From a virus, in the IMG/VR virus record IMGVR_UViG_3300042544_003795, positions 64,001 through 128,000 of that record: 64,000 nucleotides of DNA. One strand, 5' to 3'. The notes beneath the pieces were generated by a model. It did no database searches, was not told the origin of the DNA, and saw nothing but the letters and a program-made list of their open reading frames with translations. Of the stretch, positions 1 through 64,000 are shown one piece after another (positions within the stretch are counted from its first letter, which is position 1; each line of letters starts with the position of its first letter). The translations under genes and the position numbers were made by a program.

Positions 1-214
1 CATTATCATCGTTGCTTTCGTCGCCTCCTCCATCTCCTATTCCGTGACCTTCTCCACAGCCATCTCCCTCTCCATCGCCATCCCCAGATCCATATCCAAA
101 CCCCTCGCCCCAGTTGCACCCATGACCATTGCTAAATCCATGTGGATTTTCATAAATAGGCACAGATTCATCTATGATGAAATCCTTAAATTGGTTATTT
201 AGTAAATTATGCAT
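1..214 (-). CDS. Gly-rich repeat mini-protein, leader class B (3'-truncated by window edge)
   Basis: Not in ORF track; hand-translated from ATG 214: MHNLLNNQFKDFIIDESVPIYENPHGFSNGHGCNWGEGFGYGSGDGDGEG..., open to base 1. Confidence 0.85.
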   Translation of the reverse strand, partial: MHNLLNNQFKDFIIDESVPIYENPHGFSNGHGCNWGEGFGYGSGDGDGEGDGCGEGHGIGDGGGDESNDDN

Positions 215-234
215 AATTAAGTTAAATTCCATTA

Positions 235-510
235 TTAACATCTATCACAGTATCCTTCTCCAGTCCCAGCTCCATTACCTGTACCTAAACCCCAGCCAGA
301 GCCCTTCCACATCCCTATACCACTCCCATCACCCGAGCCTTTACAATCTGACTCTCCCCACGCATCTCCATCTCCATCTCCCCAGCCATATCCATATCCA
401 TCACCATCTTCATATCCACGGCCACTAGAGATTGCAATGGCATCTTCAAAAAGATACGGCGAGTCGCCTGCCATTAAACCTTTAAAATCGTTAATTAGTT
501 GAGTTTTCAT
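235..510 (-). CDS. Gly-rich repeat mini-protein, leader class B
   Basis: Start moved to ATG 510 (MKTQLINDFKGLMAGD...), matching paralog leaders; G-X repeat body. Confidence 0.85.
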   Translation of the reverse strand: MKTQLINDFKGLMAGDSPYLFEDAIAISSGRGYEDGDGYGYGWGDGDGDAWGESDCKGSGDGSGIGMWKGSGWGLGTGNGAGTGEGYCDRC

Positions 511-523
511 AAAAAAAATACAT

Positions 524-862
524 CTAGATCCAATGCCACCCTCCAAAGTCAACAACCCCATCCCCACTTCCTCTACCACTGCCACAACCAAAACCATCAC
601 CAACATTATAGCTATCTCCATAACCATTAGAGTGACCGTACCCATAACCAGAACCGTCTTCATTGCCAAATCCTGACCAGTACCCTTCTCCCTGTCCGTC
701 ACCACCCTCTTCACCATCTCCATCTCCGCTCCCAGATCCATAGCCAAAACCTATCCCGTTGCCACATCCAGAGCCATTGCTAAATCCAGTTAGGTCTTCA
801 GAAAGATCGAGAGATGCATCTACAACCAAGCTTTTAAATTTGTTAATTAGTAAAGTATTCAT
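524..862 (-). CDS. Gly-rich repeat mini-protein, leader class B
   Basis: MNTLLINKFKSLVVD...FSNGSG then G-X repeats. Confidence 0.88.
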   Translation of the reverse strand: MNTLLINKFKSLVVDASLDLSEDLTGFSNGSGCGNGIGFGYGSGSGDGDGEEGGDGQGEGYWSGFGNEDGSGYGYGHSNGYGDSYNVGDGFGCGSGRGSGDGVVDFGGWHWI

Positions 863-865
863 AAT

Positions 866-1162
866 TTAATTAATTACTACCCCATCTCCATCTCCATAAC
901 AAACTCCATTAATTACTACCCCGTCCCCATCCCCATCCCCATAACAATTTCCATTTCCATTTCCGAGTCCATTTCCTGATCCAAATCCATCGCCATCATT
1001 GTAGCCATAACTATCCTCACTCTCTTCTCCAACACCATAACAGAAACCTAGACCGAGACCGAACCCACGCCCATTACTCATTACAATCGAATTTTTAAAA
1101 AGATAAGCAGAATCGCTATCAGCGATTAAACCTTTAAATTGATTAATTAGTAAAGTATTCAT
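866..1162 (-). CDS. Gly-rich repeat mini-protein, leader class B
   Basis: Start moved to ATG 1162 (MNTLLINQFKGLIAD...); leader DNA nearly identical to that at 862. Confidence 0.88.
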   Translation of the reverse strand: MNTLLINQFKGLIADSDSAYLFKNSIVMSNGRGFGLGLGFCYGVGEESEDSYGYNDGDGFGSGNGLGNGNGNCYGDGDGDGVVINGVCYGDGDGVVIN

Positions 1163-1412
1163 AAATTTCAAGTCCCATACCTCTACCATTACCAGATCCA
1201 AACCCAGCTCCATTACCAGATCCAAATCCATGACCTGATCCCGGTCCATACCCAGTTCCATAACAATGTACTGATCGAGAGCCGTCTTCACCAAATCCTG
1301 ATCCATTTCCAAACCCCTGACCATCTATAGACCCTGAACCGTGTCCATGTTCACATGGTTCAAGTACAGGAGAGCTTGTAAATGCGTGGTGATTACAAAG
1401 AGAAAATTTCAT
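1143..1412 (-). CDS. Gly-rich repeat mini-protein, divergent leader class A
   Basis: MKFSLCNHHAF... then GxGxG repeats. Confidence 0.82.
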   Translation of the reverse strand: MKFSLCNHHAFTSSPVLEPCEHGHGSGSIDGQGFGNGSGFGEDGSRSVHCYGTGYGPGSGHGFGSGNGAGFGSGNGRGMGLEIYEYFTN

Positions 1413-1415
1413 AAT

Positions 1416-1664
1416 TTAAATTATCCAGTTAATTGTATACCCAGTACCGTCACCTGTACCATCACCTTTCCCCTTTCCTGATCCTTCATCATATCCAGAT
1501 GAATAACCAGAACCATCACCAGACCCAGCTCCATCAATAAACCCACAGCCAAACCCATAACCAAGCCCAGATCCATCACCTAACCCATAGCCAGACCCAG
1601 ATCCATCACCAGATCTACAGATCAAATCAGCAAAATCACCATGATGTCTATAAAATAAATTCAT
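1416..1664 (-). CDS. Gly-rich repeat mini-protein, leader class A
   Basis: MNLFYRHHGDFADLIC then GSGSGYG repeats. Confidence 0.88.
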   Translation of the reverse strand: MNLFYRHHGDFADLICRSGDGSGSGYGLGDGSGLGYGFGCGFIDGAGSGDGSGYSSGYDEGSGKGKGDGTGDGTGYTINWII

Positions 1665-1672
1665 ATTATCTA

Positions 1673-1924
1673 TTAAGACTCGTCTCCAGCTCCATCACCT
1701 AATCCATTGCAGTATCCTGATCCATCACCTAACCCATCTTCAAACATACTTTTAAGTCCAAATACACCATATCCACAACCAAACCCATAAATAGACCCAT
1801 AACCACTACCGAATCCATATGCATCACCAGATCCGTCGCCAGTTCCATGACCAGATCCAGATCCAAATCCAGATCCACAAATCAAATCAGCACAATATCC
1901 GTTATGTATATAAAGTAAATTCAT
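1673..1924 (-). CDS. Gly-rich repeat mini-protein, leader class A
   Basis: MNLLYIHNGYCADLIC then GSGFGSG repeats. Confidence 0.88.
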   Translation of the reverse strand: MNLLYIHNGYCADLICGSGFGSGSGHGTGDGSGDAYGFGSGYGSIYGFGCGYGVFGLKSMFEDGLGDGSGYCNGLGDGAGDES

Positions 1925-1967
1925 AAGTTAATCGCTGTTTCTAAAACCAAATCCATTTCCTGTACCA

Positions 1968-2315
1968 TCACCAAAGCCAATACATGTGCTGAACTTGTCT
2001 GCTACCCCCATCTCCCTCGCCGTCCCCATCTCCAGCACCATCGCCCTCTCCATATCCATCTCCAGATCCATCTCCAGATCCCTCTCCAGACCCAAAACCA
2101 CAAGAAGATCCCCACCCGTCACCATAGCCATCACCTTCACCATAACCATCTCCAGACCCAGAGCCTCCGCCTGAACCATAACTAAATCCGCATCCATCAC
2201 CAAAGCCAGCCGCGAAGCCACATCCATCACCATCACCATATCCAGATCTACCTCCATCGCCAAATCCATGGATTACATTAGGAGAGAATCCTTGATGTGC
2301 GTGAAGTAAATTCAT
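1968..2315 (-). CDS. Gly-rich repeat mini-protein, leader class A (probable frameshift near 2005-2009)
   Basis: Start moved to ATG 2315 (MNLLHAHQGFSPNVIHG...); a Gly-rich tail continues in another frame to 1928. Confidence 0.82.
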   Translation of the reverse strand: MNLLHAHQGFSPNVIHGFGDGGRSGYGDGDGCGFAAGFGDGCGFSYGSGGGSGSGDGYGEGDGYGDGWGSSCGFGSGEGSGDGSGDGYGEGDGAGDGDGEGDGGSRQVQHMYWLW

Positions 2316-2320
2316 AAAAT

Positions 2321-2353
2321 AAAAAAAGCGGAGCAGGGATATTCCTGCCCCGC
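2321..2353 (-). terminator. Intrinsic terminator between the DUF6948-like gene and the Gly-rich array
   Basis: Minus strand GCGGGGCAGG-AATATC-CCTGCTCCGC followed by T7. Confidence 0.85.
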
Positions 2354-2367
2354 AATTTTTCGTATTA

Positions 2368-2733
2368 CTATTCGACGAATTTAATGTAAGTAGCCTCGGC
2401 TTCTGGAGTAGTTGGGATATATTCAATAGCATTCGTCAGATAAACCTCTCCGGTTGCATTCAAACGGCCTCCTTTAATGCCGTCTTTAGCTACAGCAGAT
2501 AGACTTAGACCGCCGCCTTCCCATTTCCATAGTCGCAAGGCATTTTTTAGTTTCACTTCCATCGAATTAGTTGGGTTTACATATTCTACGTCTCCGATAT
2601 GAACACCAGCCGAGTATGTTCGAATGATACAGCGGCGACCTAGCATTGGATGAGGAGGGGAAACAGATGAGTTAAGCCCTGAAAACATAGAAGCTAACTG
2701 TTTGGCTTCGCCAATTGTCATATTGTCAATCAT
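2368..2733 (-). CDS. DUF6948-like phage protein
   Basis: MIDNMTIGEAKQL...IIRTYSAGVHIG...LKNALRLWKW...SLSAVAKDGI; start moved to 2733 because the longer ORF overlaps a tRNA. Confidence 0.8.
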   Translation of the reverse strand: MIDNMTIGEAKQLASMFSGLNSSVSPPHPMLGRRCIIRTYSAGVHIGDVEYVNPTNSMEVKLKNALRLWKWEGGGLSLSAVAKDGIKGGRLNATGEVYLTNAIEYIPTTPEAEATYIKFVE

Positions 2734-2770
2734 ATTATTATTTTGTTTTTGTTTTTTAACTAAGAAAAAA

Positions 2771-2846
2771 TGGTAGGCCATGATGGAATCGAACCATCGA
2801 CACAAGGATTATGAGTCCTCTGCTCTAACCGCTGAGCTAATGGCCT
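2771..2846 (-). tRNA. tRNA with CAT anticodon, most likely Ile2 (lysidine)
   Basis: AGGCCAT/ATGGCCT acceptor stem, anticodon arm GAGGA-CTCATAA-TCCTT, GTTCGA T-loop, encoded CCA. Confidence 0.93.
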
Positions 2847-2852
2847 GTAAAT

Positions 2853-2928
2853 TGGTAGGTACTGAGGAATTCGAATCCTCACTGGAACGATTTTAAGTCG
2901 TTTGTCTCTGCCGTTGGACTAAGTACCC
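2853..2928 (-). tRNA. tRNA-Leu(TAA), short variable loop
   Basis: GGGTACT/AGTACCT acceptor, AACGA-CTTAAAA-TCGTT, TTCGAAT loop, CCA. Confidence 0.92.
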
Positions 2929-2944
2929 ATTTGTTGAGAAAGAT

Positions 2945-3019
2945 TGGTAGCCCCACCAAGAATCGAACTTGGATCATCTAATTAGAAGTCAGATGCTTTA
3001 TCCGTTAAGCTATGGGGCC
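2945..3019 (-). tRNA. tRNA-Arg(TCT)
   Basis: GGCCCCA/TGGGGCT acceptor, TCTGA-CTTCTAA-TTAGA, GTTCGA, CCA. Confidence 0.94.
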
Positions 3020-3037
3020 TTTTGTCTTTCTTTTACT

Positions 3038-3065
3038 ATTCTAGCACAACCAAACCGAAAGTCAA
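3038..3065 (-). promoter_or_regulatory. sigma70-type promoter for the tRNA cluster
   Basis: TTGACT-N16-TAGAAT, 18 nt upstream of tRNA-Arg. Confidence 0.8.
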
Positions 3066-3071
3066 GGGATT

Positions 3072-3791
3072 TTAGTAAAATCTTTTAGCAAAATCTTCAT
3101 CAAATGGTCGAATTTCTTCAATATTTAAGCAAATACATTTGATTCCGTTGTAATTTGACTGATGAGATTTATGAAAATGGCCATAATGCCAAGTCTTTAT
3201 TTTCTTTTCCTGATTTTCTATTAGAGAGTCTACCCAATCTTTAATAGACTGAGATTCTTTTTCTAGATCGGAAATTAAATCTTGATCATATTTAGCGAAA
3301 GCGACCACCATTTCCCCCTTAATTGGAAAGCTTGTGACCTCAGGAAAAGAAGAATGAGTCACTAAATGATTAATTTCAGTCTCTATTTTCTTAAAAGGCT
3401 TAAATGCCTCATCTTCCCAAATATCAATTTCATTTATTCTTTGAGATCTGTCAATGGAAATCGCTCCACCATTGAAAAGTATTTTTTCTCCATTCCAAGT
3501 AGCAATCGTTCCATCTCTTAGAAAATGTATACCTCCGTAATAACCGCCATACATTCTACCATCGAAAAAAGATGGGTCATCGTGATTCCCTCTAACAACA
3601 TAAACATTTTTGCTAAAGTTATTTAATTCTTGCCCTAATTGTGAAATTTTAGGCATAGAACCTTTAAAACCGACTCCAAAATCACCTACATGGATCAAGT
3701 TTTGAGTATCTCCGAGTTCAGCCCATCTTGAGATAGACCGATTACTCCCATGGGTATCACCAATAATATCTATATTGCCTATAATATTCAT
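3072..3791 (-). CDS. Calcineurin-like metallophosphoesterase
   Basis: GDTHG, GDFG, GNHD, VTH, GHFH motifs. Confidence 0.9.
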   Translation of the reverse strand: MNIIGNIDIIGDTHGSNRSISRWAELGDTQNLIHVGDFGVGFKGSMPKISQLGQELNNFSKNVYVVRGNHDDPSFFDGRMYGGYYGGIHFLRDGTIATWNGEKILFNGGAISIDRSQRINEIDIWEDEAFKPFKKIETEINHLVTHSSFPEVTSFPIKGEMVVAFAKYDQDLISDLEKESQSIKDWVDSLIENQEKKIKTWHYGHFHKSHQSNYNGIKCICLNIEEIRPFDEDFAKRFY

Positions 3792-3982
3792 TTAAATTTA
3801 ATTTCGTTTGGTAATGACATCTCTAAATATTCTAAGTACTCAGCATTATCTTCTTCTTTACTCTTATCGTCAAAATCTATTTTTACTATTTTTAATGGTT
3901 TCGAGCTTAAAATTCTAGAGATTTTATCGTTTTCAAAGATTAGAGCCACATTTACAGGTCGATTTGATTCATTATAATTCAT
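3788..3982 (-). CDS. Hypothetical protein
   Basis: 64-aa ORF with 4-nt overlap to the next gene. Confidence 0.6.
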   Translation of the reverse strand: MNYNESNRPVNVALIFENDKISRILSSKPLKIVKIDFDDKSKEEDNAEYLEYLEMSLPNEIKFK

Positions 3983-4071
3983 TTAATTCTGCTCCATTTA
4001 ATTTTTTAGATTACAATGGATATACTTACGAAAAGGCAGAATGTTATTACAGATATTTTATATCAGGAATC

Positions 4072-4857
4072 TTAAGTATTTTTATTAAAAAGCCAATTTA
4101 AATCAACTGTACTTCCATTTTCTTTCCACCAATCAGATATTATGCTAGACGACTCTTTCTGGCTATTTTTATGTTCGGATTTAATAAAATCTGGATAGAA
4201 AGAAGATTTTACATTAATATTTTCAACAAATAAAGGGAATGTATAAATATTTTCTTTATTAGAGACGTTGTATAAAACATTTTCAATGAAAGGGGTACTT
4301 TTAGGGAAAAATGGTAAATTTAAATCATAACTATTGTCGCCCTTAACATAACAATCTATAATTATTTTAGCATATTTTCTTGAAATTAAATAAGAACATG
4401 CAGACCAATTATCCCAATCATACTGATGGAGTCTTACATAATCTTCTAATCTTTCTTTTACAAAAGGATCTTTAATTAAAGATAATTGAACTGCCAACCA
4501 GCCATTTGGTAAATTTTTAATTACATAATCCCAATCAAAAGACCAATACTCATTCATGCTTAAAAGCAAATCGTCTTCACAAAAAAAACCATATTCATCA
4601 TCAGAATTAAAAAACCAATCCTTGATAGCTTTTAAGTGAGAAAGGACAGCAGATATTTCTCCTGCGTTCATAAAACCCAGTAAATGACTTTCAACTTTTA
4701 CATCTTCGCCTAATGGATTTTTTAGATTTTCGTAACCATAAGTGAAATTATAACTTAAATTATACTTTTCGCATTGTTTTATAAATAAAGATTGCCTTTC
4801 TTCTAATCTTTTTAAAGTTATGCAATTTATAGTAGGTAAATTAATTAAATTATTCAT
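4072..4857 (-). CDS. Glycosyltransferase family 25
   Basis: CITLKRLEER, GEISAVLSH, CEDD, SYLISRKYA motifs. Confidence 0.85.
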   Translation of the reverse strand: MNNLINLPTINCITLKRLEERQSLFIKQCEKYNLSYNFTYGYENLKNPLGEDVKVESHLLGFMNAGEISAVLSHLKAIKDWFFNSDDEYGFFCEDDLLLSMNEYWSFDWDYVIKNLPNGWLAVQLSLIKDPFVKERLEDYVRLHQYDWDNWSACSYLISRKYAKIIIDCYVKGDNSYDLNLPFFPKSTPFIENVLYNVSNKENIYTFPLFVENINVKSSFYPDFIKSEHKNSQKESSSIISDWWKENGSTVDLNWLFNKNT

Positions 4858-5008
4858 TTTTATTTAAATTTTTAGGATACTTTTCTCCTAACATTTTTCT
4901 TAAATATTGCAAGCAATTATCTGCCCATTCTTTTTTAGAAATTTCCCCTGCTTTTAATTTTTTATATAAATCGGAATGAAAAGAAGAATTATATTCAGGA
5001 TTTTTCAT
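4850..5008 (-). CDS. Small hypothetical protein (52 aa)
   Basis: Hand-translated MKNPEYNSSFHSDLYKKLKAGEISKKEW...; overlaps both neighbours. Confidence 0.55.
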   Translation of the reverse strand: MKNPEYNSSFHSDLYKKLKAGEISKKEWADNCLQYLRKMLGEKYPKNLNKNE

Positions 5009-5259
5009 TTTTTACTATAAAGATGCTCTCTAATTTCGTTAATATAACGACTTACAGACATTAAATTTTCAGATTGATCTCTCCTTTCTGAAAGAGCCTC
5101 TATCCAAGCTTCCTGTCCCTGAACATAATAATCTCTAGCATGGAAATCTATTTCTTCCCATTTTTTGACAAAAGTGTTAAAAGCTTTAGACAATTCATCG
5201 TATTGCTTGATCAAGCTATCTCTTCCTGTCCCATTAGAATGTATACTAGGTAGTCTCAT
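5005..5259 (-). CDS. Hypothetical phage protein
   Basis: 84-aa ORF directly behind a promoter. Confidence 0.75.
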   Translation of the reverse strand: MRLPSIHSNGTGRDSLIKQYDELSKAFNTFVKKWEEIDFHARDYYVQGQEAWIEALSERRDQSENLMSVSRYINEIREHLYSKK

Positions 5260-5264
5260 ACTTC

Positions 5265-5292
5265 AATATATCATATTAATTTTAGTTGTCAA
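5265..5292 (-). promoter_or_regulatory. sigma70-type promoter (probably leaderless transcript)
   Basis: TTGACA-N16-TATATT, 5 nt before ATG 5259. Confidence 0.8.
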
Positions 5293-5307
5293 ACTTTTAA
5301 TTACAAT

Positions 5308-5766
5308 TTAAAGCCAAGAGGGTTTTTCTCTTTTGCTCCATTTAAACAAATGAGTTTTGCCTACCCTGTAATAATCTTGATAGTCTGTCACTATGCACGA
5401 GGTTTTACATGCCTCAATAGCGCCAAAGCAACGAGGAGGATCAATAAATCCAGTGTCAGGCAGATTAGGCAAATTATCAGCGAACCAATCTGCAACATTT
5501 TGGCTTTTATGTTTTTTACCATATCTGTATGTATACTCGCCACACAAAGCGTAACAATAATCTAAAGTCCAAATAAAGTTGTCGAGGCTAGATCTAACCC
5601 AGACAGCCATGGGATGATTAGCATGAGTGTGTTTGTAAGGAGCGCCTCCCTTAGGATAAGCTGTCGCCATCATCTGGCAAGCTTCAAGGATGATTTTTAC
5701 CACATGGCGGTCCACATGGTACTCTGCGCATTTTTTTGGTTCAAGGTCAAGGAAGAAGATGTTCAC
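5308..5766 (-). CDS. Pyrimidine-dimer DNA glycosylase (DenV-like superfamily) protein
   Basis: MNIFFLD...HVDRHVVKIILE.CQM, H.NHP..W, EYTYRYGK.H, W.KR..P.W. Confidence 0.8.
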   Translation of the reverse strand: MNIFFLDLEPKKCAEYHVDRHVVKIILEACQMMATAYPKGGAPYKHTHANHPMAVWVRSSLDNFIWTLDYCYALCGEYTYRYGKKHKSQNVADWFADNLPNLPDTGFIDPPRCFGAIEACKTSCIVTDYQDYYRVGKTHLFKWSKREKPSWL

Positions 5767-5772
5767 AGAATG

Positions 5773-5800
5773 AATATACTACTTTTCACAAGAAAATCAA
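5773..5800 (-). promoter_or_regulatory. sigma70-type promoter (probably leaderless transcript)
   Basis: TTGATT-N16-TATATT, 6 nt before GTG 5766. Confidence 0.65.
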
Positions 5801-5836
5801 TAGCTTTTTTTCACAGAAAGCTAAAAAACTGTCAAA

Positions 5837-6238
5837 TGGTGGACCTAGTGGGTAATGCTCCCACGTCTTTAATTCTTCCTCACCGATTAGTTACATGTTT
5901 TTCTTTTTTTTCGATAAAAGACAATCTATTTTCTTTTACTGTAAAACAACAGTCATTTTGAGAAAATGATAAACAAACTTATTTTCTTTAAATAAGCAAA
6001 CTAGCTATTTTCTGTTTAAAGGAATAACTTCCCACCCTGCTAGACAGATGCCATTTCTGGACTGTATTTTGCAAGTACCTCGTCTGCTGAATTGAAGATG
6101 GCTTCAGCTTCGGCAATCAAGGCGTCGAACTCATTGGTTTCGGCATTTATTTGTTTTTTCCCGTTTTTTAAAGTGGCCAACGAGAATCCACTACATGCTA
6201 ACCAGTAACTCGAAATTAAATCGAATCTATTTAGGCCC
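5837..6238 (-). ncRNA. ssrA: tmRNA; tag reading frame 6144..6040
   Basis: 5' GGGCCTA...GATTCGA pairs with 3' TAGGTCC-ACCA including G3.U; T-arm GTGGG/CCCAC; PK1-like segment; ATAAAT-GCC resume context. Confidence 0.9.
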
Positions 6239-6258
6239 AAAAATTTCAAAGAACAGAC

Positions 6259-6549
6259 TTAAGGTTGTAAATTAAACCCAAAGTAAATAGGATTACCTTC
6301 CACAGGCAAATAAAGATCATCCACCGATTCTCCTAAACCTTTCTCAATCTTAGCTAAATCGTATAAAGTTTCAGATAAGGCATTGCCCTCTTCTTTCAAT
6401 CTCAAAGCCTTTACATTAAAATAATCATCAGAAGAAGACAAAAATAATTCGATCTGATAACCAATATCAGAAGCTTGGCTTACTCTTTCTGGTAAAAACC
6501 TTTTCACCAAAGGCAAATAACAGTTTTCAATTTCTTGAATAATTTTCAT
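6259..6549 (-). CDS. Hypothetical protein
   Basis: 96-aa ORF in tight gene string. Confidence 0.7.
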   Translation of the reverse strand: MKIIQEIENCYLPLVKRFLPERVSQASDIGYQIELFLSSSDDYFNVKALRLKEEGNALSETLYDLAKIEKGLGESVDDLYLPVEGNPIYFGFNLQP

Positions 6550-6550
6550 T

Positions 6551-7003
6551 TTAGTCGTTTTTACAAATAATTAATTTAATTTCTGATTCTTCAAACAATT
6601 CGCTAAGCATAGAGATAATAACCTTCCAACTACCTCCAGATGTTTTACACCCCAGATCAAAAGGTATCGCGATTCTATATCCGGGTTTTAGATAAATTTT
6701 TAATTCTTCAAAAGCTAGATAAAAAGCTTCATAGTTTGTTTTTCTTCCTATTCCCTGAATTTTTTCAAAGCATAGGTTAAAAATCTCACCGTTTTTAGTT
6801 TTGATAAAACTGACCGAGCCTAGGCCTTGAGCCCTTAATAGACTTTGGTGGCAAGATTTTAATAGTTCTGGATATTGAGAGAACAGAATCTTAGATGTAG
6901 AAGAATGGCCAGACCAATTGCTATTAACTCCATGAGCAATACCATCAATCTTTTTTTCCTCGAACAATTCTATCAAGTTTGTTTTTTCTAATAGTTCTAT
7001 CAT
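6551..7003 (-). CDS. Macrodomain-like (ADP-ribose binding/processing) protein, divergent
   Basis: IAHGVN, IFNL, YEAF, IAIP..LGC..SGGSW..I pattern. Confidence 0.72.
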   Translation of the reverse strand: MIELLEKTNLIELFEEKKIDGIAHGVNSNWSGHSSTSKILFSQYPELLKSCHQSLLRAQGLGSVSFIKTKNGEIFNLCFEKIQGIGRKTNYEAFYLAFEELKIYLKPGYRIAIPFDLGCKTSGGSWKVIISMLSELFEESEIKLIICKND

Positions 7004-7209
7004 TTTAAATTTAGGTTTACCGAAAATAAATTCTTAACTTGATATACTCTTGATTGCCTCCCAGCACCGACATTAGTTCTCTGAGAGATCTTATTGGCGA
7101 AACCAGTTTTCTCCATAATTTTAATTAAAATATAAAACTCTTGCAGGGTCAAATTTATATTTTCCAAAACAATAGATTCGTGTAATTCCTTAACTGTGCC
7201 AGTATGCAT
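7000..7209 (-). CDS. Hypothetical protein (possible winged helix)
   Basis: 69 aa, C-terminal GAGRQSRVY. Confidence 0.55.
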   Translation of the reverse strand: MHTGTVKELHESIVLENINLTLQEFYILIKIMEKTGFANKISQRTNVGAGRQSRVYQVKNLFSVNLNLK

Positions 7210-7343
7210 TTCTTGTGGTTTGTTTTAATTTTATACAAATTATCAATCATCTACTAGTAGTTCTCAAGGGAATCTTACGCAAATTGTTATGCAATATTTT
7301 ATACACTAGTATTTAATTGAAGATCTTATCTAAATTTATATAT

Positions 7344-7679
7344 TTAGCGTAATTTTACTAAATCTTCAACATTAAATCCAGTTGAATTGTAAGTGTAAAT
7401 AAAATCATCAGGAAGAGGAGTATGGAACCCATCGAACTCTTTTCTAGAAGAAATATGATTCACAAACTCTCTAAATTCAGGTTCAATTTTCTTTGGGATC
7501 AAAGAATAAGGACTATTTAAAGCTCTAGCCATAGCAATTTCAACACCTTTTTTCTTACTAGCATTTTCTCCCTTCATTGGCATAGAAAATCCTACGTGAA
7601 CGACTCCTTTTGCTTCGTTTTTAACAGCAACAATAGTCCCTACTAGTTTTTTATCCCGTCGAATATGTTGTATTTTCAT
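7344..7679 (-). CDS. Hypothetical protein
   Basis: 111-aa ORF. Confidence 0.75.
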   Translation of the reverse strand: MKIQHIRRDKKLVGTIVAVKNEAKGVVHVGFSMPMKGENASKKKGVEIAMARALNSPYSLIPKKIEPEFREFVNHISSRKEFDGFHTPLPDDFIYTYNSTGFNVEDLVKLR

Positions 7680-7691
7680 TTTTATTTTTGT

Positions 7692-7910
7692 TTAATCTAA
7701 ATCACTCATTTCTTTAATAATATTCAAAAGGTCATCCCTGCTTACTATAGTAGCTGGGACCTCAGCAGGAGGAACTAATTTAGAAGAATTTAAATGATCA
7801 ATTAAATACGAACACTGACCCTTTCGATTCTCAAGTGACGTTTTTTCAACAGAAAAGATATTTTTACCGTTACGATAAGTTTTGACTAAAACAGTAGATA
7901 GTAATTCCAT
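7692..7910 (-). CDS. Hypothetical protein
   Basis: 72-aa ORF. Confidence 0.65.
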   Translation of the reverse strand: MELLSTVLVKTYRNGKNIFSVEKTSLENRKGQCSYLIDHLNSSKLVPPAEVPATIVSRDDLLNIIKEMSDLD

Positions 7911-7935
7911 AAGTATTTTTTATTAACTAAATTTA

Positions 7936-8271
7936 TTAATCTCTGACATTTCTCATGCTTTCAGAGAAATAATCATACTCTTGCTGGAAGTCGATTTCCC
8001 ATGTGCCGGGAGACAATTTAATATCATTATGCCTATCAGCTATAGCGCAACGAACAGTGGTCTCAACTGAATTTTTTATAAAGCGCCTGTCCCCTTTTTT
8101 ATAAACATTCACTCCGGGTTTTAGATCTACGACGTGATGGTTGCCCGTTACTTCGCTGTCAGCAATTACAACATATTTACTTTCGATTTTCTCTTGTTCA
8201 GCTTCAGCAGGGAGACGAGACGAAAACAAAACACATTCACCGTGAACGATAGCTTTTTTTAATTTTTTCAT
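7936..8271 (-). CDS. His-motif beta protein commonly encoded beside DUF6745 genes
   Basis: HGEC, IADSEVTGNHH, H..I.L.PG.W, QQEYD...RNVRD; start moved to 8271 because a promoter overlaps 8296-8323. Confidence 0.78.
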   Translation of the reverse strand: MKKLKKAIVHGECVLFSSRLPAEAEQEKIESKYVVIADSEVTGNHHVVDLKPGVNVYKKGDRRFIKNSVETTVRCAIADRHNDIKLSPGTWEIDFQQEYDYFSESMRNVRD

Positions 8272-8295
8272 ATAAAGTAATAAGATGACTATTTG

Positions 8296-8323
8296 AGTAT
8301 ACACATTTTAGTGTTTTAGTCAA
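8296..8323 (-). promoter_or_regulatory. sigma70-type promoter
   Basis: TTGACT-N16-TATACT. Confidence 0.8.
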
Positions 8324-8342
8324 GACCTTTTTCAAAAAATCT

Positions 8343-8804
8343 TTATTTGTTTAAGTTTTTTATTAATGAATTACTGGAATTTATAACACCTTCTTTGATT
8401 GAAGTCCTAATCGTATTTCTCAAAGGTATTCTTAAAGAAGAAGTTACCGAATAAGAAAGAGAATTATCAATTAAATGACTCATGGGATTAAAAAAAGAAG
8501 AGTTTAGTAAATCCCAAGGTTCACGCCGAGTTTTTGCCAAAAGAGACATTTCTGTTAAATATCTTGTTTTTGCAATTACTTTTTGTTTATCAATATCCGC
8601 ATTCATCTCTCTGATTTTAGATTTTATTAATGGATACGCTTTAATACCATTAATATTTTCTGACATAGGATTTATGAAGGACAACATTATACCTGATGCA
8701 TTTTCAATCTCGCAGGATGACAGTAGAGAGACCCAAAACTCTTTTAAGATAGGATCTCTCAATGAAGCCCGAGCAGATTCGCCTAAAATAGAATTTTTAA
8801 TCAT
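8343..8804 (-). CDS. Ser-periodic array paralog, double-length
   Basis: Two S-x-x-x-S-rich halves; ends SSNSLIKNLNK like array members. Confidence 0.72.
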   Translation of the reverse strand: MIKNSILGESARASLRDPILKEFWVSLLSSCEIENASGIMLSFINPMSENINGIKAYPLIKSKIREMNADIDKQKVIAKTRYLTEMSLLAKTRREPWDLLNSSFFNPMSHLIDNSLSYSVTSSLRIPLRNTIRTSIKEGVINSSNSLIKNLNK

Positions 8805-9033
8805 TATTTAAATATTCTTTAAAATAAATACTGTTTAATTCTTCGACTACATTCCTACAACATGTTGGGTCCATAGAATTAGGGATCAATAAAGATCTCC
8901 AATGAAAATCTACTATATTTTTCCTAAGACTACTTTCAAGTGAAGAATTAATAGAGTCCAAAATAGGCCTACGAATACTGGAATTATATTCCCTTGGTAA
9001 AAACCTAATTTTATTTTTCAGTCTATATGACAT
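8797..9033 (-). CDS. Ser-periodic array paralog
   Basis: SSIRRPILDSINSSLESSL...; ends YLNND overlapping the next ATG. Confidence 0.72.
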   Translation of the reverse strand: MSYRLKNKIRFLPREYNSSIRRPILDSINSSLESSLRKNIVDFHWRSLLIPNSMDPTCCRNVVEELNSIYFKEYLNND

Positions 9034-9045
9034 ATAAGAAATATA

Positions 9046-10002
9046 TCAAGAAATCGAAAGGACATTTAACTCTCTGCCCCGGAATCTTTCTTTAATAGCG
9101 TCTTGCAGGGACCTGCAACGAGGAGAGACAGCTTCAACATGCCAAACTCCAGTAGTCTGATTAAGCATTTTCAAATGCGGAGCGAATTTCACCCCTACAA
9201 ATAATTTCTTCATATCCCAAAGTTCATACTCAGATTTTGTCCACCACTCCTCATCGTAATTTTCATAAGTGTCTATTTTAGTGCCCAACTCTAACATTCT
9301 CTCTACGCCGTATTTTTTGACAAAAGCCATTTTTACATCAGCATTTTTAATAGAATTATAATACTGAATATTTAATTCATGAGATGGAGTTTCAGCCAAT
9401 TCTTGAGGAACTGTTATTCCATCCAGTGACCATACATTGGGAGCGAAAGCTCCTGCATACTCAATAGCTGGACCATCGCTATCTGCATGGACTTTCCCTT
9501 CTTCATTGATTTTAATCTTCAATGGCTTTTGAGAGACAATACATACATGATCAAGAGGGAAAATCATTCCAAGTTTAGTAGAGTCTTCCCAAATTTTATA
9601 TTTAGCTAAAATATCATCTTGAACTTTAATTTTCAATTCATTAAAGACATAATCATAAAAAGAAAATAATGATGCACCGAAAGATCCATCTAGAAACGGA
9701 TTAACAAAATCAGCAAGTTTCATTCTCGTTTTACCACTTACGTAGTCCTCAACTCTCCCTAGGATCTCATTGACAGGAGTTCCCTCTAAAGCAATGTGAC
9801 AGGCAATCCATGCAAGAATAGGATTATCTACAATGATAACCGGTGTTTTTTTTCGATTCAGTAGTTCCGTTTGAATCTTATTAACAATATCTAGAGTCTC
9901 GTCATAGTCAAGACGGTCTGTATTATGACCGATAGCAATCCATTTTTTAATGTAATCCGCTTTAGCAGCTTCGTTTTCAGGAGTCAAAGATTTAATTTTC
10001 AT
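9046..10002 (-). CDS. DUF6745-like protein
   Basis: KSLTPE..A...Y..KW..IG..T..LD; W......G.IFP...VCIVSQKP; H...GPAIEY; W.LDGI.VP; I.NA.V....V..YG.ER. Confidence 0.8.
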   Translation of the reverse strand: MKIKSLTPENEAAKADYIKKWIAIGHNTDRLDYDETLDIVNKIQTELLNRKKTPVIIVDNPILAWIACHIALEGTPVNEILGRVEDYVSGKTRMKLADFVNPFLDGSFGASLFSFYDYVFNELKIKVQDDILAKYKIWEDSTKLGMIFPLDHVCIVSQKPLKIKINEEGKVHADSDGPAIEYAGAFAPNVWSLDGITVPQELAETPSHELNIQYYNSIKNADVKMAFVKKYGVERMLELGTKIDTYENYDEEWWTKSEYELWDMKKLFVGVKFAPHLKMLNQTTGVWHVEAVSPRCRSLQDAIKERFRGRELNVLSIS

Positions 10003-10006
10003 ATGT

Positions 10007-10213
10007 TTAAATATTTTTATATTGTTTATTTTCTACTTCTTTATATTCTAAAACTTTTTCGACATCTATACAGTTTAAAGCTTTTCTTTTTAACGAATGA
10101 GGACAATTAGCTCTATAAGCCTTCCAGACAATTTTACCATCATAATTTTGCAATTTAATGTGCCAATTTTTGATTAATCTAATTTGATTTCTTTTTTTAT
10201 TTTGAACAGTCAT
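10007..10213 (-). CDS. Hypothetical basic protein
   Basis: 68-aa ORF, 4-nt overlap with upstream gene. Confidence 0.65.
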   Translation of the reverse strand: MTVQNKKRNQIRLIKNWHIKLQNYDGKIVWKAYRANCPHSLKRKALNCIDVEKVLEYKEVENKQYKNI

Positions 10214-10392
10214 TTTATGAGGTTCATAATTTTATATTTCAACGGATCTATAATGCTCGCCGAGATCTCTCCGTCAAAAAAAGCATTGTCTATTATAAAG
10301 TCAACACTTTCTTTTTTAGAAATATTTGTGTACTCATGATCATCTTCAAATTTTTGTTTACACAGATCTAAATATTGATTAATCGTTTTCAT
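10210..10392 (-). CDS. Hypothetical protein
   Basis: 60-aa ORF coupled to the last array member. Confidence 0.65.
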   Translation of the reverse strand: MKTINQYLDLCKQKFEDDHEYTNISKKESVDFIIDNAFFDGEISASIIDPLKYKIMNLIK

Positions 10393-10612
10393 TTAATTTA
10401 TCAATTATATCATTTATTGAAAGATCTTTAACCATATTATTATCTGGATAGTTTATTAAATCATAAATTGAGCGTCGAATAGAAAATGCATTAAACGAAG
10501 AATGAAAAATTAAATCATTAATTAAAAACAGAAAAGAACCCTGTATTCCAAGGCACACTTTATGACCAATTATATCATTGACTTTATACTCGTTAATATT
10601 AGAAATTTTCAT
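10379..10612 (-). CDS. Ser-periodic array paralog
   Basis: Ends IIDKLNEND; 14-nt overlaps on both sides. Confidence 0.78.
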   Translation of the reverse strand: MKISNINEYKVNDIIGHKVCLGIQGSFLFLINDLIFHSSFNAFSIRRSIYDLINYPDNNMVKDLSINDIIDKLNEND

Positions 10613-10811
10613 TTAATTTGTTAATCATTTTTTGTGTTAATCTTCCAATTGAATTCCCGAATGGATTTTCAACTAAATGATAAATTGAATCATCTGTTAA
10701 ATCCTCAATTGAATGAAGAAATGGGTTTTGTATTAAATTCAAAATTTTCCATTTAACTGAATCATAAACTAAATTATAAGTTCCGTAACAGTACAAACTA
10801 AAACTTTTCAT
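10599..10811 (-). CDS. Ser-periodic array paralog
   Basis: VYDSV...HSI...DSIY...NSI; ends INKLNENF. Confidence 0.8.
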   Translation of the reverse strand: MKSFSLYCYGTYNLVYDSVKWKILNLIQNPFLHSIEDLTDDSIYHLVENPFGNSIGRLTQKMINKLNENF

Positions 10812-10995
10812 TCAATTGATCTATTAAATATTCTGTTGAATTACAGATTGAAATGAAATAACTATCAGAAAAATCTACGATTGAGTTCTCAATAGAAGGA
10901 ATTAATGGATTACTGATAGCGTATAAGATTGAATCCCAGACTGGAATTTTTACAGAACGCGAAACTCTACCATGAAGCGGATTAAAATCAATCAT
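10798..10995 (-). CDS. Ser-periodic array paralog
   Basis: RSVKIPVWDSI...PSIENSI; ends IDQLNEKF. Confidence 0.8.
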   Translation of the reverse strand: MIDFNPLHGRVSRSVKIPVWDSILYAISNPLIPSIENSIVDFSDSYFISICNSTEYLIDQLNEKF

Positions 10996-11197
10996 TTAAT
11001 TTGTTAATTGAATTTATAGATTGACGCAAGATTTTATTGCCAGTCGAAACTTGTACAACATTAGAAACAGTATTTTTAACTAAATAATAATTTGAATTTC
11101 TGAATGAACTGTATATAGAATCTATAGATGAAGAATCACTAATAGAATGGAATATACGTTCACTGATTGTAATTTTTATGTTATAAAGATTTCTCAT
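10988..11197 (-). CDS. Ser-periodic array paralog
   Basis: HSISDSSSIDSIYSSFRNS; ends INKLND. Confidence 0.8.
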   Translation of the reverse strand: MRNLYNIKITISERIFHSISDSSSIDSIYSSFRNSNYYLVKNTVSNVVQVSTGNKILRQSINSINKLND

Positions 11198-11402
11198 TTA
11201 GCTTTTTAATTAAATTTAGTTCTTTAATCGAATTTATAAATGAATCCTCTACTGAATTTTCACTTGAACCTCTCACTTTCGAAAATGTTGACTCCGAGAG
11301 AGAACAGAATAGTGAATAGTCAATCGAATTATAAATTATTAAACAAATTTGATTGTAAACAGATTCATTTATTAATTTTTGAACTTTATTAATACTTTTC
11401 AT
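11181..11402 (-). CDS. Ser-periodic array paralog
   Basis: ESVYNQI...NSI...NSVEDSFINSI; ends IKKLNEKSL. Confidence 0.8.
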   Translation of the reverse strand: MKSINKVQKLINESVYNQICLIIYNSIDYSLFCSLSESTFSKVRGSSENSVEDSFINSIKELNLIKKLNEKSL

Positions 11403-11562
11403 TCATTTTTTTAACTAAATTTTTAGCAGAATCTTTTACTGAATATTTGACAGGATCTCGACCCATAAAATATATAGGAGAAAAAAGATAATTCTTTAAA
11501 GAAAAAAGGGAATCTAATCCGCTAATTGAATTATAAACTGATGTCCAAATTTTATTTTTCAT
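11389..11562 (-). CDS. Ser-periodic array paralog (57 aa, below ORF-track cutoff)
   Basis: Hand-translated MKNKIWTSVYNSISGLDSLFSLKNYLFSPIYFMGRDPVKYSVKDSAKNLVKKMNEKY; fills the gap exactly. Confidence 0.8.
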   Translation of the reverse strand: MKNKIWTSVYNSISGLDSLFSLKNYLFSPIYFMGRDPVKYSVKDSAKNLVKKMNEKY

Positions 11563-11746
11563 TCAATTCTTTAATTAATTTTTGAGCAGAACTTTGAATT
11601 AAATTTTCAGAGGAATCTCTAACTGGAATTTCAATTAGAGTATAAATTAAATTTTGGACTGAATAATCAACAGAGTGACGTAGAGAATTATAAAGTAGAT
11701 TTGTTATTTTATTCCTTACTTCCCATCGTATATGAACACTTTGCAT
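11552..11746 (-). CDS. Ser-periodic array paralog
   Basis: NSLRHSVDYSVQN...PVRDSSEN; ends LIKELNEK. Confidence 0.8.
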   Translation of the reverse strand: MQSVHIRWEVRNKITNLLYNSLRHSVDYSVQNLIYTLIEIPVRDSSENLIQSSAQKLIKELNEK

Positions 11747-11963
11747 TTAAATTATCTATAAGAATTTTTGATGAATTTTGAATAGCTCGCCATATAAAAT
11801 TATTAACTGCATGTCCAACAGAATCCTGAAAAGAATAAAGAGTTGGATTTAGCATTGAAGTCGAAATTGATTTCCACATTAAATCAGAAATTAAATTACT
11901 TGTTTTAATAAGTTTTTCATTTACTTGATCATTATAAATGCGAATTTTATAAGAAGGTTTCAT
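11709..11963 (-). CDS. Ser-periodic array paralog
   Basis: KSISTSM...YSFQDSV...NSSKILIDNLNAK. Confidence 0.78.
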   Translation of the reverse strand: MKPSYKIRIYNDQVNEKLIKTSNLISDLMWKSISTSMLNPTLYSFQDSVGHAVNNFIWRAIQNSSKILIDNLNAKCSYTMGSKE

Positions 11964-11975
11964 TCTTTGTTTACT

Positions 11976-12359
11976 TTAGTTAGACTCCCAATCTCCTTCG
12001 CCATTTGTGAAATAAACATTTTTAAAATTTAATTGATTCAACATATTAGAACAGCATTCGCAAGGCTTACTCTGATTGAACTCTCCATTCCTGTCAATCC
12101 TTAATACAGCCAAAGAATATTTTCTGCAATCAGTCTTACCAAATTTAATGGCCGCAGCAAGTTCTGCATGGAGACGAGAGAAATCTTGATACCCATATTT
12201 TTTAATTTGAGGATGAGTCTTTTTTGAATTCACCCCTATTGATAATATATTATTACCTTTAAAAATAAACGCAATATGGAAACACCTGCTCTCACGAGAT
12301 AAGTTATCCCAAGCTAAAGTTTTAATTCTTTCTAAAACTTTTCTTTTTTTAATTATCAC
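11976..12359 (-). CDS. Cytidine/deoxycytidylate deaminase-fold Zn protein
   Basis: HAE and SKPCECC motifs. Confidence 0.82.
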   Translation of the reverse strand: MIIKKRKVLERIKTLAWDNLSRESRCFHIAFIFKGNNILSIGVNSKKTHPQIKKYGYQDFSRLHAELAAAIKFGKTDCRKYSLAVLRIDRNGEFNQSKPCECCSNMLNQLNFKNVYFTNGEGDWESN

Positions 12360-12568
12360 TTTTTGTCCTTTAAGAATGAGGAATCTATAGACTTGAGTAT
12401 ACTTGCCAATGCTTCGATTTCTGAACCTTTAGTCTCTTCTACTAAAACCACTTTTTCATTTGAATTGTCAACGACTTCTAATAGCCAAGACTTTTCTCCA
12501 AAATCTATACGTTTTAGGAAATTTACACTATAACCATAATAGTTTATAATACTAAAGGGAATGCTCAT
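12356..12568 (-). CDS. Hypothetical protein
   Basis: 70-aa ORF. Confidence 0.6.
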   Translation of the reverse strand: MSIPFSIINYYGYSVNFLKRIDFGEKSWLLEVVDNSNEKVVLVEETKGSEIEALASILKSIDSSFLKDKK

Positions 12569-12585
12569 TTCTCATGACTGTACTG

Positions 12586-13263
12586 TCATTTTATCTTACT
12601 GTCAATAGGTTTTCTTACTTCTATATAATATTTACTATTATTATTATCATAGCAGATTAAAGAAGATTCCCCCTTTGGTAAAGAATCTTGGAAATACTCA
12701 TCAACAATTTCCCATGCTTTTTCTGGTAGTTTATTTAACAAATTCTTATGAATTTCCAAATTGATCTCTGGGTCTTCGATGTAAAATTCTTTAGTTTTCT
12801 TAAAGCCTAGAATCTCAGGTAAAGGCTCATCAGAAACTTTACAAGGATCATCAAATTGACGGAAGAAAGGATTAAAGAAACCATTATTAAAGTGAACAGC
12901 TAAAAACTGCTCAAAGGTTTTTTGAATTTCATATGCTATATTACCCCTTCCTATTTCTTTACTTGAAACAGAAAAAAATTGTGTCCCTTCTAAAGCAGGC
13001 CTCTTAATAGCTAAATTTATTGGGTACGAGTTTTTATCAAGCTCTGAAATATTTTCAAATTTGCGTTTAGATGGGAAAACCGTATCCATAACAATAGAAC
13101 TAATCAATTGTTTTTCTTCTGCGCAAAGAAATTTATCTTGATAAACAATGTCTAGAGCTATATCAACCTGACCGGATCGAAGCCTTGAATACATTTCAAC
13201 AGCATCTTGAATTAGCTTAAGATGTTTAAGAGTCAGTTTTACGGTATAGAATTCTGGGTTCAT
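12586..13263 (-). CDS. Hypothetical phage protein
   Basis: 225-aa ORF. Confidence 0.75.
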   Translation of the reverse strand: MNPEFYTVKLTLKHLKLIQDAVEMYSRLRSGQVDIALDIVYQDKFLCAEEKQLISSIVMDTVFPSKRKFENISELDKNSYPINLAIKRPALEGTQFFSVSSKEIGRGNIAYEIQKTFEQFLAVHFNNGFFNPFFRQFDDPCKVSDEPLPEILGFKKTKEFYIEDPEINLEIHKNLLNKLPEKAWEIVDEYFQDSLPKGESSLICYDNNNSKYYIEVRKPIDSKIK

Positions 13264-13269
13264 CTTATT

Positions 13270-13410
13270 TTATTCTTCTTCAGAGTTTTGTTTTTTCTTT
13301 TTAAAGGAATTTATTTTTTTTGATTTCTTCTTTGAGAATATCAAATCCCAGTTTTCATTATATTTTTTATAATCTGAAATACGATTTCTGTCACCTTTTC
13401 CGTTTTGCAT
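13270..13410 (-). CDS. Small conserved-looking phage protein (GKGD..R...Y..NWD.IF type)
   Basis: Hand-translated MQNGKGDRNRISDYKKYNENWDLIFSKKK..., 46 aa. Confidence 0.7.
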   Translation of the reverse strand: MQNGKGDRNRISDYKKYNENWDLIFSKKKSKKINSFKKKKQNSEEE

Positions 13411-13415
13411 ATTTA

Positions 13416-13649
13416 CTAATTTACTTTTTTGAAAATTTCGTAGTCGCTTTTGTGCTCAACATATTTGTTCCATATAGGTTTATGGATTTCCCTATTACTG
13501 ACTGCATACTCTCCTTTATATAGAGAATATGAACATTTGCCTACACTATCAAGGTAAATATAAAGAAGTTTTGCCTTCTCCATACTCTCGTTGTCCTTTT
13601 GTCTTTTTTCGATTAAATTTGAAATAAATTTAGAAAATAGGTTTTTCAT
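13416..13649 (-). CDS. Hypothetical protein
   Basis: 77-aa ORF directly behind a promoter. Confidence 0.65.
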   Translation of the reverse strand: MKNLFSKFISNLIEKRQKDNESMEKAKLLYIYLDSVGKCSYSLYKGEYAVSNREIHKPIWNKYVEHKSDYEIFKKVN

Positions 13650-13658
13650 TGGATCTTT

Positions 13659-13686
13659 AATATATAGAGAAAAAAAAGGTTGTCAA
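13659..13686 (-). promoter_or_regulatory. sigma70-type promoter heading the accessory region
   Basis: TTGACA-N16-TATATT. Confidence 0.8.
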
Positions 13687-13698
13687 GTTTTTTATTTT

Positions 13699-14475
13699 TT
13701 ATAAATTAATATTTTTTCTTCTTATAAAATTTAAATCGAAGGTTGTATAATTAATAGGATATTTATTAAATGGCAAAAGTGTAGGGCTAGTATATCTCCA
13801 ACCTGCCCCCCATTTTTCATTCAAATATTCAAAGTTAATTAAATTAATTTCATTCAATCTTTTTGCTAAATCAGGATTAGATTTTTTAGTTTGACTCCCA
13901 TGAATATAATATTCTGTACAGAATCCTGTCCCATGCAAATAAGGCTTGCTCAAATTACACACTCTTTTAATATTTCCATTATGCAATCTCAATATATAAT
14001 CAGCATCTTCACTATAAGCAGGAGTAAGATTCTCATCGAATAAACCATATTGCTGAATTACAAAATCTTTAATCAAGAAAAGATCCCATGCTCCTTGGCC
14101 GAAATCTCCTCCATAAGGATGCACCATACCCACCTCTGGGTCTTTAGCATTTTCGAAGATTTCTTCTAGCAGTCCCTCTGTGAATGCTATATCGTCGTTT
14201 ACTATGATCCAATACGGAGAATTTATATAAGATTTTATAATCAAATTCCAAGCTGCCGAAACTCCTAAATTAGCAGGTAAATGACATATAAATAATTTAT
14301 CAATAAATTTATTCTCTATTAATCTTAACTTTTCAAGTTCGTTTGTTATTTCGTCTTTTCCATTATTATTAAATATAATAAAATTCTCCAATGGGTAATC
14401 TATACTTTCATATAAACGCTTTACCCAATGGGGATTTTTCATTACAGCTGTTCCTATAACAGGTATTTTATTCAT
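13699..14475 (-). CDS. GT-A fold glycosyltransferase (GT2-like)
   Basis: NLGVSAAWN, IVNDD, GLFDEN, YSEDADY. Confidence 0.85.
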   Translation of the reverse strand: MNKIPVIGTAVMKNPHWVKRLYESIDYPLENFIIFNNNGKDEITNELEKLRLIENKFIDKLFICHLPANLGVSAAWNLIIKSYINSPYWIIVNDDIAFTEGLLEEIFENAKDPEVGMVHPYGGDFGQGAWDLFLIKDFVIQQYGLFDENLTPAYSEDADYILRLHNGNIKRVCNLSKPYLHGTGFCTEYYIHGSQTKKSNPDLAKRLNEINLINFEYLNEKWGAGWRYTSPTLLPFNKYPINYTTFDLNFIRRKNINL

Positions 14476-14496
14476 TTATTATTTTTTTGTATGTAT

Positions 14497-15939
14497 TTAA
14501 AATTCAACTTTAGATACAATATTATATGAAAAATAAATCATAAATTGTCCAAGATGGGTATTTTTCCAATAATCTCTAAAATCATATAAATACTGATCAT
14601 TGAAAATATCTACAGTTATATCTTTTCCTGTCCTTTCGTATACATGTATATCTAAGCAGTCTCTTAAATATAAATCTCGGAATTCAATGAACCTTTCTAC
14701 TGCATTTTCATGATCGTTAATATGCCATTCTCCAGCGAAATTTTTAATATTATTTCTAATAAAATTGTAGTTCTCTTTTGTAAAGATTGAATATTCCCCA
14801 CCTTCGCAATCAAATTTTAAAAAATCAATTTTAGAAATATTATAATCTTTAATAATTTTTTCAAATGTAGTGGTAGAATATAAATCTCCTTCATGTTCAT
14901 ATATATAAACTCCGTTTTCTGGTATAGATTTTATATCTTCTTCATCAGAAATTGCCTTATTTATAAAAACAACAGGACCATGGGAAACATTTTTTCGCAA
15001 ATAATTTATAACATTATTTGATGGCTCAATACAATAAACCTGTTTCGGTTTTTTATCCAAAATTGAAAAAGTAAATGACCCATAGTTTGCCCCAATATCA
15101 AATACTATATCATCAGTTTTTACTTCTTGATGTTTTTCGTATGTTCTATAAATAAAATTTTCATTTTTAAATAAATTCACGTACTCTTGGTCTAAAGTCC
15201 CCCAATCGAAATTTGATATATTACTTACCCATTCTTGATTTTTTTTCGTGTTATCAATATAAATAATAATTGTTCCATAATATTCGATAAACCAATCATC
15301 CCAAAGACTCCATTTGATATCCATGTCATCCATAGAAAAAATTTGATGATTTTGCATTTCTTTTAAATACAAATCTCGAAATTCTTTAAATTTATCTTTT
15401 AATTCTCTATTATGTAAATGCCATTCTCCACTTATTTTTTTTACATTATTTTTTATCCATTCAAAATTTTCTAAATTAAATACATCGTATTCTCCACCTT
15501 CGCAATCTATTTTTAAAAAATCTATTTTCTCAATATTATATAAATCTATAAATGTTTTAAAGGTTAAAGAACAAGCCTCTGATTGGATAGACCACATATC
15601 AGGAAAGTTTTTATTATATAACCCATTAAAGATAATTTTACCATTTTTATCAGAGATGCCTTTGTTCAATAAAACAACATTGCTTTTATCTAATAAATTA
15701 GAACTTAAATTTTGAAATAATTCTGGATGAGGTTCTAAACAAAAAACTTTTTTAGGGTTTTTCTCTAGTATATTATAAGAGAATGGGCCTACACTAGCAC
15801 CTATATCTACGACGATATCATTCTCTTCTACGGAAAAAAATTTCTGATAATCATCTTTATCTATTATTTCATGTTTTAATATATTTAAAAACCAATCATC
15901 TTCGGCTATGAGACCCCAATCAAAATTTTTGTCAATCAT
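14497..15939 (-). CDS. FkbM-family methyltransferase with tandem duplicated domains
   Basis: Two copies of FDWG...DIGA..G.F...EP...IDFLK.DCEGGEY...GEWH. Confidence 0.88.
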   Translation of the reverse strand: MIDKNFDWGLIAEDDWFLNILKHEIIDKDDYQKFFSVEENDIVVDIGASVGPFSYNILEKNPKKVFCLEPHPELFQNLSSNLLDKSNVVLLNKGISDKNGKIIFNGLYNKNFPDMWSIQSEACSLTFKTFIDLYNIEKIDFLKIDCEGGEYDVFNLENFEWIKNNVKKISGEWHLHNRELKDKFKEFRDLYLKEMQNHQIFSMDDMDIKWSLWDDWFIEYYGTIIIYIDNTKKNQEWVSNISNFDWGTLDQEYVNLFKNENFIYRTYEKHQEVKTDDIVFDIGANYGSFTFSILDKKPKQVYCIEPSNNVINYLRKNVSHGPVVFINKAISDEEDIKSIPENGVYIYEHEGDLYSTTTFEKIIKDYNISKIDFLKFDCEGGEYSIFTKENYNFIRNNIKNFAGEWHINDHENAVERFIEFRDLYLRDCLDIHVYERTGKDITVDIFNDQYLYDFRDYWKNTHLGQFMIYFSYNIVSKVEF

Positions 15940-15941
15940 AT

Positions 15942-16820
15942 TTAAATTAAGTTTTTTTCAACTTCAAAATGGGCACTATCAGGAGGAGCAGCATTCTCGC
16001 AAAATTTACACAAATCAAAAGTTGAAAATGGGGCAGGCAATATATCATCATACTCTTGATTAAATAGATTGCCTATTATATGATCTAATCCATAATCCAT
16101 ACAACACAAAGAGACATCTCCATTAGGAAGCAAAACATTATGATATAATCTTTCATAACAGTTGCAAGTCATTTTTTTATCTCCATGATAAATTGTTTTA
16201 TATTTATCTTTTAAATTTAATAACTCAGGCTTTAAAATAGACTCATGCCTTAGGTTACCTGCTCTGGACCACATTTCGCTAGGTTGTATACCATCAAATA
16301 CATGTTTTACTTTTTCGTGGACTGATCCCATAGACATTATATAAAAATTATTAATTTCATTTCGGATTGAGCCGATATACTCTATTAACTCTATATATTT
16401 ATTGCTTATAGGATGCTTTGCTAAAAGTTCATTATCGGGGAGATGCAGAACAAAACCTCCGTTAGGATGACCAGCGAATGGTATATGTTTTATTCTCTCC
16501 ATATCTGATATACTCATACCTATACCAGTCGTAAATACAGCTATACCATGGCCTCTCTCATATGCATAGAGAACCATATCAGTGCAATTTTTGTTTAACC
16601 AAGGTTCTACAAAACCTGCAAATGTAATTCTTATTTCTTTAGGTAGTTTATCTATAATTTTTTTATAATCTTCAAAAGATAATACTTTATTTCCTTTATA
16701 TTTTTGAACCAATAATCTTTGAGGACAAAAAGAGCAGTCAACAATACATCCATTTAAAGGAATAGATGTCGTGATCTCTAAACAAGCATAAGGGGTTGAT
16801 TTCCAGTAATTTTTTAACAT
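15942..16820 (-). CDS. Radical SAM protein with SPASM/Twitch domain
   Basis: CIVDCSFC (CxxxCxxC); C-terminal C...GDVSLCC...IGNL...CKFC. Confidence 0.88.
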   Translation of the reverse strand: MLKNYWKSTPYACLEITTSIPLNGCIVDCSFCPQRLLVQKYKGNKVLSFEDYKKIIDKLPKEIRITFAGFVEPWLNKNCTDMVLYAYERGHGIAVFTTGIGMSISDMERIKHIPFAGHPNGGFVLHLPDNELLAKHPISNKYIELIEYIGSIRNEINNFYIMSMGSVHEKVKHVFDGIQPSEMWSRAGNLRHESILKPELLNLKDKYKTIYHGDKKMTCNCYERLYHNVLLPNGDVSLCCMDYGLDHIIGNLFNQEYDDILPAPFSTFDLCKFCENAAPPDSAHFEVEKNLI

Positions 16821-16826
16821 TTTTTA

Positions 16827-17960
16827 TTAACTTAAGTTTTTTAGATTATAAAGGACAGATTGTTTATGATTCTCATCTAAGGGCTCATGAATAGAAAGAT
16901 ATTTGAATATATCTCTAGATTCTTCGCATAATCCTGTCCACCATGCGCTTACAGCTTTTTCGAAAATTATACCATAAAATCCCGGATAGTCAATATCTGT
17001 TTTCAACTTTATACAATCATCTGAAGAAACTTTTTCTCCAATAGAAGATATTAAATATGCATTAAACCATTTTTGAGTTCTTTCATAGAATCTACTTAAA
17101 TAAAAATACCCTTCAGGTCTTTTAGGCATTAAAGCTACTGAATGTTGAAGCATTCCTTCTACAGAATTATTCCTACAACCTTGAGACTCAAAGCACATAG
17201 ATGCCCTTAATAAACATTCGTAAGACAATAAACTATCATAAGCTCTTTCAGCACACCTTAAATAATAAGAAACAGCAGAAGCCATTTGGCCTATATTATG
17301 ATAGAAGTAGCCCATACAAAAATTAATTTCAGCAGAATTAGGAAATTCTATATAGTGATTTAATAAACATTTTAATACATCTTCTTCACCCATTATTTTA
17401 TAGAAATCTGTAATAGAATGGATATTCATCCAATCTTTTTTATTCTTAATAAAATTTTCATAATTTATCTCTACGTTTATGTCAATTATATTTTGACTGC
17501 CTTTCCTTATGATTCCTAAGCCGTTATCCATATCAATAGTAATCATTTCCAGATCACTCCTATCTCTTCTTAAATTAACAAATGCTTTCCAGCAATCTCC
17601 TGTCCATATACCTCCTGAATATGGTATCGTTTGCATCTTTTCGTCGTAAGGCAACATATCATGACATATTATAACGCCTTCTTCACTAAGACAATTTAAA
17701 CTGTTTACAATATCTTTATATACTTGATCAGAGTGATGTAAGCCATCAATCAATATAATATCGAATTTTTCTGTATTCTCTTTGAAAAAAGTATCAGAAT
17801 CTTTTTTTAAAATATCACTTAAAGATGTATTCGGGTCAACCCCGATTTTATAATCTATTTTTACTTCTTTAAATGTTATAGCATTATCAATACCTATCTC
17901 AAGGTATTTTTTATAATTATTTTTTTTAATTAAATAATTTATTATATGTATTTTATCCAT
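16827..17960 (-). CDS. Class I SAM methyltransferase fused to TPR repeats
   Basis: YLEIG, DIILIDGLH, HD; TPR-like helical C-terminus (P.RPEGYF.L). Confidence 0.82.
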   Translation of the reverse strand: MDKIHIINYLIKKNNYKKYLEIGIDNAITFKEVKIDYKIGVDPNTSLSDILKKDSDTFFKENTEKFDIILIDGLHHSDQVYKDIVNSLNCLSEEGVIICHDMLPYDEKMQTIPYSGGIWTGDCWKAFVNLRRDRSDLEMITIDMDNGLGIIRKGSQNIIDINVEINYENFIKNKKDWMNIHSITDFYKIMGEEDVLKCLLNHYIEFPNSAEINFCMGYFYHNIGQMASAVSYYLRCAERAYDSLLSYECLLRASMCFESQGCRNNSVEGMLQHSVALMPKRPEGYFYLSRFYERTQKWFNAYLISSIGEKVSSDDCIKLKTDIDYPGFYGIIFEKAVSAWWTGLCEESRDIFKYLSIHEPLDENHKQSVLYNLKNLS

Positions 17961-18722
17961 TTATATTTTAAATTTATTTTCTACTATTTCATAGCTATAA
18001 TTATGAACGAAATCTTTCCCATTAAAATCTCTACTAAATTCTTCTTCTATCAAATCATCCCAATTTCTATCATTTTTATGACTCCAATTTTTAACTTTTC
18101 TAAGCATCTCTTTTTTATTTTTAACCCATGAATAATGATGCAGAAGAACATTCCCATCCAATCCTAAAATAGGAGTTAAATCACCATGTATTAGTCTTTG
18201 TTCATCCCATAATTTTTGATAGAATTGTTTTAATTCTAAGGGACTATTTAAGTCCCAATCTTTACAATCTTTTTTTTGTATAAGAACTCCAGCGCTTTCT
18301 GTTTGAGTAGCTTTATAGAAAGGCTCTCTAAAATACCAATTACAAGTAAAATTAAAACATAAATCTTTAGAACTATTATGTTGGAACCATTCTTTAAAAT
18401 TGTCATCGACTATTTCATCAGAATCTAAAAATAAAACCCAATCATTCTTAGCTGAATCAAGACCCGTTTTTCTACTGAGGTTATTATAATAAGTAGGGAT
18501 TTCTGTAACTCCTTCCCACCGTATATTTAATATTTTACATTTATTAAAACTATTTATTATATCTATTGATTTAGATAATAAATCATCATTTTCCTTTTCG
18601 CCATTGTAAAAATGATCGCATATAGTAACTATAATTTCATCACTAAACTTGTCACATTGTAATAGATTTATTTTTAAAAATTTTAAATCATTAGAGTTGT
18701 ATTGTAAAACTGTTGATATCAT
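17961..18722 (-). CDS. GT2-like glycosyltransferase
   Basis: DWVLFLDSDE, HHYSW; start moved to 18722. Confidence 0.8.
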   Translation of the reverse strand: MISTVLQYNSNDLKFLKINLLQCDKFSDEIIVTICDHFYNGEKENDDLLSKSIDIINSFNKCKILNIRWEGVTEIPTYYNNLSRKTGLDSAKNDWVLFLDSDEIVDDNFKEWFQHNSSKDLCFNFTCNWYFREPFYKATQTESAGVLIQKKDCKDWDLNSPLELKQFYQKLWDEQRLIHGDLTPILGLDGNVLLHHYSWVKNKKEMLRKVKNWSHKNDRNWDDLIEEEFSRDFNGKDFVHNYSYEIVENKFKI

Positions 18723-18723
18723 A

Positions 18724-19704
18724 TTAAGAATAAACGAATTTTTCAATAAAGCTTTTAGGGCATTTTAATAAATAAGCTGCATTGTCTTGAAAACCGAAAG
18801 AGATTAAATAATTATCTTCGTATTCAGCTAATCCTATACAGAACTCAACATCTGCATCCATAAAATGGAATTCAGGAGTAACTTTAACTATATCAAAATT
18901 TTTGTCCCACACTATAAAACGATGATAATAAACAGCATCTTTTCTTCCAGCTTCACTTTTAAATAAATCTACTTCGTGAGTTATAGCAAAGTAACCATCT
19001 TTAAAAGGTAAAATTTGAGATCCACCTCTTAAATCTCTAGGAAGATTTACAGATTTTCCAAATTTAAGAGTTTCAGAAAATCCAGTTTCAGTATCAAATT
19101 TAACTAACTCTGTTGGATTTGCCCACTTTACATAATGGAATGGCATATCCAAAATTGGCATCCAATTTTTTTCACAATAAGAATCAGGATTGGTTAATAA
19201 TTCTATCCTTTTTCTACTTATTTCTTTAACTCCGTTTTCAAAAATTTCTATTTCAGATAATTCCATTCTCCCTTGACCGTTAGTGGTTGTATCTCTTCTA
19301 ACTCCACTAATAAATAATTTATTATCCCATTCTATTAAACGAGCATCTTCTAATCCTACAAAGTCCCACAGAGGTTCGTATATATCGAATTCGCTTGTAT
19401 CTATTTTAAAGAATTTTTCTATTTTAAATTTATTTGATAATTCACAATACCAATTCCAAGTTCTTAAGTGTACATCATTCTCAGGATGAATATAAGTCAA
19501 TGGTCCATAAGGATGTTGAAATAATTTTTTCTCAGAATGATAGAACGTATAATTAACATGTCTAATTATAACTGTTATTTTTCCATCTTTTACCATTACA
19601 GATGGATTCATTAATCCTGTGCCATTTGTAAATTCTGAAGGTAAAATGAGAGGATATATATCTCCCCCATTATTCAAAATACATTTTACCAAATTTTTTT
19701 CCAT
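18724..19704 (-). CDS. Five-bladed beta-propeller glycosidase-like protein (GH130/GH43 clan-like)
   Basis: NPSV, GLEDARL, EKNWMP, LRGGS, VEFC.GL, SFG..D. Confidence 0.78.
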   Translation of the reverse strand: MEKNLVKCILNNGGDIYPLILPSEFTNGTGLMNPSVMVKDGKITVIIRHVNYTFYHSEKKLFQHPYGPLTYIHPENDVHLRTWNWYCELSNKFKIEKFFKIDTSEFDIYEPLWDFVGLEDARLIEWDNKLFISGVRRDTTTNGQGRMELSEIEIFENGVKEISRKRIELLTNPDSYCEKNWMPILDMPFHYVKWANPTELVKFDTETGFSETLKFGKSVNLPRDLRGGSQILPFKDGYFAITHEVDLFKSEAGRKDAVYYHRFIVWDKNFDIVKVTPEFHFMDADVEFCIGLAEYEDNYLISFGFQDNAAYLLKCPKSFIEKFVYS

Positions 19705-19723
19705 AATTTAATATATTCAGATT

Positions 19724-20629
19724 TTATTTTCTTATTGTATTGTAATTACTTTTCACAAAGTCAACTGTTTCTTTAAGACCATCTCTTAAAGAAGTAAACT
19801 GAAAATTAGGCAAATATTTTTTAATTTTAGAATTATCACTAGGTTTTCTATATTGTCCATTAGGTTTAGATTCGTCCCATATAACTTTTCCATCGAATTC
19901 CATTAATTCAACTACTAAATTTACGACTTCTCTAATAGAAATTTCTTGGCTAGAAGATAAAATGATAGGTTCTTCTTCACTGTAATTTTCCAAAATCCAT
20001 TCTGAAAGAAAAGCCACATCTCTACTAAATATAAATTCTCTTAATGGTTCACCGTTTCCCCAAATAGTTAATGGAGTATTGGTATTTTTAGCTATATAGC
20101 ATTTATGAACTATACATGGGATCACATGGCCATTTATTAAATTAAAATTATCATTTGGGCCATAGATATTGCATGGGATTACACATTTATAATTAGTTCC
20201 GTATTGCTCTTTGTATGATTTAATTTGAATATCCAACATCCTTTTAGAATAGGCATAAGAGTCATTAGAAAAATGAGGAGGACCTAAATGTATTTTTTTT
20301 TCAGTCAAAGGATAAGATGTATCGTCTGGAAAAATGCAAGTTGATAAAAATGCTACTAAATTTTTGACTCCATGTTTAAAAGAAGAATTGATAACATTTG
20401 TATTCATCATAATATTCTCATAAAAAAAATCTCCTTTACTTGACATATTACTTAAAACTCCCCCAACTTTTGCTGCACAATGAATTAAATTATCTGGCTT
20501 CTCTTTTTCAAAAAACAAATCAACATCTTTTTGATTTATTAAATTTACATCTTTAGATGAAAGCTTAATGCATTTATCAGAAAACTCTGATCCAACTAGA
20601 CCTGATCCACCTGTTATTACGGTTTTCAT
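19724..20629 (-). CDS. fcl: GDP-L-fucose synthase
   Basis: TGGSGLVG, AAKVGG, LSTCIFP, YAYSKR, PCNIYGP.DNF, HVIP, REFI. Confidence 0.93.
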   Translation of the reverse strand: MKTVITGGSGLVGSEFSDKCIKLSSKDVNLINQKDVDLFFEKEKPDNLIHCAAKVGGVLSNMSSKGDFFYENIMMNTNVINSSFKHGVKNLVAFLSTCIFPDDTSYPLTEKKIHLGPPHFSNDSYAYSKRMLDIQIKSYKEQYGTNYKCVIPCNIYGPNDNFNLINGHVIPCIVHKCYIAKNTNTPLTIWGNGEPLREFIFSRDVAFLSEWILENYSEEEPIILSSSQEISIREVVNLVVELMEFDGKVIWDESKPNGQYRKPSDNSKIKKYLPNFQFTSLRDGLKETVDFVKSNYNTIRK

Positions 20630-21274
20630 TTATTTTATTAATTTGTATTTTTTAAATTCTTCTAATATTAAAGGCATAGCTTTCTGATTTAAATGGATAT
20701 GACAGCTATCCCAATCATCTAAATAATCAGGATTAGTTTTGCCATCCATGACCATATTATCAAAAATAGAAAGGATTCCAATCCCAGTCCCTATACTTAA
20801 AGATTTTAAGTATTTGTAAAAAATCTGTGTCCATTCATTTCTTTCTATACTTGTTCCAAAAGATGGTCCAGAAGTATAAGGTTTATAATCACTCCAAGAT
20901 GCAATAGGAGACCAAACTAATAATTTGTATCCTAAATTATGATAATGCATTATCACATCCCAGTATCTATCAACACACTCTTTTATTACATCTTCTATAG
21001 AACGATTTTGAATTTCAGATTGTTTCTTAATATGAGCTCTGATATCTACCTCACCAAAACAAAAAGCAATCATATCTTCATTCTTATTTACTCTACTAAA
21101 AAGTATTTCATTAATAATTGAAATTTTATTTGATAAATTATAAGCTAAAGCTGGACCTATACGATATGAACGAAAAAAATCCAAAGCATCATCAGAAAGC
21201 TGAGGCCATATCGGCTGCATCTCTTCTCTTCCACTAAAAACAGATGAATGACTATCCCCTATACAATGTATCAT
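20630..21274 (-). CDS. SGNH-hydrolase-like protein
   Basis: IGDSH, FGEVD.R, C-terminal D...IH. Confidence 0.7.
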   Translation of the reverse strand: MIHCIGDSHSSVFSGREEMQPIWPQLSDDALDFFRSYRIGPALAYNLSNKISIINEILFSRVNKNEDMIAFCFGEVDIRAHIKKQSEIQNRSIEDVIKECVDRYWDVIMHYHNLGYKLLVWSPIASWSDYKPYTSGPSFGTSIERNEWTQIFYKYLKSLSIGTGIGILSIFDNMVMDGKTNPDYLDDWDSCHIHLNQKAMPLILEEFKKYKLIK

Positions 21275-22232
21275 ATTTTTCCTTTAATCTTTTACAGAAA
21301 TTTTTCTCATAGGTCCATCCATCTTCTCCACCTATGCCCCATTTATTTTTGTTACCATAAACAGTATTAAACATAATATGTACGCCAAATCCATTTTTAA
21401 CAAAAACTATTTTTTTATCATTTTCCCTAATAAAGTTATTGAGAGATATCTCATCGTAACTATCGTTATTTATTAATGTCAAACTATTTTTCCAGTCTGA
21501 AGTCTTAATAAAAAAGAAACTATTTGTAAAATATGGGAGAGAAGATTCAAAAGAAGAGAAACTATATTCTTGTTTATTGAATAAAAGTTCTATATTATTT
21601 ATTATATAATCATTAATTAAAACTTGAGCGTCATAATTTATTCTCAAAGGATGTATACCTTTTGTTTTCGTATCGAGATCTAACACTGCTTGATTGAAGA
21701 GTTTGAAATCCCATTTATCCGCAAGAATTGTAAACGAATTTAAAGGAGAGTAGTCCACCCCCCAAAGACCATTAGGCATTTCTTGTTTTAGAAAAAGATT
21801 AAAAATATTATCTTTAACAGATTCCTCTTTAATAAAATCATTTATAAAAAAATCACAAGGAATATTATTACTAAGAGTCGGAGATATTAAGAATTCAGAA
21901 TCTAGTATTCCAATATTTTCTATTATAAAATTCCAAGTATGATCACTAATAAAACAATCTTCATCTAACTTGCAACTGTATTTAGTAGAGGCTTCCGTAG
22001 CTATATTTATTTTACACAAATAATTATCATTTCTATTCTCATCTATTTTATAAAGAGAAGTAGATATACCTAAATCTTCGATAGCTGAATCCCAGTCATA
22101 ATCTCTAGAATAAAGAATATTAAGATGTATTTTTGATTTATTTTCATCTGAAATATTTTTTAATATATTTTTACTCAAATTGAAATACTCAGGTCTACTA
22201 TGAGACAGATAATTAATAGTTAAAATTTTCAT
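21252..22232 (-). CDS. Putative glycosyltransferase (GT-A-like)
   Basis: KLDEDCF (DxD-like) plus island context. Confidence 0.55.
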   Translation of the reverse strand: MKILTINYLSHSRPEYFNLSKNILKNISDENKSKIHLNILYSRDYDWDSAIEDLGISTSLYKIDENRNDNYLCKINIATEASTKYSCKLDEDCFISDHTWNFIIENIGILDSEFLISPTLSNNIPCDFFINDFIKEESVKDNIFNLFLKQEMPNGLWGVDYSPLNSFTILADKWDFKLFNQAVLDLDTKTKGIHPLRINYDAQVLINDYIINNIELLFNKQEYSFSSFESSLPYFTNSFFFIKTSDWKNSLTLINNDSYDEISLNNFIRENDKKIVFVKNGFGVHIMFNTVYGNKNKWGIGGEDGWTYEKNFCKRLKEKYDTLYRG

Positions 22233-23014
22233 TTCATTAAATTAGATCTAACAAATTCTTTCATAGGGCAATGTTTAGAATACCCAACTCTTTTTATACT
22301 AAAGTACTTATCTGAATGCTTCTGAATAATTTGAGAAATATTTATTATCCAATTCCTTGGCATAGGATTTGATGGATCATATGTTCCAAAATGACTAGGA
22401 AATTGCCATTTTTGACCGGACATTAAAATTGAATAACCCGGATAAAAACTAATACAATCAGAGTTTGGGTACTTGTCTAGACATAAATCTATATTTTTTT
22501 TACTATTTAGCATAGATTTATTAGTTAAAATCATACATTCCCAATTAGATACCATAGGTTGTTCTAATTTTAAATCTAAATACAAATTCTTCCCATCCCA
22601 TCTTCCGTAAGGTTGCGAAAGAGGAAATCCTACTACATCTTTCGAAGAATCTTTTCCCTGATATGACTGTTCCCAATTTTCTGTATTAAGAAATTGAGCA
22701 TAATTACAGTCTTTTTCCAAAACAATTGGATTTATAAAATACTGATTAGCTGAAACTAAGCAGAAGTGATCGAAAGAATTGATTTCCTCTTCAGATAACG
22801 AATTTAAAACTTCAGTGAATGCTCCAAAAATAAAACTCGAATGATCGACTGGTCCAAGTTTATGCCTAGTTCTTATTTTCGGATGATTTAAAGTAGGGTG
22901 ATTTACTATAAAATCGGAATTTTTATGAAAGAATAAAATGTTGTTTATTAAATCATCAATATCTTCATTTGTTTGCAAATCATTATGCGCAAAAATAATA
23001 AAACAGCATCTCAT
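22229..23014 (-). CDS. Hypothetical glycan-island protein (possibly GT14-like)
   Basis: FII.AH, FDHFCLVS..; context. Confidence 0.5.
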   Translation of the reverse strand: MRCCFIIFAHNDLQTNEDIDDLINNILFFHKNSDFIVNHPTLNHPKIRTRHKLGPVDHSSFIFGAFTEVLNSLSEEEINSFDHFCLVSANQYFINPIVLEKDCNYAQFLNTENWEQSYQGKDSSKDVVGFPLSQPYGRWDGKNLYLDLKLEQPMVSNWECMILTNKSMLNSKKNIDLCLDKYPNSDCISFYPGYSILMSGQKWQFPSHFGTYDPSNPMPRNWIINISQIIQKHSDKYFSIKRVGYSKHCPMKEFVRSNLMK

Positions 23015-23388
23015 TGTCTGTAAGCAATAACTCTACAAATTTTTCCCTCTTCGTTAAAAGATATTGAATCTAAAACTTTTAACATATTTCCGTCTACATT
23101 AATTAGAATAGGACAAAAAAAGGTATCGAAGTTTTTATTAGTACTTTCTATTTGTTGAAAAATTTCGCCATAAAAAAATGTATTCCTATAAATTATAATT
23201 TTTTCACATTTACTAAATATTTCTTTATTAGCATTTAAGAAAGCTTCTTTCCCCTCTACTTCAATTTCCCAATCAATTAAACAAGCATCATCTGATAATA
23301 GTTCAGATAAAGCAGATAAGTCTTTATCAGAAAAAGCTGAAAAATAGTCATTTAGTTTTTTAAAATAGAATTGTTTTTCGAATTTCAT
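23011..23388 (-). CDS. SnoaL/NTF2-like protein
   Basis: YFSAFSDKDL..L, L.DW, GKI..V.AY. Confidence 0.75.
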   Translation of the reverse strand: MKFEKQFYFKKLNDYFSAFSDKDLSALSELLSDDACLIDWEIEVEGKEAFLNANKEIFSKCEKIIIYRNTFFYGEIFQQIESTNKNFDTFFCPILINVDGNMLKVLDSISFNEEGKICRVIAYRQ

Positions 23389-24383
23389 ATTAAGATTTGT
23401 TCTATTCTTTTTTGGATTGCTTGTTTGATATCTATGTATACATCCGGACCTAAGATTTGTTTTAATTTCTTAAAAGAAGGGTAAGAAAAAACATAATGAC
23501 CGCATATTGAAATAGTTTCTAGTACATTATTATCTGGCTTAAAATCTTTGTCTACCCACTTTACCCATTTATTAGAATCTTTACAAATCTTAAAAAATTC
23601 GAATATATATAAATCGCCTCTTTCTTGTAACTTTTTAGCAATAATATCACTTTCTATTTTTCCAAATTCTGGAGCTATATTAATACAATCTAGACCAAGT
23701 TCAAATTTTTCCTTTATTAAATCAGAAGACAAATAATCTCCATTATGTTCTTTTGATATAAAATTAAATTTTTGACTAATTTTAATCATATCTTTTAATT
23801 GATCAGAAGAATATGAACCTATATTTTTATTAGCTTTTAAAGCTGTTCCAGATTGTATAACTAAATATTTTATATTACTAAAAACTTCTGGATTCAAATT
23901 ATTTTTTAGATCCGAAACAAATTTATCTAATTCATCTACAGAAAATTTTCTAATAGCCTCTTCTGTACCTACTTCAAACTCAATATAGGGATTCCATATA
24001 TAAGCTTGGTTGATCAAAGATATAGTTTCTTTAAGTCCTAAGTCGTAATCTGAATATTTTTTCCAAGGATCAATATGAATTAAATCTAAACTTAAGCAAT
24101 CATTTTTTAAAGAATCTATTCCATCATCATCTACTTGACCTTGATATGGCCCCCCATGATCTCTAACTAAAGTAACTAATGATGTTTTACCTTTAACATA
24201 AGATGAAAAAGATTCTGTTGTATTCGCTAAACCATTATCTAAGAAGTCAACGTAGCCACCCGAAAAGTCAATTTGCCTTCTTGAAGGAATTAAACCTAAA
24301 GGAGTATTGTAGATATTAGCATAATCAATAACTGAATCAATAACGCTTTTGCTAACTGGACCTATAAACAATTTCGGTTGCAT
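23385..24383 (-). CDS. GatZ/KbaZ-like (tagatose aldolase/epimerase-type) TIM-barrel protein
   Basis: SRRQID..GGY, RDHGGP, IHID, EVGTEE, KEHNGDY, NIAPE. Confidence 0.72.
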   Translation of the reverse strand: MQPKLFIGPVSKSVIDSVIDYANIYNTPLGLIPSRRQIDFSGGYVDFLDNGLANTTESFSSYVKGKTSLVTLVRDHGGPYQGQVDDDGIDSLKNDCLSLDLIHIDPWKKYSDYDLGLKETISLINQAYIWNPYIEFEVGTEEAIRKFSVDELDKFVSDLKNNLNPEVFSNIKYLVIQSGTALKANKNIGSYSSDQLKDMIKISQKFNFISKEHNGDYLSSDLIKEKFELGLDCINIAPEFGKIESDIIAKKLQERGDLYIFEFFKICKDSNKWVKWVDKDFKPDNNVLETISICGHYVFSYPSFKKLKQILGPDVYIDIKQAIQKRIEQILI

Positions 24384-25936
24384 AAAAATAGAGATTTGTG
24401 TAAATTATAAATACCAAAATAGTATAAAAATTCTCCCATCTTAAATTCATGCAAAGGAGACATGTTTAACCAAATTATAGCAGTCAATACATTTATTTTT
24501 TTTAAATCAAAACCATTAGATATTACCCATTCATTAAAGAACTCTTTGCAATTTATTAAACGCTCACTTCTTAAAATATCGCATTCAATTACATCGTCTC
24601 GAACATTTACATGAAACAACTCTTTAAAAAGAATATCGTGATTTAATATAAGATTATGATTTAATTTTGCTAAATCGTAATATATATCACCATTTAATAT
24701 AGAACCTCCGAAATCTTGTCTCCAATCAAGCAGAACAAATTCACCATTGTCATAAATAATATTATCAAGAATAAAATCCCCGTGGAATCTAAATACAGAA
24801 TCTGTACATAACCAATCTATATCTATACTTTCTAAGATAGATTTTAAACTAGGGATTTCTCTACCATTAATGATTAATTTTTTATCGAATATTTTATTAT
24901 TAGATTGGAAAGTCGAAACTCTTTTTTGAGTTTTATCGAAATAAAAATCATAACAAATCTTTTTAAAATCTTGATCTACGCCTTTACTTTTCCATAAATT
25001 GTTTTTACTCCATTTCAAAAAGTCAGAAAAAATATTAGTATTAACACAAGATGCTAACAACTCACCTTTAGCGTATTCATATTTATAAAAATTCTTTGAA
25101 CTAGATATAATTGAAGGCGTTACATCTTTCAACTCAAGCGCTCTAGCCACTCTATTAGCACAAATATTTTCATTATTAAAGAATTTTATAACGAAATCTT
25201 GAAATATAAAAATAGATTCATCATCTTTGTCAAGTAAATGAAATTTATCTGATATTACTTCTCTTGATTTTTTTAACTCAAAAGAATTACCTGTGTCTAA
25301 CCATTCTGGAAAAATAATATTATTCCAGTTTACATTCATTCTATTAATAGCATGACAGTCGCTTAAAGAAGAATCTAAAGGATTTTCATTGTATATATCC
25401 TCTAAATTTTTCCAAAACAATTCATAAGATGAAATACCAGCTAATCCTATGTAAGCAAGATTAGAAACTAAACTACCCTTATCATATATAAATCCATTTT
25501 TCCCAATAGTTCTATACTCAGAACAATTTTCTTTCTCACAAATACCTAACCAATCACTTTTAAATTTTTCATCAGAAAAATCAAAAGAATCTTTACTGAC
25601 TATAGTATCAGAAGAATGGAATATAAACTTGCATTGCAAATGCTCTTTAGCTTTTAATAAAGAATAAGCTAAACTAGATCCATCTCCATAGTATTTATCA
25701 ACTTCAACGAATGTTATTTTTCTTTTAGGATACGCCAATTCTACAAATTGTTTTACATAATCACCGAAATAACCAAGAGTTATAACTATTTCAGTATCTT
25801 CAGGATAACTTTCTATAATGTAAGAGAGAGTAGGTTTTTTGCCTACCCTAATAAGAGACTTATTAGTATATTTAGTTAAATTGCCAAGACGAGATCCTAT
25901 ACCACTCGTAGTGATTAATACTTTAAACTCTTCCAT
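24362..25936 (-). CDS. Nucleotidyltransferase fused to APH/choline-kinase-like phosphotransferase
   Basis: SGIGSRL...NKSL, WLDTG; C-terminal HGDF...N, LLDW, YDLAKL. Confidence 0.85.
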   Translation of the reverse strand: MEEFKVLITTSGIGSRLGNLTKYTNKSLIRVGKKPTLSYIIESYPEDTEIVITLGYFGDYVKQFVELAYPKRKITFVEVDKYYGDGSSLAYSLLKAKEHLQCKFIFHSSDTIVSKDSFDFSDEKFKSDWLGICEKENCSEYRTIGKNGFIYDKGSLVSNLAYIGLAGISSYELFWKNLEDIYNENPLDSSLSDCHAINRMNVNWNNIIFPEWLDTGNSFELKKSREVISDKFHLLDKDDESIFIFQDFVIKFFNNENICANRVARALELKDVTPSIISSSKNFYKYEYAKGELLASCVNTNIFSDFLKWSKNNLWKSKGVDQDFKKICYDFYFDKTQKRVSTFQSNNKIFDKKLIINGREIPSLKSILESIDIDWLCTDSVFRFHGDFILDNIIYDNGEFVLLDWRQDFGGSILNGDIYYDLAKLNHNLILNHDILFKELFHVNVRDDVIECDILRSERLINCKEFFNEWVISNGFDLKKINVLTAIIWLNMSPLHEFKMGEFLYYFGIYNLHKSLFLCNRNCL

Positions 25937-26273
25937 AACTATCTTCGAGTCTGATTACATCGTCCAAATGATTTGTAGAACATTCGATATATAAAGAATT
26001 TTCTATACCTTCGCATCTATGAATCATAAAAGGAGGTAGAACAAAGAAAGCTCCGGGCTTTAAAACTATATCTTTCAAAGATTCTTGAGTCTCTCCATAC
26101 GAAAATTTAAGCAAACCATTTACCACAAAAAAAGTTTCATGTTTATGTTCATGATACTGTAAGCTACAACTATGCCCGGCCTTCATAAAAAGCTCTTTGA
26201 CAACATAATTATCATTTACTTCTAGCCATCTTTCATAACCCCAAGGTTTTTGAATGTAAGAAATCTCAGTCAT
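25923..26273 (-). CDS. Cupin (mannose-6-phosphate isomerase type II-like)
   Basis: KPWG.E, SLQYH..K.ET, IHR, D..RLED.YGR. Confidence 0.85.
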   Translation of the reverse strand: MTEISYIQKPWGYERWLEVNDNYVVKELFMKAGHSCSLQYHEHKHETFFVVNGLLKFSYGETQESLKDIVLKPGAFFVLPPFMIHRCEGIENSLYIECSTNHLDDVIRLEDSYGRV

Positions 26274-26274
26274 A

Positions 26275-26631
26275 CTATATGTACACTTCAGATATTCCCT
26301 CGTTTCGTTTCAAACTTAACGAAATTGCAGTTTCATCATCGCTATCTGGTTTTTTATCATTTATTAAAATTCTTGTACCTCCTCCTATACCCATAATCAA
26401 CTGGTCATAATAAATCCCCTTTTCTGTCAACTGTTCTTCTGTTCTTTTTCGAGTGCTCTCTCTTCTACCTGTCGTCAGAATAATATTATAGCCCTTCCTA
26501 TCCCATTCTGAGAGCTTTTCGAGAGTTCCGGGTAGTAATTGAAGGCTTTCAGTAAACTGTTTCTCTATCGAGCCTAGATGAGAAACTAGCGTTCCATCAA
26601 TATCAAGGAAAATTGTTTTAGGTCTTGTCAT
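26275..26631 (-). CDS. HAD-family phosphatase (capsule-biosynthesis type)
   Basis: FLDIDGT, LTTGR, YDQL.MG, IND; start moved to 26631. Confidence 0.85.
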   Translation of the reverse strand: MTRPKTIFLDIDGTLVSHLGSIEKQFTESLQLLPGTLEKLSEWDRKGYNIILTTGRRESTRKRTEEQLTEKGIYYDQLIMGIGGGTRILINDKKPDSDDETAISLSLKRNEGISEVYI

Positions 26632-26635
26632 ATTA

Positions 26636-27373
26636 TTAGTTTGTATAAATTTTTTTAAGATTCTCGGATCTATATTTTGGCCAATATACACTTACATCTT
26701 TATCGTAAAAAATACCCTCTTGACTCTTAATATTAAAATTTATAGATTTTTTTTGATTTTTATAAAATGTATAAATTAAAGCTTCTGGGATTAAATTTTG
26801 TTTCAAATAATCTTCTTTAACTAAAAAATTATAATATTTCGAAAGTAACTTCATTAAAGAATAATCTCCTTGTATGAATCTGTCTTCAGCTACAGGAGGA
26901 TCATAATCGTAAGATCTAACTAAAATAATTTCATTCAATTGCGGAATTAATAATTTTTTAATATTTAAAAATTTAACTAAGTCTAATCTTGTTAATATAA
27001 TCATATCATATTTTTCAGATTTTTTTACTAAATTTATTGATTTAGAAATATTATCTGCCATAGAAAGAATTCTAGCAGAAATTAAATCGTGAGAATTAGT
27101 TATAGGATAATTATATTTTTTACAAATTTTTTTATATTTTTCTAAGTTATATTTGTGAATAATGAATTTAATTTTACACTCTGGCAAATCAAAATTAATA
27201 TTTGCATTAATAGGTATAGTTTGTAAAGATATTTCATCTATTAAATTAGGAATGCTATAATAGAAGTCAACAGTTTGAATATTATGCTCTTTCATTTTTT
27301 CATAAAAGATATGAACATTTTGTAAATTGTCCAAAGATCTCAATAAACCATAAAAACATACCGCTACTTTCAT
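26636..27373 (-). CDS. Glycan-island hypothetical protein (K.A.C..G..R...R.D type)
   Basis: MKVAVCFYGLLR, YD.IILTRLD, DRF, PE. Confidence 0.65.
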   Translation of the reverse strand: MKVAVCFYGLLRSLDNLQNVHIFYEKMKEHNIQTVDFYYSIPNLIDEISLQTIPINANINFDLPECKIKFIIHKYNLEKYKKICKKYNYPITNSHDLISARILSMADNISKSINLVKKSEKYDMIILTRLDLVKFLNIKKLLIPQLNEIILVRSYDYDPPVAEDRFIQGDYSLMKLLSKYYNFLVKEDYLKQNLIPEALIYTFYKNQKKSINFNIKSQEGIFYDKDVSVYWPKYRSENLKKIYTN

Positions 27374-27388
27374 TTAAATATAATCTGT

Positions 27389-28153
27389 TTATTTGATCTT
27401 TTTTTTAAAAACCGCATTTTGTCTGCCGTCTGCCCTTTTGATATAATAATCAATGTAATATTGTTCTAAATTTGTATGAAAACTTTGACTCGGTAGCTTA
27501 TCAGATATTCCAAGTTCCGTCATTGCTTCTAGAGAAAAACAAAATCCTCCATTCAACAAATGTAAAACTAAAAGGGCGTGAGGGTCTGGATTATAGTTAT
27601 TAAAAATTCCATTAGCTCTAATTTCCGTTTCTAGGTCAGGTATATTATTATACAAGTCTGCATAATGATCCATTAACTCGGAATTAGATATGCAAACCCA
27701 ATCTCCAAACCAGCCATCATCGTGTGTTAAAGTATATGTATTAACATTTATATCGTCTAAATTAAATTTTGAATTTATTATTAAATCTGGTCTAGTAGAT
27801 AAAACTATATCAAACTTTATATTATTCTTTTCTTCAAAAATAGACTTGCTCACATTGGAGCAGTATATTATCTTGTACTGAGAGTGAGTTCTATCTAAAA
27901 AAATATCAAACTCATTAATGCCAACAATAATATCCTCTTTTACTTCTTTAATTAATTGAGCGTCTGTCCTGACATTTTTGTAAGGAGTGTTATCATGGTC
28001 CCAATCTAAAAAAGACCAAGTTTGCAAGAAAAAGTAAAAATCGTAATTATGATTTTTATTTACTAAAAAGTTTTCTAAATTTTTAATACATAAATTTAAA
28101 ACTTCATAATTTCTTATATGTCCTCTTAGCAGTATAGCTACTTTTTTTTTCAT
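27389..28153 (-). CDS. Glycan-island hypothetical protein, paralog of 26636-27373
   Basis: KVAILLRGHIR, FDIV..TRPDL, DW. Confidence 0.65.
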   Translation of the reverse strand: MKKKVAILLRGHIRNYEVLNLCIKNLENFLVNKNHNYDFYFFLQTWSFLDWDHDNTPYKNVRTDAQLIKEVKEDIIVGINEFDIFLDRTHSQYKIIYCSNVSKSIFEEKNNIKFDIVLSTRPDLIINSKFNLDDINVNTYTLTHDDGWFGDWVCISNSELMDHYADLYNNIPDLETEIRANGIFNNYNPDPHALLVLHLLNGGFCFSLEAMTELGISDKLPSQSFHTNLEQYYIDYYIKRADGRQNAVFKKKIK

Positions 28154-28851
28154 TGTTTAATCTCTTTGTTAAACCATTCTTGTTCTAAATTATATACCTC
28201 TTCAGAAGAAAGATACCCGGTTTCGTGAGACGTATTTATAATACCAGTTTTGTACAAGGGAAAACTTCTTTTGACTAAAACCGTGAGACCATATCTTAAA
28301 CACCCTCCACCATAGGGCAAATTAATAATATCAAAAGTACCATCATTTAATTCTGTATATAAATCAATTACGAACTTTCTACAACCAACATGAGAATAAG
28401 TATCATGAAAAACAATAATACCTTCCTCTGTTAAGTATTTATAAACTTTATTAAAATCATTTTTGATCCCATTATAAGAATGGTCTCCATCAATAAAAGC
28501 AAAGTCTATCTTACCCCCAGTATCTTTAAATAGAATATCTTCAAATTCTTGAGATGTAGTATCTATTTTAGTTAATTTAAAATTTTTATCATCATGTCCT
28601 GATTCTATAAGCTTCCTATCTATATTTTCTTTAGTTGTATTGACTTTATTCGGACCTATGTAAGCTCCTATTTCATCCCAAAAATCATATCCATAAAAAA
28701 AACCAGAATTTACCTTAGCAACAGAAGCTAAATGAATAGATGTATTTCCATATTGCACTCCTATTTCTACTATAGTTTTAGAATTTGATAACAGAGCTAA
28801 TTGTTCTATAAATATAGAATAATTGTAATCATTATTAATTGTTTTTAACAT
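28150..28851 (-). CDS. Class I SAM methyltransferase (Methyltransf_24-like)
   Basis: VEIGV..G.T, FAFIDGDHSY, VFHD. Confidence 0.88.
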   Translation of the reverse strand: MLKTINNDYNYSIFIEQLALLSNSKTIVEIGVQYGNTSIHLASVAKVNSGFFYGYDFWDEIGAYIGPNKVNTTKENIDRKLIESGHDDKNFKLTKIDTTSQEFEDILFKDTGGKIDFAFIDGDHSYNGIKNDFNKVYKYLTEEGIIVFHDTYSHVGCRKFVIDLYTELNDGTFDIINLPYGGGCLRYGLTVLVKRSFPLYKTGIINTSHETGYLSSEEVYNLEQEWFNKEIKQ

Positions 28852-28852
28852 A

Positions 28853-29551
28853 TTATTTTCTTTTAGCTAAAAGTTTTTCTATAGGAGACATCCAACTTGA
28901 ATCATAATTTTCAATAAACTGTGGATAACCTCTACTTAAATAATCGCCAATCAACGAATTATCAACTATACTATACCCTTCGTTTTCAAAAAAAATTCCA
29001 TAAGCTCCCTCCATTGAATAAGCTGCAATTCCGACTTTAGATAAAGAATATTCACTATAAGTTGGTATTATTTTATCAACACCTTTCTCTTTAAAAATTT
29101 TCATTATCTTATTTTTTACAAAGAATATTGGACCTTGAATTGCAAATCCAGAGTATGGAATTTTATAAGGTGTTTCTGATAAAATTGCATCAGTACTTAA
29201 ACTATTATTGTCGCCATTAGAAAAAGGGAAGTAAGCGAAATTTGTAAAATCTTTTTCTTTCAAAAAATCTAAATTATTTTTCACTCTCATTGAGTCATGC
29301 AGGAAATAATAAAAATCTTCATCTGGAAATGCATTGTAAGCTATCCAATATGCTCCTACATGGTAATTTTCATTTTTAACATCTAAAATTTGAATATTTT
29401 TATACAGACTTTGAAGTTCAAAATATGATTTATCTTCACTATTACTATCAATTATTACTATTTTTTCATCCTCATGAAATTTTCTAATATCATCGACTAA
29501 TTGATAAATAAAATTTTTTTCTTTTTGAAATTTGCAAGGTATAACAAACAT
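28853..29551 (-). CDS. Putative glycosyltransferase
   Basis: IVIIDSNS, YFLHDS; context. Confidence 0.6.
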   Translation of the reverse strand: MFVIPCKFQKEKNFIYQLVDDIRKFHEDEKIVIIDSNSEDKSYFELQSLYKNIQILDVKNENYHVGAYWIAYNAFPDEDFYYFLHDSMRVKNNLDFLKEKDFTNFAYFPFSNGDNNSLSTDAILSETPYKIPYSGFAIQGPIFFVKNKIMKIFKEKGVDKIIPTYSEYSLSKVGIAAYSMEGAYGIFFENEGYSIVDNSLIGDYLSRGYPQFIENYDSSWMSPIEKLLAKRK

Positions 29552-30121
29552 TTATTTAAGAATTTTTACTATTTTTTGCTCGTCTCTGTCCGTAAGATAA
29601 TGATCAATAAATTCATATTGTCTATTAAAATCTTTTACCCATTCATAAAAACACTTCTGTTCATGATTCCCATGTTGAGATCCACTTCCATTAAAAACCC
29701 ACTCATCAAAAACAATTATAGTATTCGGAACTATGAAGTCATTGAGTTTATATAAAACAGTTTTTGTAGACGAATATAAATCACAATCAACATGCAGAAT
29801 CCCTATAGGTTTTGCAATTTTAATATAATTACCTATGGTCTCTTCAAACCAACCCTTAAAGAAGGTAATTCCTTCTATTTTAGGAACATCACCTTTTGTA
29901 GAAAAATAACCCTTACGACAAACTCCATGTCCAGCTATACTCCCATCTTCACAAGCCCAATCCTCTGGTAAGCCTTCGAAAGAATCAAAACCAAAAATTT
30001 TAAAGGATTCGTCAAGATTTTTTCTTAATATAGAAATTGTTCTCCCTTTAAAAACTCCAAATTCTAACACATCTTTTAAATTATTATCTATTAATTTTAA
30101 TGCTTTTTCTAAATGAGTCAT
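29552..30121 (-). CDS. TylF/MycF-like O-methyltransferase
   Basis: LEFGV..G, FDSFEGLP, KGWF..T, HVDCDLY.S, FDE. Confidence 0.88.
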   Translation of the reverse strand: MTHLEKALKLIDNNLKDVLEFGVFKGRTISILRKNLDESFKIFGFDSFEGLPEDWACEDGSIAGHGVCRKGYFSTKGDVPKIEGITFFKGWFEETIGNYIKIAKPIGILHVDCDLYSSTKTVLYKLNDFIVPNTIIVFDEWVFNGSGSQHGNHEQKCFYEWVKDFNRQYEFIDHYLTDRDEQKIVKILK

Positions 30122-30122
30122 A

Positions 30123-30773
30123 TTATAATTTTTCTAAGATTGATGTTATATGTTTTTTATCTTCGTTCAGGTCAAATATTCTTATACTTTTTAAGTTATC
30201 TTTGATATATTTTATATCTCCTTCATTTATAAAAGGAGTAATAAGCTCTCCATTGACTTCCATTTTCTTTAGAACATTGTAGGCTGTTTCAGGGGAATCC
30301 TCGCAGAGACCTAACGGAGATAGCCAGTCTTTCATAAAAGATGTGTGCAAATCTTCAACAATATAAATTCCTTTATTTTTTAAGAATTTAAAAAGATAGC
30401 CGAGAGTTATCTGTTGATGAGTAGGAACATGTCCTCCATCATCTATAATTAGATCAAAATCACCTCCAACATCCTTGATAAGATTGTTAAGATCATTATC
30501 AATAGCTTGATTACCAAGTCTTGTTACTATCCTCTGCTCAGAGAACAATTGACGAGCTTGAACATCCATACCATATACAGTAGCATTTGGGAAGAAATCT
30601 CTCCACATTCTTAACGAGAATCCATCATCTATCCCTATTTCTAAAACTTTTTTAATATCAAATCTTTTATAATTTAAAAAATCATCATATATCTCACTGA
30701 ATCCATGATGAGGGTATTTTGTAGTACCCTTGTCTGTTCCATAAGAATTAGCTATTTGCGTAAGTAATTTCAT
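30123..30773 (-). CDS. Sugar O-methyltransferase (MycE/TylE C-terminal-like)
   Basis: GTDK, LEIG, SLRMW..FFP, IIDDG.H, YIVEDL. Confidence 0.85.
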   Translation of the reverse strand: MKLLTQIANSYGTDKGTTKYPHHGFSEIYDDFLNYKRFDIKKVLEIGIDDGFSLRMWRDFFPNATVYGMDVQARQLFSEQRIVTRLGNQAIDNDLNNLIKDVGGDFDLIIDDGGHVPTHQQITLGYLFKFLKNKGIYIVEDLHTSFMKDWLSPLGLCEDSPETAYNVLKKMEVNGELITPFINEGDIKYIKDNLKSIRIFDLNEDKKHITSILEKL

Positions 30774-30776
30774 ATT

Positions 30777-31490
30777 TTAATAAGTCAAAGAAATTCCTGT
30801 ATCCTGAACCATCGTCAAATTATTGTCATTCCACTCTTCGAAATCCCATTTAATAGTATTTAAGTCATTAAAAAAACGTCTTACTTCTCTAAGTCTATAA
30901 TCCCAAACATTATCTACTACAATTAATGTTTCTGAATGTGAAATTTTCAAAGCGTGTTGCCAATCTTTCATAGCTCCTTCATAAGAATGATCTCCATCAA
31001 TAAAAATTAAATCAAATCCCCCATCTGGGGCAATACTCTTTAAGATCTCTGAATTTTTATTAAAAAGTTCTTCATTAGAATAATTTACGAAGTTTTTGTA
31101 CACTATTCCGGGATCAGTCATTTTCCATTCATCGTAGTCAGTTTTATATGGGTACCAATAATTAGGCTTAATTCTTTTAGGTAAGTTATTTGTAGTTCCA
31201 TATCCGTCATACCCTCCTTTCTTAATATCAAAAGAATGAATTACACCTTCATCTTCCGATAAGTAAGTATCCATTGCCTCTGACATGGCCTTTGTGCTAT
31301 CAAAATGATATGAACCTATCTCTAAAATATTTTTAGGCTTAATCATTCTAACCAATGTATTCATACAAGCCCTACAATGAGTTGAACAACCATGATATTT
31401 TGTTCCCTGTAAAATTCCGTTCTCTGGACCTCTATCTATATAGAAATCTTTGAAATTATTTTTTATATATTCTATTTTATTCATGCTCAT
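30777..31490 (-). CDS. Class I SAM methyltransferase (Methyltransf_24-like)
   Basis: LEIGS, FDLIFIDGDHSY, VDN. Confidence 0.85.
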   Translation of the reverse strand: MSMNKIEYIKNNFKDFYIDRGPENGILQGTKYHGCSTHCRACMNTLVRMIKPKNILEIGSYHFDSTKAMSEAMDTYLSEDEGVIHSFDIKKGGYDGYGTTNNLPKRIKPNYWYPYKTDYDEWKMTDPGIVYKNFVNYSNEELFNKNSEILKSIAPDGGFDLIFIDGDHSYEGAMKDWQHALKISHSETLIVVDNVWDYRLREVRRFFNDLNTIKWDFEEWNDNNLTMVQDTGISLTY

Positions 31491-32863
31491 TGTTTCTTAT
31501 AATTTTCTAAAAAATAATTAAGATCTTCAGGAGTTCCAAGGCCCCACATATTTTCAGCATGGAATGTCATTACTTTCTTTTTGTCTTCAATTGCTTGATT
31601 AAAAACAGGGCAAACATAAAATTCTTTATTAACACGAATATCTTTTTTAATCATTCGTTCTGCATATTTTACAAAATCTGAACCATTTTTCCAAAAATAA
31701 TAACCTATCGTAGCTTTATCCGAAATTGGATTTTTTTCAGCTACTTCTGTAACTAATCCATTCTCATCGACTTTAGCATAACTCCATTTTGGATGAGTAC
31801 TACTAAATGTAACGATACCCCCATCAGAATTGGTTTCCTGCATCTTATACATAAATTCGCTAGAATTCCAATCTACATATTGATCAGAATTAGCAAAAAA
31901 TAATGGATTATCATTATTGATTAATTCTTTAGCTATTAAAGCTGTACATGCGGCCCCTTCTGTTAAACCATCCACTTCTAATACTCGACAGTTTGGTGTG
32001 ATTAAATTTAATAATGAATCTAGATTATACTTTTCTCTATGAGACTTTTGAACAATATAAATATAATTAGCTTCTATATTCAAAGCTTCTATAACAACTT
32101 GAATCATGGGTTTTCCGTTTACCTCGACTAAAGGTTTTGGGAAAGTATACCCCGCTTTTTCAAAGCGAGAACCTGCTCCAGCCATTGGAATTAAAACATT
32201 TAGCTTATTATCTACCCATTTAGGAATCATAGGTTTAGAGTTTGTATTAATAGATTTTATTTTAGAGAAAACATTTTCAGATACCACTTCTGAAGAATCC
32301 CTTACTCTAAGTACATGAGATTGACTTCTTTGTGCCGCTAATAATCCATAAGGAGAGTCTTCTACAATCAATGTTTCTTCACTTAGACATTCGGCTTCCG
32401 AAATAGCTTTCCAATACATTTCTGGATGAGGTTTACTATTTTTTACATCCTCATTAGATAATACAAAATCAAAATAATTAATAATTTGCAATCTTTTTAA
32501 TACAGTCAAAATTGTTTTTTTAATAGAATTTGAACAACAAGCTATTTTATATTTATTATCCGATAATTTTTTTATAAGATTTAAAATATTTTCATTCACT
32601 TCTATTCTCTGTAAATGCTCTATAGTATATCTTTGCTTATTTTCCCATATACTATGATGAGAACTCTCTGGCAATCCTTTGTACTGGGTTAGCATAGAAA
32701 GTTTTTGACTTGTTTTTAAACCATCATATAAACTTATATGCTCAGATTCTAGTATAACAAATTCTTCTCCAACTTCTCGAAGAGCACGATTTAAAGATTC
32801 AAAATGAATTTTTTTTATATCTACTAAAACTCCATCTAAATCAAATATTACTAATTTTATCAT
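31487..32863 (-). CDS. HAD phosphatase fused to sugar nucleotidyltransferase
   Basis: FDLDGVL, KPHP, VEDS; IPMAGAGSRF..PKPL, NSDQ, EK, EFY, LGTPEDL. Confidence 0.9.
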   Translation of the reverse strand: MIKLVIFDLDGVLVDIKKIHFESLNRALREVGEEFVILESEHISLYDGLKTSQKLSMLTQYKGLPESSHHSIWENKQRYTIEHLQRIEVNENILNLIKKLSDNKYKIACCSNSIKKTILTVLKRLQIINYFDFVLSNEDVKNSKPHPEMYWKAISEAECLSEETLIVEDSPYGLLAAQRSQSHVLRVRDSSEVVSENVFSKIKSINTNSKPMIPKWVDNKLNVLIPMAGAGSRFEKAGYTFPKPLVEVNGKPMIQVVIEALNIEANYIYIVQKSHREKYNLDSLLNLITPNCRVLEVDGLTEGAACTALIAKELINNDNPLFFANSDQYVDWNSSEFMYKMQETNSDGGIVTFSSTHPKWSYAKVDENGLVTEVAEKNPISDKATIGYYFWKNGSDFVKYAERMIKKDIRVNKEFYVCPVFNQAIEDKKKVMTFHAENMWGLGTPEDLNYFLENYKKQ

Positions 32864-32935
32864 TTTAACGAATCTTTCATATCCAAATAATTGCCGAGTT
32901 ATTGACCATTAAATTAAAGATATAGTTTCTATACA

Positions 32936-33619
32936 TTAAGAAAGTGCAATAATTTTATTTAGAGTTTCCTTTGAAGTTTCTTCAAATACCCTATCTTTTC
33001 CGGCTTTTGTAATAATAACCTCGGAATGAGGATTCATTGAAAATTTATATTTTTCTCTAACCTGTTTAGACCAAATCACATCTTCGCCTTCTCCCCAACT
33101 AAGCCTTTCATCTAAAGGAAATTCTAACATAATATTTTTTTTGACTATAAAATATCCTCCAGAAATATACATGAATTTTGTTAAATGAGAAATATTGTAA
33201 GGAATCAAACATTCTCTTCCCACAACACCGTCCATCCAGTTTCCATTATGAGGCCAAATACACCAGTCTCTAAATCGAGAGCCATCTGTATTAATTATTT
33301 TATCCATTCTAATTTCAAAGTCATTACCTCGACATAGTTGGCCTTGATACCATTTTTCACCTAAAATAAAATAATCATGCATAAATACAAGATTATCATA
33401 CTGAGCAGTTTTGACTATTAAATTTTTCTTTCTAGTTATCCAAGCCGATTTTCTACTTTCATCAAAAATAATAGATTTTACATTTTTTCGATTATACTCA
33501 TGAGGTCCAACTACAATTATTTCATATCCTTTTATACCCTGAGATTCAATAGAATCAAAAATCATTTCCATTCTGTCGTCTGAATGGCCATCTGTAATAA
33601 TCCCAAAAGTAAAATTCAT
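32936..33619 (-). CDS. GT2-like glycosyltransferase
   Basis: YEIIVVG, KKN, FMHD, GEDV.WS. Confidence 0.78.
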   Translation of the reverse strand: MNFTFGIITDGHSDDRMEMIFDSIESQGIKGYEIIVVGPHEYNRKNVKSIIFDESRKSAWITRKKNLIVKTAQYDNLVFMHDYFILGEKWYQGQLCRGNDFEIRMDKIINTDGSRFRDWCIWPHNGNWMDGVVGRECLIPYNISHLTKFMYISGGYFIVKKNIMLEFPLDERLSWGEGEDVIWSKQVREKYKFSMNPHSEVIITKAGKDRVFEETSKETLNKIIALS

Positions 33620-34431
33620 ATATATTTAGATAAAAATTCTGAAAATATGTAGTCGTCTATTAATTTATACCCGGCAATAAGCTCGAAGTTTCTTTTAACG
33701 CTTTCAATTTTTGAAAAATATAAATCAGGATTTAAATCTTCTATATCTATATCATCTAAAAATAAAATACCATTCGAATCAAAATGATCGCTGATTTCCC
33801 TTGTGCCTTTGTAAATAGGAATGGTTCCAGTAGCAAAACAATCTAAAATTTTTTCTGTAAAGTATGTATCATATGTAGCATTTTCTATAGCAATTGAAAA
33901 CATATAATCTTTAAGCCCCTCCTCTTTTTCTTCTATCTCTCTAAATCCTCTTCCATATACATCTATTTTATCTTTATTTTTCTCGGCGAAATTTACCCTA
34001 TATTTCTGTTGTTCTGTCCAGACTTTATTAGATGTAATCATAGAAATTAATCTAGATTTATCATAAATTTTAGGATTTTTTATCCATGAATTTGTAGTGT
34101 AAACTTTATGGAATTTATTGCTTAAAGAAGATATTTCATCACTATAAGTAAATACATCTTCAAAAGTATCTTCTATAAGTTTTATATTATTTTTAACTAT
34201 TTCTATAGCTCCTCCATTAAATTCGGGAGACTCTAATAACCACAGGAATTTAATTTTATCACAATTTTCATTTACAGCTATAGATAAATCAGAGTCTACA
34301 TAAACAGAAACTTTAGAATTTTTTGTTTCATAATCCCATTCAAATAATTCGGGAGTGCAATTATGACAAGATGAATTCCCATGAGAAAAACATTTTGATA
34401 TCATATTAATCTTATTCATATTTTTATTCAT
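33616..34431 (-). CDS. GT10 alpha-1,3-fucosyltransferase-like
   Basis: YMFSIAIEN...YFTEKI.D....TIPIY.G. Confidence 0.88.
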   Translation of the reverse strand: MNKNMNKINMISKCFSHGNSSCHNCTPELFEWDYETKNSKVSVYVDSDLSIAVNENCDKIKFLWLLESPEFNGGAIEIVKNNIKLIEDTFEDVFTYSDEISSLSNKFHKVYTTNSWIKNPKIYDKSRLISMITSNKVWTEQQKYRVNFAEKNKDKIDVYGRGFREIEEKEEGLKDYMFSIAIENATYDTYFTEKILDCFATGTIPIYKGTREISDHFDSNGILFLDDIDIEDLNPDLYFSKIESVKRNFELIAGYKLIDDYIFSEFLSKYI

Positions 34432-35188
34432 CTGAAGCTTTTAAAAAACCATTACTATAAAAAACAGGGACTTTTATAAAACTATCTAAATATATTTCAT
34501 CCATATCTGGTCCTTTAGGTCCAGTCCATAAACTAGGAACTATAACTTTTTTACTTACATTTCTATTTAAAAAAGAGCCCCACCAAGAAAATGTAGAGTT
34601 TGATATAATATTATTCCCACATAGACTCATCATCCATAACTCCTCATAATCTTCTAAATCTTCAACTACTGTAAAATTGCTATTATTAAAATTTTCTTTA
34701 GCCCAAGCTTTATCATCTGAGAAAACGAAAACTTTACTGTAATCTCCTATTGTCTCAATAGCTTTATTTATATAAGAAATATCTACGATAGGAAGGATAT
34801 CTGATATAGTTAGATAGTCTCCTCTTCTTATATGAATAGATAGAGTCCCATTACAAGATAAATCTGGATAGCTTTGATATACTTTATTAAAGAAATCAGA
34901 AGAAGGTGAAAACATTCTCTTTATATCACTTTCAATTTCTTTAAAATACTTAACACTTTGAAAATATCCATTCAGTACTAAAGAATTAGCGTATTCATCT
35001 TCAGTCATTGAAAAATCAATATTCCTAAAAATATTATTAGTATACTTAGAAGGCTGAAATGCTTGCATAGGGGTGTATGCTTGTGGCATAAATTTGTATT
35101 CAATCCCATATTTTCTAGATTCAGATATTACATTTGAAATCTGAAACATTTGATTTCCCAAACCACCTTGAAGAAAAGAAGTTATCAT
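34424..35188 (-). CDS. GT11 alpha-1,2-fucosyltransferase-like
   Basis: GGLGNQMFQ, GYFQS.KYF, HIRRGDY, FSDD, NSTFSWW. Confidence 0.92.
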   Translation of the reverse strand: MITSFLQGGLGNQMFQISNVISESRKYGIEYKFMPQAYTPMQAFQPSKYTNNIFRNIDFSMTEDEYANSLVLNGYFQSVKYFKEIESDIKRMFSPSSDFFNKVYQSYPDLSCNGTLSIHIRRGDYLTISDILPIVDISYINKAIETIGDYSKVFVFSDDKAWAKENFNNSNFTVVEDLEDYEELWMMSLCGNNIISNSTFSWWGSFLNRNVSKKVIVPSLWTGPKGPDMDEIYLDSFIKVPVFYSNGFLKASDE

Positions 35189-35197
35189 TTTAATATA

Positions 35198-35902
35198 TTA
35201 AGAATATAAATTATTAATTGCAGTTTTATGTCTGTTTTCCAAATCTGAATAATCAGTTATACGATTTTCAATAGAAGAAAAACCCGGACTTTGACTACAT
35301 AACATTTCTTTACTAATAAAACATGAATTATTAAAACAAAAATATTTAGCTAAAAAAATATCAAATATTTTATAAGAATGCATCTCTTCAATAAAAATAG
35401 ACTCATTCGGAAAAATTTCTAATATTTTCAAAATACCTTTTCTTGAAAAAGAGATAGCATGACAACAGTAAGCACTGTTCAACTTAAAAAGATTATCAGA
35501 AAACTTTTCTATAGGATAGATTGTGTAGTCATACATTATATTAGCACCTAAATAAAATATATCCCAGTCTAAAGGCAGACTATCTATAGATTGCTTTAAA
35601 AATAAATTTGTACTCTCTTTATCATAAATAAATTCAAAATCATCTTCAAAAATTAAAACTGAATTAAAGTTTTTCGCATAAGCATCTTTAATTACTCTAT
35701 AAAAAGATAACGAACACCCCAATTGAGATTTATCTTTTTCTGATAAAAAAGTATAATCATTATCATTTATTTTTACGCCATTAAATTTTTCGAAATTATC
35801 AATCCCATAATTATTAAAATTTATTAAAGAATTTTCAAATCTATCTTTTCTTTCTTCAAGATTTATAAGATATATTTTTTCAAAGAAAGAGAATGCATTC
35901 AT
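35198..35902 (-). CDS. Glycosyltransferase family 25
   Basis: INLEERKDR, LGC.LS, IFEDD, WDIFYLG. Confidence 0.88.
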   Translation of the reverse strand: MNAFSFFEKIYLINLEERKDRFENSLINFNNYGIDNFEKFNGVKINDNDYTFLSEKDKSQLGCSLSFYRVIKDAYAKNFNSVLIFEDDFEFIYDKESTNLFLKQSIDSLPLDWDIFYLGANIMYDYTIYPIEKFSDNLFKLNSAYCCHAISFSRKGILKILEIFPNESIFIEEMHSYKIFDIFLAKYFCFNNSCFISKEMLCSQSPGFSSIENRITDYSDLENRHKTAINNLYS

Positions 35903-36594
35903 AAAATAGATTTAAAATATTCAAATCGGTTGGACATTAAATTTGTATAATCGAAAAATGCATTTTCTATAGATGAAAAAGCAGGCTCTTGCAAACATAA
36001 AATATCTTTCCATACAAAACATTTGTTAGAAACTTGAAAATCTTTTGCAAAAAAAACATCTATGGCTTCATAATTTTTCATTAAATTTTCTAACCAATCT
36101 CCTTTACCTTCAAAAAAATTTAAAATTTTATTTAATGCTTCTTTAGAAAAACAAACGCTATGTAAAGCATACCCACTATTTAATTTAAGTAAATTTTCAG
36201 AATATTTTTCGATAGGGTTTGACATTATCTCATTCATTACATTCGCGCCTAAATAAAACATATCCCAATTCTCTGGCATTTCCTTAAAAGCTCTATCTAA
36301 ATTATTTATAATTTCATCTTTAGATACAGTAAAATCAAAATCATCTTCTAAAACTAAAATTTTTTCATAACTATTTTTAGAAGCATCTTTAAATACATTA
36401 TAAAAAGAAGCCGCGCAACCTATTTGACCTAATTTTTTAGAACTTAAATTGCCATTTACTTTAACACCATCAAATCTTACATAATTAGTAATCCCATACT
36501 CTTTAAATTTTTCCTCGCACAGATCCCATCTATCTTTTCTCTCTTCAAGATTAATACAATAGACCTTATCAAAAAAACTACATATACTTCTCAT
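35899..36594 (-). CDS. Glycosyltransferase family 25 (tandem paralog)
   Basis: INLEERKDR, IGC..S, VLEDD, WDMFYLG. Confidence 0.88.
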   Translation of the reverse strand: MRSICSFFDKVYCINLEERKDRWDLCEEKFKEYGITNYVRFDGVKVNGNLSSKKLGQIGCAASFYNVFKDASKNSYEKILVLEDDFDFTVSKDEIINNLDRAFKEMPENWDMFYLGANVMNEIMSNPIEKYSENLLKLNSGYALHSVCFSKEALNKILNFFEGKGDWLENLMKNYEAIDVFFAKDFQVSNKCFVWKDILCLQEPAFSSIENAFFDYTNLMSNRFEYFKSIL

Positions 36595-37425
36595 TTAGTT
36601 TTCAAATATTGAAACAGTTTTATCTTTTGATTCTCTAAGGAAATTTATTAATTCCAATCCTCTTAAACTGCACCAGCTTTCTAAAAGATATGCTATGTTT
36701 TGATTTCCTATTACATCTGTATTAAGACAATTAGCTTCAATACAAACCCTAGAAAGAGTTTCAAAAACTTTAGGGAAAAATACAAAATTTCTAGAGGAAG
36801 CTAAAATTTCACAGAATTTTTTATGCTCTGTATTATGATTTATTCCTATATAATTATAATTATTCTTTAAACAAAAATCTTTTGCTCCTTTTGCATTTTT
36901 TTGTTCATATAAATGATCCATAAAACATGCATCATATTTTTTATCTATATTTTGCAAAGACTCTAGATTAATCAAATTTTCTTCTGACCAAAGATTGACA
37001 CTAGATTCCACATTGCTTAATTCTAAATTTAGCTCAATTATTTTTTTGTGAGTTGAGCTTTGTGCTACTATTTTGTAGGAATTCTTATATAAATTATAAT
37101 TAGCAATTTCGCTTTTAGGAGCTATGAAGTTTTCATATATACTTGGATCTCGACTCTTTAAAAATTTATGATCATGCTCATATATAATATATTTTTTATT
37201 TTTTAGAGCATTTACAGACCCAGAAGGTAATCCTCCAAAATTACCAATAATAAAAATATCAGAATCGCAATTAGAAATATAATCAGGAGAACAAAAAAAT
37301 GAGTAAACTCTTTCTACTGAATGACCTTTTTTTGAAAGACATTCAATAAGTTCTTTATTACAAGTTTCTCCTCCTCCTGAAAAACCATCTTCATAAAATT
37401 CATCTGATATAAATGTATATTTCAT
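36595..37425 (-). CDS. GT-B (GT4-like) glycosyltransferase
   Basis: GGGE, G..V, FP..FET..R...EA. Confidence 0.72.
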   Translation of the reverse strand: MKYTFISDEFYEDGFSGGGETCNKELIECLSKKGHSVERVYSFFCSPDYISNCDSDIFIIGNFGGLPSGSVNALKNKKYIIYEHDHKFLKSRDPSIYENFIAPKSEIANYNLYKNSYKIVAQSSTHKKIIELNLELSNVESSVNLWSEENLINLESLQNIDKKYDACFMDHLYEQKNAKGAKDFCLKNNYNYIGINHNTEHKKFCEILASSRNFVFFPKVFETLSRVCIEANCLNTDVIGNQNIAYLLESWCSLRGLELINFLRESKDKTVSIFEN

Positions 37426-37443
37426 ATTTACAGTTTAAATATT

Positions 37444-38733
37444 TTACTCTGCATTGTCTAATAATTGAGTTTCTAATCCTAAGAATTTAAGATCCTTGAG
37501 CTTGTAAGCCTCCCATTTAAAAGGAACTTGTCGAGAAACAACTACGCCTTCCATTGGGAGCTCAGTAGAACATAAAGGATCTACTTTATCTAGATACTCA
37601 AATTCTAATCTCTTTAAGAAAGTTTTACCCCATTCAGAAGAGTCAAAAGGAATATCAAATAAATCCTTGGCTTTTCCATAGTAGTAAGTTTCTGGAGTTT
37701 TTAACTGCTTCTTCTTACAATAAGCTTGAATTTGTTCATGAGAAAAAGAAATAACTTCTCCATCCTGATTAGTATAATCAATTCTAAATACTAGGAAATC
37801 TCTTTGCCCTTTAAGAATCCCATAATCATATGGAGTTTGAATCATTGACTGCCCATTTACCCAGCCAATTACCTCTCCATAAACAGAGATGCCCTTGTCC
37901 AGCTTTGGATAAACTTCATCAGCAACAGACTTCCAAATGTCCTCTTTGTAAAAACCTTTTGAAACTCCAATTGCAATATCTTTATTTTTGATTACATTTC
38001 TAGAAGCATACAGCATCCCATATTCTTCTTCTGGAACTTTGAATCCCAGAAGTTTAACAAGCTTTTCTAAGAGAGAAAGACGGCGCTTGATTAAAACATT
38101 AGCTACGACACCATTGCTTCCATGATATTTATTTGTAATAGAAATATAATCTTCAGGATTAATCTTATAGATTTCTTTTCTCAAATTTTCTGTATCAGAA
38201 TGGAGTCTAAATTGATTTTCTACTAATCTTTCAAATTTTTTAACTTTTGTTTTCGTAGATGGCGAACTGCTTTCTTGAATAGGCGGCTCATATTTAGAAA
38301 TAAATAATTCACCACAAATGGTATCAAAAGAAATATTCTCTTCAATATCTTTTAAGAACACTCCGTATTCACTAGAAACAAATTCAGAAAATCTTTGGAA
38401 AGAGATAATATAACCATTAGAATATTCCCCTCTCAATTTTATCATTTTGACTCTGCCTTTAGCATCAAAAAATCCTTTGACAGTTTTGTCCTGATTTAAA
38501 AGAGGATCTCTAAAAGAATTACTCCAAGATAAAAACTTGGAAGAAATTTGACTTTCGACAGGGCAATATACATAAATATCACCGACTTTAGAAGTTAAGT
38601 CAGTAACGACTATTGAATTCTGTATCTCTGCCAATTGCAATTTATCAGCATTTGGGTGAGGGTAAACAGAATCCAATTTTAAAATTTGAGCTAAATAATT
38701 TGAATTATAATCTTTAGAAGTAGAGAGTGTCAT
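37444..38733 (-). CDS. RNA ligase (Rnl2/DRB0094-like, N-terminal OB domain)
   Basis: PHPNADKL, T.K.HGS (motif I), ASRN, YGEV.G, EGVV, KLK...FL. Confidence 0.85.
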   Translation of the reverse strand: MTLSTSKDYNSNYLAQILKLDSVYPHPNADKLQLAEIQNSIVVTDLTSKVGDIYVYCPVESQISSKFLSWSNSFRDPLLNQDKTVKGFFDAKGRVKMIKLRGEYSNGYIISFQRFSEFVSSEYGVFLKDIEENISFDTICGELFISKYEPPIQESSSPSTKTKVKKFERLVENQFRLHSDTENLRKEIYKINPEDYISITNKYHGSNGVVANVLIKRRLSLLEKLVKLLGFKVPEEEYGMLYASRNVIKNKDIAIGVSKGFYKEDIWKSVADEVYPKLDKGISVYGEVIGWVNGQSMIQTPYDYGILKGQRDFLVFRIDYTNQDGEVISFSHEQIQAYCKKKQLKTPETYYYGKAKDLFDIPFDSSEWGKTFLKRLEFEYLDKVDPLCSTELPMEGVVVSRQVPFKWEAYKLKDLKFLGLETQLLDNAE

Positions 38734-38738
38734 AATTA

Positions 38739-38766
38739 AATATACAAAAATTTTTTAATCTGTCAA
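38739..38766 (-). promoter_or_regulatory. sigma70-type promoter (probably leaderless transcript)
   Basis: TTGACA-N16-TATATT, 5 nt before ATG 38733. Confidence 0.8.
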
Positions 38767-39165
38767 CTAAATTTGAACCATTTTTATGTCGAACTTGTGA
38801 GCTATTTCAAAAGACTTTTCACCTTTTTCATAAAAATCTCTAAAAAATACTTGTTTTATTCCATACATTGCAATGTCCATAATACAGTTTTCACAAGGAG
38901 ACAATGTAACCGCTATCAGTTTCCCTTCTCCCGGCTTACAATATCTCAATGCTGACCTCTCAGCATGAGAAACGAATGGTCTGCGACCGTCCCTACAAGA
39001 CCAATCTATATCGTGTCCCGGTATAGAGCCATTGTAACCTAATCCAGCTACACTATTGTCATGTCTTAAAATACAAGCTCCACATTTTACATATGGGTCT
39101 TCAGATCTTGAAGATGCTGTTTCGGCTAATTTTAAAGCATATTCTTCCCAAAGTATTCTACTCAT
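38767..39165 (-). CDS. dCMP deaminase
   Basis: RSEDP..K.GA, GYNG, HAE, TLSPC..C. Confidence 0.9.
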   Translation of the reverse strand: MSRILWEEYALKLAETASSRSEDPYVKCGACILRHDNSVAGLGYNGSIPGHDIDWSCRDGRRPFVSHAERSALRYCKPGEGKLIAVTLSPCENCIMDIAMYGIKQVFFRDFYEKGEKSFEIAHKFDIKMVQI

Positions 39166-39170
39166 TTTTT

Positions 39171-39503
39171 TTATTCAAAAAGGTTTTCATCTTCTTCTTC
39201 TTCCCCATCTTCATCTGAGTCCTCTTGAAGAAAAGTAATTGTATCTTCGAAAGAAACTTCTTTAAGAGAATCAGATATATCACTTATCTCTTTACATTTT
39301 TCAGAGAAATGAAGGGATGCTAAAGATAGAATTAAATTACAGCTGAATAAAGTTTCTTTTTCATCCATCCCTTCTAAAGCTGAATGATTAAGAATATTAT
39401 GCCAATTAACAAATGCTATTGTAGATATTTTTTCCGCAGTATTAGGGAAAACTTTCTCTATAAGCTCTAAGACATTTTCTACTGCATTTTTATTTTCAGA
39501 CAT
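39171..39503 (-). CDS. Hypothetical acidic protein
   Basis: 110-aa ORF. Confidence 0.7.
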   Translation of the reverse strand: MSENKNAVENVLELIEKVFPNTAEKISTIAFVNWHNILNHSALEGMDEKETLFSCNLILSLASLHFSEKCKEISDISDSLKEVSFEDTITFLQEDSDEDGEEEEDENLFE

Positions 39504-39506
39504 ATA

Positions 39507-39959
39507 TTAATCTATTATACCGTTTATAAGTTTTCTTTTTGCTCTGAACTTCATAGATCTAGAACCTTCTCCTTTTGTTAAACAATTAAAATGGTTCTTG
39601 CTTAAGCTTTTCAAGGAATTTAAAATATCTAAACCTTCTAAATCAGAAAAGGATTGATCTTTAGAATTTGAAACATATTTATAAGATACTTTTTTTCTTT
39701 TTATGAAGTTTTGTATTCTATTATTAATGCAGACAGAACAGAATGTTAAAAATTTAGTTTTATTATCAGGATTAAAAGCGTAGATAGCCGAAATTATAGC
39801 ATCATGAGATTCAGACAATAGATCCTCTGTATATCCAAAATTTTTATACTTATTGCAGACTATAGTATTAGCAAGTTTATAAGACTGCTCAAGTATATCC
39901 TTACCCATAGAGTAATCTCCTGTTAAACAAAAGTTTTTTACCTTTTCTTCTAGAATCAT
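39507..39959 (-). CDS. Small sigma70-like protein (region 2; region 4 degenerate)
   Basis: EDLLSE...AI..AI..FNP....KF.TF....I.N.I. Confidence 0.72.
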   Translation of the reverse strand: MILEEKVKNFCLTGDYSMGKDILEQSYKLANTIVCNKYKNFGYTEDLLSESHDAIISAIYAFNPDNKTKFLTFCSVCINNRIQNFIKRKKVSYKYVSNSKDQSFSDLEGLDILNSLKSLSKNHFNCLTKGEGSRSMKFRAKRKLINGIID

Positions 39960-40522
39960 TTTACTGAAAATTGAGAGTTAAATATAGGAATACATCCACA
40001 AAAAATTTGGTTTTTGAAAGACTCTCTAATAATAGAGAATTGACTTAACCCTTCAATTAGTTTATTTTTGCTACCTCTTAAAATTTTAGGGAGAATCAAT
40101 AAAGGATTTTCAGAGAAAAGTCTATCTACTCCGGGCAATTTAAGATCATAACAAATCTTTAAAAGATTACCCATGTAAGGATGAAGTCTAAAATCTTGAA
40201 CAGAAACATTCTCTTGAACTATCTCGAATCCTTCTTTAGTCATTTTTAATTTAGACATTTCAGCTTCCAAAGAGGAGTACATATTAATAATTTCCCAATC
40301 TATTAATGTGAAATTTTCACTTTCAATTTTATCAGAAGATAATACAGAAAGAAAAACATTCAAAGAATCATCTTGAGGAGGCATATTACCGAAATTAACT
40401 AAGCCATGAGAGATATCTTTTAGAGGCTTATGAGATAAAACTACTATTTCAGTATTGCTTTTTTGAATAAATTCTCTTAAATTTTCTTCTTTTTGATGTG
40501 GGTAAAAAGTAGTAAGAATCAT
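39956..40522 (-). CDS. Hypothetical protein
   Basis: 188-aa ORF. Confidence 0.7.
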   Translation of the reverse strand: MILTTFYPHQKEENLREFIQKSNTEIVVLSHKPLKDISHGLVNFGNMPPQDDSLNVFLSVLSSDKIESENFTLIDWEIINMYSSLEAEMSKLKMTKEGFEIVQENVSVQDFRLHPYMGNLLKICYDLKLPGVDRLFSENPLLILPKILRGSKNKLIEGLSQFSIIRESFKNQIFCGCIPIFNSQFSVK

Positions 40523-41376
40523 TATTTATTATATTTAGATTTTAATATAGCAATGAAACTCATAGCCGCTGCTGGGTCAACTCTATCGACTGTAGTCCAT
40601 TTAGGGTTCCAATCAAAACCTTCTACAGTAGCTAATTCTTTCAAAGAGTGTACATCCATGGAATACTTGTCTAAATGTTGAGACAATAGAGATTGTATTT
40701 TTACAGTCTGAGCTTCAGCTCTTACGTCTTCTTGCTTCATCTCGTCTTGGCCCAAGGATATAATACCTAAAGAATGCCTCACAGCTCTGATAAAAGCTCT
40801 ATTTTCAGCAATTGTTTCTAAAAATTTAGAAAACTTTTCATCAGTATTTGAAGTGGAAGCATTTGCTGTAGCACCGACTGTCATTTCCAAAGGGCTTTCT
40901 ATATTCGGTATCCACTTAATCACAACCTTCATTGTAACACTATCACCAGAAGAAGAGACTGGGATAGGATCAATCATAGAATATCCTCTAATCGAAGCCA
41001 ACTCTCTGAACCCTGCCAATTTAATCACAAGATCTTCCTCTGGGGATTCATCTATTAATCTATCAAGATCTTCTTGACTTAAATCTTCCAATGGAATTGC
41101 TCTAGCAGCAAAATTATACTTGTTCAATACAATGTGCTCTCTTGGAATAAGTTTCCTCCAATCTATAAGTCCATTAGACTTTAGTGGATAATTAACATTA
41201 TTTAAAAGACCTGCTTCGTTTCTCAATGGTTTAAAAACACCGTCTTCCGGTTGAACAAATAAAAGAGGAGAATCTAAACCTGTTTTTGCAGGTGCAATAA
41301 CTCTTTTCTTAGAAGACTTTTTTACAGTTTCCTCTTGAGAATCTTTAATATCAGAATGATTACTAGACTTAAGCAT
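40522..41376 (-). CDS. Conserved phage protein, possible ssDNA-annealing protein
   Basis: G...LA...G and IAENRAFIRAVR..LGI...G.DE resemble Rad52/RecT-type cores. Confidence 0.5.
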   Translation of the reverse strand: MLKSSNHSDIKDSQEETVKKSSKKRVIAPAKTGLDSPLLFVQPEDGVFKPLRNEAGLLNNVNYPLKSNGLIDWRKLIPREHIVLNKYNFAARAIPLEDLSQEDLDRLIDESPEEDLVIKLAGFRELASIRGYSMIDPIPVSSSGDSVTMKVVIKWIPNIESPLEMTVGATANASTSNTDEKFSKFLETIAENRAFIRAVRHSLGIISLGQDEMKQEDVRAEAQTVKIQSLLSQHLDKYSMDVHSLKELATVEGFDWNPKWTTVDRVDPAAAMSFIAILKSKYNK

Positions 41377-41381
41377 AAATT

Positions 41382-41702
41382 CTACTGTAGTTTGTTGTAA
41401 ATTTTTATAACATTCAAGATATCTTCGAAAGAAGTATCTGGACTGTCGTTGAACTCAGCAACAAAAAAACTTTTACCAGTATATAATCCGATAGCTTTTG
41501 ATAATTTAGACATTACCTTTGAACGAGATTGAGATTCAGGTTCTGAAAAATAAGTAACTGCTCCATGGAGAGAGAAACAAATAGGTTCTTTTGTATCCTC
41601 TTTCCATTTCCTAGTAAATGAGAAATTAGAGCCATCTTTATTTAGAGCTCTACCATTTTGCAGCCACTTGTTTTTATTAGTGAATATTTTATTTAGATTC
41701 AT
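41382..41702 (-). CDS. DUF6197-like phage protein
   Basis: WLQ...A...DG, CFSLHGA, FND...T.FEDI. Confidence 0.65.
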   Translation of the reverse strand: MNLNKIFTNKNKWLQNGRALNKDGSNFSFTRKWKEDTKEPICFSLHGAVTYFSEPESQSRSKVMSKLSKAIGLYTGKSFFVAEFNDSPDTSFEDILNVIKIYNKLQ

Positions 41703-42837
41703 TTTTAAATATTAAAGTATAATCTTTGTTCTCCAAGAAATCTTCATCATTCATAAAGCTTTCTTTTAGTTCTATAGGAAAAGATTTAAAGTCTAAATCA
41801 TTTTTGTAATGATAAATAGATGCATATGTTTTTCCGTGAGCTATGTAAACTCTATTTGATTTAAATAACATAGCATCTTTTTCTAGTATGTCAAGAGGTT
41901 TTTCTTTTGATTTCTTATATATAGTACATATGCCTAGAGTCTCAAGCCTTAACTGATTTAATAAATCATCGTTGCAACAGATAACAAGTAAATTTATAAG
42001 ATTCGAAACACAGCTTTTAATAAAATCTACATCAAAACTTTCGTCACAAAAATAAACAATAGATTTTATATTTTTAATGTTTAAAGAATTTAAATCTAAA
42101 GGCTTTTTAGTGCTTATATCCGCTTTTGTTATATTTAAGATAGGAACAAGACACTCTTGATTATCAAAAATATCAAGACGTATATTAAAAGCTGTATTAA
42201 CTAACTCTCTAGGAAAAAATCCGTCAGGAATAAAATTTAAAAATCTAGGACCATATTTTTCTCCAATATATAATGTTTTATAATTTACAGAATCTTGTAT
42301 ACCTATTTTATTTAAAATTGCATTAGCTATTATTTCCGGCTTTATAGTATTTATAGTCTTTGGCCATTCATCTTTTTTATAATTCCATCTCGCAGTTTTT
42401 AATTCTGGCTCAATATAAAGAACCTTATCAAAAGAAGGAACCACTACTTTGCTAGGATAATTACTTCCGAGAAGGATTAAATCTTTATTATAAACTCTAC
42501 ATAATTTAGCAGTAAGCTGGTTAGATGTAACACAAAGTCTACTATTTTTAATTACATAAGCCAATTGTCTTACAGTTAAAGCTGATCTCAAATCCAAGGA
42601 ACTTAAGACAGTGGGGTCTTCTTTATCTCCAACTTGAATGACTTCAATACCTGTGATCCTTAAAAAATCAAGAATCATAGGAATGACTTCTGAACTGTAA
42701 TCGTAAATTTGAGATTTCTTTTCAGAACCTGTTTGATATACTATATAATCAGAAGGTACAGGATAGAAGTTTTCAGGGAAATCCTCTTCAGAAGTATAAT
42801 CTTCTACTCCACAATGTTGAAATATTTTATTAAGCAT
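41689..42837 (-). CDS. GT9-like (heptosyltransferase-fold) protein
   Basis: VIQVG, DLR..LT.RQLAYVI..S.L, I..IKPE.IA. Confidence 0.62.
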   Translation of the reverse strand: MLNKIFQHCGVEDYTSEEDFPENFYPVPSDYIVYQTGSEKKSQIYDYSSEVIPMILDFLRITGIEVIQVGDKEDPTVLSSLDLRSALTVRQLAYVIKNSRLCVTSNQLTAKLCRVYNKDLILLGSNYPSKVVVPSFDKVLYIEPELKTARWNYKKDEWPKTINTIKPEIIANAILNKIGIQDSVNYKTLYIGEKYGPRFLNFIPDGFFPRELVNTAFNIRLDIFDNQECLVPILNITKADISTKKPLDLNSLNIKNIKSIVYFCDESFDVDFIKSCVSNLINLLVICCNDDLLNQLRLETLGICTIYKKSKEKPLDILEKDAMLFKSNRVYIAHGKTYASIYHYKNDLDFKSFPIELKESFMNDEDFLENKDYTLIFKNESK

Positions 42838-42838
42838 A

Positions 42839-44530
42839 TTAAAAATTATTTTTCATGAAATCTACGCAATTCCTTGTTATTTTTGGATGGAAAGCCATAT
42901 CGAAAAAACCTTTATGATTCTCTATCCCCTCCATACCTAGGACATCATCTAATGCTGGACTACAAGGCATTGTTTTTTTAATAAAATCCAAGTGCTCAAA
43001 CATTTGAGGAAATAATGTAGATACATAGTAATCCCATTCTGATTTAGGGAACTTTTTATGTAGCCTCTCTAGAACAGCAATAGAATCCACGCAATCTCCT
43101 AAATTGCCATCTTCTACATATAGAATTCTTTTTTTATCACTTTTATAATCTATTATATCATCTATAGAAAGAGTTTTATTTTCTGGCTTCTCTTCTATTT
43201 TTTGATTAAAAGAAAAATCGTAATCAGTAAAAGGAAGATCATCTATAAACTTCTCAATTTTAGCGCAAATTTTATTACCATCAAAATTTTCTAAAGCCCA
43301 TTGTCTTAGATTATATCCTTTTCGCTCTATTTCTTCTTTAGAAAGAGAAGTTATCTTCTCCATAAATTCGACTATTGAAGATGGCAAGACTTGAGCTTTA
43401 TCAAACTGAGAGCCGTGTTCTCTATACAAAGTAAAGTCGAGAGGGAAGACTTCAGGATTTACTGTAAAATTAGTACCATAAGAATAATTAGTAGTAGCAA
43501 CAGGCAAACCACAGAACAAAGCTTCTAAAACAGGCATCTCAAATCCTCCACTTGTAGCTGGATGAATATAAGCATCGCACATATTGTACAATTCGCACAA
43601 ATCTTCTTCTTCCACTCCTACAGAAACATTTGAAGTATTAACTTTTTTCTCTGATTGACAATTTTGACAGTTCAATTCTTGACCAAAGAAAGGTTTAACA
43701 GATACATCCTTACAAGCAGAGCATACATAAGTAGTTAGAACATCCTCTCTTCTGACATTGAATCTCTCTAAGAATTCAGGAATACGCCATCCCTCTGACC
43801 AATTTGTATGTAAAAATAATTTACAATCAATTTCTGGATGAGCTTTCTTAAAAATAGAAAAAGCTTCGATAAGTGTACCTACAAGCTTTCTTAACTGATT
43901 TCTAAAAACAAAACCAAATACAAAAGTATTATCTGCTACTCCGAATTTTCTTCGAACAGCTTTCTTTTCTTCTTTTGATAGAATTTTAAAATTCTTATCC
44001 TCAATAAGAGCTGGCATATACTCAGAATCTACTCCCTGCTCTGCCAAAGCATCTTTCGCAAATTGAGCTTTAACCCAGAGGTTTCCAAATTTATCTTTTT
44101 GATCTTTAAAAACTCTTAGCAAAGGAAGAGAATCAATAGGAGTCCAAAAAACATGTGGGAACTTATTGATCCACGGTTTATCAAAATAAGGCATACCCCA
44201 TATATCTTCTAACATTATTAAAGCATCTGGCTTTTCTGTTTCAAGAACTCGATTTATATTATATTCCCCATACTGAATAGCTTGCATTTTAGATGCATCA
44301 CCTCGAAACTGATCTAGCTCTCTAGGATTGTCTGGTAGACACCCGTAACATTTCCAAGGCATTGACTTGCAAATATTATCACTCCAAGTAAAAGATCCTC
44401 CTGCGTACTCTACTAATTCATATTTACCTGTCTTAAAAAGATAAGACAATAAAAATTTCATATGTCTACCAAAACCTGTATTGGCTAAACATGAATTAGA
44501 GTGTAATACTACTTTTTTCTTTCTTTGCAT
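42839..44530 (-). CDS. GT4 glycosyltransferase with Zn-finger-like insert and partial GT9-like tail
   Basis: TGFG, RNQ.RK, LYN..D..I.P..SGGFEMP.LEA..CGLP; CxxC...CxxC insert; LGD.V...AV. Confidence 0.82.
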   Translation of the reverse strand: MQRKKKVVLHSNSCLANTGFGRHMKFLLSYLFKTGKYELVEYAGGSFTWSDNICKSMPWKCYGCLPDNPRELDQFRGDASKMQAIQYGEYNINRVLETEKPDALIMLEDIWGMPYFDKPWINKFPHVFWTPIDSLPLLRVFKDQKDKFGNLWVKAQFAKDALAEQGVDSEYMPALIEDKNFKILSKEEKKAVRRKFGVADNTFVFGFVFRNQLRKLVGTLIEAFSIFKKAHPEIDCKLFLHTNWSEGWRIPEFLERFNVRREDVLTTYVCSACKDVSVKPFFGQELNCQNCQSEKKVNTSNVSVGVEEEDLCELYNMCDAYIHPATSGGFEMPVLEALFCGLPVATTNYSYGTNFTVNPEVFPLDFTLYREHGSQFDKAQVLPSSIVEFMEKITSLSKEEIERKGYNLRQWALENFDGNKICAKIEKFIDDLPFTDYDFSFNQKIEEKPENKTLSIDDIIDYKSDKKRILYVEDGNLGDCVDSIAVLERLHKKFPKSEWDYYVSTLFPQMFEHLDFIKKTMPCSPALDDVLGMEGIENHKGFFDMAFHPKITRNCVDFMKNNF

Positions 44531-44555
44531 TTGATTGTATTGTTTAAATATTTAT

Positions 44556-44591
44556 AAAAAAAGGCCGCTCACTTAAAAAGTGAGAAGCCTT
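44556..44591 (-). terminator. Intrinsic terminator downstream of the SSB-like gene
   Basis: Minus strand AGGC-TT-CTCACTT...AAGTGAG-CG-GCC followed by T7. Confidence 0.72.
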
Positions 44592-44613
44592 GAATATTTT
44601 ACTTAACTAAACA

Positions 44614-45246
44614 TTAAAAAGGGATTTCTTCTTCAGCTTCCCAACTTTCAGATTCATCAGAAGCAAAAGATTTAGTTTCTGTTTCTTCAGAGGCTTTAGT
44701 AGGATTTAATTTAATCCGTTCATTAAGGATTTTAATTTGATCTACGAAAAACAAATCAATCTTAGTAAAATCTCTAATAATTTTTCCCTTGAAAGAAATT
44801 TCTTCTGGAGAAGGAAGCTCTGAAGATTCAAACTTCCAAGTCACCTTCTCATCATTTTGAGTAACATAATACGAGTCATACCCAGCTTTGGACAAGTAGT
44901 ATCGAATAGAGATATTTTCAAAAGATTCTAAATTAAAAAATGAATTAAGAAGGCTTCGAGTCGCAATATTCATTCGGAAAGGAACAAGATAAGCTTCATC
45001 TTTATCTTTAATTATAGCCTTGACTCTAAAGTACTTGTCTCCCTTATACTCCTCTTCTACAGCTTCAATCTTAAATATAGAGCCAGATATAGAATTTATA
45101 GAGTTATCTGTGGATGGAACCCATTTATTTGTAACTGCATCTTTAGATGAGACTTCAAAGAAAGGTTTAACACTTTCGCCATTTATTTTAGAAACTGGCT
45201 TAAGAATTAAAAGCGTTCCAGTTTTTTCGTTTTTATTGCCTAACAT
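44614..45246 (-). CDS. Putative single-stranded DNA-binding protein
   Basis: Acidic tail ending EEEIPF; downstream of polymerase genes; followed by terminator. Confidence 0.65.
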   Translation of the reverse strand: MLGNKNEKTGTLLILKPVSKINGESVKPFFEVSSKDAVTNKWVPSTDNSINSISGSIFKIEAVEEEYKGDKYFRVKAIIKDKDEAYLVPFRMNIATRSLLNSFFNLESFENISIRYYLSKAGYDSYYVTQNDEKVTWKFESSELPSPEEISFKGKIIRDFTKIDLFFVDQIKILNERIKLNPTKASEETETKSFASDESESWEAEEEIPF

Positions 45247-45344
45247 TCGAGTATTTTTTTATTTGTTTGGTTTGTTTTTGGAAAGAGACTTTCGTCTCAA
45301 AATTTTTGTATATTAATATTACATTCTAAAATGAAAAATGTTTC

Positions 45345-45608
45345 TTAAGCTTTAAAAATATGTTCCATTCCATTTTCAAGAATGAAATCAAAAAGCTCTA
45401 GTACTTCTTCTGAAAAGTTATTTTGATTTTCATCATCTATAGAAGAAATATATTTATCATATATTAAGTACATCAAGGAGGCTACCCATAAAGCATCAAA
45501 ATTATGACTTTTTTCGTCTTTTATAAAAGGTAACCATGTTTCATTTTTTTTAGAAAGAATTTGACCTATGGAAAGTAAAACTTCTAAAGAATTTTTATCT
45601 ACACTCAT
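45345..45608 (-). CDS. Hypothetical protein
   Basis: 87 aa; LIY..Y.S...E....F...V..F resembles the next ORF. Confidence 0.65.
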   Translation of the reverse strand: MSVDKNSLEVLLSIGQILSKKNETWLPFIKDEKSHNFDALWVASLMYLIYDKYISSIDDENQNNFSEEVLELFDFILENGMEHIFKA

Positions 45609-45623
45609 AGGTATATTTATTCC

Positions 45624-45989
45624 TTAATTACCGTCAGATTCTGGCTGATCAGTAGCGATATCTTCTTCGTCAAGAGTTTCTTCTCCTTTCAAAGACTCAA
45701 TAAATTTTTGCACAACATCTATAGCAAAACTTTCACGTTCATCTTCAGGAACCATAGAACAATAAGAATTTAAAATTAAATGTATTAGTGCAACTACAAT
45801 TTCCGAATTAAACGAATGAGGGTCTACATAGTCAAAAAAAGCAGATGAAGCGTCTTCTCCAGAAGCCTTGAATAATACTCTAAATAGAGTTTTAGTATCA
45901 GTGGTAATGGTCGGCTCCGATGTTTCAGTGTTCAACTCTTCGTTGATAATTTCAGCGTCTAAGATTTCTTCATTCATATTATTATTCAT
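45624..45989 (-). CDS. Hypothetical acidic protein
   Basis: 121-aa ORF. Confidence 0.7.
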   Translation of the reverse strand: MNNNMNEEILDAEIINEELNTETSEPTITTDTKTLFRVLFKASGEDASSAFFDYVDPHSFNSEIVVALIHLILNSYCSMVPEDERESFAIDVVQKFIESLKGEETLDEEDIATDQPESDGN

Positions 45990-48552
45990 TTTCTTCTATA
46001 TTTTTTAATTCCGAGAGTTTCGTGTAAGCTTTATGGTTTTGGATTTCCATATGATTTATCCAAAGTATATCTTCCCCTTTCTCTCCTGTTATATACAATA
46101 TATCTTCCTCTTTTGGTGCTTCAGCTTGTTTTAAATATTTCGCTAATTTATCACCTAGTAACATAGCATAGTTTGAACCAGTCTCATCAAAAATTTTCAT
46201 TTTTAGATAAATATTACCACTTTTACTTTTACCTTGAAGAATATCTTTTACAATACAAGTAAGCTCAAAAGAACCTTTAAGGCGAACGTATTTATCAATT
46301 TCATCTAAATTCCTAATCATAGGATTCAAGTCTCCAAAAACCATTTTCATGGTAGTCGAATAAGAGAATCCGAGAAGCATTCTTTCATAAAAGAATGAAG
46401 CTAATAATTCATTTCGACTATTAAGATTATATATTTTAAAATATCCTATAGAATTTTTTCTGATAGTACTTAAACGAGAATCTTTTGTAAACTTTTTGCC
46501 ATTAGAATCTATCCAATTCAGATAATCTTTAAGCATAATAACAAGATCAGAATTATATTTATGCTCATTATTTATACAAAAGATTTTCTCTTTAGGAGTT
46601 AAGAGATTCCACAGTTGAGCTTCTAAAACTTTTTTAGATCTATCTTTAATAGAATGTCCTAGAGCACCGCTTTGAATGAGAGAAGAAAGAATCCCAATAC
46701 CTAACCTTGCATCCTTTGCAGAATTATAAAGTTTAAAATCAGAATCTATATCAGAAGATATGAAACTTTTAAGCTTTTCTATACTCTTGTCTGAGATACC
46801 TTTAATCTCTCCCAATCCGAATCTGATATTTTTACCCTCAATAGAAAAAGCTAATCCACTTTTAGCAACATTCGGAGGTAGAAGTTCAATTCCGAAATGA
46901 GGAAGTTCATGCTGAATAAGCTGAAACTGTTCTAGGAAATCGCCTCTAGTAGCAGCTATCTTTAGACAGGCCAGAAAAAACTGTTGAGGATATTTATGTT
47001 TTAGATAAACCGTTGAGGCTGCGATAGTTGCATAAGAAAAGCTGTGGCTTTTGTTGAACGAATAATTTGCAGAATCTTCAAGAATCTTCCACAACAACTC
47101 TGGAATCTCTTTATTTAAACCATTCTTCTCGCAGGTTTCAAAGATGACATCTTTCCACTTGGCCATGTCTTTTATCTTCTTCTTACCAATGCATTTTCTG
47201 ATGACCTCCCCGTCAGCTTTTGTTAAGCCAATCTTCTCACACATCTGCATCGTACTTTCTTGATACAAAGCTAAAGAGGCAGTGGACTTCAATAATTCGT
47301 CGAAAAATGGATGAATAGATTCATTTTTCCCTTCATTGACGAATTGAGCATATCTGTCCACAAACTGCAATGCTCCGGGTCTAGCGAGTGCTGTAACAGC
47401 AGCTAGATGATCCATATTCTTTGGCTTTACCTTATTTACTACTCCTAAGTTACAATCTCCACTAATTTGGAAAAGACCATAAGGATACTTCACATCTTGA
47501 AGATTCTTAAAAACATTATCATAATTTATTTCAAAATCTTTTGGATCTAAATCTAAATTAGAACAAACTTCATTGATAATACCAACAGCTTTCAATCCCA
47601 ACAAATCAAGTTTGATATTATCAAGCTGAGCATAATCCATATCATAAGTCGTAACCATTTCTCCTTCGCCCATTTCGCATGGGATAGAATCAATCAACTT
47701 ATTATAAGACACTATATAAGCACTCGCATGAGAGCCTTTAGAACAATTTAGTTCTGCAAGTTTCAGAGCTATCTTATAAGCCTTTGGATTATCTTTGACA
47801 AATTGAGCAAAAGAAGGAACCTCTTCTACAGCTTTCTTCAAGGAATGAACCTTCCCAAATAGAGAAGGGATCTGTGCAGAAATCTCAAGACTTTGCTGTT
47901 CAGAATATCCCAAAACAATTTTACAAACTTCCTTAATACATTTTCTACTTTGTAATGTGCTATGAGTAGATATTTTGCAAAAGTATCCATTATATTTTTC
48001 TTTTAGAATTTCAATTAATTTTTCACGTTTCGAATCTTCGATATCTAGATCAATGTCGGCAGCATCAGAATAATATTTAACGCCATCAACAATATTTGGA
48101 GTTGTTCTAGATGGAGAAAGAAACCTTTCGAAGAAAAGCCCGTTCTCTACAGGGTCTACATCTGTCACCTCTAGACAGTAGAGAACTAAGCTTGATGCGG
48201 CGCTGCCTCTTCCCGGCCCTACAGCGATCTTATTCTTCTTGGCTATATTGACTACATCCCATACCATTAATAAATAATCTACAAAATCTGTGGGTGAAAT
48301 TACCCCCATCTCATAAGACAATCTATCTCTATAGGATTTTTCCTTTTTAGGATCAATGTCATTTTTTAATCTTTTCTCAAATCCTCTTTCGACTAACAAA
48401 TTAAAAAGCTCTAGACTTGTTAGGTCTGATCCATTTAAATTAAAAGGAAGATCTAGGGCAGAATAATCCTCCTTACTTAAACAGAATTTAGGCAATCTAA
48501 TACCGTGGATATTAAGATCTATATTTTCGAATTGATCTAAAAAGAATAACAT
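45982..48552 (-). CDS. dnaE: DNA polymerase III alpha subunit, catalytic part lacking PHP
   Basis: GPGRGSAASSL, FERFL, DIDLD, KLDLLGL, RPG, YSFNKSH, IRFGL..IKG. Confidence 0.95.
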   Translation of the reverse strand: MLFFLDQFENIDLNIHGIRLPKFCLSKEDYSALDLPFNLNGSDLTSLELFNLLVERGFEKRLKNDIDPKKEKSYRDRLSYEMGVISPTDFVDYLLMVWDVVNIAKKNKIAVGPGRGSAASSLVLYCLEVTDVDPVENGLFFERFLSPSRTTPNIVDGVKYYSDAADIDLDIEDSKREKLIEILKEKYNGYFCKISTHSTLQSRKCIKEVCKIVLGYSEQQSLEISAQIPSLFGKVHSLKKAVEEVPSFAQFVKDNPKAYKIALKLAELNCSKGSHASAYIVSYNKLIDSIPCEMGEGEMVTTYDMDYAQLDNIKLDLLGLKAVGIINEVCSNLDLDPKDFEINYDNVFKNLQDVKYPYGLFQISGDCNLGVVNKVKPKNMDHLAAVTALARPGALQFVDRYAQFVNEGKNESIHPFFDELLKSTASLALYQESTMQMCEKIGLTKADGEVIRKCIGKKKIKDMAKWKDVIFETCEKNGLNKEIPELLWKILEDSANYSFNKSHSFSYATIAASTVYLKHKYPQQFFLACLKIAATRGDFLEQFQLIQHELPHFGIELLPPNVAKSGLAFSIEGKNIRFGLGEIKGISDKSIEKLKSFISSDIDSDFKLYNSAKDARLGIGILSSLIQSGALGHSIKDRSKKVLEAQLWNLLTPKEKIFCINNEHKYNSDLVIMLKDYLNWIDSNGKKFTKDSRLSTIRKNSIGYFKIYNLNSRNELLASFFYERMLLGFSYSTTMKMVFGDLNPMIRNLDEIDKYVRLKGSFELTCIVKDILQGKSKSGNIYLKMKIFDETGSNYAMLLGDKLAKYLKQAEAPKEEDILYITGEKGEDILWINHMEIQNHKAYTKLSELKNIEENE

Positions 48553-48555
48553 AAA

Positions 48556-49176
48556 TTAAGATTCCTGAAAATTGTAAGCAAGTTTTTTAAATATCTGAGC
48601 AGTCAAATAACAATCATAGTCACCTTGGTGAGTTCTAGATGCATCTATTTCGATTCCCCATTCATTACACAAATAAGTGACATTACTTTTCAATCCTCTT
48701 TTAATAAAATTAGCCCAACGAGTTTGCCATGCATCAAAATTATCATAATCAGGCTTTGCCCCTGAAAGATAAGCTTTAGCTAAAGCATTCGTATCGACAA
48801 CTCTTTTTACCCATTCGAAATCAATAGGCTTGCCAATTTCCCTAAACCAGTTTCGAATTTGATAAGCGTCGAAATTTAGTCCATTATGAAAACCTAGCAA
48901 GTCTTCTCCAAAAAACCAAGGGGATATTTCTTCATAAACCTTCTTCGGACATAGAGCTTTCTTTTCATACTCTTTAAAATTAAAACCTGTAATTTCAGCT
49001 GCCCTAGGATTAACATTCAAATCTTCCCACCACAGATATCTAGATTGACTATCTAGAATCTTTCCATTCTCCATGATAACCCAAGCAAACTCCCATGGCC
49101 GAGAAGTGTTAAGATTAAGTCCTTCTGTTTCTGTATCAGCAAAATAAATGCGCTGATTGATATCTAGTTTATTCAT
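48556..49176 (-). CDS. DEDDh 3'-5' exonuclease (epsilon-like)
   Basis: DTETEGL, HN...FD, DT, H...YD. Confidence 0.88.
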   Translation of the reverse strand: MNKLDINQRIYFADTETEGLNLNTSRPWEFAWVIMENGKILDSQSRYLWWEDLNVNPRAAEITGFNFKEYEKKALCPKKVYEEISPWFFGEDLLGFHNGLNFDAYQIRNWFREIGKPIDFEWVKRVVDTNALAKAYLSGAKPDYDNFDAWQTRWANFIKRGLKSNVTYLCNEWGIEIDASRTHQGDYDCYLTAQIFKKLAYNFQES

Positions 49177-49403
49177 ATTTGGTTTAAAAAATCTATTTTC
49201 TTTTCAAGTTTTTTGATAATAGCTTTAGCTTCTTTTCTTTCTATTAGAAGAGGATCACAGAATGAAATTTCCCCATCCTCAGTTATACAATCGTAAATAG
49301 GCGTTCCATCTTGATAAACGATTTCAACGACTTTTCCAACTCTACAGCTATCTCCAAAAAAGATTTTGGTTTTAACAAAGTCACCTTCTTTTATTGTTTG
49401 CAT
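49173..49403 (-). CDS. Hypothetical protein
   Basis: 76-aa ORF. Confidence 0.65.
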   Translation of the reverse strand: MQTIKEGDFVKTKIFFGDSCRVGKVVEIVYQDGTPIYDCITEDGEISFCDPLLIERKEAKAIIKKLEKKIDFLNQI

Positions 49404-49405
49404 AT

Positions 49406-50167
49406 TTATTTTTTATTTTCTAGAAATGATTCCCAACAAAACTCCCTAGAAGACATATGATCAAATCCGGGATTGTCAAGTGTTCTTCCTGATCCAAATT
49501 GTTTTCTATTCAAGCACTTCAAAGTAAGAAAGGCTTCGTAATCACTTCTATTTTTATAATAAATACTTTTAACCTCTTCTGTCTTAAAGTTATTCATCTT
49601 AGCAAAAAGAAGAGCAGCTTCTCTAATTAGATAATCAAAAGGTAGATTATTATCCTCAAGAAAAACTGTAGGGTTAATCTTTTTTAATTCAGGAATACAA
49701 AGAGATCCTTGTAATAGATTTTTATGGAGGAAAGAATCATAAAAAGGAATAGCTAATGCTAAATCTTCGCTCCAAAGAGAATGCAAGTCAGAATAAGAAA
49801 GTCTTGCCTCCTTGTTGAAATTATTATAAGCCGCCATAGTAGAAAGCTTAATCAAAGCCTTATAACCATTAAAATTCTTTGGAAAAATAATATTTTTGTG
49901 AGAAGATAAAGAGGTTTCTTCCGAAGAGCTGTTAATGAAGGAAACTCTTAAGCCAAAAATAAGTTTAATTTTTGAATCTTTACAGGCTTGTAACGCAGCT
50001 ACGAATCCAGCCATTGTATCCTCTACAAGACATAATTCTTTTAGATTATTCTCAACAGCAATATTTATAATACTATCTGATAGATCAGTATCTTTATTCT
50101 TCTCGTAAGGATCGAGAGTTAATATACTACGTAAAATAGAGTAGTGACTCTTAAAAAGAGGAATCAT
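49406..50167 (-). CDS. Stand-alone PHP domain of DNA polymerase III alpha
   Basis: KSHYSI..SIL, KLIFGL, KN..GYK.LIKLST. Confidence 0.85.
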   Translation of the reverse strand: MIPLFKSHYSILRSILTLDPYEKNKDTDLSDSIINIAVENNLKELCLVEDTMAGFVAALQACKDSKIKLIFGLRVSFINSSSEETSLSSHKNIIFPKNFNGYKALIKLSTMAAYNNFNKEARLSYSDLHSLWSEDLALAIPFYDSFLHKNLLQGSLCIPELKKINPTVFLEDNNLPFDYLIREAALLFAKMNNFKTEEVKSIYYKNRSDYEAFLTLKCLNRKQFGSGRTLDNPGFDHMSSREFCWESFLENKK

Positions 50168-50191
50168 TTGTAAGTAATTTAAATAAAAAGC

Positions 50192-51133
50192 TTAATTAAA
50201 TTTAGGACAGCCGGAGTGCTTTCTCTGAACTATAGTATAGCCCAAAGCTACATAACTATCAAGTTCTTTTTTAAAATAAGCAGATTTAGAAGGTAAGCCT
50301 TCTTTAACAGCTTCAAAATACAAGAAGGGAGCTTTATATTCACAAACCCAAACAGGTGATCCGTCTTCCTTATAAGTAAAAGGTTCTTTACCACAAAGCC
50401 ATTTGCGTTTAAAATCTCCAGCAGCTGTATTAGCTAAAGCTTTCTCTAATCCAAAATCTTGCAAATATCCTGATATATATTCAAGGTAATGCTCGAAAGC
50501 TTCTATCTGACTCAAAGAAAACTCCATCTTAATATATGGATTCTTTCGGAATTTAAGGAAAAGAAATTCTACAGTTATTTTTTTTCCGGGATAAAGTTTA
50601 GAAGCCACTAATGCATAAATTAATGCTTGGATATTAAAATCCATATCTTCTGAACCTTTTGAAAATTTAGATTTAGAAGATTTAAAATCTAAAATTCTAA
50701 TATGATCTTCATAAATAAATAATCTATCTATAAAACCATAAATCCAATATTTACCATTATTTATATTGAATTCATATTCTGTCTCGTATTTCTCACAGCC
50801 TTTTCCGTGGAAATCATTTTCTAAACCGGTTACCAAAAACCCGTTTATTTTTTCATAATTTTCAGAAGAATCTACCTCTTCTTTTTTAAGCCACTTAGAA
50901 GCAAGTCTATGAAGACATGGCAACGATAATGGCCTTCCGCAAGTAAGAGCTTGACTCACCTTTTCTTTCCTTTTCGGATGAGCCAAACATTCTAAAATAA
51001 TGTGAGTTATTCCTCCCAGTTTTGAACCAGTGTTCCCCTTTGAAGGTAAGCCACAGTTATATTTTAAATATGCAAGATAAGAACAACTACTATAAGATTT
51101 TATTTTGCTTGCGGAAAGCCTAGGAAGTGACAT
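50192..51133 (-). CDS. PD-(D/E)XK nuclease, Cas4/AddB-like
   Basis: LSAS.I..Y..C, G...H..LE, GFIDRL, DFKS, Q...Y, three C-terminal Cys. Confidence 0.85.
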   Translation of the reverse strand: MSLPRLSASKIKSYSSCSYLAYLKYNCGLPSKGNTGSKLGGITHIILECLAHPKRKEKVSQALTCGRPLSLPCLHRLASKWLKKEEVDSSENYEKINGFLVTGLENDFHGKGCEKYETEYEFNINNGKYWIYGFIDRLFIYEDHIRILDFKSSKSKFSKGSEDMDFNIQALIYALVASKLYPGKKITVEFLFLKFRKNPYIKMEFSLSQIEAFEHYLEYISGYLQDFGLEKALANTAAGDFKRKWLCGKEPFTYKEDGSPVWVCEYKAPFLYFEAVKEGLPSKSAYFKKELDSYVALGYTIVQRKHSGCPKFN

Positions 51134-51134
51134 T

Positions 51135-51740
51135 TTAATTTTCGATTAGATTCCAGAGAGTGTCATCAAACAATGATGATTTTACTAGAGTCTTTATATC
51201 AGAGTCTTTGGGTTTGTCTCCTGAATATTTCACTTTTCCGCCTCTTTTTTTGTATTCCTTCAAAACAAATAGATTTTTTACATAAGAATTTTTTTCTCCA
51301 AATTTTCTATCTGCGACTTCCTTTACTTGGGAATACTTTTCCTTGTCCAAATACTCAACTTCAGCGAATGAGAACTCAATAGGTTCTTCTTTGGCATTTT
51401 CAAGATCTCTATCTAGAGCGATTATTTCTTCTTGAGATGGAAGATTATCAAAATCAAAATGATCTTCTTCCGATCCTACAATTTGACTAACTGGCTTATC
51501 TGACCACATTTTACATGACCAATAATTAGCTTTGTATTTAGGTCCGGGATTATCACAATTATGTCTGGCTCTATAATTGCTTCTACGCTCAGGATCATCT
51601 CTTTTGATTGACATATTCGGATCACCGAATTTTACAATGACAACACTACCTTTGTCATTTTTTACGTACACACCAAATTTTTTAGCACTTCCACCCGGAA
51701 GTCTGAATGGTTTATTTAAGGTTTTATTTTCGTTTTTCAT
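51135..51740 (-). CDS. Conserved viral protein (DUF5754-like N-terminus)
   Basis: KKF.VYV, VKFGD, RR.NYRARH.C, YWSC..W; second module YKKRGG. Confidence 0.65.
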   Translation of the reverse strand: MKNENKTLNKPFRLPGGSAKKFGVYVKNDKGSVVIVKFGDPNMSIKRDDPERRSNYRARHNCDNPGPKYKANYWSCKMWSDKPVSQIVGSEEDHFDFDNLPSQEEIIALDRDLENAKEEPIEFSFAEVEYLDKEKYSQVKEVADRKFGEKNSYVKNLFVLKEYKKRGGKVKYSGDKPKDSDIKTLVKSSLFDDTLWNLIEN

Positions 51741-51800
51741 ATTTAATGCTAATTATACTGTATACACCAAAAGGATGAACTAAAAAACTTGTAGATTTTT

Positions 51801-52700
51801 TTATAATGATTTGTACCATTCAATAATCTCTTGTTTTTCCATATCTCCAAAATCTTTTTTATAAGGAAGTTTTACAAAAATAGAATCACTGCTAAAGAAT
51901 TTAGATAGTTTATATTTGATTCCCAATGCAGCTTCCATTCCTCTATTAGTTTCAGAATCTATATCATTGTTAGTCGCAATAATAATTTTATCTACATTGC
52001 TTTTTATCAGAGTAAGTATTACAGGCTTTGAAACACTTAATCCGAAAAGAACTAAAAAGTTTTTTATACCAGCCTCATAAAGAGAAAGAGCATCTCCAAT
52101 ACTTTCCACTAAAATTACACATCTTGAAGATTCGATATCAGAGTGTGTGAGTTTATAAGGGTAAACAAAATTAGCCTTTCTACCTAATATTTTCCATTTA
52201 GGCCTTTGAGAGTTAGTATATAAATCTCTCCCAGCAAGACCTATGATTTTTTCTCCTTGATAGATAGGGAAAACGAATCTGTTGTTAAGTTTCCCATAAG
52301 TTTTTACTCCTCCACCAAAATCTTTTACAGTTTGTTCTGAAATGCCTCTATTTTTATAAAATGTATACCAAGGCATTAAATCTTTTACGAAATCAGAATC
52401 AAAGAATTTATCTTGAACTATTTTAGTTTCCTCTTCTTCTTCCTGAGCATTAGCCGAACTATCGAAATACTCATCCCTTAAGAAGTTTTTAGCATCCTTT
52501 TCATTTATGTTCAAGGTTATCATGGCCAACTTTACAAGAGGACCCGATTGACCAGTAACGAAATCTGTAAACCATCCACTTTTAGTGTTCACACTTAAAG
52601 ATGAACTAGCACTATTTCTATAAATAGCTTTCATTCTTAGATAATCAGATCCAGACTTCTCTGGCATATATCCCATTTTCTTGAGTAAATCTACGATCAT
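51801..52700 (-). CDS. DNA primase (Toprim)
   Basis: RGIS, RFVFPI, GRD, LVESIGD, ND.D, KDFGD. Confidence 0.88.
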   Translation of the reverse strand: MIVDLLKKMGYMPEKSGSDYLRMKAIYRNSASSSLSVNTKSGWFTDFVTGQSGPLVKLAMITLNINEKDAKNFLRDEYFDSSANAQEEEEETKIVQDKFFDSDFVKDLMPWYTFYKNRGISEQTVKDFGGGVKTYGKLNNRFVFPIYQGEKIIGLAGRDLYTNSQRPKWKILGRKANFVYPYKLTHSDIESSRCVILVESIGDALSLYEAGIKNFLVLFGLSVSKPVILTLIKSNVDKIIIATNNDIDSETNRGMEAALGIKYKLSKFFSSDSIFVKLPYKKDFGDMEKQEIIEWYKSL

Positions 52701-54160
52701 ATGAAATCTCCTTTAGTGTATTTTTTATTATTTGCAACTTCTATTTGCCCTAATCTTTTATTGAATACATCTTCTGCACTACCGCATTCACTAACCTTAA
52801 AGTTTTCGACTTTAAAATTAATATAATTTTCTACAAAAACATCTCCGTCTTGAGTAGATCTCTTTACATAGTTGTCTGCCCCCATAGCCTCTTCGCCTTG
52901 AACACGGGCTCGAACTTCGATAAGTTTATGAGTTCCGAATTCTTTGCCTCCTTCTCCAATCTCCTCTGGGCTTTTCTTCTCTAGTCTATACATGTTGGAA
53001 CAATGCCATTCGATCTGAGAAGACATTGCTGTGCCTCCGCTACGATTAGTCTGAACGGCTGTCAATCCTGCGGTTCTAGGTAATAAAGACACGAGCTTTT
53101 TTAGTTTATCAGTCTTTTGACCAAGAAGCTCATATCCCTCGAATGCATTAGTAATATTTTCTTGAGTAGATTTCAGATAATCATAAATAAGTAATACATT
53201 CTCCCCATTTTTGACATTTTGAACATACCATCTTTTAGCAATTGATATTACTTCATCAATAGATTTGTTAGCAACATATTTATGGTGAACTCTCCCCTTG
53301 TATTTCTCTAGAGAATTTAAAGCTGCATATACTTTATTTTTATCAATTGGATTATTTAAGAATTTGCCAGTTTTAATTTTGTATTCATTGACACCCGAAA
53401 TAGCAGAAAGATTTCTAGCAATAATACGATCTGTTTCAAGTTCTGTATCCAAAACCAATGCTAAACAATTATTCTCTTCTAGACCAGCTACTTCATAAGC
53501 TAGAAAGTTTACGAAAGTACTCTTGCCAACCTTTGGCCCAGCGGCAATAACAAACAAGTCACCGAAGCTAGGACCTCCATACATTTTTGTAAAAATTGGA
53601 AATGGGGTTTTGAGACATACTGGCCTTGGATTATTAGCCCAGTCTAGAACGGTCTCCTGCATCGTAGAAAAAACATCAATAGGCTTTTCCTCATCAGCTA
53701 CGTTTTCTGTGCCTGCACTCTTTAATGTGTTCTCAATAACATTGGCAAGCTCTGGCAAAGATTTATCAATATTACTCCTGATTTCATTCTTACCTTCTTC
53801 TAAAGATTTATCTGCTTTTCTAGCAAAATCATATTTAATTACGTTACTAATAAAGCTAGGAAGAGACTGCTCTCTGATTTGCATCTGAGACAAACAATCA
53901 AGATAATCTATAATGTTTAAATCTTCAAATAGCTTTAGACCAATAGACGTTAGCTTTTCAGAGACAAGCAATTTATCAACAGTAGCATTCTGATTGTAAA
54001 CAGCCAAGATAGCTGAAAAAATGGCTGAGTGAACTTTGTTATCAAAATGAGTGGCTTTTAAAATAGAACCGTAATCGGCTACATTGTCTGGCCACTTTAT
54101 AAAGCCAGCTAGACATGCACGTTCTTGTTCTTGAGGAGTTGAAATTCTGCTATGATTCAT
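52697..54160 (-). CDS. dnaB: Replicative DNA helicase
   Basis: E...LAG, H..IF N-terminus; AGPKVGKST, DTE, IYDYLK, QTNR. Confidence 0.9.
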   Translation of the reverse strand: MNHSRISTPQEQERACLAGFIKWPDNVADYGSILKATHFDNKVHSAIFSAILAVYNQNATVDKLLVSEKLTSIGLKLFEDLNIIDYLDCLSQMQIREQSLPSFISNVIKYDFARKADKSLEEGKNEIRSNIDKSLPELANVIENTLKSAGTENVADEEKPIDVFSTMQETVLDWANNPRPVCLKTPFPIFTKMYGGPSFGDLFVIAAGPKVGKSTFVNFLAYEVAGLEENNCLALVLDTELETDRIIARNLSAISGVNEYKIKTGKFLNNPIDKNKVYAALNSLEKYKGRVHHKYVANKSIDEVISIAKRWYVQNVKNGENVLLIYDYLKSTQENITNAFEGYELLGQKTDKLKKLVSLLPRTAGLTAVQTNRSGGTAMSSQIEWHCSNMYRLEKKSPEEIGEGGKEFGTHKLIEVRARVQGEEAMGADNYVKRSTQDGDVFVENYINFKVENFKVSECGSAEDVFNKRLGQIEVANNKKYTKGDFI

Positions 54161-54702
54161 TTAAATAGAAAATCTTTTAGAGATTTAGGTTTTTTCACTG
54201 ATAGTTCTAAGTCTAACTGTACATCTTGAACAAACATATCTTCCGATTTTTCTTGTTTTTGTTCTTGTTTTATTTCTATACTAGGTAAATACGCTCTAAT
54301 ATATTTTCGACCTTCTTCACATAGATAGAAAAGAAGAGTAGAAGCTTTTTTGTTTGGAACTACAGAGAGAAGAGTTTTTAAATCAAACAAAGCTAAAAGC
54401 TTATTTGCCGCCAGCATTTCCTTAGGCCAAAAAATATTATCTCTTTTTCCAAGGAAATGGAAGATAAGCATTCTTGCCTCTTTAGGATTAGAAATTTTCT
54501 TTTCCTTTGGTTTAAGTTTTAAAATCAAACCAAATTTTCCATGCAAATATTCTCTGATTTCCATGACCCCTTTTGACCCCATGCCCTCTAGAGACTTAAT
54601 ATCTTCTAAAAATTTACCATTGAAATCAACTTCAGAAAGGAAACCGTTTTGCAATAATACATTTTTTGTCCTATTAGAAATAGGGAATTCAGAAACAAGC
54701 AT
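54157..54702 (-). CDS. Protein with N-terminal RNA polymerase alpha-CTD-like domain
   Basis: ISNRTKNVL..NG......DI..L.GMG.KG..EI. Confidence 0.68.
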   Translation of the reverse strand: MLVSEFPISNRTKNVLLQNGFLSEVDFNGKFLEDIKSLEGMGSKGVMEIREYLHGKFGLILKLKPKEKKISNPKEARMLIFHFLGKRDNIFWPKEMLAANKLLALFDLKTLLSVVPNKKASTLLFYLCEEGRKYIRAYLPSIEIKQEQKQEKSEDMFVQDVQLDLELSVKKPKSLKDFLFK

Positions 54703-54704
54703 AA

Positions 54705-55121
54705 TTATTTAATAATATGAGAACCAAAAACACTCTCTATCCATTTTTCTTTTAAGGGCATATTCTTTTCATAGATTTCGATTACTTCAAATCCATTCTT
54801 TTCAAGAAGATGCTCTTTCAGAACATCTCTATAAACCTGTTTCTCAAAATCTTCAACTGAATTTTGAAAATAAGGAGTATATTCTACATGAAATAATCCG
54901 TTTACTTCTACAGCTATTTTTCTTGAGAAATTCATCAGATCAACTCTCAAGCGAGTCTGAGGCAACAGGACCTCCTCTCCAACCACATCATCCTTCCAAT
55001 ATTTTTTAAAGAATTGTTTTACATTAAACTGGAAAAAACTAAGACTATCGCCATTCCATTTTATTGCATATTTTTTCTCAGATAATGGTCGGATATTATC
55101 CTTTGCCGTTATCCATTTCAT
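54705..55121 (-). CDS. Vsr/DUF559-like endonuclease
   Basis: RVD.......IAVEVNG..H, RD..K.......F..IEI. Confidence 0.75.
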   Translation of the reverse strand: MKWITAKDNIRPLSEKKYAIKWNGDSLSFFQFNVKQFFKKYWKDDVVGEEVLLPQTRLRVDLMNFSRKIAVEVNGLFHVEYTPYFQNSVEDFEKQVYRDVLKEHLLEKNGFEVIEIYEKNMPLKEKWIESVFGSHIIK

Positions 55122-55128
55122 TTAAAAA

Positions 55129-55416
55129 TTATAGAGATAATTTTTGGATTTCCGCAATTATAAGACTACAAGCCTGTACTAGATTGTCTTGAACAGATTC
55201 ACTAGGAGAAAAATTTTTAAATGGCCAAAGTTCTTTAGCTTCTTTAAAATTATTATCGCCAGAAGTTTGACCATGAGCAAAACCAACAAGAGTTAAAGCA
55301 GCCAATAGAAGCTGACCATTTTTATATTGTAGATCATGATCTACAGTATAGCCTTTTTCGATCTGCTTTTCTCTTTGAGCCTTAATTGAATCTAGTATTT
55401 CTTGAATGTCTTTCAT
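55129..55416 (-). CDS. Conserved hypothetical phage protein
   Basis: R.KQ..KGYT..HD..Y..GQL..AA, WPF, LV.A.SLI.AEI. Confidence 0.72.
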   Translation of the reverse strand: MKDIQEILDSIKAQREKQIEKGYTVDHDLQYKNGQLLLAALTLVGFAHGQTSGDNNFKEAKELWPFKNFSPSESVQDNLVQACSLIIAEIQKLSL

Positions 55417-55419
55417 ATT

Positions 55420-55833
55420 TTATAAAGATATATTGTATTGCTTTAGAAAAAAATCAAATGATAAATTATCAATGTTCTCATTAAAAAGTTCTACTAATGT
55501 AATATTATTTCTAATGCACCATTCTCTTTTGATATCGTCACTTTTAACTTTGTTTAAGAAATTTTGTCGATTCTTATGCAACCATGGATTAAAATTTACA
55601 TGGTATTCGTCGGGACTAACTTCTATAGCTATTTTTTTAGAGAAATTGAAAAGATCAATTCTGAATTTGCTGCCCGGAATAACAAACTCTTCTTTGACTA
55701 CATCATTTTTCCAGAATGGGTAAAGGAAATTTTTTACTTTAAACTGGGGAATAGAAATTTTCTTATCCCAATCTATACAAGATTTAGCAACAACATTTAC
55801 TTTTGTATTGCCTCTTAATTTCGTTAATTCCAT
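55420..55833 (-). CDS. Vsr/DUF559-like endonuclease, paralog of 54705-55121
   Basis: QF.VK.F....WK.DVV.EE, R.DL.NFS.KIA.EV shared with paralog. Confidence 0.75.
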   Translation of the reverse strand: MELTKLRGNTKVNVVAKSCIDWDKKISIPQFKVKNFLYPFWKNDVVKEEFVIPGSKFRIDLFNFSKKIAIEVSPDEYHVNFNPWLHKNRQNFLNKVKSDDIKREWCIRNNITLVELFNENIDNLSFDFFLKQYNISL

Positions 55834-56972
55834 TAAGCTATAATCTCATTAACCTTTCTAAGAAGCCATTCGAAAACATTTCGATTGCTTTCTATATAAT
55901 CATAAAGAGAAGACATTCCTTGATGCTGTATTTGTATTTCTACCCCATCATCTTTAGCCATTGAAACAATACTTTCAGAAAAAGAATACCAAGCTCCTTT
56001 TTTGGTAACGAGTTCAAAGGATATAATCATATCCACTACTTCTTTCTCAACCCAAATAGCACAACCACTTCTTCCCTTTTTAATAGGGATTTTTACTTTA
56101 GATCCGGTTACATCTGTAGATGACTTTTTGATTTCAATAGTAGCATAAACTCCAAGAACTTTATTCTTTACAGGATCTGGTTTCTCATTAGGTTTTTCAA
56201 GAATGTAATCTCCACCATAACGAGGCTGATAGGAAAGGGTAATATCACTTTGGTGATTGATTGCTGATCCTCCTGCCCCATCACTTTGCCTTGGAGGAGT
56301 CTTACTATAAGGATCGAGTTTGATCTCAGCTGTGTACTGACTTGTAATCAAAAACAAAGCATCAAAGTGAACTACCTTCAAAGCCAATCTTTTAAATAAA
56401 ATTTTTGTAAGAAGAGGAACCCCAGCTACTTTAACATTCTCATCTCCATTCCATAGATTCTTCTCTTTATCTGATTTAAGGATCACACCATCTAGAGAGT
56501 CAAGAATAATACATAGTTTCTCTCCTGCCTCATGCATTTTAGGTAGAATGCTTTCAATTAAAGATGCTATAGTTTCAAAAACATTACAACTAAAAACAAA
56601 AACAGTACCGTATTCCCAATTACTTGGATCAGTAACAAATTTCATTCCTGTTCTTTTCTGCATTTCAGGGGTTAAGCGAGCTTCAGCTTTAATAAAAATG
56701 GTTTTAGATTTTTCAATCTTATCCATATAATTTTGAGAGAAAACAAAACATTGTGAAGTTTTACCTAACTCACTCCCCTTACCACAAACTCTGACAAAGG
56801 AGCCAGAGCGCACCTTAATTAAGGTATCTAGGCCTAAAGATCCAGAAGAAATCGTTACCTCCTCAGGTTGAAGGTAATTAAAATGATTTTCCTCATTGTT
56901 CTTCAAAAATGAATTAAGCATATCTTTTGAATCTGCTTCATTTGAGGAGTCTTCTTTCTTTTTAGATGCCAT
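55833..56972 (-). CDS. RecA/UvsX-like recombinase
   Basis: SSGSL.LD, G.....GKTS, AE, ILDS, SQ, GG.A..H, K.GAWYS. Confidence 0.85.
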   Translation of the reverse strand: MASKKKEDSSNEADSKDMLNSFLKNNEENHFNYLQPEEVTISSGSLGLDTLIKVRSGSFVRVCGKGSELGKTSQCFVFSQNYMDKIEKSKTIFIKAEARLTPEMQKRTGMKFVTDPSNWEYGTVFVFSCNVFETIASLIESILPKMHEAGEKLCIILDSLDGVILKSDKEKNLWNGDENVKVAGVPLLTKILFKRLALKVVHFDALFLITSQYTAEIKLDPYSKTPPRQSDGAGGSAINHQSDITLSYQPRYGGDYILEKPNEKPDPVKNKVLGVYATIEIKKSSTDVTGSKVKIPIKKGRSGCAIWVEKEVVDMIISFELVTKKGAWYSFSESIVSMAKDDGVEIQIQHQGMSSLYDYIESNRNVFEWLLRKVNEIIA

Positions 56973-56987
56973 ATTATTATAATTTTT

Positions 56988-57179
56988 CTATTCTACTTGC
57001 TCTAATCCCTGAGTTTTCGAAGAATACAACTCGCAAGAGTTACAAACTTCATCTGTTAGACCGTGGATTCCACGTTCTAAACAATAATAACCAACAGATC
57101 TTTTGGATGAGCAGCATGAAGGGCCATACTCTGCAACTGTATCTGATCTGAATTTACATGTTTCCATTTTATTTTCCAT
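56988..57179 (-). CDS. Small Cys-rich protein
   Basis: 6 Cys in 63 aa. Confidence 0.6.
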   Translation of the reverse strand: MENKMETCKFRSDTVAEYGPSCCSSKRSVGYYCLERGIHGLTDEVCNSCELYSSKTQGLEQVE

Positions 57180-57198
57180 AGATAAAAGAATACACTTT

Positions 57199-57233
57199 AA
57201 AAAATAATCCCGCGCCTAATTAAAGGCGCGGGA
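57199..57233 (-). terminator. Intrinsic terminator
   Basis: TCCCGCGCCT-TTAATT-AGGCGCGGGA then TTATTTTTT. Confidence 0.85.
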
Positions 57234-57247
57234 GAAACATCAATCTA

Positions 57248-57496
57248 CTAAACAATAGATGTTTTTGCAACTTTCAGAACTTCTCCATTATTAACATTTA
57301 TGAATGTAACATAATTATTAGAGATGCTCAAGATCTTTGCGCAGAACTTTTGTTGCCCTTTCTTTGATCGAGTATGAAGAGTTATAAATCGACCTCGATG
57401 ATTTGCGTAAGGATGGTCCGCAGGAGTTTGAGCTTCGATCTTTACTTTTTCAGTTTTTATTTTATTTTGCTTATTCATATAGAGATATTGTGTCAA
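57248..57496 (-). CDS. Hypothetical protein
   Basis: ORF before terminator; true start may be the second Met (MNKQ). Confidence 0.65.
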   Translation of the reverse strand: MTQYLYMNKQNKIKTEKVKIEAQTPADHPYANHRGRFITLHTRSKKGQQKFCAKILSISNNYVTFINVNNGEVLKVAKTSIV

Positions 57497-57628
57497 ACAA
57501 ACATATTTTTGTATGCTTTATAATTAAAGCTTTTAGTCTATCTGACTGCTCTTTTGTTAAGAGCTCTTCTTTAGTGTAATCTATTATAGATTGCAATGCA
57601 ATTTCATTTGCGATTGCTTTCACATCTG

Positions 57629-57656
57629 ACTCTAGCACATTCATATTATTTGTCAA
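57629..57656 (-). promoter_or_regulatory. Probable sigma70-type promoter
   Basis: TTGACA-N16-TAGAGT just after thyX. Confidence 0.55.
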
Positions 57657-57665
57657 TTAAAATTT

Positions 57666-58301
57666 TTAAAGATTGAAAGATTTTAGAGAAAATTCAAAGG
57701 GATTACCTTCGATACTCTTTACTAAGTTTAACATTTTAAGAGCTATGATTCGAGTTTCTTCTTGAGTGTCAGGCTTTAGTCTTAAATTCCAAAAATTAAG
57801 AAAAGAAAGTAACGATCCTGTCCAGATAAATTGAGTTTCTAGACACAAAGGTAAAATTGCTCTAGCTTGTTCCTTAGCAACTCCGGCCTCACAAAGTTCC
57901 TTATAAAGTAAAGAGGATTGCTTGACAAAGTTAGAAATTTTTTCTAATAATTCTGGGTTATCAATTTCACCTTCACTGCCCTGTTTAGATGACTTAGACT
58001 GTTTTCTCAGTTTCTCTATTGTAAAATAATTATCACTGAAATCAACATATCTACCACTTATACTATTTGCAGACATTCCAACCTGATGTTTGAAAAGCTG
58101 TCTCTCTACAAAAATAGGACACTCTATTCTAAATTGTAATTGAGGATGTCTGAAAGGAGCGACATGTTTATGTTCAACAAGAAAATTTATTAGTTTTCCA
58201 TCTTTTTCATCAAAGACATTTTTATATTTTCCATAGCTAACTCTAGCAGCATTGGCGATCATTAGGTCGTTTCCAAAATAATTTAATAATTCAGCTTTCA
58301 T
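57666..58301 (-). CDS. thyX: Flavin-dependent thymidylate synthase
   Basis: AARVSY, H.APF.H, RQLFKH, S.RY, EQAR..LP, LR....TQ.E. Confidence 0.93.
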   Translation of the reverse strand: MKAELLNYFGNDLMIANAARVSYGKYKNVFDEKDGKLINFLVEHKHVAPFRHPQLQFRIECPIFVERQLFKHQVGMSANSISGRYVDFSDNYFTIEKLRKQSKSSKQGSEGEIDNPELLEKISNFVKQSSLLYKELCEAGVAKEQARAILPLCLETQFIWTGSLLSFLNFWNLRLKPDTQEETRIIALKMLNLVKSIEGNPFEFSLKSFNL

Positions 58302-58728
58302 TTTGTAAATTTATTTTTTTTCTGTTTTCTATATGAGATAAGATTATATCTTCTTTTGATTTTCCAAAATATTCGACTCCATGGAAGTTTTTAATTATTT
58401 CTACATTAAGACATTTGTTTGCAGAGGTATCAAAAACATAAGCTAATATCCTACCAAATTTTTCTTTACCTTCTAATGACACATTATGTATATGAGTCTT
58501 AATCACAACTTCATTTTTATTATTTTTAAAAAATGTTTCTGCAAATTTTTTACTTAACTCTCCGAACTTCTTTTCTTCGGAATCTTTAGTTTTTATCTCA
58601 GGGGTATCTACCCCCATTAATCTTATAAATTTCTCCTTTAAGGAAAAACCGAATCCAAGATCAATGTCAGCTAAAAAAGTATCTCCATCATAGACTCTTA
58701 AGACTTTAGCTTTATATTCGTAAGGCAT
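58291..58728 (-). CDS. Thermonuclease (SNase-like)
   Basis: RVYDGDT, DLGF, IRL.GVDTPE, KFGRILA. Confidence 0.9.
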   Translation of the reverse strand: MPYEYKAKVLRVYDGDTFLADIDLGFGFSLKEKFIRLMGVDTPEIKTKDSEEKKFGELSKKFAETFFKNNKNEVVIKTHIHNVSLEGKEKFGRILAYVFDTSANKCLNVEIIKNFHGVEYFGKSKEDIILSHIENRKKINLQNES

Positions 58729-59184
58729 TTAATTATTTTTTTTTATTTGACTTTCTAAAATAGGAGAAAGATTAGCAGGACTGTAATTTGGACCCTTTTG
58801 CCATTTACCATCCTCTCTACGAAATCCATTTGTAATTTTGGAATCATTAGATCTGCACACTTCATTCTCAAATGGCTCAATGTCAAGTCCATAAGAACAT
58901 GCCGCTCCTATAGAAACATAGTTAATATCGGCTAGAGCATCAGCCACTTCTATTAAATTGACTTCTCCTTCTATATCGTAATTAAAATCATCAATACTTA
59001 TAGATTCTTCTTTATCTGACAAAGAAACTTTAACACCGCTTGCTTCAGCTAGTTCCAAAACTTCTTCTAAAAGAAGACTTATCCTTAGAACTCTAGTTAA
59101 ATTGTCAGGTATAGAAGGAGAATCTGGGCAGTTTTGCCCAATAGCTTTCATAAAATTTAATACGCTTTTTTGGAAATTCGTCAT
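58729..59184 (-). CDS. MazG-like nucleotide pyrophosphohydrolase (PRA-PH family)
   Basis: LLEEV.EL, EVADALADI.YV, V.RSN.SK, REDGK..K..NY..ANL. Confidence 0.88.
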   Translation of the reverse strand: MTNFQKSVLNFMKAIGQNCPDSPSIPDNLTRVLRISLLLEEVLELAEASGVKVSLSDKEESISIDDFNYDIEGEVNLIEVADALADINYVSIGAACSYGLDIEPFENEVCRSNDSKITNGFRREDGKWQKGPNYSPANLSPILESQIKKNN

Positions 59185-59194
59185 AACAACGAAA

Positions 59195-59222
59195 ATACTA
59201 TAACATATTTTAAAAAAGTCAA
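59195..59222 (-). promoter_or_regulatory. sigma70-type promoter
   Basis: TTGACT-N16-TAGTAT, 10 nt before ATG 59184. Confidence 0.65.
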
Positions 59223-60391
59223 GCTTTTTCTACTGATAGCTTTTCGATGTCAGACTTTAACATTTTATTCACAAGCTGATCAAAGTTACATTTTGGAAAC
59301 CAACCCAAATCTTTTCTAGCTAATGAGCTGTCTCCTAATAAAGTTTCTACTTCAGCTGGTCTATAAAACTTTTTATTGATAATTACTAAAGTTTTTTTAA
59401 TGCCATTTATACAAGCTACTAATTTTTCATCTTCAGGATTATTTGTTTCATTTTCCCATGAGCAATCTAATTTAATATAATTGAAAGATTTTTCTACAAA
59501 CTCTCTAATAGAATGTGTTTCATTAGAAGAGAAAACATATTCATTGGGAATACCTGAATAATCTTTATTATAAATATCTTGATTTAACATTCTCCATACC
59601 CCATCCATGAAATCTTCAGCATCGCTCCAGTCTCTTTTGGCATCTATATTTCCTAATTCTAAAGGAGAAAAGTCTAAAGAGTTATCTATACAATATTTTA
59701 TAGAAGAAACTTTTTTAGATATTTTTCTAGTGACAAATTCTTCACCTCTTCTCGTTCCTTCATGATTAAATAGCCAGCCTTGAATAGCATAAAGATTATA
59801 AGATTCTCTATAAACTTTTACAAGCTGTCTAGAAGCTGCCTTACTTGCTCCGTAAGGACTTCTAGGGCGTAAGGGATGAACCTCATCTTGAGGAAAATAT
59901 AAAACATTACCGAATTCTTCAGAAGATCCAGCTTGATATAAACGACAAGTAGGTTTATATAATCTGATAGCTTCCAATATATCAAGAACAGCTGTAGAAT
60001 TAGTCTGCCATGTTTGCCTAGCAAAATCCCAACTACTAGCAACAAAACTTTGAGCAGCAAAATTGATAAAATAATCAGGAAGTAGTTTTTCTACAATCCT
60101 AGAAATAGCATGAGGATCAGTCAAATCAAAATTAATGAGATGAAATCTATCTGATTTTACATGTTTAATATTTTCATGATTATAAACACTTAATCTTCTC
60201 ACTCCTCCAAAAATTAAAAAATCTGTATTGTCAAGTAAATAGTCAACCATATGACTTCCATCTTGACCAGTAACGCCTGTTATTATTACACAGGGCTTAC
60301 CATTGCGTATATTAACAGCTTCATCTATATTTAATATATTAGATGTGTCTATCTTTTTGCCATAATAAGTTTCTTGTAAATTCTCACTCAT
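59219..60391 (-). CDS. gmd: GDP-mannose 4,6-dehydratase
   Basis: ITGVTGQDGS, AAQS.V..S, PRSPYG.SK, LFNHE..RRG..FVTRKI, RDW, RPAEV..L.GD. Confidence 0.95.
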   Translation of the reverse strand: MSENLQETYYGKKIDTSNILNIDEAVNIRNGKPCVIITGVTGQDGSHMVDYLLDNTDFLIFGGVRRLSVYNHENIKHVKSDRFHLINFDLTDPHAISRIVEKLLPDYFINFAAQSFVASSWDFARQTWQTNSTAVLDILEAIRLYKPTCRLYQAGSSEEFGNVLYFPQDEVHPLRPRSPYGASKAASRQLVKVYRESYNLYAIQGWLFNHEGTRRGEEFVTRKISKKVSSIKYCIDNSLDFSPLELGNIDAKRDWSDAEDFMDGVWRMLNQDIYNKDYSGIPNEYVFSSNETHSIREFVEKSFNYIKLDCSWENETNNPEDEKLVACINGIKKTLVIINKKFYRPAEVETLLGDSSLARKDLGWFPKCNFDQLVNKMLKSDIEKLSVEKA

Positions 60392-60402
60392 TTTAATAAA
60401 TT

Positions 60403-62052
60403 TTAAGATTCGCAACTAGTACAGGTCATTAGATTCCTAGACAATTCCTGAGCAGGATTAGCTGATCTTTGGTAATACAATGTTTTAATTCCCATCTTCC
60501 AAGCTTCGATTAGTAAGTCACTTACTTCTTTCGGCTTTATATCTGGAGGAATCATAATATTCAAGCTCTGACTTTGATCAATAAATTTTTGTCTTTGAGC
60601 AGCTTGAATAATAATTTCTTTTTGACTGATTTCTCCAAAAGTTTTGAATACATCTTTTTCATCAGAAGAAAGAAAATCTAAATGTTGAACTGATCCACCT
60701 CTAATCAAAATGGATTTCCAAACTTCATCTGTATCATTCTTATACTTCTTTAGAACTTCTTTGAGGAATGGATTCTTGAAAGTGAAAGATCCCTTAGCGA
60801 GTTTCTTTACAAAGTAATTACTATTTAAAGGTTCTATACTCGGAGATACTTGCCCCAAAATGAATGATGAAGAAGTGGTAGGAGCAACAGCAATTGTTGT
60901 TACGTTTCTTCTCCCATAACCCTTGAGGAGTTCTGGCTCTCCGAATAAATCTGCGAGCTTTTTAGAAGCTTCATCTGCTCTCTTTCTGATAGTATCCCAT
61001 ATATGAGAATTAAGCATCTTAGCCTCTAAAGATTCAAAAGCAATCATTTGTGATTGTAGAAAAGAGTGCCATCCCAAAACTCCCATTCCTAAAGCTCTTT
61101 GATTTTTCGCAAATTCATGAGGAGCTTCCATAAATTTCATTCCTTGAGTTTTCTCAACAAACTCTTGATTTACAGTATCAAGGAAATAGATTAATGTCTC
61201 AATAGCATCAGTATTTCTAATCTCATCCCAATAAAGAAGATTCAAAGAAGATAAAACGCAAACAAAACTTTCATTACTGTTCGATTGAAGAGTTATTTCT
61301 GAACAAAGATTGCTTGAATTTATTTTGTATCCTTTATCTTTGTAAACTTGAGGAGCATTATTATTTACAGTATCAGTAAAGAAAATATATGGATACCCTG
61401 TTTCGAATCTTTTCTTTATAATCTTACCCCATATTCCTCTCTTATCTTTGTCCCCCTCTATCATCTTATTCATCCAGTCGTCTGTTATTGTTACACCAAT
61501 GCTCATATTCTGAATAGCATGACCTTCAGAACGAATCATAAGGAACTCTTCAATATCTGGATGTTCGACGGGAAGATAGGCTGCAAAGCTACCTCTACGA
61601 GCCGATCCCTGACTAACTACATCTGAAACTTTATCAAAAAGCTCCATAAAATGTGCAGCTCCACTGGATTCTCCCCCAGAACTTATTTTAGAACCTCTTT
61701 TGCGAAGGTCTCCAAAATAACCTGAAGTACCTCCTCCCATTTTAGACATGATACCTACTTCGCCGACCTTCCAAAGAATATCGGTCATTGTATCATCCAT
61801 ATGGGAATTGAAACAAGAAACAGGAAGACCTCTCTTATTCCCATAGTTAATCCACACTGGTGTACTTAAACTATAATATCCAAGAGAAGTGTACTTTTCA
61901 AACTTATCAGCAAACCCTTCAATGCCTAGAATATTCTCTGCATTTTTAGCTATTTCTTTTACCCTCTCCTCTGGAGATACACCTTCTTCTAAATAGCCTC
62001 TCTCTAAAAAGAGACGGCTGTGGCTATTTAGCCATTTATAAGCTTTTTCCAT
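60403..62052 (-). CDS. nrdA: Ribonucleotide reductase class I alpha subunit (short form)
   Basis: SC, GGGT, RRG..A.YL, SNLCSEI, LG.G.LG, APT.SSS, DQSQS.N, C-terminal CTSCE. Confidence 0.95.
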   Translation of the reverse strand: MEKAYKWLNSHSRLFLERGYLEEGVSPEERVKEIAKNAENILGIEGFADKFEKYTSLGYYSLSTPVWINYGNKRGLPVSCFNSHMDDTMTDILWKVGEVGIMSKMGGGTSGYFGDLRKRGSKISSGGESSGAAHFMELFDKVSDVVSQGSARRGSFAAYLPVEHPDIEEFLMIRSEGHAIQNMSIGVTITDDWMNKMIEGDKDKRGIWGKIIKKRFETGYPYIFFTDTVNNNAPQVYKDKGYKINSSNLCSEITLQSNSNESFVCVLSSLNLLYWDEIRNTDAIETLIYFLDTVNQEFVEKTQGMKFMEAPHEFAKNQRALGMGVLGWHSFLQSQMIAFESLEAKMLNSHIWDTIRKRADEASKKLADLFGEPELLKGYGRRNVTTIAVAPTTSSSFILGQVSPSIEPLNSNYFVKKLAKGSFTFKNPFLKEVLKKYKNDTDEVWKSILIRGGSVQHLDFLSSDEKDVFKTFGEISQKEIIIQAAQRQKFIDQSQSLNIMIPPDIKPKEVSDLLIEAWKMGIKTLYYQRSANPAQELSRNLMTCTSCES

Positions 62053-62062
62053 AATCTAAAAC

Positions 62063-62090
62063 AGTATATGTACTACAATTAAAAAGTCAA
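62063..62090 (-). promoter_or_regulatory. sigma70-type promoter
   Basis: TTGACT-N16-TATACT, 10 nt before nrdA ATG. Confidence 0.78.
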
Positions 62091-62102
62091 GGTGTATCTG
62101 TA

Positions 62103-63074
62103 TTAAAACAAATCTTCTTCTCCAAAACTTTTATTTGATCTTGCGTACTCAGTCGGACGAGAATGAAAAAAATCAGTCATATTATTTCCATGCAGCTGCT
62201 CATCAAACCAATCTGTTTTAGAAATTAAATCTTGATCAACCTCGAATATCTTTTTATATCCGATACTAACCAATGATTCATTCATTCGATTTTTAATAAA
62301 ATTCTTCAAAAGAGGAGAATTTAATTTTTCCGATTCGAGTCCATTTAAAATCCAGTCAATAATTTCACATTCATATTTAACAGCTTGCTCAGATTCGTAA
62401 ATTACTTTTGCTTCAAGCTCTTCGTCAAAAAACTCTGGATATTCAGAACGAATAGTATTGATTATTTTAATTCCAACTATAGCATGGAGATTTTCTTCTC
62501 TAGAAGTATACTCTACTTGCTTGTTCGTATCCTTAAGGAGATTCTTGTAACGACCAAACCAATTGATAATGTAAAATTGAGAAAACAATGCAATATTTTC
62601 AACAAATAAAGTGAAAAGAATTATAGAATATACGAACTGTTTTTTATTATCAGAATGAAACTTATGAAGATGTTTCCGAAGATAATTAACTCTACCTTTT
62701 ACAATATCCAATTTTAAAGCATCATCAAAAGCAGTTTCCAACCCTAGAACTTCTAAGAGTCTTTCATATGCGTCCCCGTGTATAACCTCTGTATTCGCCA
62801 TAACGAAGCCTAGATCGCTCATGGAAGGGTGAGGTAGGTTATCACCCAACTTAGACCAAAACTTTTTTACAGAAATTTCTAGCTGGCCAATCGTAGTTAA
62901 AGCTTTTACAATTATTTCTTTTTCCTTCTCAGAAAGCTTAACTTTAAAATCTTGTAAGTCACTTTGGAAATTGAATTCTTTATTAGTCCAAAATCCATCA
63001 TGCATTGCCGAAATAAATTCTTGGCTCCAAGGATAGTGATCTGGCTTCCTTGAGATTTGTTCTTCGAAAATCAT
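62103..63074 (-). CDS. nrdB: Ribonucleotide reductase class I beta subunit
   Basis: FW...E, E.IH..AY, EN..LFSQF, EE.LH, DFF..RP.EY. Confidence 0.95.
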   Translation of the reverse strand: MIFEEQISRKPDHYPWSQEFISAMHDGFWTNKEFNFQSDLQDFKVKLSEKEKEIIVKALTTIGQLEISVKKFWSKLGDNLPHPSMSDLGFVMANTEVIHGDAYERLLEVLGLETAFDDALKLDIVKGRVNYLRKHLHKFHSDNKKQFVYSIILFTLFVENIALFSQFYIINWFGRYKNLLKDTNKQVEYTSREENLHAIVGIKIINTIRSEYPEFFDEELEAKVIYESEQAVKYECEIIDWILNGLESEKLNSPLLKNFIKNRMNESLVSIGYKKIFEVDQDLISKTDWFDEQLHGNNMTDFFHSRPTEYARSNKSFGEEDLF

Positions 63075-63076
63075 AA

Positions 63077-63415
63077 TTAATTCTTTTTTATTTCTGAGGG
63101 ATGAGCGACATTATACTTCTTTTTGTACTTTGCAACTTCTTTTTCAAGAATAGGGTCTTTACCTAGTTTATCTTTCCTCATATGGGAAAGTTCTTGAGCT
63201 CTATCCTGCAAATCTCCAATAGTTCCTTTTTTATTTGTTTTATTTAAAAAGTCCCTAGAGGAAAAAGGATCAATTTTAGTATCTATACTCGTGTGAGGAA
63301 TAGTCCAAACTCTATTCCATTGAACACCATTCTGTGCATATACGTGTTCATCATTCATACCTTGAACGACTTCGATTCTCTCTTCGGAATCTGGATTTTC
63401 ATAAATATATATCAT
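63077..63415 (-). CDS. FmdB-like phage protein lacking Zn-binding cysteines
   Basis: IY.YE.P...E..EV.Q.M...H......W.RV. Confidence 0.55.
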   Translation of the reverse strand: MIYIYENPDSEERIEVVQGMNDEHVYAQNGVQWNRVWTIPHTSIDTKIDPFSSRDFLNKTNKKGTIGDLQDRAQELSHMRKDKLGKDPILEKEVAKYKKKYNVAHPSEIKKN

Positions 63416-63436
63416 AGGAATTGTATTTACACTTTT

Positions 63437-64000
63437 CTAAATATTTACAGAAATTTCTGGAGTTAATTTTAAAGAAAAAATTGGCAATCCTATATGGCTA
63501 GTAATACCTAAATCCAAAGCTTCTTTAGCATTTAAATACCAATCTAAATCTTTTCTTTTATTTAATTCTTTTTTAAGCCATTCTTTATTTTTAGGGCCTT
63601 TTAAATGAGAAGAGATTACTTTAAGTATTTCTTCCTCCTCTTTCATTAAAGCATTAAAAAATTCTTTTTGCTCACTAGCTCTTCCATCTGGGATAGAAGA
63701 AACCTGAATACCATGCAGCATTAAACCTGCATATTCTCCCATGAAACGAAAACCTTCATCCCCGAAACAGAAGACAAAAGCTCCAGCAGAGGAAGCTTCA
63801 CCAGCCGTCATTGTAGCAATCTTTAAACCTTTTTTCCTAGCAGAATAAAGGATAGAAAGAATAGCTTTTAAAGATGAGATATCTCCTCCGGGAGACTCAA
63901 TATGGATAGGAAAAAGTATTTGCTCCAGTTCTATGGCTTCATTGATTCTATTACTTAAAGCTTTTACAGTTGTTGAAGAAAATTCTGTTAAGTAAAAACT
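63437..64000 (-). CDS. ClpP-like serine protease (5'-truncated by window edge)
   Basis: Frame open to 64000: IHIESPGG, GEASSAG (Ser), LMLH (His), DWYL.A.EA..LG (Asp). Confidence 0.85.
   Translation of the reverse strand, partial: SFYLTEFSSTTVKALSNRINEAIELEQILFPIHIESPGGDISSLKAILSILYSARKKGLKIATMTAGEASSAGAFVFCFGDEGFRFMGEYAGLMLHGIQVSSIPDGRASEQKEFFNALMKEEEEILKVISSHLKGPKNKEWLKKELNKRKDLDWYLNAKEALDLGITSHIGLPIFSLKLTPEISVNI

Follow-up and report, generated by a model that had tools for sequence, protein, structure and literature searches.

The window analysed here is a stretch of 64,000 nucleotides from a large uncultured phage. The locus described occupies positions 7936-11963 on the minus strand, in a setting of accessory and nucleotide-metabolism genes. 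All of the open reading frames (ORFs) listed for it in the initial annotation are present on that strand, including eight head-to-tail genes encoding mini-proteins (minis) of 57-84 amino acids (aa). The genes are as follows.

11709-11963, minus strand: mini-protein 1, 84 aa, first gene of the upstream array; leave-one-out E 7e-7
11552-11746, minus strand: mini-protein 2, 64 aa, overlapping the mini 1 gene by 38 nt; leave-one-out E 5e-12
11389-11562, minus strand: mini-protein 3, 57 aa, missing in the relative L005; leave-one-out E 8e-8
11181-11402, minus strand: mini-protein 4, 73 aa; leave-one-out E 3e-9
10988-11197, minus strand: mini-protein 5, 69 aa; leave-one-out E 2e-3
10798-10995, minus strand: mini-protein 6, 65 aa; leave-one-out E 4e-8
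10599-10811, minus strand: mini-protein 7, 70 aa, the copy used in the complex model; leave-one-out E 5e-9
10379-10612, minus strand: mini-protein 8, 77 aa; leave-one-out E 8e-4
10210-10392, minus strand: small ORF, 60 aa, not a mini, kept in relatives and starting from the same overlapping junction; mini-profile E 1.3
10007-10213, minus strand: small ORF, 68 aa, without a mini-profile match, kept in relatives
9046-10002, minus strand: DUF6745 core, 318 aa, without an internal tetrad tract; PF20530 38.7 bits
8797-9033, minus strand: probable diverged mini, 78 aa, marginal member; leave-one-out E 0.2
8343-8804, minus strand: mini-type protein, 153 aa, C-terminal half a clear mini, N-terminal half weakly mini-like
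7936-8271, minus strand: His-motif partner, 111 aa; the open frame reaches a GTG at 8304

The suggestion that the minis are true paralogs was borne out by leave-one-out profiles searched against 588 ORFs of the window, by which nine of the ten were recovered at E values from 5e-12 to 2e-3. Membership of the 78-aa ORF is marginal (E 0.045 with the profile among all ORFs, 4e-5 as a single test); its position is kept in L005, L187, L188 and L189. The original description of the 153-aa ORF as double-length is weakly supported: its C-terminal half matches the mini profile strongly (residues 101-153, E 3e-9), the N-terminal matches being weak (residues 2-20 and 9-69, E 0.006-0.013). The two small ORFs at 10210-10392 and 10007-10213 had been taken as unrelated to the minis, and both gave mini-profile E values above 1.

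The four-residue Ser/hydrophobic periodicity reported for the minis is significant, with main peaks at z-scores of 4.5-6.5. Ser-Ser spacings peak at 4, 8 and 12 residues (z 4.5, 2.5 and 3.0), as do hydrophobic-hydrophobic spacings (z 4.7, 6.5 and 4.2), and hydrophobic residues follow Ser at +1, +5 and +9 (z 5.3, 4.9 and 3.3). The same spacing analysis revealed no period-4 pattern in eight neighbouring small ORFs. Near-perfect SVxN minis are encoded at locus L003 and were matched by a profile built from the window alone at E values of 1e-14 to 2e-5; those of the window are the most degraded version of the tetrad repeat seen. The common end ascribed to the minis is real, L-N being nearly invariant, but the conservation of this C-terminal cap is partly forced because the ATG of the next gene sits inside its codons. 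The K-L-N-E-K codons (AAATTAAATGAAAA, A-rich) enclose that ATG, and neighbouring genes of the array overlap by 8-38 nt, every overlap being equal to 2 modulo 3. The presence of the next start within the L-N-E-K codons suggests coupled translation.

The core protein matches PF20530 over residues 142-238 with 38.7 bits (E 8e-10), above the gathering score of 27 bits, and phrog_31813 was matched by 14 of 20 aligned core homologs. Its structure was modelled with a pLDDT of 90.8. No fold neighbour was found in the PDB (best Z-score 4.7); a shape search of the ESM Atlas returned DUF6745 clusters at a TM-score of 0.74. The ESM Atlas also contains cyanobacterial DUF6745 proteins joined to LRR repeats, likewise a module of repeats used in binding, which gives a hint from a different scaffold. 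DUF6745 is not mentioned in the literature searched, in which no function or structure was found for the family.

Canonical DUF6745 proteins carry an internal tetrad tract between their N-terminal helical and C-terminal domains, as the initial annotation had stated. The tract is length-variable, with a fixed S-V, or Q-V or Q-L, followed by two free positions; it is common in the family, but Pfam does not define the family by it. The window core was correctly described as lacking it, having a tract score of 0 in agreement with its alignment to relatives. Both L048 and P0109, the latter 49% identical to the window core, possess a QVxD tract precisely where the window core has a linker of 20-30 aa, and a tract is present at the same site in P0123, P0136, P0138 and P0201. 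From the P0109 alignment and the L048 sequence, the insertion site corresponds approximately to residues 73-95 of the window core.

The partner probably starts at the ATG at 8271, giving the 111 aa called in relatives. Residues G11, E40, G43, H46, H81, G89, E98, D100, V109 and D111 are invariant among partners. A match to phrog_27831 was obtained for 12 of 22 aligned partners (best E 8e-11), and for the window protein alone at E 0.0055. A partner gene neighbours the core in 64 of 66 loci, as a rule no more than 100 bp away; that of the window is separated from the core by 742 bp holding two minis. The locus conforms to the two-gene module, in which a small His-motif gene of the phrog_27831 type accompanies the core. 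The structure model of the partner has a pLDDT of 89.1, and no PDB fold neighbour was found for it (best Z-score 3.5).

When the mini profile was searched against longer proteins, the matches were mostly PF20530 proteins in which tracts were visible. The minis had been expected to align with DUF6745 repeats, and the window-only profile matched 120 of 120 native sequences as against 12 of 120 reversed and none of 120 shuffled ones. In a non-circular check with cores chosen through the core domain, the profile matched two of nine tract-bearing and none of 42 tract-less cores. The window minis thus have both a four-residue period and a profile match to DUF6745 tracts, the marks of a tetrad-repeat module. 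Tetrad tracts also occur in DUF7666-like proteins, S8 peptidases and a family of ~230-290 aa. The module is therefore not confined to DUF6745, and minis might serve other partners.

The association of arrays with tract-less cores, anticipated in the initial annotation, was assessed in 51 related phage loci, a locus being counted when at least two minis lay within 10 kb. Minis accompany 28 of 42 tract-less cores and none of nine tract-bearing ones (Fisher p 2.7e-4), a comparison comprising about three phylogenetically independent tract/mini contrasts, so that significance is out of reach once relatedness is allowed for. One is a contrast between sisters, in which L048 has a QV tract and no minis, whereas L037 and L034 have no tract and four QV-type minis each. 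An independent and distant case found through its minis, L184, has a tract-less core (25% identical) and 20 flanking minis. The remaining 14 of the 42 tract-less cores (e.g. L001, L026, L027, L028 and L041) have at most one mini within 10 kb, and the core can therefore exist without a nearby array. No array without a DUF6745 core was found among complete records, a result that does not extend to 10 fragmentary or small records.

An interaction between core and minis had been predicted, and modelling of the core with mini 7 supported this. The ipSAE, which expresses the model's own confidence, was 0.72, 0.68 and 0.72 as against 0.00 for the best of three controls, with at least 91% of contacts common to the runs and a partner pLDDT of 70-73. 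In calibration, 58 of 80 solved complexes attained this ipSAE, as did 2 of 110 mismatched pairs. Since the alignments used here were our own and unpaired, these figures apply only approximately. The lowest-error contacts involve residues 56-67 of mini 7, its C-terminal cap, placed on the vacated tract site.

The minis are paralogous to one another, homologous to the tract and co-located with tract-less cores. The initial annotation had read this locus as a module whose variable tract was externalised as separate genes, a reading partly supported by the tract homology, the pairing with tract-less cores and the predicted docking. Of the three outcomes named there as contradicting it, two clearly did not occur. 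Our favoured explanation, which we hold at slightly better than even odds (roughly 0.55), is that the locus represents the DUF6745-partner module, widespread in phages, in a split form in which the tract now consists of free-standing mini-genes whose products dock on the core. The core of this phage lineage would have lost its tract, and about ten genes of 57-153 aa around it would encode the repeat instead. Each mini would most likely bind the core non-covalently through its C-terminal cap (L..MI.KLN), in a modelled groove lined by core residues 61-65, 93-105 and 186-190, at the point where a covalently linked tract would lead back into the core. The core and its His-motif partner, as a conserved hub, could in this way be fitted with one or another of several variable repeat surfaces. 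Translation of the overlapping mini-genes may be coupled, and whole minis turn over quickly by gain, loss and replacement, probably via recombination at the repeated junction.

Alternatively, the minis may derive from the tract but act alone, for example by decoying or inhibiting host proteins, or may be generated by a self-amplifying repeat cassette, their place beside the core merely reflecting where they arose. We regard this as unlikely, though deserving of weight. It is favoured by the 14 tract-less cores without nearby minis, by arrays that lie 3-9 kb from the core in some loci, by the occurrence of tetrad tracts on several unrelated scaffolds and by the contribution of gene overlap to cap conservation. 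Against it, the complex model passes its controls with predicted contacts centred on the vacated tract site, minis are absent from all nine loci with tract-bearing cores, and the pairing is repeated in the distant lineage L184. The repeat 'dialect' of the L037 minis is moreover that of the nearest tract-bearing core, L048.

The direction of change could also be the reverse, with free-standing minis being older and tract-bearing DUF6745 proteins having arisen by capture of a mini into the core; this reading would alter the history of the components and not the components themselves. The core tree has no root, and just three changes of tract state fall on it; tract-bearing L048 is nested in an otherwise tract-less clade, and the presence of the tract module on several scaffolds is as expected of a mobile insert. 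Under midpoint rooting, however, all deep branches (L060/L061, L054 and L062-L067) are tract-bearing, and canonical Pfam members, bacterial ones included, also carry tracts. Tract-less cores additionally keep a short linker with period-4 hydrophobics which, aligned by eye, looks like a remnant. Capture appears distinctly improbable.

Gene content differs among close relatives. Five phages with cores 96.5-98.4% identical carry 7, 8, 8, 8 and 9 upstream minis, and comparison of the window with L005 (core 97% identical) yielded one window-only mini and two L005-only minis. The best L005 match to mini 3 is 36% identical, while minis 1 and 5 share 64% and 77% identity with their L005 counterparts (pN/pS 1.1 and 1.6, respectively). 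The pN/pS of the 78-aa ORF is 0.95 and that of five minis 0.18-0.40. The non-mini ORFs of 60 and 68 aa are 97% and 99% identical in L005 (pN/pS 0.07 and 0.08). Overall, pN/pS is 0.50 for the minis as against 0.07 for neighbouring genes, a difference of ~7x. The arrays gain and lose genes, and the minis are under relaxed selection.

The high divergence of the minis and the three pN/pS values near or above 1 would suit repeat DNA that has expanded and is now decaying without function, rather than real genes. This is very hard to reconcile with the conservation, across five related phages, of intact frames and of the start/stop junction, or with the low pN/pS of five minis. Dozens of phage lineages have genes built in this way, their N- and C-terminal caps being specific to the lineage, and public collections include minis among their gene calls and clusters. 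That ribosomal frameshifting at the A-rich junction sometimes joins neighbouring minis into longer tract proteins of variable composition, as the uniform overlap phase and the fusion-like 153-aa ORF might suggest, is barely credible given that termination-reinitiation coupling is the plain reading of the junction and that other lineages have non-overlapping ones (in L003 the genes are 1-2 nt apart).

Tunable counter-defence proteins with four-residue repeats of similar design have been described in mycobacteriophages: Tweety gp54, Che8 gp57 and PMC gp51 contain 15-48 tetrapeptide repeats whose number varies between phages, and Tweety escapes the Phrann gp29/gp30 defence through an altered gp54 repeat number (PMC2884959, PMC9262239). 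Like the DUF6745 tract, gp54 has central repeats, each combining two fixed residues with two that vary, between conserved flanks, but the repeat is A-A-x-x (PMC2884959) rather than S-V-x-x, and it stays within one protein for which no gene array or partner has been described. The gp54 sequence (L070, 1145-2269) gave no Pfam match, PF20530 included. The resemblance is one of design, from which relatedness does not follow.

By analogy with Tweety gp54, and given the accessory-gene setting, we infer that the variable surfaces would recognise variable targets, most plausibly proteins of the host or of rival phages in defence or counter-defence. It is conceivable, and proposed here tentatively, that DUF6745 and its partner form a conserved hub that accepts, in trans, exchangeable repeat subunits supplied by a library of genes with fast turnover. 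From one effector the phage could in that case obtain a repertoire of recognition surfaces directed at rival phages or at the defence proteins of the host. Such a system would be an alternative, operating with several genes at the protein level, to the in-gene repeat tuning of Tweety gp54 or to mutagenesis by diversity-generating retroelements (DGRs). As the initial annotation supposed, the arrangement of a core with a free-standing repeat library is absent from the literature searched.

The Tweety paper itself draws a comparison with the VR2 repeats of Bordetella phage BMP-1 (PMC2884959). DGRs and BMP-1 VR2 resemble the locus in the localised hypervariation of a phage accessory protein. Variation at this locus differs in consisting of whole-gene gain, loss and divergence together with changes in the repeat units; nothing indicates template-directed mutagenesis, and no reverse transcriptase was present among ~33 window proteins scanned for domains. 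In the hub-and-adaptor sets of phages, such as branched tailspikes, variable proteins dock on a conserved protein via a shared motif. These likewise combine a conserved hub with paralogous variable subunits that have a common docking end. Tailspikes are, however, receptor-binding structures of the virion with a known fold, whereas the proteins of this locus are without a known one and nothing points to their being in the virion.

A further counterpart is found in Microcystis phage Ma-LMM01, in which gp174 aligns with the window core (E 2e-7) and gp175 with the partner (BLASTP E 2e-4), the E..TG.HH ... QQEY motifs being common to the partner and gp175. As at these loci, the DUF6745/phrog_31813 and phrog_27831 genes are neighbours almost everywhere. 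Most members of the DUF6745 family carry the tract inside the protein, whereas in the window it corresponds to about ten separate genes.

The locus is built around a protein with a DUF6745 domain (hereafter the core) and a small protein with a histidine motif (the partner), which together are termed the hub, and includes a set of minus-strand mini-proteins of 57-153 aa. The features are as follows.

7936-8271: partner, 111 aa
8343-8804, minus strand: downstream mini-protein, 153 aa
8797-9033, minus strand: downstream mini-protein, 78 aa, marginal
9046-10002: core, 318 aa
10007-10213 and 10210-10392: two small ORFs
10379-11963, minus strand: eight upstream mini-proteins, including mini 7 (10599-10811, 70 aa)
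11976-12359: deaminase-like gene

Every ORF named in the initial annotation was found in the window. The ten paralogs that it described were recovered as one family for the eight upstream ORFs and the 153-aa ORF, with leave-one-out profile E-values of 5e-12 to 2e-3 among 588 window ORFs; the 78-aa ORF is a marginal member (E 0.2 in the leave-one-out search, 4e-5 as a single test). The mini-protein profile likewise bore out that the two small ORFs are unrelated. The reported four-residue periodicity is significant (z up to 6.5), with peaks at 4, 8 and 12 in both Ser-Ser and hydrophobic-hydrophobic spacing and a hydrophobic residue at positions +1, +5 and +9 after Ser. The same spacing test found no period-4 pattern in neighbouring small ORFs. 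The shared C-terminal end of the mini-proteins is real, and its conservation is partly forced: the codons for K-L-N-E-K, AAATTAAATGAAAA, encompass the ATG-AAA of the gene that follows, so that the 'LN' ending is held in part by the start of that gene. Adjacent genes share 8-38 nt, a length equal to 2 modulo 3 in every case, which suggests coupled translation. Pfam holds no model for the tetrad repeat, and the best match of the profile among PDB sequences, the long helix of V-ATPase subunit E, was not significant (E 0.02).

The core was assigned to DUF6745 in Pfam with 38.7 bits (threshold 27). Metagenomes contain over 200 of its homologs, about 320 aa long and in many cases encoded on contigs of 50-260 kb. 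The core aligned weakly but significantly with gp174 of Microcystis phage Ma-LMM01, and the partner aligned with gp175, the neighbour of gp174. A tblastn search of 50,697 phage records with the core yielded no match, and gp174 as query matched only its own relatives in the phage collection. A partner homolog adjoins the core, on either side, in 64 of 66 related loci; the residues invariant in the partner alignment are G11, E40, G43, H46, H81, G89, E98, D100, V109 and D111. The partner open frame (7936-8304, 122 aa) begins at GTG; relatives and gene calls indicate that the ATG at 8271 is the real start. Both families, phrog_31813 (core) and phrog_27831 (partner), are annotated without function, and no paper mentioning DUF6745 or PF20530 was found in the literature searched. 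The two proteins make up a phage accessory pair that is very common yet entirely unstudied. Both folds were predicted with confidence (pLDDT 90.8 for the core, 89.1 for the partner). Against the PDB, Foldseek returned nothing for the core at E <= 0.001, and a wide VIA-align search gave no convincing neighbour (best Z 4.7, all matches on the helical N-domain). The partner had no Foldseek match, no convincing VIA-align neighbour (best Z 3.5) and no profile match to PDB sequences; a cupin fold, considered for it, was not borne out by the structure searches.

Canonical DUF6745 proteins carry an internal tract of four-residue repeats, and the initial annotation held that this tract is missing from the window core and has been externalised as the mini-proteins. 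When the mini-protein profile was searched against proteins longer than the mini-proteins, PF20530 was present in most of the top 120 matches, and in example PF20530 proteins the DUF6745 domain is separated from a conserved N-terminal domain by a long (S-V-x-D/N)n tract. The window core indeed has the same two domains joined by a short, non-repeat linker; a homolog 49% identical to it (P0109) and the core of locus L048 carry a QVxD tract exactly at the site of this linker. Alignment of the mini-proteins with the internal repeats was also obtained, the window profile matching tracts in 120 of 120 proteins. Using a profile made from the eight window mini-proteins alone, 12 of 120 reversed and none of 120 shuffled versions matched; the match therefore depends upon residue order and not upon composition alone. 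Because the 120 proteins had been selected by the mini-protein profile, the test was repeated on cores selected by the core domain, where two of nine tract-bearing cores (E 2e-27 and 2e-6) and none of 42 tract-less cores were matched. The remaining tract-bearing cores use other repeat dialects (Q-L, S-L, A-V).

A search of viral contigs based on an alignment of core homologs yielded 62 loci and 51 distinct full-length cores; a single-protein locus search in viral contigs confirmed none. At least two mini-protein-type ORFs lay within 10 kb of 28 of the 42 tract-less cores (up to 26 mini-proteins) as against none of the nine tract-bearing cores, so that the predicted co-occurrence of tract-less genes with arrays was observed (Fisher p 2.7e-4, a statistic weakened by relatedness). 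Tract state changed only three times on the tree, giving three independent pairs, and the independent-pairs test was without power. The most telling single contrast sets L048, with a QV tract but without mini-proteins, against its sister loci L037 and L034, each of them tract-less and endowed with four QV-type mini-proteins. N- and C-terminal caps are particular to each array (for example MTLKDSV...LIKSHDT, MKRSLNNSV...NKINETIT, MNKINDSV...DYFEQK), and the dialects among arrays include SVxN, QVxD, QLxS and EVWD. The window array is the most diverged version seen, its periodicity surviving only statistically, and it widens the family to members that simple repeat finders miss.

A search started from the mini-proteins recovered a tract-less core only 25% identical to that of the window (L184), flanked by 20 SV-type mini-proteins. 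Fourteen further mini-protein-bearing viral records were scanned whole, and a core was found in four. Of the remaining ten, most are partial sequences, 20-50% complete; two are not, namely a record of 5 kb with a rating of complete and another rated at 81%, whose ORFs of 200-207 aa may be members of the other tract family, described below. Tandem small genes also occur in Ma-LMM01 (MAP_151-157, 97-1398 of locus L007), where overlapping genes of 54-80 aa share the pattern MKIIN ... FYYRL ... YF.EDN about 13 kb from gp174/gp175 and outside the tetrad family. Ma-LMM01, considered as a cultured phage with the split layout, was consequently rejected, its tandem genes being of a different family.

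In four relatives with common gene order and cores 96.5-98.4% identical to that of the window, the upstream arrays contain 7, 8, 8 and 9 mini-proteins, against 8 in the window. Comparison with the near relative L005 (core 97% identical) gave 94-99% identity for flanking genes and 64% to 99% for mini-proteins, one of which is confined to the window and two to L005. Pooled pN/pS was 0.50 for the mini-proteins and 0.07 for eight neighbouring genes; individually, five mini-proteins lay at 0.18-0.40 and three near or above 1. Taken together, these data indicate that the mini-protein genes are coding, that they are under weak constraint or in part diversifying, and that they are swapped as entire cassettes. 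Across 8343-11963, pS against L005 was lower in the mini-proteins (0.136) than in flanking genes (0.259), with higher non-synonymous divergence; this pattern could be due to any of three causes: overlapping genes, gene conversion or a recent exchange of cassettes.

The interaction that had been proposed between core and mini-proteins was also predicted in a check run with mini 7. Controlled complex prediction gave ipSAE values of 0.72, 0.68 and 0.72, with all three controls at 0.00; the runs had at least 91% of contacts in common and a binding-partner pLDDT of 70-73. In calibration of the tool, 58 of 80 solved complexes and two of 110 mismatched pairs attained this score, a guide that is rough here because custom alignments were supplied. 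The lowest-error contacts joined residues 56-67 of mini 7, its cap (G-R-L-T-Q-K-M-I-N-K-L-N), to core residues 61-65, 93-105 and 186-190, and by alignment residues 93-105 are the point at which the covalent tract of tract-bearing relatives would rejoin the core. The prediction supports, short of proof, binding of a mini-protein to the core in trans.

The simplest account, to which a probability of about 0.55 is given, is a split DUF6745 module in which core and partner would form the hub and the mini-proteins a library of free-standing tract proteins, binding the hub at the site left by the tract. Its main rival, that the mini-proteins act independently, is set against the predicted docking and is considered unlikely. 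Should docking prove not to be real, the arrays would still rank with the most rapidly changing gene sets of these large phages and be good candidates for host-interaction or anti-defence factors. A reversed evolutionary direction, which would leave the mechanism of the split module the same, is less probable again. Under the split-module account, an unexplained internal repeat becomes separate parts open to testing, namely hub, partner and some ten candidate plug-in subunits, for which a docking motif is predicted. If docking is real, it would represent a viral means of diversifying a binding surface in which the variable segment is a multigene library and not variation within a gene, of which no description was found in the literature searched, and it would offer a handle on the role of the DUF6745 family, for example through host binders of each mini-protein.

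The repeat is not confined to DUF6745. When DNA was scanned without bias for a pattern of SVW-type repeats, 35 tracts lay within DUF6745 cores and 34 in a second family, of 228-293 aa; 38 mini-protein ORFs and 18 ORFs truncated at locus ends were also recovered. S-V-x-D tracts occur in S8 peptidases and in this 228-293 aa family (P0124 and L186 type), one member of which has a weak DUF7666 match; a DUF7666 protein with an A-A-x-x tract lies just downstream of the L003 mini-proteins (8969-9616). The repeat is therefore a module of several scaffolds. A cyanobacterial ESM Atlas cluster of 62 members has DUF6745 fused to LRR_4/LRR_8 repeats, so that in bacteria this scaffold is joined to another kind of binding-repeat module. 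Tweety gp54, in which counter-defence is tuned by repeat number (PMC2884959, PMC9262239), is parallel in design; its membership of the DUF6745 family was rejected, there being no Pfam match. The accessory setting, fast turnover, the Tweety gp54 parallel and the bacterial LRR fusions suggest that variable host or rival-phage targets may be recognised.

The window is part of a large uncultured phage genome with a GC content of about 29%, and almost all of its ORFs of at least 150 aa are on the minus strand. It encodes a DnaE-type polymerase, DnaB, ribonucleotide reductase, RNA ligase, three tRNAs and a long run of sugar-modification enzymes. The mini-protein/core locus lies in an accessory region bounded by the deaminase-like gene and small genes without known role, and its DNA had no similarity match among 50,697 phage records. 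A very long series of glycosyltransferases, FkbM-type methyltransferases, an NDP-sugar enzyme-HAD fusion and related enzymes occupies one strand at 13699-45000, with a GDP-mannose dehydratase-like gene beyond it at 59219-60415; these genes suggest an elaborate sugar-modification pathway in the phage. A second layout of a constant gene plus tandem library is present at 1-2805 on the minus strand, where GC content is 42% compared with 29% in the rest of the window.

2368-2805, minus strand: DUF6948 gene, 69.9 bits

After this gene come some seven or eight small ones, in each of which a conserved short head (MNLL..H.G or MNTLLIN.FK) precedes a Gly-X repeat body (GDGSGYG...), and a DUF6948 gene is found at the equivalent position in the relatives L187 and L189.
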